From: Gemmatimonadota bacterium
GTDB taxonomy: Bacteria; Gemmatimonadota; Gemmatimonadetes; Longimicrobiales; Gaopeijiaceae
NCBI GenBank assembly: GCA_039589315.1
Contig: JBDHHQ010000074.1
Coordinates: 1-42,722 of the forward strand
Direction of reading: 5' to 3'
Length of the DNA: 42,722 bases
In this document: in pieces, positions 1-42,722 of the stretch
Layout: each line of letters starts with the position of its first letter
Position numbering within the stretch: position 1 is the first letter of the stretch
Notes under the pieces: generated by a model
Told to the model about the DNA's origin: nothing
Seen by the model: the letters and a program-made list of their open reading frames with translations, nothing else
The model's database searches: none
Made by a program: the position numbers and the translations under genes

Positions 1-1277
1 CGGGTGTTGGCGACATCTGCCGTAGGATCTGCCCCGAGGACCAGGAGGTCTGCCCACTTGCCCGCCTCCAACGTCCCCACGTCGTCCAGCCCCATGCAAG
101 CCGCGGCATCCCGGGTCGCGGCGATGAGCACCGCCACGGGATCCATGCCGGCCTCGGCCATCAAGTCGAGCTCCCGGTGTTCGAAGTACCCCTGGAACCG
201 TCTGGGCGGGCCCGAGTCGGTTCCCATGGCCACTCGGATCCCGGCCTCGTGGACCCTGCTCAGGTTCTCTGTCGCCTTTTGAAGGGCCAGCTTGTACGCC
301 TGGGCCGCGCTGCTTGCGCGCACGGACTCCTGCAGCCCCGGATCCCTCAGCGCCTCCACCACCCCGGCGTCCGCGTGCTTCAGAAAGAACGGGTCCGAGA
401 AGAACTCGGGCTCGGATTCGTAGATGAACGTGGAGACCTCGCGCATCAGGGTGGGGGCGTAGCAGACGTCCCGCTCCCGCATGGCCGCCAGGAAGGCGTC
501 GTCGACGTCCTGGTCGCGGACGCTGTGACCGATGAAGTCGGCGCCGGCGTCGAGCAGGAACTTGGCGTCGTCCAGGTAGAACACGTGGACGGAGACCGGG
601 AGCCCGGCCGCGTGTGCACGTTCGATGACAGCCTGCTGGACCTCCCGCTTCATCTTCTCGACGGTGCCGAGGTTGTCGTCGACTCTGAACTTCACGAAGT
701 CTACGTCCATGTTGATGTTACGGTTCGTGACTTCGAGCGCTTCTTCGGGTGAGTCTCCCACCACGACAGCGCCCGCGACGTGGAGGCGGGCACGGTCCAG
801 GTCCGACGTGGCCTGGGAGTCACGGACCCGGACTCCCGCCTCCTCGTCCCCTCCGAGGCTCACGACGGTCGTGACGCCGTAGCGGGCATACAGGCCGAGG
901 TGGTCGAGAACGTTCGCCTCCGAGTAGTGCCCGCCCTCCAGCCCCAGGGTCCCACCCACGTGTCCATGAGCGTTGACCATTCCCGGGATCACGTAACGGC
1001 CGGTCAGGTCCACGCGGCTGGCGTCATCCGGCACCTCGACATCGCCGCTGGCGCCTACGGCCGCCACTCGCCCGTCCCGCACCAGGATGACGGCGTCGGG
1101 CAAGGGTGGCGCACCGGTCCCATCCCAGACGGTCGCGCCGACGAAAGCGGTCACGCCGCCCCGGTCCGCGGTCTGGCCAGGTTCGTCGGGCTGGCCGCCC
1201 TCGGTGGACGGGCTGTCCTCCGTTTGGCAGCCCAGCGTGAGCGTGAGAATCAACAGGAACGGTCCGGGCCTGAGCAC
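1..1277 (-). CDS. Amidohydrolase-family lipoprotein (imidazolonepropionase-like), 3' end runs off the window
   Basis: Absent from the ORF track because it has no stop in the window. Read manually from GTG at 1277 after a GGAGG RBS: MLRPGPFLLILTLTLGC (lipobox)...AFVGATVWDGTG...VRDGRVAAVG...DLTGRYVIPGMVNAHGH, the amidohydrolase N-terminal motif with HxH. Confidence 0.85.
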   Translation of the reverse strand, partial: MLRPGPFLLILTLTLGCQTEDSPSTEGGQPDEPGQTADRGGVTAFVGATVWDGTGAPPLPDAVILVRDGRVAAVGASGDVEVPDDASRVDLTGRYVIPGMVNAHGHVGGTLGLEGGHYSEANVLDHLGLYARYGVTTVVSLGGDEEAGVRVRDSQATSDLDRARLHVAGAVVVGDSPEEALEVTNRNINMDVDFVKFRVDDNLGTVEKMKREVQQAVIERAHAAGLPVSVHVFYLDDAKFLLDAGADFIGHSVRDQDVDDAFLAAMRERDVCYAPTLMREVSTFIYESEPEFFSDPFFLKHADAGVVEALRDPGLQESVRASSAAQAYKLALQKATENLSRVHEAGIRVAMGTDSGPPRRFQGYFEHRELDLMAEAGMDPVAVLIAATRDAAACMGLDDVGTLEAGKWADLLVLGADPTADVANT

Positions 1278-1432
1278 ATCGACCTCCACGGCTCTACCTT
1301 GCGGGATGGTCGCTGGGAGCCCACGGACGCGACGCGGGCGCCGTCGGGCACGACCACCGTCGGGACCGGGAATGTGGCCTCGGGTGGGCCGATCCGCCAC
1401 GCCGGCCACCAAGACGTAGTGGGGAAGCCCTT

Positions 1433-2140
1433 ATGCGCGAGATGAAGGACCGAACGAGACGCTGGAAGGAAGCCTCGTCGATGCTAGGGACTGCCTTCGC
1501 CGTCGCGGTGGCGGCGTTGAACGCGAGCCTCGAGGCCCAGGACTTCGAGTCCGGTACTCCCGAGTCCGGCGCGGCTGCCTTCTACTCCAGCTTTCAGCGC
1601 GGGCGCTGGGCAGAGATGGCTGCAGCGCTTCATCCAGATGCACTCAGCCTCTTCCAGGACCGGCTCCTTCAGGTCGTGCGCGCCGACGAGACCGGTCAGG
1701 TGGCTCGTCAAGTGTTCGGTGTCGGGCCTGCCGAGCTGGAGACGATGCCCACGGACGCGCTGTTCACCCGGCTCCTCCGCGGTGTCCTCGGCTACGCTCC
1801 AGGCATGATGCAAGCGATGACGAGCAAGCGCGTCGCCATCATCGGCCACGTGTTGGAAGACCCCGAGGCCCGAGCGGCCGTGGAGGGCACCCTGCCCAGG
1901 GACAGCCCCACCGCCCACGTCGTGATCCGCTCCCGTGAGCCTCTCTCCGGCACCGCTCCCTCTCGCGTCGGCGTGTTGAGCCTGGCCCGAGACGACGGCG
2001 TCTGGAAGGTGACTCGGTCCGAGGAGCTCGACGTGATCGCCACCGCCCTGGTGGCGGTGCCCACACCCGGCGAAACCAGCGAAAGTCTGCGAAACCCCGA
2101 GGATAGCAGGAGTCGCCCGACCCCAAGGAGTAAGCCATGA
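1433..2140 (+). CDS. Hypothetical exported protein, possibly NTF2/SnoaL-like fold
   Basis: Signal-like hydrophobic N-terminus and a 'FYSSFQRGRWAEMAAALHPDAL...WKV' pattern. Abuts the next gene. Start could be 1481. Confidence 0.6.
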   Translation: MREMKDRTRRWKEASSMLGTAFAVAVAALNASLEAQDFESGTPESGAAAFYSSFQRGRWAEMAAALHPDALSLFQDRLLQVVRADETGQVARQVFGVGPAELETMPTDALFTRLLRGVLGYAPGMMQAMTSKRVAIIGHVLEDPEARAAVEGTLPRDSPTAHVVIRSREPLSGTAPSRVGVLSLARDDGVWKVTRSEELDVIATALVAVPTPGETSESLRNPEDSRSRPTPRSKP

Positions 2141-2475
2141 AGCGGTTCGTGTGGATCGCACTGATTCTGCAGGTCGTGATGGTGGTTGCCGGACACTTCT
2201 CGACGGCGGTGGTCAACCTCTCCGCGATCCTGGGCACCGGCATTCCGTTCGTGGTGGCGCTCTGGTACGGCGCCGCCAAGAAGCCACCGTATACCGCAGG
2301 GGCCAAGGGCGGATTCGTCATCGGCATCGTGGGCGCCGTGGTCGGCGTCCTGGTGGCGATCCTGATGGGAGACCAGCCCTGGTCGCTCCTGGCGTTCGCA
2401 CCCCTCTCCTCCGGCGTGACGGGGCTCCTCGGGGGAGTCATCGGAGCGCTCATCGGCGGACGCAACTCCGCCTAG
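2137..2475 (+). CDS. Small membrane protein with about 4 TM helices
   Basis: 112 aa, Gly-rich and hydrophobic. GGAG RBS and ATGA overlap with the upstream gene. Confidence 0.75.
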   Translation: MKRFVWIALILQVVMVVAGHFSTAVVNLSAILGTGIPFVVALWYGAAKKPPYTAGAKGGFVIGIVGAVVGVLVAILMGDQPWSLLAFAPLSSGVTGLLGGVIGALIGGRNSA

Positions 2476-2630
2476 GTAGCGGTGCAGGAGTCGGTGCACG
2501 ACTCGACTGCACGCCAGAGGCAACCCCCGCGTTCGTCTCCGCCATCGTACCGGGTAGACAGGCGTTGACGCCTCGATCCCACGCTTCTCGATCCGGATCG
2601 ACCGGAAGACATGCAACGGAGAGACCAGAG

Positions 2631-3605
2631 ATGAGCGACCGAACCTCCACGCGGCTCACGCTGCTCGCCCTGGGCGCCACGGCCTTGGCGCTGGCCGGAT
2701 CGACCGACCCGGCCCTGGCCCAGGAGCCCGAGGAGCAGGAGCAGGAGCGCTGCGTGTGCCCACGCGGCCCACGGGTAAGCGTGTTCGGCCCGGGGCAGGG
2801 CGTCAGCTTCTTCGGCCAGCGCGGCCGGCTGGGCGTCTCGGTCACGACCGACCAGGATGACGCCCAGCTCCGCGGTGCCGAGATCATGGACGTTACCGAG
2901 GACGGGCCCGCCGACGAGGCCGGCCTCAGGGAGGGAGACGTGATCACGGCCATCGACGGGCAGAGCCTGTTCGACCCCCTCCCCGACCGGGCAGACGAAG
3001 AGGAGGTGGACCTCGACCGCTCGGTGCCCGTGCAGCGGCTGCTGGCCCTGTCGCGCCGACTCGATCCGGGGGACACCGTACAGGTGACCTACCTGCGAAA
3101 CGGCTCCGAGCAGACCGTCGAGCTGGTGGCCGACGACGTGAGCCCCGCATTCGCCTGGATCGGTGAAAGAGGCCGCGGCGCGACCGCCTTCCGCTTCGAC
3201 CCCAACGACTTCGATGACGAGCGGATCCGACACCGCCTCGAAGTCGTCGTGCCCGAAATGGAGAGGCTCCGAGACCTCGCACCGCGTCTGGAAGCTCTTG
3301 GACACGCCGCGCCGGGACTGGCATGGGAGGGCAGGGGTCGCGTGGCTGGGCTGAGTCTGGCGCCGATGAACTCGGCGTTGGGCGAGTACTTCGACGTCGA
3401 GCGTGGTGCGCTGGTACTCGATGCCGACGAAGACTCCCCGCTCAATCTGCGAGCGGGCGACGTGATTCTGAGTATCGACGGCCGCGACGTGGATGACGCG
3501 GGTCACGCCCGTCGGATCCTCCGCTCCTACCGGGACGGCGAGAGCGTCAGCATCCACATCGTCCGCCAGGGCGATGAGATGACCGTCGAGGGAGTGATGA
3601 ACTGA
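2631..3605 (+). CDS. Exported PDZ-domain protein (two PDZ domains, no protease domain)
   Basis: ATG at 2631 after GGAGAG; signal peptide ending ALA-Q. 'GRLGVSV...VTEDGPADEAGLREGDVITAIDG' and 'LRAGDVILSIDGRDV' are PDZ signatures. Confidence 0.85.
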   Translation: MSDRTSTRLTLLALGATALALAGSTDPALAQEPEEQEQERCVCPRGPRVSVFGPGQGVSFFGQRGRLGVSVTTDQDDAQLRGAEIMDVTEDGPADEAGLREGDVITAIDGQSLFDPLPDRADEEEVDLDRSVPVQRLLALSRRLDPGDTVQVTYLRNGSEQTVELVADDVSPAFAWIGERGRGATAFRFDPNDFDDERIRHRLEVVVPEMERLRDLAPRLEALGHAAPGLAWEGRGRVAGLSLAPMNSALGEYFDVERGALVLDADEDSPLNLRAGDVILSIDGRDVDDAGHARRILRSYRDGESVSIHIVRQGDEMTVEGVMN

Positions 3606-3836
3606 CGCCTGCCAGGGAATCACCTCCCGGCAAGGGCCTGGGCGGCGCTCTCCGCTCTGGCCCTTGCCCCTTCGGTGCGCCACCCCTGGCTGCGTGATCG
3701 GGTATCCCTCCCCCGGCGATGATCGGCGGCTCTCCCCGAACGAATCGAAGCGGCTGCTGCTTTTGCGCGAATCGAGCCGGACTCCGATCTTGCTCGCCTT
3801 CATCCGTGGAGGGCCGCCGGCCAACGGGGAGGGCGC

Positions 3837-5177
3837 TTGAGCGAATCTGAGGAGCTGCGCAGGGCCATCGGCCTACCCTGGGCCACCGCCATGGTCGTGG
3901 GCACGATCATCGGCGCGTCCATCTTCGTGCAGCCATCCGAGATCACGGGCCTGGTCCCCTCCCTGACCGGAGTGATTCTCGCGTGGGGCGTTTCGGGGGC
4001 ACTCACCTTGTTCGGTGCGCTGGTCTGCGCGGAGCTGGCCTCCATCTACACGGGCTCCGGGGGGGTCTACGTGTTCCTCCGCGAGGCCTTCGGCCCCGCC
4101 CTGGGCTTCCTCTGGGGATGGGCCATGTTCTGGGTGATGCACTCGGGGATCATCGCCGCGATCGCGGTGGTCTTCGCTCGCTACACCGGTTTCTTCGTTC
4201 CGCTGAGCGACACGGGAACCCGCGCCGTGGCCGTGAGCGTGATCCTGGTCTTGTCGGGCGTCAACTACGTCGGTGTCAAGCACGGCGCCGGCCTTCAGGC
4301 CGCGTTCACCCTGGGCAAGCTCGTGGCCGTCGCGGCCATCATCGCGTTGGGGCTCGCCTTCGGGTCCCGGGTGCCGGAGCACTTCGCGGGGGGTGGCGAC
4401 TTTCTCGAGACCACGAGGCCCGGCGACTTCCTTCTGGCCCTCGTGGCCGGACTGTTCGCCTTCGGCGGCTGGCACATGGTGACCTACAACGCCGAGGAGA
4501 CGCGCGATCCGGCACGGACCATACCCAGGGCCCTGGTAATCGGGACGCTGATCGTGACCGCCTGTTATCTGGCCCTGAACACGGTATACCTGTACATCCT
4601 GCCCATGGAGCGAGTCGCCTCGTCCACGAGGGTGGCCGCAGACGCGGCCGACGCGCTGTTCGGCTTCGGTGGTGGAGCCGCCATGGCCGGCCTGGTCATG
4701 TTCTCCACCTTCGGGGCGGTTGGGGGAATCATCCTGGCGGGGCCTCGCGTCTATTACGCTATGGCGCGCGATGGCCTACTGTTCCGCGGCCTCGCCGCTG
4801 TTCACGACCGGTTCCGCACTCCGCACCGGGCCATCGTGCTGCAGGCGGCGTGGTCCTCGGTGCTGGTGGTGACGGGTACCTATCGCGCGCTGTTCACCCG
4901 CGTGATCTACACCGAGTGGATATTCTTCGGACTCCTGGCTGTCGCGCTCATCGTCCTCCGTCGGCGACCGGGGGTCGAGCGCGGCTACTCCGTATGGGGA
5001 TATCCGTGGGTGCCGGTCGTCTTCGCCCTGTCCGCGTTCGCCATCGTCATGAACCAGCTCGTAGCGGATCCCCGCGAAAGCCTCGTGGGCCTATCCATCG
5101 TCGCGGCCGGCCTTCCCGCCTACTGGTGGATGGAGCGCTCCCGCCGAACGCCTCCGATCGAACGAGGTACCGCATGA
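3837..5177 (+). CDS. APC-family amino acid permease
   Basis: 'GTIIGASIF', 'AELAS...GSGGVYVFLREAFG', 'FAFGGW', 'EETRDPARTIPRA'; about 12 TM helices. Confidence 0.93.
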   Translation: MSESEELRRAIGLPWATAMVVGTIIGASIFVQPSEITGLVPSLTGVILAWGVSGALTLFGALVCAELASIYTGSGGVYVFLREAFGPALGFLWGWAMFWVMHSGIIAAIAVVFARYTGFFVPLSDTGTRAVAVSVILVLSGVNYVGVKHGAGLQAAFTLGKLVAVAAIIALGLAFGSRVPEHFAGGGDFLETTRPGDFLLALVAGLFAFGGWHMVTYNAEETRDPARTIPRALVIGTLIVTACYLALNTVYLYILPMERVASSTRVAADAADALFGFGGGAAMAGLVMFSTFGAVGGIILAGPRVYYAMARDGLLFRGLAAVHDRFRTPHRAIVLQAAWSSVLVVTGTYRALFTRVIYTEWIFFGLLAVALIVLRRRPGVERGYSVWGYPWVPVVFALSAFAIVMNQLVADPRESLVGLSIVAAGLPAYWWMERSRRTPPIERGTA

Positions 5178-6157
5178 CCATCGTCGACTTCCACAACCAC
5201 TACTACCCACCCACCTACCTCGACGCGGTGGAGCGCGGCCCCACCAACATCCGTTTCGAACGGGACGATGAGGGCAACCCGGTCCTGCACTACCCCGGGG
5301 ACTATAACGTCATCGTTCCCGGGCATCGCGACGTCGCGTTGCGCCAACAGGTGCTGGACCGGGCGGGGGTGGACGTGCAGGTCCTGACGTTCACGACTCC
5401 CGGGACGCAGTTCGAGAGTCCGGAGGCCGCGGTCCCCCTTTCGGCCACCGTGAATGACGCTCTGGCCGAGATTGTCACCCAGCGAGGCGACCGCTTTCGC
5501 GCCCTCGCCACGCTGCCCATGAACAACCCGGATGCTGCCGTGGCCGAGCTGCGTCGGGCCGTGGACGTCCTCGGCTTCCCGGGCTTCATGTTGCTGTCGA
5601 ACGTCAATGGTGTGGCATTGAGCGACGAGCGCTACCTGCCGCTGTATGAGGCGGCCAACGATCGGGACGTGGTCTTCTACATCCATCCCTACTACCCGGT
5701 AGGTGTGGAGGCCATGACGGAGTACTGGCTCATGCCCCTCATCGGCTTCACCTACGACACCACTCTCGCAGCCGCCAAGATCGTGTTCAGTGGCGTTGCC
5801 GAGCGTTTTCCCCGAATCCGGTGGGCATTGTGCCACCTGGGTGGGGCGATCCCGTATCTGGCCGAACGGCTCGACCGGGGTTGGGAGGCGTTCGCGGACT
5901 GCAGGGTCAACATCGATCGGCCGCCCAGCACGTACCTGACCGAGTTCTACTACGACACGGTCAACTTCGACCCGCGGGCGCTACGGCTGGCGGTGGACTT
6001 TGCCGGGGCGGATCACGTGCTGGCCGGGAGCGACTATCCCCACAAGATCGGCAGTCTGGAGAAGATGATCTCGAGCGTAGGGGAGCTGGGGCTCCCGGAG
6101 GCTGACCACGCCGCCATCATGGGTGGAAACGCGATGCGGCTATTGGGGCTCGAGTAG
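5174..6157 (+). CDS. Amidohydrolase_2 family protein (ACMSD/LigW-like decarboxylase or hydrolase)
   Basis: ATG at 5174 overlaps the permease stop. Motifs 'IVDFHNHYYP', 'YIHP', 'HLGGAIPYL..R' and 'GSDYPH'. Confidence 0.9.
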   Translation: MTIVDFHNHYYPPTYLDAVERGPTNIRFERDDEGNPVLHYPGDYNVIVPGHRDVALRQQVLDRAGVDVQVLTFTTPGTQFESPEAAVPLSATVNDALAEIVTQRGDRFRALATLPMNNPDAAVAELRRAVDVLGFPGFMLLSNVNGVALSDERYLPLYEAANDRDVVFYIHPYYPVGVEAMTEYWLMPLIGFTYDTTLAAAKIVFSGVAERFPRIRWALCHLGGAIPYLAERLDRGWEAFADCRVNIDRPPSTYLTEFYYDTVNFDPRALRLAVDFAGADHVLAGSDYPHKIGSLEKMISSVGELGLPEADHAAIMGGNAMRLLGLE

Positions 6158-6170
6158 GGCGCCGTCGCCT

Positions 6171-6662
6171 TCAGCCGGCAGACTCCTGGTCGCTCTGGGG
6201 TGCCCGTGCTTTCTCCATCAAGCCGATCATGGTCTGCAGCTCGTCCCTGGTCATGTGACTGAGCTGTGCCTTGAGCGTCTCGCCCAGGGGAGCGTCCAGG
6301 GAGCCCACCAGCTCGACCCCCTCGGCAGTGGCCCGGGTCAGCACGACCCGGCGGTCCTCGGAAGAACGTTCCCGCTCGGCCAGCCCCTTGGACACCAGAC
6401 GGTCCGTGAGACGCGTGATGTCCGGTACGTGCGAGACCATCCGCTCGGAGATGTCGTGGCACGGGAGCCCCTCGGGGTACGCACCCCGCAGAATCCGGAG
6501 CACGTTGTAGGTGGACGGGGACAGGCCATGCTCCTTCATCAGCAGCTCGGTCGGTCGCCGCAGAGCCTCGGCAGCGCGCTGGACGTTCAGGACCGCCTCT
6601 TCCTCGATGAGCCGGAAGGGCTTGGTCTGCTTGAGCTCGGACACGAGCAGTGACTTGGCCAT
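6171..6662 (-). CDS. MarR-family transcriptional regulator
   Basis: ATG at 6662 after GGAGAGG. 'GLSPSTYNVLRIL...PDITRLTDRLVSKGLAERERSSEDRR' is the MarR winged HTH. Confidence 0.92.
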   Translation of the reverse strand: MAKSLLVSELKQTKPFRLIEEEAVLNVQRAAEALRRPTELLMKEHGLSPSTYNVLRILRGAYPEGLPCHDISERMVSHVPDITRLTDRLVSKGLAERERSSEDRRVVLTRATAEGVELVGSLDAPLGETLKAQLSHMTRDELQTMIGLMEKARAPQSDQESAG

Positions 6663-6730
6663 CCAGTGCCTCTCCGTTGGCGGGTGCACGCGGAACGGCA
6701 GCGTTCCCGGGGACGCAGAAAACACGATAT

Positions 6731-6742
6731 TTGTTGCAACAA
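6731..6742. promoter_or_regulatory. Perfect 12-bp palindrome TTGTTGCAACAA, probable MarR operator
   Basis: Self-complementary AT-rich site in the divergent intergenic region between the MarR gene and the AhpD-like gene. Confidence 0.7.
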
Positions 6743-6839
6743 TAAAACGCAAGGGAGAAGTTCGCAGGATCGGATCGGCGTTGACGGCAGCGGGACCCGT
6801 CGTCACACTGCTGGCCACACGTCCACAGCGAGGAACGGA

Positions 6840-7415
6840 ATGCCCTGGATCGAGCAAGTTCCCATCTCCGAAGCCAAGGGCTTCCTGAAGAAGCAGTTCG
6901 ACGCCGCGCTCGCCAGAGCCGGTCGCGTCTGGAACGTCGTGCACATCATGAGCGTGAACCCCCGCACCCTCGAAGCGAGCATCGGCTTCTATGGGGCCAT
7001 CATGATGGGCAGATCGCCCCTCAACCGCGCCCAGCGGGAGCTGCTGGCCACGGTCGTCTCGGCCGAGGTGGATTGCCACTACTGAACGCAAGCGCACGCG
7101 CACGACCTCCGGGAAGAGGTCCAGGACATGACAGCGGGGGAGGCGGACGCGTACGTGCACGCGGTGGCGAGGGACTGGCGGACCGCACCCCTCACGGAGG
7201 TAGATCGTGCCTTGTGTGAGTTCGCCGCCAGGCTCACACACGACCAACACGCGATGAGCCCAGAGGATCTCGACGCGCTGCGCGCCCACGGACTCGACGA
7301 CCGCGCTCTCCATGACGCGGTGCAGGTGATTGCCTACTTCAACTACATCACGCGGGTCGTGGACTCACTCGGAGTCGAGCCCGAGGATTTCATTCGCCCC
7401 TGGGGCGTCGAGTAG
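6840..7415 (+). CDS. AhpD/carboxymuconolactone-decarboxylase-like peroxidase-related selenoprotein (CxxU), 191 aa with UGA read-through
   Basis: The track ORFs ending at 7085 and starting at 7128 are in the same frame and separated only by TGA 7083-7085: ...VVSAEVDCHY-U-TQAHAHDLR..., matching the AhpD CxxCxxxH motif. C-terminal half has 'DAVQVIAYFNYITRVVDSLG'. Confidence 0.85.
7104..7121 (+). promoter_or_regulatory. Putative bacterial SECIS element
   Basis: Hairpin GACCTC-(CGGGAA)-GAGGTC. The apical loop begins 24 nt after the UGA and has G at its second position. Confidence 0.65.
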
Positions 7416-7450
7416 CGAGCTACCGCCCATCACCATCCGGAGGCTCCGCC

Positions 7451-9223
7451 ATGGTGCGATTTCTCCTGGCCACGATCTCGGGCTTCGTCCTCTGGACGAG
7501 TGCCTGCACGGTGGAGCGGGTCGGTCGATCACCTGCCGAACCGTTGCGCGAGCTCTTCGAGGAGACCTGGGCGTACGAGCTCGCCGAGAATCCGCTCCTC
7601 GCCACCACGGCCGGAGTCGACCAGCACAATGATCGGCTTCCTTCCGTCACGCTAGCGGATCTGGAGCGCCGAGATGCATACTGGCGCGACGCGCTCCGGA
7701 GGCTGGAGGTCGTTGATCGCGACGCCCTGGGAGCCCGGGACCGCATCAACTACGACATGTTCCGGAGCCGCCTCGAGAACCGGATCCGCGACTACGAGTT
7801 GGGCGGCCACCTCATACCGCTGACCGTCGACGACGGCTTTCACATCTCGTTCGCCCGGCTGCCCTCCCAAATGCCGATGCGGCATGCGGAGGACTACCGC
7901 TCCTACCTCTCGCGCTTGCGCGGCGCGCCTGCGTACTTCGAGCAGTACACCGACCTGCTCCGCGAGGGGGTGGCCCAGGGGATGACTCTGTCACGGGTCA
8001 TCCTGGACGGATACGACGTCACCATCGGCACCCACGTGGTCGACCGTGCGGAAGCGTCCGTCTTCTGGGCTCCGTTCGAACGCTTTCCCGGAGCCGTGGC
8101 GACGGCGGACAAGGAGCGACTCAGCGGCGAGGGCGCACAGGTCATCCTGGAGTCGGTCGTGCCCGCCTATGAGCGATTCCTCGCCTTCATGACGGACGAG
8201 TACATTCCGCAGGCGCGGGCTACCATCGGTGCCTACGATCTTCCCAACGGCCGGGACTTCTATCAGCACCAGATCCGGGTCTTCACCACGCTGGACCTCA
8301 CTGCCGAGGAGATCCATCAGGTAGGCCTCGACGAGGTGGCCCGGATCAGGATCGAGATGGAAGGGATCATCGAAGGCCTCGGATTCGAGGGGACCTTCGC
8401 CGACTTCCTGACCTTCCTTCGGACCGACCCGCGGTTCTACGCGGAGACCCCGGAGGAGCTCCTGAGGGAGGCGTCTTTCATCGCCAAAGAGATGGACGGG
8501 AAGCTGCCGTCGCTCTTTCGCACGCTTCCCAGGCTCCCATACGGCGTGAATCCGGTGCCCGATCACCTGGCGCCCAAGTACACGGGCGGCCGATACGTAG
8601 GGGCGCCTGTGGGCGGCACGTCGGCTGGGTTCTACTGGGTGAACACCTACGCACTGGAGAGCCGGCCGCTCTACACCCTGACTGCGTTGACCCTCCACGA
8701 GGCCGTCCCGGGCCACCACCTCCAGAACGCGCTGCGGCAGGAGCTCGACGGCCTACCCGACTTCCGCCGTTTCTCGTCGAACAGCGCCTTCGGCGAGGGA
8801 TGGGGCCTCTACTCCGAGTACCTGGGGATCGAGGCGGGCATGTACAAGACTCCTTACGACGACTTCGGGCGGCTCACGTACGAGATGTGGCGGGCCTGCC
8901 GACTGGTCGTGGATACGGGCATGCACGCCCTCGGTTGGACTCGGGAGCAGGCGCTGGACTTCATGGCCTCGAACACCGCTCTGTCACTCCACGAGGTCCG
9001 CACGGAGACGGATCGTTACATCTCCTGGCCGGGCCAGGCCCTGGCCTACAAGCTGGGGGAGCTCAAGATCAAGGAGCTCCGGCACCGAGCCGAGGCCGAG
9101 CTGGGCGAAGCCTTTGACGTGCGAGCCTTCCACGACGCGGTGCTGTTGAACGGCGCGATTCCCCTTCCGGTGCTCGAGGACGAGATCGACCGGTTCATCG
9201 AGCGGAACCGAGAGGGGCCGTGA
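7451..9223 (+). CDS. DUF885-family lipoprotein (putative metallopeptidase)
   Basis: Lipobox TSAC; 'LHEAVPGHHLQ', 'FGEGWGLYSE', 'RACRLVVDTGMH', 'RYISWPGQALAYKLG'. Confidence 0.92.
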   Translation: MVRFLLATISGFVLWTSACTVERVGRSPAEPLRELFEETWAYELAENPLLATTAGVDQHNDRLPSVTLADLERRDAYWRDALRRLEVVDRDALGARDRINYDMFRSRLENRIRDYELGGHLIPLTVDDGFHISFARLPSQMPMRHAEDYRSYLSRLRGAPAYFEQYTDLLREGVAQGMTLSRVILDGYDVTIGTHVVDRAEASVFWAPFERFPGAVATADKERLSGEGAQVILESVVPAYERFLAFMTDEYIPQARATIGAYDLPNGRDFYQHQIRVFTTLDLTAEEIHQVGLDEVARIRIEMEGIIEGLGFEGTFADFLTFLRTDPRFYAETPEELLREASFIAKEMDGKLPSLFRTLPRLPYGVNPVPDHLAPKYTGGRYVGAPVGGTSAGFYWVNTYALESRPLYTLTALTLHEAVPGHHLQNALRQELDGLPDFRRFSSNSAFGEGWGLYSEYLGIEAGMYKTPYDDFGRLTYEMWRACRLVVDTGMHALGWTREQALDFMASNTALSLHEVRTETDRYISWPGQALAYKLGELKIKELRHRAEAELGEAFDVRAFHDAVLLNGAIPLPVLEDEIDRFIERNREGP

Positions 9224-9345
9224 TCCGTCAGTGTCGGGGTCGAGGCGGTCGATCAGCGATCCGTTGGCTGTGCCGGGCTCCCAACGCGGTGAGGCTGCCC
9301 CCGACGACCCACCTGCGACGTGCCGGGCATTCTCGACCCGACAAT

Positions 9346-9388
9346 GGAAAGGCGGCGCCCCCCGGGGAGGGGAAGCGCCGCCTCTTCC
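9346..9388. terminator. GC-rich hairpin after the DUF885 gene, possible terminator
   Basis: AGGCGGCGC (9350-9358) pairs with GCGCCGCCT (9375-9383), flanked by GGAA/TTCC. U-tail is weak. Confidence 0.4.
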
Positions 9389-9679
9389 GCGACTCGTGCC
9401 GCGGGGGCCGGTCAGGGCTCGAGGAGCCCTGCGGCTGGCCGCTTGGGCGGGAGTCGACCAACGCGTCACGGGCAATATGCAACGGGCCTTGTCGAAAAAG
9501 CCAAGCAAACATTTGACGGGAGCCGAGTCGGGCGTTCGGGCGCTGTCCTTGGGTCCGTTTCGGCTGTCGGCTCCCCTGCAGCACCCCGGCCCGGGACGTG
9601 GGCGCCGGTTGCCCCTCGTGACCCCCGGCGCAGGGCCGTGTCCGGTGAGCCGCCGGCACGCCAGGCCCGCGTGGATGAC

Positions 9680-11377
9680 ATGAGCCTGGCCGTCCAGGCC
9701 GCGTTGGCGGTCCTCCCGATCGGGTTGGCGGCGGTCCTGCTGGTGGGGTTCCGGGTCGCCGCGAAATGGGCCATGCCCGCCGTGTACGTGGCCGCCGTCG
9801 TGGTCGCGCTGGGGCCCTGGGGCATGACCGGCGACCGGGTCTTCGCGTCGTCCATCCAGGGCCTCTTCATCGCAGCCGACATCCTGATCATCATCTTCGG
9901 GGCTCTGCTTCTCCTGAACACGCTCGAGCACTCCGGCGGGGTGGCCGCGATCCGGAGGAGCTTCCACTCGGTGAGCGACGACCGCCGCGTGCAGATCGTC
10001 ATCATCGCTTGGCTCTTCGGGTCCTTCATCGAGGGAGCGTCCGGATTCGGCACTCCGGCGGCCATCGCGGCTCCCCTGATGGTGGCCATGGGCTTCCCGG
10101 CGGCGGCGGCCGTGATGATCGGCATGATGATCCAGAGCACGGCGGTGACCTTCGGCGCCGTGGGCACGCCGGTGCTGGTGGGCCTGCAGGGTGGGCTCGG
10201 GGGCGAGGTGTTCGACGCGCAGCTGGCGGCGGCCGGCCTGTCCATGGCGGAGTACCTGAAGCTGGCCACGAACCGGATCGTCGTGCTCCACGCGGTTCCG
10301 GGCACGCTCATGCCCACGCTCATGGTCATGATGACCACTCGCTTCTTCGGCGCGAATCGGTCGTGGACCGAGGGGTTGTCCATCGTGCCCTTCGCCCTGT
10401 TCGGGGGGGTGGCCTTCACCGTGCCCTACATGCTGACCGGCTGGCTGCTGGGCCCGGAGTTCCCCTCGCTGCTCGGCGCTCCGGTCGGTCTGGCCGTGGT
10501 CACGTTCGCCGCCCGCAAGGGCTTCCTGATTCCTCAGGACTCGTGGGGCTTCGCGCCCCGGGCCCAGTGGGCCAGCGACTGGGTCAGCGGGCTGGAGGTG
10601 ACGGGTCCCGACGCGGAGCGTGGCCGGCCCATGTCAGCGGCCTCGGCCTGGTCACCGTACGCGCTGGTCGCTGTGCTCCTGGTCCTCACCCGGTTGCCGA
10701 GCCTTCCCGTGGGAGAGTGGCTCCGGCGTGTCGACTTCGTCTACGGAGACATCCTGGGCACCGGAATCACCGCCGCGACGACGCCCCTCTATCTTCCCGG
10801 CACGATGCTGCTGGTCGCGTCTCTGGCTACGATCGTGATCCACCGCATGCCTCGGGGGGCGTTTAGACAGGCGTTCGGCGACTCGACCCGCGTTCTCCTG
10901 GGCGCCGGTTTCGTCCTGATCTTCACCGTGCCCATGGTGCGGGTCTACATCAACTCCGGTATCAACGCCAACAGCCTGGCCAGCATGCCCATCGCCATGG
11001 CAGAGTGGGTGGCGACCACGGTCGGCGGGGTCTGGCCCCTCTTCGCCGGCGTCACGGGCGCACTGGGTGCGTTCATCGCGGGCTCGAACACGGTCAGCAA
11101 CCTGATGTTCGCGGCCTTCCAGGCGGGCGTGGCCGACCGGCTCGCTATCTCCGGCTTGATGATCGTCTCTCTCCAGGCCGTCGGCGCTGCCGCAGGCAAC
11201 ATGATCGCCATCCATAACGTGGTGGCCGCGTCGGCTACGGTGGGCCTGCTGGGGCGGGAAGGCTCGACCCTACGGAAAACCATACTCCCAACGGTGTATT
11301 ACCTCACCGTGATCGGCCTCCTGGGATTGCTCGCCGTCTACGTGATCGGTGTGCCCGATCCGATGATGAGGCCATGA
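9680..11377 (+). CDS. lctP: L-lactate permease (LctP/LldP family)
   Basis: '[17 protein letters not shown]', '[15 protein letters not shown]', '[15 protein letters not shown]'. ATG at 9680 chosen over the extended track ORF. Confidence 0.92.
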
Positions 11378-11420
11378 GCGAGAACGCCCCCGAGGGTCGC
11401 GTGAGCGGCCTCGCGTGCCA

Positions 11421-12419
11421 ATGACAGAGAACCATGACGAGCCCACGCGCCTCACCGAGGCCCAGGCCGCACGCCTGTGGCGTCGTGCGGCCGAGTTGCA
11501 GGCCGAGGCGGCCCGGCGACTGGAGGATCGCTCGAAGGAGCTGGCGCCCAGGGGAGAGCCTGGGGCCAGGGAGGATCCGGACGGATATGAGATGAGCCAT
11601 GTGGTCGGGGCCGCGGTGGAAGCCGGCATCTCGCCGGAGTTCGTGGAGTTCGCGGTGGCCGAGCTGCGCAACGAACGCCGGCTCGCCACCAAGGACCGGG
11701 ACCTGATCGACCGTCTCGCCGACGCGCTGTTGGGAAACCCGCCAAGGAGCGCCGAGGTGTCGCGGGTAATCCGTGCGTCGCCGGACCGCGTCTTCCTGGC
11801 CATGCAGCGCGTCTTTCCCGCCGAGCCGTACAGCCTGGCTCTCAAGGACACGCATGGATCTGACCCCCTCACCGGGGGCGTGCTGGTATTCGACGTGCCT
11901 GCTTGGACGGGGTTGGAGAGCTCGGAGAGGCTCGCCTACCAGGCGCGCGGTTGGGCAGACATCCGGCGGCTCTACGTGACCCTCACGCCCCTCGAGACGG
12001 ATCCGCCGTCCTGCGAGGTCACGATCCGCACGCCGCTCCGCCACAGCCGGCGGGTGAACTTCTGGGGCAGCGCGGTAATGTCGGGTTTCACCGGAGCAGG
12101 GGGAGCCGCCGCCGGGCTGGCCCTGGGCCTGGCCGCGGCGGGGGCCGCTGGACTGGCGCCCATCCTTGCAGGCGCGCTAGCGGCTGCCTCGGCCGTCACC
12201 GTGGGCGGAGCCGTGGGAGGTGGGGCCGCCGTGGGGTACCGCTCCCTGTACAGGTTCGGCCTCCGCAAGGGACTCCGCGCCCTGGAGGGCCTGCTGGCTG
12301 CCCTGGACGTCGGGATTCGCACCGGATGGAGCTTCGGCCCTCAGGCCGGGAGCCCCCCGACGCTACCTGCCCAGCCTCAGGCCGGCGGTCCCGCCCGAGA
12401 GGGTCCGGAACCGTCGTAA
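11421..12419 (+). CDS. Hypothetical membrane-anchored protein
   Basis: N-terminal 'ARLWRRAAELQ...AAVEAGISPEFV' helical domain and a Gly/Ala-rich C-terminal TM hairpin; normal codon usage. Confidence 0.7.
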   Translation: MTENHDEPTRLTEAQAARLWRRAAELQAEAARRLEDRSKELAPRGEPGAREDPDGYEMSHVVGAAVEAGISPEFVEFAVAELRNERRLATKDRDLIDRLADALLGNPPRSAEVSRVIRASPDRVFLAMQRVFPAEPYSLALKDTHGSDPLTGGVLVFDVPAWTGLESSERLAYQARGWADIRRLYVTLTPLETDPPSCEVTIRTPLRHSRRVNFWGSAVMSGFTGAGGAAAGLALGLAAAGAAGLAPILAGALAAASAVTVGGAVGGGAAVGYRSLYRFGLRKGLRALEGLLAALDVGIRTGWSFGPQAGSPPTLPAQPQAGGPAREGPEPS

Positions 12420-12564
12420 GCCTGGAGCGCGAGCGGTGACACCCCCAGGTGAGACGACCTCAACTGGGCGGGCGCCGGCGTGAATGATGGGATGATGCCG
12501 GCATGCCGAGCGGGCGAGCGACCCTCGGTCGTTCGCCCGGCCCGAGCGGCCGCCCAGCGTCCGA

Positions 12565-12882
12565 TCAGCCGCCCAGGAGTAGGCCTGCCGTTCCGAGCCC
12601 GCCTACGATAACGGCCATCATCCACAGTCGTGGGTCCGCGTACCAGGGCCGGAGCGCCCTCCGCACGGCGGTGAGGTTCCCCGTGTTCAGAGCGATGGCC
12701 ATACCGCCGTCCGGCGCCTTGACACCGTTGATCAGGCGGTCCTTGAGCAGCTGGTTTACGGCGTGGGTATGCTTTGGATCTCCCGGATCGAACCCCGCGA
12801 TCTCCCCGGGAGTCGTGAACCCGTCCGGATTCCGCTCGTGAACGCTCTTCAGGTGGCGGAGGATGCTCTTCCTCGGCGACAT
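12565..12882 (-). CDS. Small hypothetical protein, wHTH-like N-terminus with one C-terminal TM helix
   Basis: ATG at 12882 after a GAGGGG RBS; 105 aa ending 'PWYADPRLWMMAVIVGGLGTAGLLLGG'. Confidence 0.6.
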   Translation of the reverse strand: MSPRKSILRHLKSVHERNPDGFTTPGEIAGFDPGDPKHTHAVNQLLKDRLINGVKAPDGGMAIALNTGNLTAVRRALRPWYADPRLWMMAVIVGGLGTAGLLLGG

Positions 12883-13075
12883 CGTTCCCCTCGTAGGCAT
12901 CAGTTGTTCGGAAGTCTGTGGAGGCGAAGGGAGCACTCCCGCCGTCGTCCCTCCATCCCCCATCGTGCCACTCGGCCCTCACTACGAGACCCGTGGTCGG
13001 AAAGTTGCAGCCGACATTGCTTAGACGCGAGGAGGCGCCGAAAGGTTTCCCGGGGCCGCCGGCCGCCGACGGCAT

Positions 13076-14386
13076 TCAGTCCCCGTCGAGCAGCGCAGAG
13101 GTCCGTCGAGCGCGAGCGACGGCTTTCGCCTTGATCCGGTCGTGGACCTCGGGGTAGCGCTGGGAGAGGTAGCGGAAGGAGGCTTTCGACAACACGTAAA
13201 CATCGCAGTAGGTGAGGGCTTGGACGCTGGCGGTGCGGAGCTCCCCGGTGAAGAGCGCGATCTCTCCGAAGAAATCCCCTCCGGCCAGGCGCGCCAAGCG
13301 CTGCCCGTCCGGGCCCAACACATCCAGCTCCCCCCGGACCACGAAGTACATCTCTTCGCCGTGCTCGCCGGTCTCGACGACCCTCTGTCCCGGGGTGAGG
13401 ACCTCGGGGTGGAGGCGTAGAGCGGCATCCCTCAGGAACTCGGGGTCCGCCTCGCGGAAGAGGTCGACGCGCTCGATGACCTCCCGCTTCAGGTGCAACG
13501 ACACCTCGCCCTTCAGGCCTTTGGGGAGGGCCTTCAGGAAGTCGCCCTCGTCATACCCGAATCGGGTCTTCCAAACGTAGTAGTGGTAGTCGTAGATACT
13601 CTGCTCGATGTCACGGGGCAGGTTCCAATACCGGGTGGCCTGGCCGAGTTGCTCCACGTGGTCGAGAAAACGGGCCGTGGCCGGATCTCGCTTCGACAGC
13701 GCACTCGCGATCACCCCGACGAGATAGCCCAGGAAAGCCAGGCCCAGGATCATCGTTCCGATGGCGAATAGCTTCTGTGCGAAGGTCTCCGGTGTGACGT
13801 CGCCGTACCCCACGGAGGTCACTGTCGTGACCGTCCAATACACGGCGTCCACGTAGGCCTCCACTCGGGACGCGCCCGGCTCGGCACCTCGCAGGTCGAG
13901 CCAGCCCAGGCTCAGCCAGTGGCCGCTGAGCGATATCCAGTAGACGCCGTACAGGAGAAGGAGCCGGGATGAAAACCGGAGCCCGAGCCGCCTCCACAGG
14001 TGCATGAGAAGGACCACCTTGACGAGCTTGACCACGCCGAGGAGCCCGAGGGCCGGATCCTGGAAGATGGCGCTCAGTGGAAGCCAGGCCACCATGTCGG
14101 CAGCGAGGGCCCACCGAGAGAAGCGCGATTCCGCCATCCTCGTGAAGGCCGGCGTGCTGTCGCCGATCTTGAGCAGGCGAGTGGTGACGAGCGTGTCGGT
14201 CAGAAAGACCGCCGGTGCGAACCAGTGCAGGAGGAACAGCGGGTGTCTGGGCCCGAGGTGGAACACGATGTCCGCGGGGACGAACGCGGCGTAGACGGTC
14301 GCGACGCCGGTCACCAGGAGCTGCCAGCCGAGAAGCGAGCCCAGTCGCCTCCTGGGGCGCTCGCGCCCGGGTTCGATCGTGGACAT
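13076..14386 (-). CDS. Cyclic-nucleotide-regulated potassium channel (6TM + C-linker + cNMP-binding domain)
   Basis: Filter 'TTVTSVGYGDVTP'; cNMP domain 'GDFFGEIALF..ELRTASV'. ATG at 14386 after GAGGAG. Confidence 0.92.
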   Translation of the reverse strand: MSTIEPGRERPRRRLGSLLGWQLLVTGVATVYAAFVPADIVFHLGPRHPLFLLHWFAPAVFLTDTLVTTRLLKIGDSTPAFTRMAESRFSRWALAADMVAWLPLSAIFQDPALGLLGVVKLVKVVLLMHLWRRLGLRFSSRLLLLYGVYWISLSGHWLSLGWLDLRGAEPGASRVEAYVDAVYWTVTTVTSVGYGDVTPETFAQKLFAIGTMILGLAFLGYLVGVIASALSKRDPATARFLDHVEQLGQATRYWNLPRDIEQSIYDYHYYVWKTRFGYDEGDFLKALPKGLKGEVSLHLKREVIERVDLFREADPEFLRDAALRLHPEVLTPGQRVVETGEHGEEMYFVVRGELDVLGPDGQRLARLAGGDFFGEIALFTGELRTASVQALTYCDVYVLSKASFRYLSQRYPEVHDRIKAKAVARARRTSALLDGD

Positions 14387-14594
14387 GGCGGAGTAGCTCC
14401 TCATGACTCGGTTCGAAAGACCGGCCAACCCTCTCTCGTGTCGCGGCGTATCCCCTTCTTCAGCGTCAGGCCCCGGACGGTGGTAGTCAGGACGGGACCC
14501 GCGTGTCAAGCGTCGCCGCCCCGCTAAGGTTCGGCGTTCACGGTGTCGATCCCCTGAAAGGACCCGATGCCCCCCTGATCGCGGAAGGAGACCG

Positions 14595-15530
14595 GTGCCG
14601 GCCGAGCGGTTCGAAAGGCCCATCCCACGCAAGGCGATTGCGTTGGCCGGCTTGAGCCTGCTCTTGCCGGTGGTGGTCACGTTCCTGTACCCGGACGCCC
14701 GACAGGGCGCCGGAACCCTGGTCTGGCTGGCGGCCGTCATCCCGGCTTTCGTGTTGTCCTACTATTGGGGTTGGCTGGGCTCCGCGGTGGCGCTGGCCAG
14801 CGGAATCGTAGCGCTATCGGCGACCACCTTCGCCGTGCTCAGCATGGGGGTCAGCGCTCCGGAATGGGACGTGCTTTGGGGCGTCGTGGCCGCCTATGTG
14901 AGCGTGACCATGGGCATCGGCTGGCTGAGCGACGGCCTGAACAAGGGTCGGACCGAGGCCGAGACGCTGGCCATGACGGATGCCCTGACCGGTCTGGCCA
15001 ACCGGCGCTTCGCCCACCGGTTGCTTGAACAGGCGTTCGCCTTGGCCGCCCGGGGCATGCCCCTCTCAGTCGTGCTCTTCGACGTCGATCACTTCAAGGA
15101 CTTCAACGACCGACGCGGACACGTGGCCGGTGATGAAGCGCTCCGGACCCTGGGGAACGTTCTGAACCAGGCGACCCGCAAGAGCGACCTGGCCGTGCGC
15201 TACGGCGGCGAGGAGTTCCTTTGTGTGCTGAACAACTGCCGGAGCGGTGGGGCGCTCACGTTCACGGAACGCGTCCGGCGACAGCTCGCTACGACGGAGC
15301 TGGCAGAGGCGGGGCTTACCCTGAGCGCCGGCGTCGCCCGCTACGAACCCGAGATGGAGACCTACGAGGACCTGGTGGCTGCTGCCGACGAAGCGTTGTA
15401 CGCGGCCAAGTCCGACGGGCGGAACTGCACGAGTGTCGCGGCCCCGGGCAGGCCAGTCTGCGATCCGCACGTCGTCAACCTCGTGGAGCAGTCCCGACGG
15501 GGCGAGGGTCGAGCGGCTACTCCCTCATAG
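14595..15530 (+). CDS. Membrane-bound diguanylate cyclase (GGDEF)
   Basis: About 4 N-terminal TM helices; 'TDALTGLANRR', 'DVDHFKDFND..GH..GD', RxxD I-site (RKSD) and 'RYGGEEF'. Confidence 0.93.
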   Translation: MPAERFERPIPRKAIALAGLSLLLPVVVTFLYPDARQGAGTLVWLAAVIPAFVLSYYWGWLGSAVALASGIVALSATTFAVLSMGVSAPEWDVLWGVVAAYVSVTMGIGWLSDGLNKGRTEAETLAMTDALTGLANRRFAHRLLEQAFALAARGMPLSVVLFDVDHFKDFNDRRGHVAGDEALRTLGNVLNQATRKSDLAVRYGGEEFLCVLNNCRSGGALTFTERVRRQLATTELAEAGLTLSAGVARYEPEMETYEDLVAAADEALYAAKSDGRNCTSVAAPGRPVCDPHVVNLVEQSRRGEGRAATPS

Positions 15531-15699
15531 CCGGTCTCGCAGCCAGTCCAGGAGCACCTTCAGCAGCCTGCGGATTATGGTCCCCATGAGATCCCCTTCG
15601 CGGCGCCGGAGCCGTGGCCGGCCCGACACGACGAGTGCGTGTGGAGTGTACGGCCGGCGCTGGGACCGGCCACCGGTGTCTGCGCCTGCCGTCCCGGAT

Positions 15700-16683
15700 T
15701 CACCGGAGCCCCAGGTCGAACTTCTTCTCTCCCGCCGTGACCGCGAGGGCCAGCCGGCTCTGAGAGGGAGGAAGGGGGCAGGTGGCGAATTCGGTGAACA
15801 CGCATGGCGGGTTATACGCCTTGTTGAAGTCCAGGATCACCCACCCGTCCTCGTCCGGAGCGTCGACCCACACATACCGGCCAGCCTCCTACGTGCCCGG
15901 ACCGTTGGTCTGGTCAGCGAAGATCACGAAGAAACGGTTGTCCGTGGGCTCGCCCTGAACATCCAGGCGATAGGTCTCGCCGTCCACGTCGAAGACCAGA
16001 GCGCCGGCCGAGGGCCGCTCGTCGACGGTGCCGAGGATGTTCGGCACCCGCATGGTCTTGACCGGGTCGTAGGCGTCCCACCGCGCCGCCACACGCCAGC
16101 GACGTTCCACGGCATAGTGGTCGATGCCCTCGAACGACTCTCGCAACGGTGCCTCCGCGTCCATCAGGCGGACCCCTCGACGGTCCCGGCGCTGCATGAC
16201 GTACCAGCGAAGCGAGCCGAGCGACAGCACGGTGGAGTCTCCCTCTACGTCGGTGGTCATGCGGATCCGTCGCAGCGCCGCGCCATCGGCCAAGACTCCG
16301 GATCCGTCCTCGATGGTGACAGCGACGCTGTCGGCGAAGACGGTGAGCACACCCAACCGCTCCGGAAGGTCGTTACCCGGAAACACCAGGTCGTTGTCCG
16401 CGCCCCCGCCGAACGTGTTCTCGCCCTCCCTCAGCCAATAGAGGCCTACAAGCGAAAGCCAGTTGTCGGGCTGCCGGAGATCCGCGTATCGCCACTCCCG
16501 CCACGCCTCCACGTCGGCTCGGTGCGCGGACTCGGAAGGTGTCGGGGGAGGGGTGGGACGACAGCCCTGCAGGGTCAGCGTGGCGGCCCCGAGGACCCCG
16601 AACCTCGCCACTGTCCGGGTAATGCCCTCGCGCGCAGGCTGCCGCGATCGATCGGTCACGGTCCCAATCAGACTTCCGGGCAT
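15700..16683 (-). pseudogene. DUF1684-family lipoprotein interrupted by an in-frame TAG
   Basis: The frame continues past TAG 15889-15891: ...[51 protein letters not shown]...AGEKKFDLGLR, then TGA at 15700-15702. This is the DUF1684 C-terminal signature. Confidence 0.8.
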
Positions 16684-17015
16684 CTTCGGCCCCTCTCACG
16701 AGTTCCCCTGTCACTGGACTGAAGCTCAGCGCCGGAGGAAGGGCGCGTCAAGCGCCGCGACAAAGTCGCGTCGGTGACCGGCGATCTCCGGCCGGAGCGA
16801 GCGTTCTGCGCTCGGCCGGCTCCCGTTCCGGGAACATGTGCCTTGCCAGCGGCGGCCGGCCTCTTCAAGCTTCATACACGAAGCGCCCATAGGGGGGTGC
16901 GCGCGAACGAGCCAATCACAAGCGGCGGGCCTGGTGCCTGGACGTTCCCCCGCGTCCGGAACCGGTGCCACTTCCGTCTCGTCGGTTTCCTCTACGATCC
17001 GTCCCTGGAAACGCC

Positions 17016-20000
17016 TTGGCTGTACGTCTCTTAACCCTTGGAGAGCTTCGCGTCCTGCAGGACGGGCAGGAGCTCAGGTCGCTTCCCAGTCAGCGTCTTC
17101 GCTGCGCTCTTCTCGTGTACCTAGCTGTAGAAAAGCAAGTTACGCGAGATCAGCTCATGGGAATTCTCTGGCCAGATAAGGCGCCGGACAAAGCCCGGCA
17201 CTCGCTGAGTCAGACGCTCTATGAGCTTCGGAAGGAGTTGGGCGAAGATTGGCTGGAGGTCACGGGCGAAGTCCTCCGGACGACGGACGCCATGGCGACG
17301 GACGTCGAGGACTTCAGGGCAGCGGTGGAAGGGCAGCGGGACACGGAGGCCCTCGATCACTACGGCGGAGGCTTCCTGGACGGAACCAGCCTGGGAGGCA
17401 CGCGCGACTATGAGGGCTGGATCGACCGCACGCGGGCCAGGTTGGCGCGGGATCACCGAAAGGCCGCGGCTCGCGCCGTCGCGAGCAGGGAGCAGCGCCA
17501 GGACGTCGAGGGGGCTCTGGACCTTGCCCGGCGGTGGGTGGACCGGGACCCCCTGGATGACGAAGCGCAGCATGCACTCATCGCCTTGCTCGCCCGAGCG
17601 GGCCGGCGGTCCGAGGCCCTCCGGCAGTACGACCGCTACGCAGCCCTCCTGGAGCGCGAGTTGGAGGTGGAGCCCCTGGAGGGGACCCGGGAGCTGATCG
17701 CCGGAATCCGGCGCGTCGGTCGGGGCACCCACAGCCAAGGTGAGCCCGCGGTGAAGCTGCCCGCTCAACCGCCCGCGGCATCCCCGCCGCCTCCGAGCCC
17801 TGAGTCCCAGGCCGGCCGGCCTGAGGGGCCGAGCGACGACACCTCGACGAGCGCTCCGGACTCGATCCCGGACTCAAACCGGCGGCGTCAGGGTCGCGAG
17901 AGCATGCTGGACGGCCTCATCGCTCTGGCCGATGAGCTCCGCCGGCGGCGGGTGAATCGGGTGGCCATCGGATATTTGGTCGTCGGCTTCGCAGCTCTCG
18001 AAGGCGCCGATCTCATTCTGACGCCGCTGGGGGCGCCCCCATGGATTCAGGCGGTGCTCGCCGTGCTGGTCGTGCTCGGGTTCCCGGCGGTCCTGGCCAT
18101 TGCGTGGGTCTTCGACATCACGCCCCACGGCCTGGAGGTGACCCAGCCGGCGCCAGGCGGCAGCTCGGCCCTGGCCGCGGCAGTCGCGAAACGGGGGCTC
18201 CTGGCGATCGTGGCTCTGTCCCTCCTCGGGCTGGGGGCTGTTTGGAGTTGGCAGCAGGTGCGGGAGGCGCCGGTCTTCGATGTCAACCGGGTCATGGTGT
18301 TTCCCCTGGTGACGCCTCCCGAAAGCCCGGTGCTGCAGGCGTCGGTGGGGGAGGACGTGGCTACGATCATCGGCCACGCGCTGGACCGTACAGGGCCTCT
18401 ACGTTGGATCGACGGCTGGTCGCTGCTGCCGCCGGAAGAGCGAAATGACGTGCGGGAGCTCACCAACGACGAGGCTCGTGCGCTGGCCACCTCCCGCGCC
18501 TGCGCCTTCTATGTCACGGGTCGCGTCGTTCACCTGGGCGAGCGGTCCACCGTGTTCCTGGATCTCTGGGACGCAGAGGGCGACTCCATCGTGGCGGTCG
18601 GCGAGGCCAGCGGCCCGTCGGGTCGATCCTGGGAGGCCGGGTTGCAGGCCGTGCGACCGCTGCTGCCCAGCATCGTCGGCGAGGACATTCCGGGATTCGG
18701 ACAGGAGGTCCTCAGTCGCGAGCCGGCGGCCGTCGCGAGCTTCCTTCTCGGTGAGCGCGCGTTTCGACGGGGCCGCAGCGACGCCGCGCTCGCACACTAT
18801 GACGCAGCCGTGGCCGAGGACTCCGTCTTCGTCATGGCCACGATCCGGGGCGCGCAAGCAGCAGCGTGGGCTCACCGACCCGACGACGCCGAGGCCCTGC
18901 TGGGAGTGGCGCTCGCCCTCGAGCTTCGCGAGGTGGATCGCCATTTCGCGTTGGGTATGCAGGCCTATCTCGAGGGTAGGGGAGACAGTGCCAAGGCCGC
19001 CTTCGACCGTGCGGTGGCGCTGGACGACGCAAGCGCCATCGTCTGGATGCAGCTGGGAGAGGTCCACGCCCACCTGGCGCCGAGAACCGCGCAACCGGAC
19101 TCGGTGGTTCTGCACGCCTTCGGAAGAGCGCGGGAGATCGATGACCACGGCGTCACCACGCTCTTTCACGTCCTCGAGCAGAATCTGGCATGGGGACGCC
19201 TCGAGGAGGCCGAGCCGCTGCTGCAGGCGTTCATGGCCCAGGTGGACGACCCTACGCTCGAGAAGCCCATCGAGATCATGAACCGGTGCGCGCGCCGTAC
19301 CATGACCGTGGATGAGTGGATTCCGGCGTTCGTGGCCGATCGGCAGGAAGCGTTGTGGGCCGCGAAGAAGTTCGCGGCAGGTGGACGGAACGTCGCGTGT
19401 GCGGAAGGTGGCTTCAGGGCGGCTCTTCTGGCGCCGTCCGGACCGAGCCGACCCGATCGGCAGGCTGCGTTCCTGGGACTCCAGGCGATTCTGCTCAACC
19501 GGGGCGATACCGTAGCTGCCCGGGAGCTGCTGTTCGCCGCCACTCGCTCCTTCGAGGAGGCCCAGGCGCTCGTCCGAGATCCGGCCCGAGCCGCCGAAGT
19601 CGTAGGAAAGAGCTTCGTGACGCGACCGAGCGACGACGGAGTGCCGAATCCCCTGGAAGGCCGCGCCATGTCCCTCCTCCTCGTCGAGGGAGCCATGGGG
19701 GTGGACCTCGGCCAGGCGCCGGCAGAGATGGCCGGCTCGCTGCGGGAGCGCCTGGGCCCGAACTTCGCGTCCGCTCACCCGTCCAACTTCGAGCTCTGGC
19801 GGCTCGCCATCCATGAGGCCCACCGTGGGAACGCTGAGGCGCTGGAGGAGATCGCTGCAGCGATGGAGGCGAACGCCGTGGCGGCCGCGGTACCCCTCGC
19901 CGAGCAGCTGGCCCAGGCCGTGCGAGGGCACCAGGCCCTGGCTCTAGGCGACACCGTAGGGGCCCTCGGTCGGCTGTCGGGCCTCCGATCGTGGGGCAGT

Positions 20001-20282
20001 CGCACCCACATCGCATGGTCGTACGCCGACCCTCTCCCCTTTGAGCGCGTGGTCGAGGCCCGGCTCCGATTGGCTGGTGGCGCCACCGAGGATCTCTCGG
20101 AGGCCTTCGCCCTGGCGAGCACCCTTGACGGAGATCCTCTCGGATACACCCTGTACCTGGCTGAGAGTCTGGCCATACGCATCGAAGCTGCCGAGGGCCT
20201 CGGGCTCACGGCACAGGCCCGACAGCTTCGGCAGCGACTCGCTTCACTACGAGGCGAGACCCTCGACGTGACGGGCAGTTGA
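17016..20282 (+). CDS. SARP/AfsR-type (wHTH + BTAD) membrane-spanning regulator with an extracytoplasmic TolB-N/TPR-like region
   Basis: 'ALLVYLA...TRDQLMGILWPD...ARHSLSQTLYELRK' and 'DPLDDEAQHALIALLARAGRRSEAL'; 'ELRRRRVNRVAIGY' followed by 3 TM helices and helical repeats. Likely start TTG at 17016 (track gives 16965). Confidence 0.85.
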   Translation: MAVRLLTLGELRVLQDGQELRSLPSQRLRCALLVYLAVEKQVTRDQLMGILWPDKAPDKARHSLSQTLYELRKELGEDWLEVTGEVLRTTDAMATDVEDFRAAVEGQRDTEALDHYGGGFLDGTSLGGTRDYEGWIDRTRARLARDHRKAAARAVASREQRQDVEGALDLARRWVDRDPLDDEAQHALIALLARAGRRSEALRQYDRYAALLERELEVEPLEGTRELIAGIRRVGRGTHSQGEPAVKLPAQPPAASPPPPSPESQAGRPEGPSDDTSTSAPDSIPDSNRRRQGRESMLDGLIALADELRRRRVNRVAIGYLVVGFAALEGADLILTPLGAPPWIQAVLAVLVVLGFPAVLAIAWVFDITPHGLEVTQPAPGGSSALAAAVAKRGLLAIVALSLLGLGAVWSWQQVREAPVFDVNRVMVFPLVTPPESPVLQASVGEDVATIIGHALDRTGPLRWIDGWSLLPPEERNDVRELTNDEARALATSRACAFYVTGRVVHLGERSTVFLDLWDAEGDSIVAVGEASGPSGRSWEAGLQAVRPLLPSIVGEDIPGFGQEVLSREPAAVASFLLGERAFRRGRSDAALAHYDAAVAEDSVFVMATIRGAQAAAWAHRPDDAEALLGVALALELREVDRHFALGMQAYLEGRGDSAKAAFDRAVALDDASAIVWMQLGEVHAHLAPRTAQPDSVVLHAFGRAREIDDHGVTTLFHVLEQNLAWGRLEEAEPLLQAFMAQVDDPTLEKPIEIMNRCARRTMTVDEWIPAFVADRQEALWAAKKFAAGGRNVACAEGGFRAALLAPSGPSRPDRQAAFLGLQAILLNRGDTVAARELLFAATRSFEEAQALVRDPARAAEVVGKSFVTRPSDDGVPNPLEGRAMSLLLVEGAMGVDLGQAPAEMAGSLRERLGPNFASAHPSNFELWRLAIHEAHRGNAEALEEIAAAMEANAVAAAVPLAEQLAQAVRGHQALALGDTVGALGRLSGLRSWGSRTHIAWSYADPLPFERVVEARLRLAGGATEDLSEAFALASTLDGDPLGYTLYLAESLAIRIEAAEGLGLTAQARQLRQRLASLRGETLDVTGS

Positions 20283-20304
20283 GCCCCCAAACCCGGAGGA
20301 AAGC

Positions 20305-20568
20305 ATGTCATTCCGCCCGATCTTCTTCGAGCAGGACCCCCCCACGGACGACGATGGCGAAGGCCGAGACGGCCCCGGCGACGTCGAGAGCTTCGGAGCC
20401 GGTCGGGAGGGTCCGGGCGGCGACGACGAGAGCGACAACGGCCGGGAAGGTCCGGGCGGCGACGACGAGAGCGACAACGGCCGGGAGGGTCCGGGCGGCG
20501 ACGACGAGAGCGACAACGGCCGGGAAGGTCCGGGTGGCGGTGACGACGACGACAACGGTCGGGACTAG
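20305..20568 (+). CDS. Small acidic tandem-repeat peptide (GREGPGGDDESDN)n
   Basis: Strong GGAGG RBS 5 nt before the ATG, starting 22 nt after the SARP gene stop. Differences among repeat units 20401-20517 are synonymous in this frame. Confidence 0.7.
   Translation: MSFRPIFFEQDPPTDDDGEGRDGPGDVESFGAGREGPGGDDESDNGREGPGGDDESDNGREGPGGDDESDNGREGPGGGDDDDNGRD
20362..20556 (+). repeat. 39-bp tandem repeat, 3 near-identical and 2 diverged units
   Basis: Units at 20401, 20440 and 20479 read GGY CGG GAR GGT CCG GGC GGC GAC GAC GAG AGC GAC AAC; variant units at 20362 and 20518. Confidence 0.95.
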
Positions 20569-20741
20569 CCGGACGGCGACCACCTGGAGGTGAGAGTCCC
20601 GTCAACCAATCCGTGGACGTCGAGAGTTGGCTGGTCCGGGCGGCAGCGCCGTCGCCCGGGTCGGGCCTCCCCGGGGCCGAGGGTTGCGGAGCTTCCTCGG
20701 GGTGTCCGATCCCGAGGCAGACGGACGCAGGCGCGGGCGGG

Positions 20742-22095
20742 TCACGCGTCCAGGCGCATGAAGAGGTTGTTGAGCGACTCGGATAGGGTAGGGTGGGAGA
20801 ACACCCCGTTGTAGCACCGTAGCGACTTCACCCCCTTCGATCCCGAGCACGGCCGCGCCCAGGATCTGATGGGTGGCAGCGTCCACGACGGCTTTCATGA
20901 ATCCACGGGTTTCGGCGGTCTCGATGGCGCGCGCCACGCGAGACATCGGTAGGCTGGCGACGCGCACGTCGTAGCCCTGCTCCCGGGCCTCGGCCTCGGT
21001 GAGCCCCACGCGCCCCAGCTGCGGATCCGTAAACAAGGTGTAGGGCACCATCCGGTCGGCCCGGGAGGCTTGTCCTCCCTCCAACTCGTTCGCGCGGACG
21101 ATCCGGTAGTCGTCGTAAGCCGTGTGCGTAAACGGTGGACCCCGGTTGATGTCGCCCAGCGCCCAGATTCCGGGCGCGCTGGTTTCGAGCCGATCGTTGA
21201 CCACGATGAAGCCGTGCTCGTCCACCTCGATTCCGGCTGCCTGTGGGTCAAGCGTATCGGTGTTGGGGGTTCGTCCGATGGCGACCAGGAGGTGCGAGCC
21301 GGTCGCTTCGAAGCCCTCGCCGTCCCGAGCGAATCGCGCCGTGATCGCCCCGTCGAAGTCCCTCGACACCGATTCGACTCGAGCGCCGAGCTCCAGGCGA
21401 ACGCCTTCGCCGGTCAGGATCTCGGCCACACCTTCGGATACGTCCGAGTCCTCGCGCGGGAGCAGCCGGGGCGTGAGCTCCAGCACTGTGACACGGGCGC
21501 CGAACCGGCGGAACATCTGGCCGAACTCCAGCCCGATGAAGCCGCCCCCCAGGACCAACAGGTGCTCCGGAACCTCGACGAGCTCCATCACCGAGGCGTT
21601 GTCGAGAAATGGGACGTCCTGCAGTCCCTGAATGGGGGGAACGAGGGCCCGGGCACCCGCGTTGATGAAGATCCGCTCAGCCTCGAGGACGCGGTGTCCG
21701 CCAGCCTGGAGCTCCACCGTCACCTGCCTTGGACCGCTGAACCGGGCCTCGCCCATGATCAGCTCGACCAGCTCCCTGCGCGTCATGCCCCGGGTGCTGC
21801 CGGCGCTCCAGGAGTCAACGATGTCTCGCTTCCGCTTGCGGACCACCTCCATGTCGACGGACACCGGGCCCGTGCTCACCCCGTACTCGGCCGCTCGCCC
21901 GGCCAGGTGGGCGACGCGTGCCGAGGCGACCATGGTCTTGGTAGGCGTGCACCCCTCGATCACGCAGGTCCCTCCGACGCGTCCACGCTCGATGATGGCA
22001 GTCTTCAAGCCATGGTCGTCGAGGGCCCCTGCCAGGGGCTTACCCGCTTGGCCGGTACCGATGATGATCGCGTCGAGCTGCTCGGGTTCCGTCAT
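20742..22095 (-). pseudogene. Pyridine nucleotide-disulfide oxidoreductase (mercuric-reductase-like/RclA-like), frameshifted near the C-terminus
   Basis: 'IIIGTGQAG', redox centre 'GGTCVIEGCTPTK', 'GGGFIGLE'. The conserved tail 'GVFSHPTLSESLNNLFMRLDA*' lies in another frame after ...EVATVLQ (junction about 20808-20809). Confidence 0.8.
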
Positions 22096-22112
22096 GCGGT
22101 GGAGGCCGGTAG

Positions 22113-23264
22113 TTAGCCGGCCGTGCCCACGGGAGAGGGAGACGTCGCAGGTGCGGGAGCCAGTCCGTCGCGGTGCGTCCGCTCGCAGTGGTCCTTCAGG
22201 TTCTTCAGACTTCGGGAGATGCCGCGGCGAGCCATCCAGATGAAGAGCCGTAGCCGGATCGCGCCCCACAGCTTTGCCAACCCCTTGGCCTGATTCCCCG
22301 CACTCCCAGCCACCAAGGTGGCGGTGAGATGTGTCCGGCCGTTCCTCTCCTCGAGGCGGTAGTCGGTCACCAGGCTGACTCCCGGACCGACTTCGCCGCT
22401 TTCGACGTAGTGGAACCCCTCCGGCGTCGCCTGGTGGTCGACCGTCACGACGTGAACCTCCAGGTCGTCGAAGACACAGGTGTGAGCACCTCCCACCCGG
22501 TTGATGGGCTTGTCTCCGACCGTGTCCCTGAGTCCATCCGCCCACGCGAAGCGCTTCCGGAAATCCGTGACGTAGTCATGAACCAGTTCGATCGGCGCGT
22601 CGATCTCCTGGGTCAGCGACCGGGCGCCGTGGGGGACGCTGAGGGGCCGGCGCAGGGGTGGTTCGGGCACCTGGGCCAGAAGCACCCCGAGGGGGACGTA
22701 GTGTAGCCGGACCTCACCGAACTCGTCGATCCGCTCGACGTGCGGATGGAGCCGCACCCAATCGTCGACGGGCGCAACAGGGGTCTCCTGCGTGCCCAGG
22801 TACGCTGAGGAGAGGAGTAGGTACTCGTCGCCGGGCACGTCGTTCTTCAGCAGACGATGCGCGAGAATCACGTCACTTCCCATCAACTTGAGGAAGTCAT
22901 GGATCCGCACCTCGTCGAGCTCACCGTAGTGCGTCACGAACTTCAAGCTCAAGCCAGACGCTGCCGTGCAAGCGCCGCACTGACACACGCGGTCCCGGTC
23001 GATGATCTTGAGAAACTGGTGGAAGTCCAGAAACGTACGCCGCGCCTGTGCAACGAGCTCCTCCACGGACGGGGGGCGCCCCAAGCGGTAGAAGAGGACC
23101 GCGTCGCCCTCGATCTCAGACAGGGCGAGCCCCAGTTGATTCGACTCCAGAATCACCTCGATCAGCTCGGAGATGATGTGGCTCGCGTGCTGGGCCTCCG
23201 TCTTCGTCACGAAGCGGGTGAAGCCGCTGATGTCCGGGATGAAGATCAACGCCGTGTCGGCCAT
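22113..23264 (-). CDS. DUF2652 (nucleotide-cyclase-like) domain + SRPBCC/START-like domain protein
   Basis: 'IFIPDISGFTRFV', 'EIEGDAVLFY', 'CQCGAC', 'LKFVTHYGE', 'VILAHRLLKN'; polyketide-cyclase-like C-terminal domain. Confidence 0.82.
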   Translation of the reverse strand: MADTALIFIPDISGFTRFVTKTEAQHASHIISELIEVILESNQLGLALSEIEGDAVLFYRLGRPPSVEELVAQARRTFLDFHQFLKIIDRDRVCQCGACTAASGLSLKFVTHYGELDEVRIHDFLKLMGSDVILAHRLLKNDVPGDEYLLLSSAYLGTQETPVAPVDDWVRLHPHVERIDEFGEVRLHYVPLGVLLAQVPEPPLRRPLSVPHGARSLTQEIDAPIELVHDYVTDFRKRFAWADGLRDTVGDKPINRVGGAHTCVFDDLEVHVVTVDHQATPEGFHYVESGEVGPGVSLVTDYRLEERNGRTHLTATLVAGSAGNQAKGLAKLWGAIRLRLFIWMARRGISRSLKNLKDHCERTHRDGLAPAPATSPSPVGTAG

Positions 23265-23307
23265 AGAGCTCTGCGTCGTCGAGGATCGTTGCGAACGGCG
23301 CCGCGCG

Positions 23308-23895
23308 TCAGGCGTGCGGCACTTCCAGGCTGAGCGGTATGACCGTCTCGCCCCAGTGAATCCGGAGCGTGGCCTTGTAGCCGTCGACCGACGGAAAATA
23401 CACGGCCAGGCTCTCCATGTGCTCTCCAGACTCTGGAGTCACGTCCAGAACGAGCGCCTCGGTCCCCTGCGGGTACGGCTGGTGGAACATGTCCCACTCG
23501 GTGCTGAAGACCAGCGGCCAGGTGCCCTCTTCAGTGGGCGTCACCCAGATGGAGTATCGCCCTGCTTCGAGGAGGGTCCCGTTCACCAGCACGTCGTCGG
23601 TGATCTCGATGTAGGTGGCCCGGTTCGCGCCCGGGGTCCAGGTCTCGCGCCAGGGGATCACCCGGCCGAACAGCCCGTCCCTCCCGCGGGCCACAGGCCG
23701 GAAGTAGTGGACGGACACCGACGTCGTATGGATGTCCTGTGAGACAGACGCCGCCTGGCTGGGTCGGGGCCCCTGCTCGGGCAGCTCGATCTCGTCGGCG
23801 CCCGTCGCAACGTCCGCACGGCCGCAGCTCGACAGCGTGAGGCAGGCGGCGGAAAGCAATGCCACAGCGGGGAGTAGCGAGCGAGATCTGGTCAT
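23308..23895 (-). CDS. DUF2911-family lipoprotein
   Basis: ATG at 23895 after GGAGA; lipobox LSSC; 'SQAASVSQ...YFRPVARGR..FG...WTPGANRAT...AGRYSIW'. Confidence 0.88.
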   Translation of the reverse strand: MTRSRSLLPAVALLSAACLTLSSCGRADVATGADEIELPEQGPRPSQAASVSQDIHTTSVSVHYFRPVARGRDGLFGRVIPWRETWTPGANRATYIEITDDVLVNGTLLEAGRYSIWVTPTEEGTWPLVFSTEWDMFHQPYPQGTEALVLDVTPESGEHMESLAVYFPSVDGYKATLRIHWGETVIPLSLEVPHA

Positions 23896-24341
23896 TCGTC
23901 TCTCCGGCGTTTGGAACCGAGACCCACGGAACGAGAACCTCTTGCCAGAATCGGGTGGACAGGTCGATTGTTCCCAGCCCTTCCCGCGCGAAGCTCGCAA
24001 GGGTCGGCGGTAGACGCGCCGAGAGGTGGGGACTTCCCCACGAGACGGGACGCGTTCCTCCCGACGGTCGCTCGGCCTTGTCCCCAACAGCTTCGGTGAG
24101 ACCTCCGGTCCCGAGCGCCGAGCCGAGGGATCACGCTCGGGGTCGGACCCAGGGCGCGGCTGAGGGGCACTCGAGCAGCGTCCGGGGGTTGAGGGGCGGA
24201 ACGCGGGCCCGCACGGCCGGGCCGTCGGCGAGGGGCGGGATCGGGACGCCAAGTGTCCCAGGGCCGTCCGGGACGAACACCGAGCCGCCATGTCCAGCTC
24301 GGGCAACGACGCGGCCGACTGATCGAAATGGGGATGTCAAC

Positions 24342-26576
24342 GTGAAGAGACCAGAGGCCACCGAGGCGGTGCACGGTCACCGCGCCCGGACGGTCGTCGC
24401 AGCGTTGGTGACACTGGCCGCCGCGACGGGTCCCGTGTTCGCCCAGGCGCCAGCCGATACGACTCGGCAGGACGCCGCCAGTGACACGACGCCCGTGTAC
24501 GCGGTGGACCCGCTGATCGTGACGGCGACCCGAACACTGCGACCCGTGTTCCTGGCGCCCATGCCCGTGCAGGCGATCACGCCGCAATACCTGAAGGAGC
24601 AGGTGCCCAACACGGTGTCCGACCTGTTTCGGGGCATGACAGGACTGGACGTGAGCGGGGTCGGGGCGAACCAGGTCCGACCGATCATCCGGGGTCAACG
24701 AGGCCAGCGCGTGCTCCTCTTGGCGGATGGCATCCGCCTCAACAATTCGCGCCGCCAGCAGGACTTCGGTGAGCTGCCGGCGCTGGTGGACGTGTCCTCG
24801 GTGAACCGGGTGGAGGTGGTCCGGGGGCCGGCCTCGGTGCTCTACGGCAGCGACGCCATCGGCGGCGTGGTGAACATCATCACCGAGCCGCAGCAGACGG
24901 ACGCCCTCCACGGAACCCTGGGCTACCGCTACGGGAGCGAGGCCGATCAGCACAAGGGCAACGCCCGCGTGGTTGGAGGATTGGGGCGGTGGGATCTGGC
25001 CGTGGGCGCCTCGTGGAGGGACGCCGGGTGGTATTCGGCGCCGGCCGGCAGCTTCGGCAACATCACCCTGACCGAGGCGACCCAGGTCCAGAACACCGGG
25101 GTCCAGGATCGCAGCATCGACGCACGTCTGGGTTACCGGTTCACCTCGCGCCACCGCGTCTTCGGGAAGTTCGAACGCTACGAGGCGGACGAGGCCGGCT
25201 TCGGATTCGTCGATCCCGATGCCTACGCGCCCGGCGAGCCCTCCATCGAGATCCTCTACCCCTTCCAGGACTTCACGAAGTTCTCGTTGGGCTACGCGGG
25301 AGCTGAGCTCAACAGCGTGCTGGCGGACCGATTCGAAGCCGTCGGTTACGTTCAGCAGAACAAAAGGCGCCTGGACTTCAACCTGTTCACCCTGTTCGGC
25401 CCCGGGACTCCCCCCGGAGCCGGCATCGCTATCGAGACCGAGAACTTCACGGACATCGGGACGACCGGTTTTCGTCTCGAGGCCAGGAAGCTGGCAGCCT
25501 CGCCGCTGCTCCTCACCTACGGCTTGGACTTCTTCCGGGACGACTCGGAGAACACCGACGTCAGCGACCAGACCGTGCTCGGCTTCGGTCCGCCCATGAC
25601 CGAGACGGACTCCACCCCCACGCTGCCCAATGCCACCTACCGGGCCATCGGCGTGTTCCTCCAGGGCGAGCTGGCAATCGGACCGCGGGCCACCGTGATC
25701 CTCGGCGGGCGCTACCAGGACACGCGGGCCGAGTCACAGGTCACGGAGGGTCTGGACAACCAGGCCGAGACCGACACCAACCGCGCGTTCGTCGGTGCGT
25801 TGAACGCGATCTACGAGGTCACCGAGGGGCTGAGCCTGGTGGGAACGCTGGGTCGGGGCTTCCGGGCCCCCAACCTCATCGAGCTCTTCTTCGAGGGTGC
25901 CACCCCCGAGGGGGGTGGATATCAGAAGCGAAACACGGACCTCAAGCCCGAGAAGAGCCTCAACATCGACCTGGGGCTTCGCTACCGGAACCAGTGGGTC
26001 TCGGCGGAAGGGTTCGTCTTCCGGAACCAGATCGACGACGCCATCCGGATCGCGCCACTCGACGAAGAGATCGGCGGGTTTCCCGCCTTCACCAACGTGA
26101 ACGTGGATGACCGCCTCCTGTTCACGGGCGTGGAGATTTCGGCCGATTTCTTCCTCCCCTCAGGGTTCACCCTGGGCGGGAACTTCAGCCAGCTCACCTC
26201 CGAAGAAATCGTCGAACCCGGGCCGGACGAGGTGGTGAACCCCGTGGGAGACAGTTACTCCTCGAAGCTCGGTTGGCGGGGCCGGTGGGACGAGGCCCGG
26301 GACCGGTTCTTCGTCGAATACGTGGGCCGCCACAACGGCGAGCGCAAAGAGGTGGTCCTGATCGAGAACCCCATCGGGGAAGTCCTGCCGGCGTTTACCG
26401 TCCACGACGTCCGTGCCGGCGTCACCTTCCTCCGCACCCCGGACGGGCGGCCCCAGAGGGTCGTCCTGGGTCTGCAGAACATCACGGACGAGCTCTACGC
26501 GGAGTTCTCGAACGCGTCGTTCTTCCGACCGGAGCCGGGCCGGAGGGTCACGCTGGCGCTGGAGCTGGCCTTCTAG
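24342..26576 (+). CDS. TonB-dependent outer-membrane receptor (heme/siderophore-type)
   Basis: TonB-box-like 'DPLIVTATR'; plug 'RVEVVRGPASVLYGSDAIGGVVNIIT'; 'FRAPNLIEL'; C-terminal Phe. GTG start at 24342 is inferred. Confidence 0.93.
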   Translation: MKRPEATEAVHGHRARTVVAALVTLAAATGPVFAQAPADTTRQDAASDTTPVYAVDPLIVTATRTLRPVFLAPMPVQAITPQYLKEQVPNTVSDLFRGMTGLDVSGVGANQVRPIIRGQRGQRVLLLADGIRLNNSRRQQDFGELPALVDVSSVNRVEVVRGPASVLYGSDAIGGVVNIITEPQQTDALHGTLGYRYGSEADQHKGNARVVGGLGRWDLAVGASWRDAGWYSAPAGSFGNITLTEATQVQNTGVQDRSIDARLGYRFTSRHRVFGKFERYEADEAGFGFVDPDAYAPGEPSIEILYPFQDFTKFSLGYAGAELNSVLADRFEAVGYVQQNKRRLDFNLFTLFGPGTPPGAGIAIETENFTDIGTTGFRLEARKLAASPLLLTYGLDFFRDDSENTDVSDQTVLGFGPPMTETDSTPTLPNATYRAIGVFLQGELAIGPRATVILGGRYQDTRAESQVTEGLDNQAETDTNRAFVGALNAIYEVTEGLSLVGTLGRGFRAPNLIELFFEGATPEGGGYQKRNTDLKPEKSLNIDLGLRYRNQWVSAEGFVFRNQIDDAIRIAPLDEEIGGFPAFTNVNVDDRLLFTGVEISADFFLPSGFTLGGNFSQLTSEEIVEPGPDEVVNPVGDSYSSKLGWRGRWDEARDRFFVEYVGRHNGERKEVVLIENPIGEVLPAFTVHDVRAGVTFLRTPDGRPQRVVLGLQNITDELYAEFSNASFFRPEPGRRVTLALELAF

Positions 26577-26636
26577 CGGAGTCGACCGACGGGGCCCGGG
26601 CTCGGAGCGAGGTCGATCGCAGGACGCAGCGTGACG

Positions 26637-26676
26637 AAAGAAAAGCCGCCGACGGGCCAGTGTGCCCGCCGGCGGT
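26637..26676 (-). terminator. Intrinsic terminator for the DUF411 gene, possibly bidirectional
   Basis: Minus strand reads ACCGCCGGCGGGC-ACACTG-GCCCGTCGGCGGC followed by TTTTCTTT, between convergent genes. Confidence 0.75.
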
Positions 26677-26734
26677 CTTCGCGTACCACATCGGCGTCAA
26701 TCGTACCTGTCCCGCTCGACGTCGGGCGCTGGCG

Positions 26735-27202
26735 TCAGGGGCGCCGACTCTCGAACACGGTCACGTTGCCGGCCCCGTCGAAAGCGAGGATGTCGTAGGG
26801 CTGGGGGTTGGCTCCTTCCATCCCCGGTGAGCCGATGGGCATGCCAGGAACGGCGAGCCCCGCGATATCCGGGCGCTCCCGCAGGAGTCGGGCAACGGCG
26901 TCGGCCGGCACGTGACCCTCGATCACGTAGCCCTCCACGATCGCGGTGTGGCAGGATCCCAGCTCCGGCGTGATGCCGGCCTGCGCCTTCACGGGGCGGA
27001 GGTCCGTCTGGTCATGAGCCTCGACCTCGAACCCGGCTTCCTCCAAGTGCGCGATCCACTCCGAGCAGCATCCACATGTCGGTGCCTTGTAGACCTGCAC
27101 GGTGGTGGCGGCCCCCTGGGAAGCGCCGGAGAACACGATCAGGCCGCCAGCCAGGACGGCGGCCCCGATGGCCACGGGTGTCAGCAGCTTTCCGATCTTC
27201 AT
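26735..27202 (-). CDS. DUF411 (CopG-like) periplasmic metal-binding protein
   Basis: 'VYKAPTCGCCSEW', 'SCHTAIVEGYVIEGHVPA', 'GLAVPGMPIGSPGME'. ATG at 27202 after GGAGG. Confidence 0.92.
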   Translation of the reverse strand: MKIGKLLTPVAIGAAVLAGGLIVFSGASQGAATTVQVYKAPTCGCCSEWIAHLEEAGFEVEAHDQTDLRPVKAQAGITPELGSCHTAIVEGYVIEGHVPADAVARLLRERPDIAGLAVPGMPIGSPGMEGANPQPYDILAFDGAGNVTVFESRRP

Positions 27203-27269
27203 GCCTCCAATTGAAACCAACCATCGGCCGCTGAGCAAGTCCTCACGGTCTTACACGTTCTAAGGGGAT

Positions 27270-27296
27270 TGAAACCTTTTCGAGAGACATCCCGTC
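27270..27296 (+). promoter_or_regulatory. Putative ECF-sigma promoter TGAAAC-N17-CGTC
   Basis: TGAAAC at 27270-27275 and CGTC at 27293-27296 in a relatively AT-rich intergenic stretch upstream of 27390. Confidence 0.5.
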
Positions 27297-27389
27297 AGAG
27301 TATGACAGAGGCACCGAGTTCGGGCCTCCGCACCTCGCTTGGAGGCGGGGATCGCGATAAGGGTGATTCGGGACGATGGGAGGGGTACG

Positions 27390-27950
27390 ATGACCACGAC
27401 TGCACACAGTCAGAGAGCGTTTCATTTCGTCGCCGCCGCGATCCTGGGGCTGGCGGCGTTTTCGTTGCCTGCCGGCGCCACGGCCCAGGACGGGTGGAGC
27501 GTACAGCGGGCCGAGAGCATGGAGGCCGAAGCCCAGAGCCTGTCCGATCAGCGGCACAAGTGGGAGAAGGCCGCCTGGTTGTACAGGTCGGCGGCGTCAC
27601 TTCGGCCACAGGGTGACCTGGTGGCCGTCGAAGATCTGCAGTGGGCGGGGAAGCTCGCCTGGTACACGGGGGATGCAAGCCAGGCGCTGACCGACCTCGA
27701 GCAGGCCGCCGAGCGTGCGATGGAGGGCGGAGACGTGTTCACGGCAGCGAACCTGCTGGTCGACGCCGCCTGGGTAGCCACCCGGAGTGGCAAGCACGAG
27801 AGGGCGACCGAGTTGTCCCGACAGGCCCAGGTCCATGCCGCCTCGCCGATCCTGTCCGACGAGGTAAGGCGGCGGGTCACGGATCGGGTGATCGACCTGG
27901 CCGCCATCACGCAGGTAGCGACCTCGGACGCGGGAGGCTCCGACCGCTGA
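27390..27950 (+). CDS. Hypothetical exported alpha-helical (TPR-like) protein
   Basis: GGAGG RBS, signal peptide ending ATA-Q, and an Ala-rich helical repeat pattern. Confidence 0.7.
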   Translation: MTTTAHSQRAFHFVAAAILGLAAFSLPAGATAQDGWSVQRAESMEAEAQSLSDQRHKWEKAAWLYRSAASLRPQGDLVAVEDLQWAGKLAWYTGDASQALTDLEQAAERAMEGGDVFTAANLLVDAAWVATRSGKHERATELSRQAQVHAASPILSDEVRRRVTDRVIDLAAITQVATSDAGGSDR

Positions 27951-27988
27951 CCCCCCACGGGCCGCTCAGGCGGCCCAGCGGTCACCCC

Positions 27989-28020
27989 ACCCCCCGGGCC
28001 CCCACGGGTCCGGGGGGTTT
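27989..28020 (+). terminator. Probable intrinsic terminator
   Basis: ACCCCCCGGGCCC-ccac-GGGTCCGGGGGGT followed by TT, just after the 27950 stop. Confidence 0.55.
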
Positions 28021-28164
28021 CGCGTGGTGGGCCATGAGGTGACGTCCACCGAGCCACGATACCGGGCGCCGGTTGCCAGCGCGACGCCCGTAGACCGCAG
28101 GCCGGCGGTCCCCATACATTCGGCCCGCATCCGCTCCCGTTTCCCCGACAGTCGAGCACCCGAG

Positions 28165-29811
28165 ATGGCGCCGAAGATCCCAGAGCCTCATAGGACCAGG
28201 GTGGCCGCCTGGGCGGAGCTAGAGGACCGCAGGCCCACATACGCTCTCGTGGCGGATGTCGACCTGGTCGTCATCCGCTACGACGAAGAGGTCTCTGTCC
28301 TCTACGGCCGGTGTCTGCACCGCGGCGCACTGCTCGCCGATGGCTCCATCCGGGGCGGGGATCTGATCTGCGGGGTCCACAACTGGGACTATCGCTTCGA
28401 CAGCGGTGTCAGCAGCTACAACCCAGACGAGGCGCTACCGAAGTTCGCGGCCGAGGTCGACCTGGCCGCAGACGCCGTGTTCGTGGACGAGCGCGAGATC
28501 CGGGACTGGGCCCTGGCGCACCCGCAGCCGTACGACCGCGACGCGTACCTGGGCTTGTACGCGGACGGCCATGGAACCCCGGCCGAACCTCACAACAAGT
28601 ACATCCAACGCCTGGCAAGGGACGGCCTGGAGAAGGTCGGCGACCATGGGGCCGTCTCGGCCATGGGTGTCCCCTTGACGGAGCTTCCGCGCTGGCCCGA
28701 CATCCAGATCGTCACGGCGCAGCTCGCCCGGCGCCCGCTGGCTGACGACGACGCGGTCGGCACCGAGCTGGTCATCGGTCCCAACGCTAATAGACCACTC
28801 GAGCTCAGTGTTCCCATTTTTATCAGTGACATGAGCTTCGGAGCACTGAGCGAGCCTGCCAAAGTCGCCCTGGCCACGGGCGGGGAGCTCGCCGGGACGG
28901 GGATCTGCTCGGGAGAAGGCGGCATGCTTCCCGAGGAGCAGCAGGCCAATTCGCGCTATTTCTACGAGCTGGCCTCTGCCCGCTTCGGCTGGAGTCTGGG
29001 CAAGGTGGCCCGGTGCCAGGCCTTCCACTTCAAGGGCGGGCAGGGAGCCAAGACGGGAACGGGTGGGCACCTGCCGGGCAACAAGGTGATCGGGAAGATC
29101 GCCGAGGTCCGGGGGCTGGAGCCCGGTCAGCCGGCCATCAGCCCTCCCGCGTTCCCCGACCTGGTCGAGCCGGCCGACTTTCGCGACGTGGCGGATCAGG
29201 TCCGCGAGGTCACCCACGGGATACCCGTGGGCTTCAAGCTCTCGGCCCAGCACATCGAGGAAGATCTCGACTTCGCGCTGGAGATCGGCGTCGACTACGT
29301 GATCCTCGACGGGCGGGGCGGCGGGACCGGTGCCGCACCCGTCGTCTTCAAGGAGAACATCTCGGTCCCTACCATACCTGCGCTGGCTCGCGCCCGGCGC
29401 CACCTCGACCGGAGCGACGCTGCCGGAGTCACGCTGATCATCACCGGTGGTCTGCGCACTGAGTCGGACTTCGTGAAGGCGCTGGCCCTCGGGGCCGACG
29501 GGGTTGCGGTCTCCAACTCGGCGCTCCAGGCCATCGGCTGCCTGGCCATGCGAGCCTGCCACACCAACAACTGCCCGGTGGGCATCGCCACGCAGCGGCA
29601 GGACCTCATGGCGCGCCTGGTGGTGGCCGAATCGGCCCGCCGCCTGGCGCGGTGGTTCGAGGCCACGGTGGAGCTCATGCAGGTGTTGGCCCGGGCTTGC
29701 GGTCACAGTCATCTCAACCAGTTTCGGCTCGACGACCTGTCCACCTGGGATCGTGACATGGCCTACCTGACGGGCGTCCGCTACGCGGGGGTGATTCCGC
29801 CGGGTTCGTAA
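28165..29811 (+). CDS. Rieske [2Fe-2S] domain + FMN-binding glutamate-synthase-family protein
   Basis: Rieske 'CLHRG...CGVHNW'; 'SDMSFGALS', 'SGEGG', 'GQGAKTGTGGHLP', 'DGRGGGTGA'; 3Fe-4S motif 'CLAMRACHTNNCPVGIATQ'. Confidence 0.9.
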   Translation: MAPKIPEPHRTRVAAWAELEDRRPTYALVADVDLVVIRYDEEVSVLYGRCLHRGALLADGSIRGGDLICGVHNWDYRFDSGVSSYNPDEALPKFAAEVDLAADAVFVDEREIRDWALAHPQPYDRDAYLGLYADGHGTPAEPHNKYIQRLARDGLEKVGDHGAVSAMGVPLTELPRWPDIQIVTAQLARRPLADDDAVGTELVIGPNANRPLELSVPIFISDMSFGALSEPAKVALATGGELAGTGICSGEGGMLPEEQQANSRYFYELASARFGWSLGKVARCQAFHFKGGQGAKTGTGGHLPGNKVIGKIAEVRGLEPGQPAISPPAFPDLVEPADFRDVADQVREVTHGIPVGFKLSAQHIEEDLDFALEIGVDYVILDGRGGGTGAAPVVFKENISVPTIPALARARRHLDRSDAAGVTLIITGGLRTESDFVKALALGADGVAVSNSALQAIGCLAMRACHTNNCPVGIATQRQDLMARLVVAESARRLARWFEATVELMQVLARACGHSHLNQFRLDDLSTWDRDMAYLTGVRYAGVIPPGS

Positions 29812-30058
29812 GGGCCCGAACGGTCTGGTCCCGCCCGCGGCGCCTCCCCAGACGCCCCGGTCAGCGCTGAGCCTCGGCGCGCGCTCACTCTCCCACGGCG
29901 TGGGCGGGTGGAGGCGCTCGGAGCGTGCGAGACATCCGCGTTGCTCGTCCCCCGGAGGGGCTGAGTGTGCAGCACGCCGGGACTGATTCGTCCTCTCTTT
30001 TGAAGGTCACAAGACCGGACGCCCACAGATGGGCCTCACGGCCAACCGGGAGAGGATC

Positions 30059-31510
30059 ATGTTCCGCACGACAATGAGACGGACGCTCCGGCTCACAGGA
30101 GCGATCTGCATACTCATGACGATCGCGGGGGGCGCCGCCGCCCAGGAGGGCCCTACCTTCCGCTCGGACGCCTCCGACCGCGAGTCGGTCACCATCACCG
30201 TCTACAACCAGAACTTCGGCCTGGTGAGAGAAACGCGACGGTTGGCGTTGCGGCCCGGGCGCCTGACCCTGGAGTTCGCCGACGTGGCGTCGTCCCTCCA
30301 ACCCGAGACGGTCCACATCACGTCCCTGTCGGGCGGGACGCTTGGGGTGCTCGAGCAGAACTACCGGTACGATCTGCTCAGCCCCCAGAAGCTGCTCGAG
30401 AAGTACGTCGGGCGCACCGTGACGGTCTACCGCTGGAACAGCGTCACTGGCGAGGACGAAGCCCTGCCGGCCGAGGTCCTCTCCGTGAACCAGGGGCCCG
30501 TGCTCCGGATCGGCGATGAGATCACGTTCAACTACCCCGGGCGCTTCGGGTTTCCGGAGGTTCCGGACAACCTCATCGCCGAGCCGACCCTCCTGTGGCT
30601 TCTCGACAGCCCGGCGTCCCGGCCTCGCGTCGAGGTCTCCTATCTGACCCAGGGGCTCAACTGGAAGGCCGACTACGTCATGGTCCTGAACGAAGACGAT
30701 ACCGAGGGCGGCCTCACCGGCTGGGTGACGCTCACGAACCAGAGCGGTACCGGCTACGAGGACGCCACGCTCAAGCTGGTGGCCGGCGACGTTCAACGGG
30801 TCTCCGGGGACGTGCGGCGACGGGACGAGCTCATGGCTCGGTCCGCCCTGGCCATGGACGCGTCGGAGCAGGAGGCGTTCCTCGAAGAGAGCTTCTTCGA
30901 GTACCACCTCTACACGCTGGGTCGGCCCACGACGGTTCGGCACAACGAACAGAAGCAGGTGACGTTGCTGGAGTCTGACGGATTCGCCGTGGGCAAGCGC
31001 TACATCTACTACGGGGCCAGTCACTACTACCGGAGCCAGTGGGGCGAGCCGTTCCAGAACCAAAAGGTGGGAGTGTACCTGGATTTCCAGAACAGCGAAG
31101 ACAACGATCTGGGAATGCCGCTTCCCAAGGGTGTCGTCAGAGTCTACAAGCGGGACGGGTCAGGGGCCCAGCAGTTCGTCGGTGAGGACCTGGTCGACCA
31201 CACGCCCCGGGATGAGCGGGTGAGGATCAAGATGGGAGAAGCCTTCGACGTGGTGGGAGACCGGCGCCAGATGGACTACGACGTGCTCTCGAGCTGTGTC
31301 GTCGAGATGGAGTGGGAGATCGACCTGCGCAACCACAAGGACGAGGACGTGACCGTCCAGGTCGTGGAGCCCGTCGGGGGAGATTGGACCATTCTGACGT
31401 CGAGCCACGAGGCCACCCGTGTGGACGCGTGGACCTTTTCCTTCGACGTGGACGTCCCGGCCCAAGACGAGACGACGGTCACCTACCGCCTCCGGGCCCG
31501 GTGGTGCTGA
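30059..31510 (+). CDS. DUF4139-domain exported protein
   Basis: Signal peptide; 'ITVYNQNFGLVRE', 'LEQNYRYDL', 'SYLTQGLNWKADY', 'FFEYHLYTL', 'PLPKGVVRVY'. Confidence 0.88.
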   Translation: MFRTTMRRTLRLTGAICILMTIAGGAAAQEGPTFRSDASDRESVTITVYNQNFGLVRETRRLALRPGRLTLEFADVASSLQPETVHITSLSGGTLGVLEQNYRYDLLSPQKLLEKYVGRTVTVYRWNSVTGEDEALPAEVLSVNQGPVLRIGDEITFNYPGRFGFPEVPDNLIAEPTLLWLLDSPASRPRVEVSYLTQGLNWKADYVMVLNEDDTEGGLTGWVTLTNQSGTGYEDATLKLVAGDVQRVSGDVRRRDELMARSALAMDASEQEAFLEESFFEYHLYTLGRPTTVRHNEQKQVTLLESDGFAVGKRYIYYGASHYYRSQWGEPFQNQKVGVYLDFQNSEDNDLGMPLPKGVVRVYKRDGSGAQQFVGEDLVDHTPRDERVRIKMGEAFDVVGDRRQMDYDVLSSCVVEMEWEIDLRNHKDEDVTVQVVEPVGGDWTILTSSHEATRVDAWTFSFDVDVPAQDETTVTYRLRARWC

Positions 31511-31532
31511 CCTGGCGGCGGCGGAGCAGGGC

Positions 31533-32573
31533 TCAGCGCAGGATGAAGCCCCCGGCGAACGGGTCCTCGGGGTCGATCCACAGCTCGTTGCGGCCCGTGA
31601 TATGGGCCGAGCCCTCTACGTCGGGGATCACGCCGGCGTAGGGACCGAAGGTCGCCTCACCGGCCACCCGTCCGGTGAAACGGCTCCCCAGGATGCTCTC
31701 GAACACGAGTGGCTCGTTCAGGCCCACCTCACCGCGAGCATGGTGGATGGCCATGCGGCCGCTCACGCCGGTGCCCGTGGGTGACCGGTCCACCTCGCCG
31801 TCGGCGAAGATGCACACGTTGCGACTGTGGGCGTCCGGTCCCTCGGCGGGACCCACGAAAATGGTCCCATACAGGAAGCTCAGGTCCGCCTCGAACGGAT
31901 GCGCGATGGGGCGTTGTGCGACGATGGCCCGCTTGATGGCGCGCCCCCGCTCGATGAGGTCCCCGTGGTGCTCCGGCGTGACGGAGACTCCCACGGCCTC
32001 GACCGGAACGTATGCGTAGAAGGCCCCCCCGAACGCGAGGTCATAGGGTACCGCGCCCAGACCGGCCACCTCCACCGACTGTTCCAGCGCCACGGCGAAG
32101 GACGGGACGTTGCGGAAGCTGACGCGGTCCACCTGACCCCGCAAAACAGTGGCTCGCGCCGTGACCAATCCCGCCGGCGTGTCGATACGCAGCTCGGTCA
32201 CGGGCTCCGAAGCCGGTAGGATGCCGGTCTCCAGCACCACCTTCGTGACGGCGATGATGCCATGGCCGCACATGGTGCTGAAGCCCTCGTTGTGCACGAA
32301 GAGCACCCCGAAATGAGCGTCCGCCGTGATCGGCGGCGTGATGAGGCAGCCGTACATGTCGGCGTGTCCACGGGGCTCCCACATGAGGGCCGTGCGCAGG
32401 TGGTCCAGGTGCTCCCGGGCGTAGCGACGGCGCTCCAGGATGGTGTCTCCGACCAGGTCAGGGAAGCCGTCCACGATGACGCGGAGAGGCTCGCCTCCGG
32501 TGTGGGCGTCAATGGCCACGATGCGCAGCCAATCGTCCGGTGGGGACCACCGGCGAGCGTTCTTCAGGTTCAT
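31533..32573 (-). CDS. Proline-racemase-family enzyme, Cys/Thr type (likely trans-3-hydroxy-L-proline dehydratase)
   Basis: 'DAHTGGEPLR', 'EPRGHADMYG', 'STMCGHG' and 'DRSPTGTG', with Thr at the second catalytic position. Confidence 0.88.
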   Translation of the reverse strand: MNLKNARRWSPPDDWLRIVAIDAHTGGEPLRVIVDGFPDLVGDTILERRRYAREHLDHLRTALMWEPRGHADMYGCLITPPITADAHFGVLFVHNEGFSTMCGHGIIAVTKVVLETGILPASEPVTELRIDTPAGLVTARATVLRGQVDRVSFRNVPSFAVALEQSVEVAGLGAVPYDLAFGGAFYAYVPVEAVGVSVTPEHHGDLIERGRAIKRAIVAQRPIAHPFEADLSFLYGTIFVGPAEGPDAHSRNVCIFADGEVDRSPTGTGVSGRMAIHHARGEVGLNEPLVFESILGSRFTGRVAGEATFGPYAGVIPDVEGSAHITGRNELWIDPEDPFAGGFILR

Positions 32574-32655
32574 GGGCAAACAGTCTGGGGCACTTGCCGC
32601 TTTCACGCCACACGGTAGAATGGCCGGGAGCCAACTGTTCGAGCAGGAGGGACCC

Positions 32656-34101
32656 ATGCGCATGCTTCTCGCCGCCGCCCTGACCATCGCCACCGCCCTG
32701 CCGGCGTGGGCCCAGACGACGCCCACGGAGCGGGCTGCCGCGGCGGAAATCCTCGATCAGATCGATGCTCTCCAGGAACGGATCGCGCCCCGGGAGGCGG
32801 CGCTGGAGTTGGCTGGGCGACAGGACGCGGAGCGAGACCGTATCCTGGACCGGGTCGAGGAGCTCTGGCTCGACGAGATGCTGGCGCTGAGCGATCACAT
32901 CGGCGAGAACCCCGAGGTCGGCTGGAACGAGTTCGAGACCGTGGACACACTGGTCCGCGTGATAACGGGCTACGGCTTCGACGTCGAGGTGGGCCAGGCC
33001 GATCTCGAAACGGCGTTCAGGGGCACCTGGACTTCGCCGGCCGGTGCCGACGGACCCACACTGGGTATCATCGTCGAGTACGACGCTCTCCGGGGAACCG
33101 ACGAACCGTTCCACGGCTGCCAGCACAACGCACAAAGCCCGGTGGGATTCGCCGTGGCTCGGGCGCTCGCCGAGCACATGGAGCGCACCGGCGCTCCCGG
33201 CCGGATCCTCGTATTCGGCACGCCGGCCGAAGAGGTCGGGCCGCCCGCCAAGACCATCATGTTCGATGCCGGAGTGTTCGACGGGACCGACGTGCTCATC
33301 CGGAGCCATGGGTCGGACGAGACGGCACGGGGCCGGGCGGGCTTCGGAGTCTGCTGCCTCAACATCAACGAGGTGAAGTACACCTTCACGGGCCGGCCGG
33401 CCCACCAGCGGGCGTCCTGGCACGGCCGGAACGCGCTGTCGGCGGCCGTTCAATTCTACACCGCCGTCGACCACCTGAGGCCGACCTTCCGACCCGAGGC
33501 TTCGATCCAGGGCGTCATTCCCGAGGGAGGCGTGGCCCCGAACGTGGTGCCGGACCGGGCTGTGGTGGACTACTACATCCGCTACCCCGACGAGGTGTAT
33601 CTGGAGCACATGAGCAAGATGATCGACGCCGCCGCCAGAGCCGCCGCCATGGCCACGGGCACGGTGGTGGAGATCGATCGATACGGCGAGTTCCGGGACG
33701 GGATCACTCTGGGCAGCCTGGAGGAGCTGACCTTCGCGTATGCCGAGAGGCTGGGCGCTCCGAGGATCAACCCCGAGCAGCAGCGTCCGGCGGGCTACGA
33801 GGAGACCGGCTTCGTGACGAGGGATATCCCCGGGGTCGGCGTGAGTGTCTTCAGCTCGTCGGCCGCGGGCCACTCCTATGATCGATGGCTGGACTCCATG
33901 ACCGACGTAGGGCACACGGGATTCCTCCACGACGCGAAGATCATGGCGGCGGTGCTCTACGACTTCCTGCATGACGAGGAGCTGAGAGCCACGGTCGCCG
34001 AGGAGCACGGGATCCTGTCCGGACTGTTGGACCAGTACCTGGCCAACCTGCGCTCGGAGTACGCCGACGAGATCGGGGCCGGGGTGACCGAGCAACGCTG
34101 A
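32656..34101 (+). CDS. Exported M20-family amidohydrolase/peptidase (AbgB/PM20D2-like)
   Basis: AGGAGG RBS and signal peptide; 'ENPEVGWNE', 'EYDAL', 'HGCQHN', 'GTPAEE', 'GRNAL', 'GGVAPNVVPD'. Confidence 0.88.
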   Translation: MRMLLAAALTIATALPAWAQTTPTERAAAAEILDQIDALQERIAPREAALELAGRQDAERDRILDRVEELWLDEMLALSDHIGENPEVGWNEFETVDTLVRVITGYGFDVEVGQADLETAFRGTWTSPAGADGPTLGIIVEYDALRGTDEPFHGCQHNAQSPVGFAVARALAEHMERTGAPGRILVFGTPAEEVGPPAKTIMFDAGVFDGTDVLIRSHGSDETARGRAGFGVCCLNINEVKYTFTGRPAHQRASWHGRNALSAAVQFYTAVDHLRPTFRPEASIQGVIPEGGVAPNVVPDRAVVDYYIRYPDEVYLEHMSKMIDAAARAAAMATGTVVEIDRYGEFRDGITLGSLEELTFAYAERLGAPRINPEQQRPAGYEETGFVTRDIPGVGVSVFSSSAAGHSYDRWLDSMTDVGHTGFLHDAKIMAAVLYDFLHDEELRATVAEEHGILSGLLDQYLANLRSEYADEIGAGVTEQR

Positions 34102-34324
34102 CCGCCGACCGCGACGGCGGTTGGGCAACAGGCCCGTAACCCCTCGGCACTCAGGTCGTAGTAGCGCTGTGACAAGGACAGCGGGATGGCCCATGGTACG
34201 GCTGTGGCGGGACCCGACCGGCCGAGCGTCGGTGGAGCTGCGGTCGTCCGGGTCCTTGTGTCCCCGTTCCGGGGTTGATCAGCTTCTCCACGGGCGGCCC
34301 CCTTCCAGCGGAGAGACCAGAGCG

Positions 34325-34708
34325 ATGCACCTGAAATCGAAGTGGATTCCCACGCTCCTGCTGGGACTCGTGACGGCTTGTTCGTCGGGAGGCCAGCAGG
34401 AGGGCGGAGAGGCGTTCGGCCAGACCGGTCCGTCCACCGTCACGGTGGAGGTCAACAACCGCAACTTCGCCCGGGCCACGCTGTGGTGGCACTCCCGGGG
34501 GTCGCGCCAGCGGCTTGGCGTGGTTGAGGGCAACAGCACCGATATGTTCACGGTCGAGCGCTTCACGGTCAGCCAACCGGTCCAGATCGAGATCAACCTG
34601 ACGGCGGGCCAGCGGTGCATCACCGGAGAGCTGATCACCGATCCCGGCGACCAGCTCTACCTCGAGATCGCACCCAACTTCCGGGACACGGCCGGCTGCG
34701 TCGGCTGA
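34325..34708 (+). CDS. Small hypothetical lipoprotein
   Basis: GGAGAG RBS, lipobox VTAC, beta-rich body ('TVEVNNRNF...RQRLGVV'). Confidence 0.72.
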   Translation: MHLKSKWIPTLLLGLVTACSSGGQQEGGEAFGQTGPSTVTVEVNNRNFARATLWWHSRGSRQRLGVVEGNSTDMFTVERFTVSQPVQIEINLTAGQRCITGELITDPGDQLYLEIAPNFRDTAGCVG

Positions 34709-34766
34709 GGGTGGGGCAGGGGCGCGCACGACCAGACCTCTTGCCCGGGGCTGGACCGGACCGGAG

Positions 34767-36770
34767 TCACGGCCCGCCCGCGTCGCTCACCCAGGTGTTG
34801 TTGGAGCGGTCCACGTCCGGAAACCGAAACTCCGGGTCGATCTCGACCCGAACGACGCGGCCGACGTCGGCGGGGAGGGAAACGGTTACGCTGGTTTCCC
34901 CACTGAGCCACGCCTCCACGCCCACCTCCCGCTCCAGCACGCCACCGTCGGTGGTCTCCACCCGGAGCAGCACCGGCATGGGGGCAAAGCCCCGGTCCTC
35001 CACCGTGATGACCGGACCGGAGGCACCTTGCTCCACGTCGGCCACCGCCTGGTCCAGGGCCCACGTCTCGTAGTACCAGGTGTTCCAGAACCAGTCCAGG
35101 TCCTCGCCCGCCTCGCGCTCGACCGCGTTGAAGAGGTCCCAGGGACTCGGATGCTTGAATGCCCAGTCGGCGATGAAGCTCCGGTACGCTCGTTCGAAGG
35201 TCTCGTCCCCGAGCAACCCACGCAGGGTCAACAGCAGCGTGGCCGGCTTGGGGTAGGACGCGACGCCGTACTGGAAGCCGGGCCCGTACAGGTCGCCGTG
35301 CGTCATGAGCGGCTTCTCCATCTCCGTCCGGGCCGCCATGAGGTAGCTCTCCCGCTCTGACGCATGGGCGTCGGTCCCTGGCCAGTACTCGGGTCGGCCC
35401 TGGTCCTCCAAGAACGTGGTGGAGCCCTCGTCCATCCATGCGTGGCGTCGTTCGTTGGTGCCCACGATCATTGGAATCCACATGTGGGCGAGCTCATGGG
35501 AGGTGACGTTGTAGAGGGATGCGGCCTCCTGCCCCTGGTATCCGCCGATGAGCGTCAGCATCGGGAACTCCATGCCGCCGTCGATGATGTCGGAGCCCTC
35601 GACGGACGTCATGTGGGGCCACGGATATGCGAACCCCGTGTAGCGGGAGTGGTGCTCGATGGCGTGCTTGCCGAAGAGCGCCTGGCCGTCCCACAGCGGG
35701 GCGCGGTGGGCACGCCAGAAGGCATGGATGAGCACCCGGTCGTCCGCCCCGTCGCCGTCCCGGTCCGGGACGACGGCGCTGGTGGCGTCCCACGTCTGGA
35801 CGTTGGAGGCCGTCCAGGTGAAGTCCCGCACGGTGTCGGCCGCAAAGTGGTAGACAAGCCGTCCGGAAGGGGGTGCGGTCGTCACCGTGCCGGCACCCAG
35901 CTCTTCGGCCGACGCCACCCGCACGATCGTATCGGCCGAAGCCGCGGCCGCGAGCCGGTCGCGGACCTGGGGCGACAGAACCTCGTCGGCATTCAAGAGC
36001 TCACCGGTGGCCATCACCGTCCAACCGGCCGGCACGTCCAGGCTGACCCGGTAGTCGCCAAATCCGTCGTAGAACTCCGCACCGGCCATGTACGGTTCAG
36101 CGTCCCAGCCCCGGAGGTCGTCGAGGACGGCCATCTTCGGGAACCAGTACGCCAGGAAGTACACCTCCCGGTCCGAATGCCCCATCCGGCCTGCCCCGTT
36201 TTGAGGCACGACGAACGTCCAGTCCACCTCGAGCTCCAGCGTGTCGCCCGGTTCGATCTGGTCCGGCGGTCGCACGGCCATGAGGGTGCCGTCCACGGCG
36301 TATCCGGGCCCGTCCGCTAGACTCCCCGCGCTCACGGGCGACCCTGCCACGGTCACGCGTGTCAGCGTAACCCCTCCCGTCACCTCCTGGGCCTCGTTCC
36401 GCACCGCGCCGGGGGCGTGGAGGTTTTGGTAGAGGTTCACGATCACGCCGTTGAGCGTGTGGGGGGATTCGTTCTGCCACTGGATTCGTGCCTGGCCGCT
36501 GATCTGTCCGGTCTCGGGCTCCAGTCGGGCCTCGATCTGGTACCGGGTGTGGGGTTGCCAGTACGTGGGCCCCGGGCGGCCGTCGGCCGTACGCGTGCCC
36601 CGCTGAATCGCCGTGCGGTAGAACGGCGGCGGTACCACCGGTCCGGGGATCGGGCGGTCGGGGGTTACCCCGTTCTGGCCGAGGGCAGGCGTCGGTACCA
36701 ACGTGCCGACGAGGATGGTGGCCGTCACGAAGGCGGGCGCCAGCGGCGGGATGGGGGAGATTCGGCTCAC
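34767..36770 (-). CDS. M1-family zinc metallopeptidase, exported
   Basis: 'GGMEFPML', 'HELAHMW', 'WMDEG', 'YPKPA'; signal peptide. Confidence 0.93.
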   Translation of the reverse strand: MSRISPIPPLAPAFVTATILVGTLVPTPALGQNGVTPDRPIPGPVVPPPFYRTAIQRGTRTADGRPGPTYWQPHTRYQIEARLEPETGQISGQARIQWQNESPHTLNGVIVNLYQNLHAPGAVRNEAQEVTGGVTLTRVTVAGSPVSAGSLADGPGYAVDGTLMAVRPPDQIEPGDTLELEVDWTFVVPQNGAGRMGHSDREVYFLAYWFPKMAVLDDLRGWDAEPYMAGAEFYDGFGDYRVSLDVPAGWTVMATGELLNADEVLSPQVRDRLAAAASADTIVRVASAEELGAGTVTTAPPSGRLVYHFAADTVRDFTWTASNVQTWDATSAVVPDRDGDGADDRVLIHAFWRAHRAPLWDGQALFGKHAIEHHSRYTGFAYPWPHMTSVEGSDIIDGGMEFPMLTLIGGYQGQEAASLYNVTSHELAHMWIPMIVGTNERRHAWMDEGSTTFLEDQGRPEYWPGTDAHASERESYLMAARTEMEKPLMTHGDLYGPGFQYGVASYPKPATLLLTLRGLLGDETFERAYRSFIADWAFKHPSPWDLFNAVEREAGEDLDWFWNTWYYETWALDQAVADVEQGASGPVITVEDRGFAPMPVLLRVETTDGGVLEREVGVEAWLSGETSVTVSLPADVGRVVRVEIDPEFRFPDVDRSNNTWVSDAGGP

Positions 36771-37017
36771 GGTACGGGCTCTCCAGCTCGAGTCCTGAAT
36801 CCACCAGGGGTTGCCACCACCCAGTCACCCCCGGTCGGGTGTGGGCCTCCTTGGACCCGCCCTTTTCTGACAGGTTCCGGTGTGCCCGGCCCCGGGGAAC
36901 CGATCCAGCATCTACCGGGTTGGAGCCGTACAGTGTACTGTTGAAGCCAGGTGCCGGGACGACCCCGGTGTCCGACCCGTCGAAGAACGGACGCGACCTG
37001 TGGATAGCGACATCCGG

Positions 37018-37092
37018 ATGTGTAGCTGTCGGTGTTGTTGCCGGGAGGCCCGAGGGCCTTCCAGGGGTCGCGGTACGGGGTCGGGCGACTAG
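37018..37092 (+). CDS. Cys-rich attenuator leader peptide MCSCRCCCREARGPSRGRGTGSGD
   Basis: ATG TGT AGC TGT CGG TGT TGT TGC gives 5 Cys in 7 codons, directly upstream of a cysteine synthase operon. An alternative in-frame GTG start exists at 37000. Confidence 0.8.
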   Translation: MCSCRCCCREARGPSRGRGTGSGD

Positions 37093-37136
37093 CCGACATC
37101 CCGGACGCAAACGGCCGATGGCCGCGACCCCGGAGG
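37058..37136 (+). promoter_or_regulatory. Antiterminator of the Cys attenuator
   Basis: GGGGTCGCGG (37064-37073) is the exact complement of CCGCGACCCC (37122-37131, terminator left arm). Pairing extends with CTTCC 37058-37062 against GGAGG 37132-37136. Confidence 0.8.
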
Positions 37137-37161
37137 AAGAGGGGTCGCGGCCGTTTCTTTT
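37120..37161 (+). terminator. Attenuator intrinsic terminator
   Basis: 12-bp stem GGCCGCGACCCC/GGGGTCGCGGCC with a 9-nt loop, then GTTTCTTTT, ending 20 nt before the cysteine synthase ATG. Confidence 0.88.
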
Positions 37162-37181
37162 GTGGTGGTGGAGAGACCGAA

Positions 37182-38096
37182 ATGCGCGTGATCGCGAGCA
37201 AGGCTGCAGTGGACGAGGCCATCGGCAACACGCCGCTGGTGCCGCTCCGACGGGTTTCACCGAGAGGGGCGGCGCAGGTGTGGGTCAAGGTCGAGGGGTT
37301 GAACCCGGGGGGTAGCGTGAAGGACCGTCCGGCACGAGCCATCCTCCAGGCCGCCGAGGCGGCCGGGCTCATGGGAGACGGTCGTGCCCTCCTGGACGCG
37401 AGCTCGGGCAACACCGGCATTGCCTTCGCCATGCTCTGCGCGGCCCGGGGGTACGACTGCGTCATCTGCTTGCCGGACAACGCGAACGGCGAACGCAAGC
37501 GGCTCCTGGCCATGTACGGCGCGACCGTCGTGCACACGCCTCCGGAGGACGGTTCCGATGGTGCCATCGTAGAGGCTCGAAGAAGGGCCGCCCACGATCC
37601 GGACCGCTACTTCTACGCTGACCAGTACAACAACCCCAACAACGTGCGGGCCCATTACGAAACCACCGGCCCGGAGATCTGGAGGCAGACAGGAGGTCGC
37701 GTCACCCACTTCGTGGTCGGTTTGGGGACGTCCGGTACCTTGATGGGCGTGGGGCGCCGCCTCCGGGAGTTCGACCCGTGGATCCGCGTGATCGCCGTAC
37801 AGCCCGACGCGCCGTTTCACGGGATCGAAGGATGGAAGCACATGCCCACCGCAATCGTGCCGGGTATCTACGATCCGGATTTCGCGGACGAGACGCTCAC
37901 GGTGCGGACCGAAGCCGGCCAGGCAATGGCCCGACGTATCGCCAGGGAGGAGGGCCTTCTCACAGGGTCGTCGGGGGGTGCGAATGTCGTGGCGGCTCTG
38001 AGCGTCGCGAAGAAACTGCCGCCAGGAGACCTGGTCGTGACCGTGCTGCCCGATCGTGGAGAACGATACCAACACGAGCAGTGGTGGAAGGAGTGA
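37182..38096 (+). CDS. cysM: PLP-dependent cysteine synthase, CysM-like (probably sulfur-carrier dependent)
   Basis: 'IGNTPLV', PLP lysine in 'NPGGSVKDR', 'SSGNTGIA', 'GLGTSGT', 'PDRGERY'. ATG at 37182 after GGAGA. Confidence 0.9.
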   Translation: MRVIASKAAVDEAIGNTPLVPLRRVSPRGAAQVWVKVEGLNPGGSVKDRPARAILQAAEAAGLMGDGRALLDASSGNTGIAFAMLCAARGYDCVICLPDNANGERKRLLAMYGATVVHTPPEDGSDGAIVEARRRAAHDPDRYFYADQYNNPNNVRAHYETTGPEIWRQTGGRVTHFVVGLGTSGTLMGVGRRLREFDPWIRVIAVQPDAPFHGIEGWKHMPTAIVPGIYDPDFADETLTVRTEAGQAMARRIAREEGLLTGSSGGANVVAALSVAKKLPPGDLVVTVLPDRGERYQHEQWWKE

Positions 38097-38101
38097 GACC
38101 G

Positions 38102-38533
38102 ATGGTCCGGATCGAGGGTTCCGAGCTCAGGGCAATCCTGAGCGAAGCGCAGATGAGTTACCCCGAGGAGTGCTGCGGTGCCCTGCTCGGGCGTGTCGAC
38201 CGCATGGCCGGGCGCAAGGTCGTCCGGGCGGTGCCCATCTTCAACGGCCGCCAGGACGAGCGTCGACGGCGCTACCTGATCGGTCCCGACGAGGTCAGGA
38301 CCGTGGAAGGCGCCGCCGCTCGCGGAGGCCTCGACGTGCTGGGGTTCTACCACTCACACCCCGATCACCCTGCGATTCCGTCGGCCTACGACCGTGACCA
38401 CGCATGGCCCTGGTACACGTACGTGATCGTGCCCGTGAGGGGTGGGGAGCCGGGCGCGCCACGGGCGTGGCGGCTGAAGCAGGACCGCGGGGATTTCGAC
38501 GAAGTACGCCTTCTGCCCAAGGAGCGACAATGA
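38102..38533 (+). CDS. mec: JAMM/MPN+ (M67) metallopeptidase, Mec+-like
   Basis: 'YPEECCGAL' and the JAMM motif 'GFYHSHPDHPAIPSAYD'; operon context. Confidence 0.9.
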   Translation: MVRIEGSELRAILSEAQMSYPEECCGALLGRVDRMAGRKVVRAVPIFNGRQDERRRRYLIGPDEVRTVEGAAARGGLDVLGFYHSHPDHPAIPSAYDRDHAWPWYTYVIVPVRGGEPGAPRAWRLKQDRGDFDEVRLLPKERQ

Positions 38534-40005
38534 CCGTCGTCGTACGGATCCCCACGCCCCTCCGCCCGTTCGCGGGAGGCCAGGCGGAGGTCGCCGTCGG
38601 CGGTGCGACCGTGGGCGAGGCGCTGGATCACCTGGTTGCGGAGAACCCCGATCTGCGGGCGCACCTGTACACCGAGGACGGCAGCCTGCGTAACTTCGTC
38701 AATGCGTACCTGAATCAGGAAGATGTCCGGCACCTCGGTGGGGGCGCGACTCCGGTCCGGAGCGGCGACGAGATCACCATCGTGCCCAGTATCGCCGGGG
38801 GCTCGGGCGCGGCCCCCGCTGCCCTGGAGGACGCGGTGGCCAAAGCGGTCACGCTGTCACACGAAGAGATCCAACGCTACAGCCGGCACCTCATCATGCC
38901 CGAGGTGGGCATGGAGGGGCAGAAGAAGCTGAAGTCGGCCAGCGTGCTCATGATCGGCGCCGGGGGTCTGGGGTCTCCACTCGGGCTCTACCTGGCGGCG
39001 GCCGGGGTGGGGCGGATCGGCATCGTGGACTTCGACGTGGTCGACTCCACCAACCTCCAGCGCCAGCTGCTGCATGGCACGAAGGACGTGGGGCGACCGA
39101 AGCTGGATTCGGCCGCCGATCGACTCCGGGACGTCAACCCCCACGTGGAGGTCGTGCTCCACAACGTGCGGTTGACCAGCGAAAACGCCCTGGACGTGCT
39201 GGAGCCCTACGACGTCGTCGTGGACGGCACGGACAACTTCCCGACCCGCTACCTCGTCAACGACGCGTGCGTGCTTCTCGGAAAACCCAACGTTTACGGT
39301 TCGATCTTCCGCTTCGAGGGGCAGGCGTCGGTGTTCTACGCCAAGGAGGGCCCGTGCTACCGGTGTCTCTTCAAGGAGCCGCCGCCCCCGGGCCTCGTCC
39401 CGAGCTGCGCGGAGGGTGGCGTGTTGGGAGTGCTGCCGGGCATCGTGGGCTCCATCCAGGCGCTGGAGACCATCAAGCTCATCCTCGGCACGGGCGAGCC
39501 GCTGATCGGGCGCCTCCTGCTGTTCGACGCTCTGGGGCTGGAATGGCGGGAGTTGAAGCTCCGGAAGGATCCGGAGTGCCCGGCCTGCGGTGAGTCTCCG
39601 ACGGTCACTGAGCTCATCGACTACGAGGAGTTCTGCGGCGTGCCGGGCGTGGAGGACGCGAGGTCGGCGGAAGAGGACGCCGTCCCGGCGCTTTCCCCCC
39701 TCGAGCTCAGGGAACGCCTCGAGCAGGGCGACGATCTCGTGATCCTGGACGTCCGCGAGCCCCACGAGTGGGAGATCGGCAACCTTGGGTCACACGGCGC
39801 GCTCCTGCTGCCTCTCGGGGACGTCCACGACAGAATGAACGAGCTCGACACGGCGGCCGAGATCGTGCTCATGTGCAGGTCGGGGAAGCGGAGTGCCAAG
39901 GCTCTCCTTCAGCTTCAGAGCGCAGGGTTTCGGAAGCTCTGGAACCTCGATGGAGGCATTCTGGCGTGGTCGGACGACGTGGATCCCAGCGTTCCCAAGT
40001 ACTGA
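38530..40005 (+). CDS. moeB: Fusion of a MoaD/CysO-like ubiquitin-like sulfur carrier, MoeB/ThiF adenylyltransferase and rhodanese (MoeZ-like)
   Basis: Residues 1-91 'VRIPTPLR...VPSIAGG'; E1 motifs 'RYSRH', 'IGAGGLG', 'DSTNLQRQ', CYRC and CPAC; rhodanese 'LDVREPHE...CRSGKRS...LDGGILAW'. Confidence 0.93.
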   Translation: MTVVVRIPTPLRPFAGGQAEVAVGGATVGEALDHLVAENPDLRAHLYTEDGSLRNFVNAYLNQEDVRHLGGGATPVRSGDEITIVPSIAGGSGAAPAALEDAVAKAVTLSHEEIQRYSRHLIMPEVGMEGQKKLKSASVLMIGAGGLGSPLGLYLAAAGVGRIGIVDFDVVDSTNLQRQLLHGTKDVGRPKLDSAADRLRDVNPHVEVVLHNVRLTSENALDVLEPYDVVVDGTDNFPTRYLVNDACVLLGKPNVYGSIFRFEGQASVFYAKEGPCYRCLFKEPPPPGLVPSCAEGGVLGVLPGIVGSIQALETIKLILGTGEPLIGRLLLFDALGLEWRELKLRKDPECPACGESPTVTELIDYEEFCGVPGVEDARSAEEDAVPALSPLELRERLEQGDDLVILDVREPHEWEIGNLGSHGALLLPLGDVHDRMNELDTAAEIVLMCRSGKRSAKALLQLQSAGFRKLWNLDGGILAWSDDVDPSVPKY

Positions 40006-40161
40006 CGGGCGTGTCGGGGTGCCCCACGCCGAGCTCGTCGCCGCCTTGCCGCCATGGGTGTCGCGCCGAGACGCCGGCGGGCTTCGCGGCGGTCCGCCGC
40101 GTCCGGATCGTCGAGCCGGACGTGCGGTCTTCCGGTGGCTGCCGCTCGAGGAGCTTCCTGC

Positions 40162-40716
40162 CTAGGGCACCCACGTCGTCAGGTCCGCCGCGGGTGCCCG
40201 GGGCTTGGGGTCCGGCACCGCCGCCGGCTCCCCGATCTCGATGACGGCCACGATGCGTTGTTCATCCGGGAGGCCCACGGCGGCACGGGCGCGTGGGTCG
40301 TCCATCACCGCCCCCGTCTTCAGGTGGGTCCCGAGCCCCCGGGCCTCGGCGGCCAGGGCCAGGTTCTGCACGCCCATGAAGGTGGCGGCGTAGTCCTCTT
40401 CTCGGATCTCCGGATCGTCATCCAGCGTGACCGCCACGACGATCATGGCGGGGAGCGCTTCGTGAGCTTCAACGACCTTCTCCACCACGGCGCGCGCGGC
40501 GTCGGGTTCCTCCACTCGCTTGGCCTTGCGAGCTCCGAGCGCGGCACCATAGCCGCGGCGGGCCTCGGGGCCCAGGACGTAGAACCGCCACGGCTGGGTC
40601 ATGCGGTGGTTCGGTGCCTGCGCAGCCGCGGCCAGCAGCGTTTCGATGTCGTCCCGGGTGATCGCGCGGTCGGTGAAGCTCTTGATGGAGCGGCGGGAGA
40701 AGATCAGCTGGTCCAT
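40162..40716 (-). CDS. Nitroreductase-family protein
   Basis: 'SRRSIKSF', 'QAPNHRMTQPWRF', 'QNLALAAEARGLGT'. Start may be GTG at 40725. Confidence 0.9.
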   Translation of the reverse strand: MDQLIFSRRSIKSFTDRAITRDDIETLLAAAAQAPNHRMTQPWRFYVLGPEARRGYGAALGARKAKRVEEPDAARAVVEKVVEAHEALPAMIVVAVTLDDDPEIREEDYAATFMGVQNLALAAEARGLGTHLKTGAVMDDPRARAAVGLPDEQRIVAVIEIGEPAAVPDPKPRAPAADLTTWVP

Positions 40717-40865
40717 GATGGTCACTTCCGTTTTTGCGGCGCCTCGGTCCGGCGCAGACTCGAGGCGCACGGCGATGGGTTCAGGGTGGGCCCGGCGGTG
40801 CAGCGACCCGGGTCCCGGCGTGGTGGTGCTGCTTCGCGCACCCGTGTTACGCCTGCACCAGTGCG

Positions 40866-41291
40866 CTACGAGACCGGCCGCTGGGTGAGTCGGTACTCGT
40901 CGAACCAACCCAGGATGAACTGCACCTCGGCGATCAAGTTGCTGCTCCGGCTGGCGATGCCATGGCTCGCGTCCGGAATCCGCACCATGGTGGCATCCAC
41001 CCCCTGGATCTGCGGTGCCCCGTAAAACTGCTCGGTCTCCGACATCGGTGTCCGGTAGTCCTCCTCGCCCGTGATGAGGATCGTAGGCGTGGTGACGTTG
41101 CCGACTTTGGAGATCGGCGAGCGCGCCATGTAGGCGATCTGGCTGCCGTCGGGCGAGATCTGCGGATCCATCGCACGTTCGAGCTCGAACACGTCGGCGG
41201 GCGTGAGCAGGTCCGCGGGCTCCTGCGCCATCGTCGCGGCGGCGGCTGAGAGCAGGATTACGAGAAGGGCAGGCACGGTCCAGCCGCTCAT
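40866..41291 (-). pseudogene. Internally deleted S9 (prolyl oligopeptidase/acylaminoacyl peptidase) remnant
   Basis: Signal peptide and 'DPQISPDGSQIAY' (first propeller strand) join directly to 'ARSPISKVGNVTTPTILITGEEDYRTP...SHGI' (C-terminal end). No GxSxG nucleophile motif. Confidence 0.85.
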
Positions 41292-41417
41292 GCGATCCTC
41301 CAGGCTGAGCTATGGCGGCGCGATGGCCGGGATTATCACGGGCCGTGGGCCGAGACGCAATGAAGGAGCGGCTCCACGGCCCGACAGCTGGCTCCGCGGA
41401 CCACGGCCGGCGCGGGC

Positions 41418-42200
41418 TCAACCGCCCTGCAGGGCTTCCAGTCGGGCCTTGGCCCCTCGATGCTCAGGGAGGATCTCGAGCGTCCGTTCGTAACGGGCCA
41501 TTGCCGCCTCCCTGTCCCCGGTCTTCTCGTACAACTCTCCGAGCATGTATTGGATGGACGGGGATTCGGGGTGATGCTCCTCGTTCACGAGCAGCATGGC
41601 GATGGCGGCGTCCTCGATCCCGACGGCGCCCAGCTTGCGGGCCAGCTCATTCATCTCCCACTCACCGAAGTCGTACGCTCCGAGGCCGAAGTAGTCCTCC
41701 CGTAGCTCGGCGTAGAGATCGACGGCAGCGTCCGGACCCTCCGTCTCGATGGCATCCCAGAGAACCATCTGGAGGGTCTGAGGCTTGTTCAGGCCGTGGT
41801 GGCAGGTCACGCACTGCACAGGTGTGGCCGGAACGTCCCGGTCCAGCATCTCGGGCAGGATCTCCTCGTTCAGCTCGTCCACGAGCTGGAGCATCCACCG
41901 CGCCTTGCGTTTGTTCTCGTCGTCGTCGCTGGCGAAGTCCGTCTCCGGGCCGGCCTCGCCCTCCAAGCGGACGTGGCAGTAGGTGCACCGCACGCCCAGG
42001 GCGAAGCTGAAGCCCCGCATCACCTGCACCAGCGAGTCTCGTGAGATGTCCTGCGGGAAGTAGTGGAGGTTCGTGAACTCCTCGGGGATCTGCATCTGAG
42101 CGGCTGCGGGAGTGGCCAGCGCGGAGGCCGGCGCGGCAAGGGCCGCGGCCAACACCACCGTCCGCACGATCCCGAGCCGTTGGTAGCACCGTTCGGTCAT
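41418..42200 (-). CDS. Exported diheme c-type cytochrome (reaction-centre cytochrome-like domain) with C-terminal TPR
   Basis: 'MRGFSFALGVRCTYCH' and 'VQCVTCHHG'; TPR 'YMLGELYEKTGDREAAMARYERTLEILP'. ATG at 42200 after GGAGG. Confidence 0.85.
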   Translation of the reverse strand: MTERCYQRLGIVRTVVLAAALAAPASALATPAAAQMQIPEEFTNLHYFPQDISRDSLVQVMRGFSFALGVRCTYCHVRLEGEAGPETDFASDDDENKRKARWMLQLVDELNEEILPEMLDRDVPATPVQCVTCHHGLNKPQTLQMVLWDAIETEGPDAAVDLYAELREDYFGLGAYDFGEWEMNELARKLGAVGIEDAAIAMLLVNEEHHPESPSIQYMLGELYEKTGDREAAMARYERTLEILPEHRGAKARLEALQGG

Positions 42201-42468
42201 CAACGTGTCCCTCCGAGTGGAATCTCCCTGACCGAGGCGGAGGAGCTTCGGTGCTCGCGCACGGCCGGTCAAGTTCTTGCGTGGGCTCGACGGCTGCGCA
42301 CCCGGGGCAGCCGGCGCGACGCTGCGGCACGGGGGGTCACGTTCGGGCCCCGTGGCCAGAAAGACCGCGAAGTCCGGGGGTTACGGGCCGTGGCTTCCGC
42401 TGCCCCGCGCGGGCGCGCTTGTGCGAGACAGGGGTGCGGCGACTCCGGGCTAGCGCCCCCACCGTCGG

Positions 42469-42722
42469 TCAGCCGTCCGAGACGTCCACCGTGTTGTTCT
42501 CCGGATTCCGGTCGACGAGCTTGTTGAAGGGGTCGATGCCGGCCCTGAGCGGCGCCTCGTCCACGACCAGCTCGATCACCGTGTCCGCGTCGGTCACCCG
42601 GTGCCGCTCGAGCGCCAGGACCTTCCCCTCGGGTGGGTCTCCCTCACCCCGGGGACCGAACACGCCCACGTCGATCCAGTCGTCGATGGCGATCTCGGTT
42701 TCCGCGCCGGTGCCGTCAGCCC
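42469..42722 (-). CDS. C-terminus of a large protein entering from the right, typical of ABC-permease/M1-aminopeptidase fusions
   Basis: 'EIAIDDWIDVGVFG...VVDEAPLRAGIDPFNKLVDRNPENN'; partial gene. Confidence 0.65.
   Translation of the reverse strand, partial: ADGTGAETEIAIDDWIDVGVFGPRGEGDPPEGKVLALERHRVTDADTVIELVVDEAPLRAGIDPFNKLVDRNPENNTVDVSDG

Follow-up and report, generated by a model that had tools for sequence, protein, structure and literature searches.

Cysteine was long missing among the amino acids sensed by classical attenuation, and a study of mycobacterial leaders states that cysteine attenuators had previously been undescribed (10.1101/834739). In that study, leaderless poly-Cys sORFs of mycobacteria were shown experimentally to act by translational attenuation, and actinobacterial cys leaders have been reported without terminators (PMC1262725). 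Upstream of cysS in Rhodobacterales, uORFC-8-2 has been predicted as an upstream ORF with Cys codons, two stems and a U-tailed terminator, for which sensing of Cys-tRNA was proposed (PMC8632094). The cysteine case that has been shown is thus translational, and the terminator-based case is a prediction for cysS alone. With regard to the genes that such leaders might control, the operons that Iyer et al. (2006) classed as type 4c combine a cysteine synthase, a JAB protein, a ThiS/MoaD-like carrier and an E1-rhodanese protein (PMC1779556), and in Mycobacterium tuberculosis (Mtb) SigH, with the consensus GGAAYR-N17-18-GTT, drives mec-cysO-cysM and moeZ (PMC4803200).

Here, we compare these systems with a leader found in a 42,722-nt stretch of Gemmatimonadota DNA (the window). 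As judged from its sequence, this leader is highly likely to be a classical ribosome-mediated transcription attenuator that senses the supply of Cys-tRNA, and it very probably switches a cysteine operon on under cysteine shortage.

Leader ORF, terminator and downstream operon

An earlier note on this DNA had described a 24-codon leader with Cys at codons 2, 4, 6, 7 and 8, four of them TGT, and this reading holds: the ORF (37018-37092, + strand) has 24 sense codons from its ATG and a stop at 37090, with TGT at codons 2, 4, 6 and 7 and TGC at codon 8. These five Cys codons within seven represent the putative sensor (37021-37041, + strand), which is identical in the same-genus locus L002. TGT is indeed uncommon in this GC-rich DNA, as had been noted, since it makes up 20% of the Cys codons in the long ORFs of the same genome; against this background, the probability of at least four TGT among five Cys codons is 0.007. 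Summed over 36 leaders, TGT was found 115 times and TGC 41 times, and a preference for the wobble-read TGT is the expectation for a sensor of tRNA supply. A true tRNA-Cys was not found in the assembly, which is incomplete, and a candidate with an ACA anticodon was rejected on account of its poor cloverleaf and because it was missing among the Rfam tRNA matches. About 20 tRNA genes are arrayed on another contig of this genome (C68, 16207-21882).

An alternative in-frame GTG start (37000-37002, + strand) would give a 30-codon leader in which the first Cys is codon 8. This GTG is conserved in L002, and 4-14 codons precede the first Cys in many of the relatives' leaders. The Shine-Dalgarno (SD) sequences of both candidate starts are weak (-3.2 kcal/mol for the GTG and -3.1 kcal/mol for the ATG, calculated with an assumed anti-SD motif; no 3' end of the 16S rRNA was found in the assembly), which is what would be expected if a chance ORF happened to lie beside an ordinary terminator. 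The probability of this explanation is negligible, however, as it is refuted by the conservation of the leader and also opposed by its rarity, its spacing and the covariation of its terminator. With regard to rarity, the 6.67-Mb genome contains 394 in-frame Cys runs (at least 4 Cys in 8 codons), 180 of which have a stop at most 30 codons away; a stop together with a perfect U-tailed hairpin of at least 10 bp was found for 2 of the 394, the window leader and a leader on contig C177, and such a hairpin occurred in 0 of 3000 random 190-nt windows.

The proposed 12-bp terminator with a U-tail at 37120-37161 (+ strand) was also recovered. Its stem is perfect (37120-37131/37141-37152) and encloses a 9-nt loop, a U tract with 7 U in 37154-37161 follows, and the fold of 37118-37166 reaches -31 kcal/mol (z -5.0), a value matched by none of 200 shuffles. 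A simple terminator scan returned no terminator at the leader because its loop limit was 3-8 nt. In an alignment of 12 rows, consisting of 11 cysM leaders of the phylum and the C177 leader, the terminator covaries, with 93% of positions paired and two-sided changes in 7 of 13 pairs; the covariation score, which relatedness inflates, was reached by 0 of 500 shuffles. The upstream neighbour (34767-36770, minus strand) is a divergent gene, so that the terminator can act only on transcripts begun in the leader region. Directly 3' of the Cys run, the candidate pause hairpin of the earlier note (37043-37062, + strand) was found to have an 8-bp stem and to fold at -16.2 kcal/mol, which 5 of 200 shuffles matched, and one A-U pair is replaced by G-C through a double change in L002.

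The SD of cysM (37170-37173, + strand; -6.4 kcal/mol) is located outside the terminator. In the minimum free energy (MFE) fold of 37040-37175, a weak 5-bp hairpin pairs the U tract with this SD, and the only poly-Cys leaders characterized experimentally act translationally (10.1101/834739); both observations could favor translational attenuation of the mycobacterial type, in which the leader would govern how accessible the cysM SD is, with a secondary part for the hairpin. We consider this very unlikely, as the SD is unpaired in the centroid of the same region, the U-tailed terminator is strong and covaries, and in relatives the terminator lies anywhere between 20 and about 310 nt from the gene, a variability more in keeping with transcriptional control than with control through the SD. 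SD sequestration without transcription termination, the hallmark of the mycobacterial leaders, is not what the window leader displays.

Family assignments agree with the CysM/JAMM/sulfur-carrier operon named in the earlier note. The first gene (37182-38096, + strand) encodes a cysteine synthase of the CysM/CysK family (TIGR01136, E 5e-100; TIGR01138, E 8.5e-100; Pfam PALP), with the scores for both TIGR models under the curated cut-offs. It is followed by genes for a Mec-like JAMM/Prok-JAB protease (38102-38533, + strand; PF14464, E 7.8e-25) and for a MoeZ-like protein (38530-40005, + strand), which by its profile matches is a fusion of a ThiS/MoaD-like sulfur carrier, ThiF/MoeB and rhodanese. 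Among named relatives, the best ones carry the label Gemmatimonadota, and two of these are Longimicrobiales. The family assignment of the genes, with the cysteine synthase scores below the curated cut-offs, suggests that the operon makes cysteine. The carrier domain ends in Gly-Gly at about residue 91, and the ThiS-ThiF-rhodanese fusion is kept in L002-L005 as one continuous match from the N-terminus. The Gly-Gly is internal in the fusion, and release of the carrier may depend on the JAMM protease encoded next to it.

Promoter motif and proposed switch

The motif GGAACC-N17-GTT at 36896-36921 (+ strand) represents a putative ECF/SigH-like promoter, which resembles the Mtb SigH consensus, a mycobacterial one, except at the sixth base (PMC4803200). 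Transcription would then start near 36927-36930, and the motif implies a 5' UTR of 70-90 nt; locus L005 looks leaderless. Both boxes are retained in L002, and the motif precedes all three Cys leaders of the same genome, the same-genus counterpart of one of them (the C2 leader) and 5 of 15 distinct cysM loci of the order (16 were listed, L233 repeating L038). The genome background is 0.004 per 300 nt, with odds that are post hoc because the motif was noticed after viewing these sequences, and genome-wide the motif is not enriched (132 observed, 163 expected). In three loci of the order, sigma-70-like boxes were found instead; for the window leader, a sigma-70 scan found no promoter. A short inverted repeat (36930-36941) overlaps a -10-like hexamer (36936-36941), which L002 shares and which may belong to a second promoter. 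ECF-like motifs were also seen upstream of cysK-like genes in L013 and L017, and visual inspection suggested them in L006 and L014 as well.

The nature of this motif bears on what the leader senses. There is little to recommend a leader that responds to general or stress-linked slowdown of the ribosome (by thiol oxidation or nascent Cys-peptide stalling) and not to uncharged tRNA-Cys, given that beyond Cys no peptide is conserved and that the wobble-read TGT is favored, as expected of a tRNA-supply sensor. Such a role would accord with the ECF/SigH-like motif, which points to thiol stress, with SigH driving mec-cysO-cysM and moeZ in Mtb (PMC4803200), and with the two other leaders of this genome, which precede genes without a known cysteine role.

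A strand from 37064 that duplicates the right arm of the terminator had been pointed out earlier, and it was located at 37064-37074 (+ strand), where it forms the putative antiterminator 5' strand by pairing 11 of 11 with 37121-37131 of the left arm (-23.9 kcal/mol; 4 of 200 shuffles as good), in a helix that can be extended by 37058-37062:37132-37136. The strand starts 22 nt past the last Cys codon and ends 15 nt before the stop. The antiterminated fold has an inner hairpin (37077-37102, + strand) that encloses the stop codon, which lies inside the antiterminated arm in the folds of several relatives too, and 37077-37086 represents a weaker second antiterminator strand (-19.0 kcal/mol). Upstream of the Cys codons, a putative protector strand (36992-37004, + strand) overlaps the alternative GTG start and pairs with 37060-37072, covering most of the antiterminator strand in a duplex of -23.9 kcal/mol, equal to the antiterminator helix (z -2.5; 2 of 200 shuffles as good). 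Before the terminator left arm is made, this pairing has P 1.0 in RNAs whose 5' end is at 36990 or further upstream. The protector is invariant in L002; as a family-wide feature it was rejected, since just 6 of 49 leaders pass.

Under the attenuator model, RNA polymerase would start upstream, probably near 36928, from the ECF-type promoter, and may pause after the hairpin at 37043-37062 to await a ribosome on the leader. With little charged tRNA-Cys, this ribosome would stall on the Cys codons, sitting between the protector and the antiterminator strand; the freed strand would capture the emerging left arm of the terminator, no terminator would form and cysM-JAMM-carrier/moeZ would be transcribed. 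With ample cysteine, the ribosome would pass 37064-37074 and halt at 37090 inside the antiterminated arm, where it may melt the inner hairpin and separate the antiterminator strand from the left arm by steric exclusion. The protector could re-pair behind the ribosome at the stop, the terminator would form and transcription would end near 37160.

Computed folding gave the antiterminator with P 1.0 for the RNA 3' of the stalled ribosome and the terminator, likewise with P 1.0, when the ribosome was placed at the stop. For full-length RNA, the outcome was the terminator in all cases. In masked equilibrium folds of 36928-37136, the antiterminator had P 0.61-0.99 with the ribosome stalled versus 0.42-0.81 with the ribosome at the stop; this order was reversed for some other 5' ends, and for RNA from 37000 with the ribosome masked at the stop P was 1.0. 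Thus, the switch would be complete if helices cannot close around the ribosome and leaky if they can, and, because the antiterminator strand ends before the stop, termination would need steric exclusion, the protector or kinetics. For the trp/his-type geometry of the earlier note, a stalled ribosome was indeed found to leave the antiterminator strand free, whereas the disruption of the pairing by a ribosome at the stop is not reproduced by masking; folding of the kind suggested there gave a clear switch in the RNA 3' of the ribosome and a leaky one when the ribosome was merely masked.

Conservation of the leader and related loci

Close cysM homologs are patchy: in the order sample, 8 of 301 genomes have one, and in the family 9 of 314. 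Four unpublished genomes (G025, G165, G367 and G468) enter genome tallies only, that of the order sample among them, and no conclusion depends on them. The set for the order comprised 15 distinct cysM-JAMM-moeZ loci in 14 genomes, with the window included and duplicates dropped. Locus L039, from a genome flagged as unpublished, was left out of the counts for the order and stays, with an ORF only, in the denominators of the 85- and 80-locus sets described below. A Cys-run ORF (at least 3 Cys in 8 codons) was found within 450 nt of cysM in 12 of the 15 loci, one of these ORFs having no standard start within 20 codons. Eleven of the 12 Cys-run loci have a U-tailed hairpin, and the hairpin of L121 has a poor tail. 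The remaining three loci are L235, with a terminator and a degenerate leader, L234, in which the Cys-run ORF is located about 1050 nt upstream, before a rhodanese-like ORF, and L231, where a long ORF lies immediately upstream of cysM. L232 and L235 are two operon copies in one genome (G652), one with an intact leader and the other with fewer Cys codons.

In 10 of 11 leaders of the order, the stop follows the last Cys by 16-19 codons (itself counted) and precedes the terminator by 14-27 nt, while the peptide sequences differ. The fixed Cys-to-stop spacing supports a role for the position of the stop. It also bears on the possibility that the product of the ORF is itself functional, as a Cys-rich mini-peptide binding metals or acting in redox chemistry and made from a separate short transcript, with cysM expressed through weak read-through or from another promoter. 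Motifs such as CxCxCCC can bind metals, and the stress-type ECF motif upstream could suit such a peptide. Yet the peptide sequence and the Cys spacing vary freely and the codon distance to the stop is fixed, and neither the TGT bias nor the antiterminator complement would be expected of a mini-peptide, so that we regard this as quite improbable compared with attenuation.

The earlier note had suggested that the regions upstream of orthologous operons be examined for conserved Cys runs and covarying stems. The Cys runs and the terminator answered to this, but covariation of the antiterminator within the phylum did not: in the register of the window, 65% of positions are paired in the 12-row alignment, a value as high in 426 of 500 shuffles, versus 42-55% in slid controls. 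With the register left free, 6 of 11 leaders of the order scored at 10 or fewer of 100 shuffles (median z -1.4), and L002, L003 and L037 failed.

In a larger set, which after removal of 5 duplicates and 2 paralog loci comprised 85 distinct homologous loci with the window among them, an ORF with a terminator was found in 36 and an ORF alone in 6, counts that overstate independence because the loci are related. Cys leaders were also present in records labelled Acidobacteriota and Anaerolineae and were not seen in the Planctomycetota- and Thermoflexus-labelled loci of the set. Enough upstream DNA was available for 64 of 80 metagenome loci, and of these 64, 19 have the ORF and 13 the ORF and terminator. 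By comparison, similar criteria selected 5 of 4379 upstream windows of the own genome, a list that omits the window leader and the C177 leader; the former is outside it because a called ORF reaches into the leader. Rfam (T-box, S-box and other cis-regulators) gave six matches in 36600-37400, all far under the gathering scores, and none in 12 related loci.

Between the Cys run and the terminator, 23 of 36 leaders contain a better complement of the terminator left arm than their shuffles do (median z -2.4), as do 30 of 49 leaders of a larger set; the right-arm control showed no shift (median z -0.05, 36 leaders). In 15 Anaerolineae-type leaders, the antiterminator covaries (85% paired, two-sided changes in 6 of 15 pairs, 0 of 500 shuffles), and its strand mostly spans the stop codon, which is the textbook geometry. 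A hairpin across the Cys codons has weaker covariation support in these leaders.

Two further Cys leaders are found in the same genome. The C177 leader (about 9230-9390, + strand) has four Cys codons, a U-tailed terminator and the ECF motif and precedes a DUF1684 gene. It was rejected as a conserved regulator of DUF1684 genes, as it is absent from the distant same-genus locus L236 and from 24 loci of other family genomes, 0 of whose 24 DUF1684 upstream regions have an ORF with a terminator. The C2 leader (L229, about 6760-7010, minus strand), with five Cys codons and the ECF motif, precedes a RimK-like ATP-grasp gene and is conserved in the same-genus locus L239; its stem is nearly identical to the window terminator, but its U tail is poor. 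Elsewhere, L017 has a Cys leader with a terminator-like hairpin before a paralogous cysteine synthase, and L013 has a terminator without a Cys run upstream of a cysK-like gene. Loose scans of the own genome for Trp, His, Phe, Met, Lys, Ile and Tyr leaders returned mostly noise. A candidate His leader (contig C14, + strand, about 77300-77740) has four His in eight codons and a U-tailed hairpin of -33 kcal/mol, and the ORF that follows is presumably HisG.

In another part of the phylum, 19 of 19 loci of the same operon (L128-L146) have a conserved palindromic box and no Cys run, and an Rrf2 gene lies upstream in all three of those tested. Control by an Rrf2 repressor thus appears to replace the Cys leader in another Gemmatimonadota family. 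L148 also has an Rrf2 gene and a palindrome rather than a Cys leader, and L125 and L126 share a palindrome different from that of L128-L146.

A more comprehensive interpretation, which is tentative and which we hold to be rather unlikely as a whole, would join these observations. An undescribed family of Cys-tRNA attenuators would extend over Gemmatimonadota, Acidobacteriota and Anaerolineae. A two-step gate would operate, with an ECF sigma factor of the SigH type starting transcription under thiol stress and the leader passing it only if cysteine is truly short. In this genus, the switch would have four strands, with the protector overlapping the GTG start so that initiation itself arms the antiterminator. 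The promoter-plus-leader cassette would reach a small regulon, including the ATP-grasp ligase and the DUF1684 gene, and would alternate with Rrf2 repression across the phylum.

Comparison with known systems

The gene set of the window operon is that of operon type 4c (PMC1779556) and of mec-cysO-cysM/moeZ in Mtb (PMC4803200), with the difference that in the window the carrier is fused to the E1-rhodanese protein. A SigH-type promoter, in the window a motif, is shared with the Mtb genes, while leader control is absent from the accounts of type 4c and of the Mtb pathway in the portions of these sources available to us. The leader supports a cysteine-making role of the cysM-JAMM-carrier-MoeZ operon, and its signature could help to uncover further genes linked to cysteine that annotation has missed.

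The mechanism itself is textbook, and a cysteine attenuator with a terminator is not new as a concept. The novelty claimed earlier stands in part: the combination of Cys codons and an intrinsic terminator had already been predicted before cysS (PMC8632094), but no published case was found before cysteine-synthesis operons in these phyla. A literature search covering few subscription journals gave no description of Cys attenuators before cysM-JAMM-moeZ-type operons, and the main texts of PMC4833913 and PMC2965389 contain no cysteine leader. Therefore, a family of Cys attenuators preceding cysteine-synthesis operons in these phyla appears to be undescribed; as a multi-phylum family, it extends leader-peptide attenuation to Gemmatimonadota.

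Like the mycobacterial and actinobacterial leaders, the window leader has a run of Cys codons that would sense cysteine upstream of cysteine genes, but those leaders are translational, acting through SD sequestration, or lack a terminator (10.1101/834739, PMC1262725), whereas the window has a covarying intrinsic terminator. With uORFC-8-2 it shares a Cys-codon uORF, two stems, a U-tailed terminator and the proposed sensing of Cys-tRNA (PMC8632094). However, uORFC-8-2 would control cysS in another phylum and has a tandem pair of Cys codons, usually UGC, at positions 14-15 (PMC8632094), while the leaders described here have 3-6 Cys codons, mostly UGU, and the window leader precedes a biosynthetic operon. 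In its place outside Rhodobacterales and away from cysS, and in having no tandem UGC at codons 14-15, the window leader differs from uORFC-8-2. It most closely follows the trp, his, leu, thr, ilv and phe attenuators in having an ORF with cognate codons, an antiterminator competing with an intrinsic terminator, and a biosynthetic operon downstream (10.1101/834739). It is set apart from them by its cysteine signal, by an antiterminator strand that in this order is contained in the ORF and stops 15 nt short of its stop codon, by a protector located 5' of the Cys codons over an alternative start, and by an ECF-type promoter motif.
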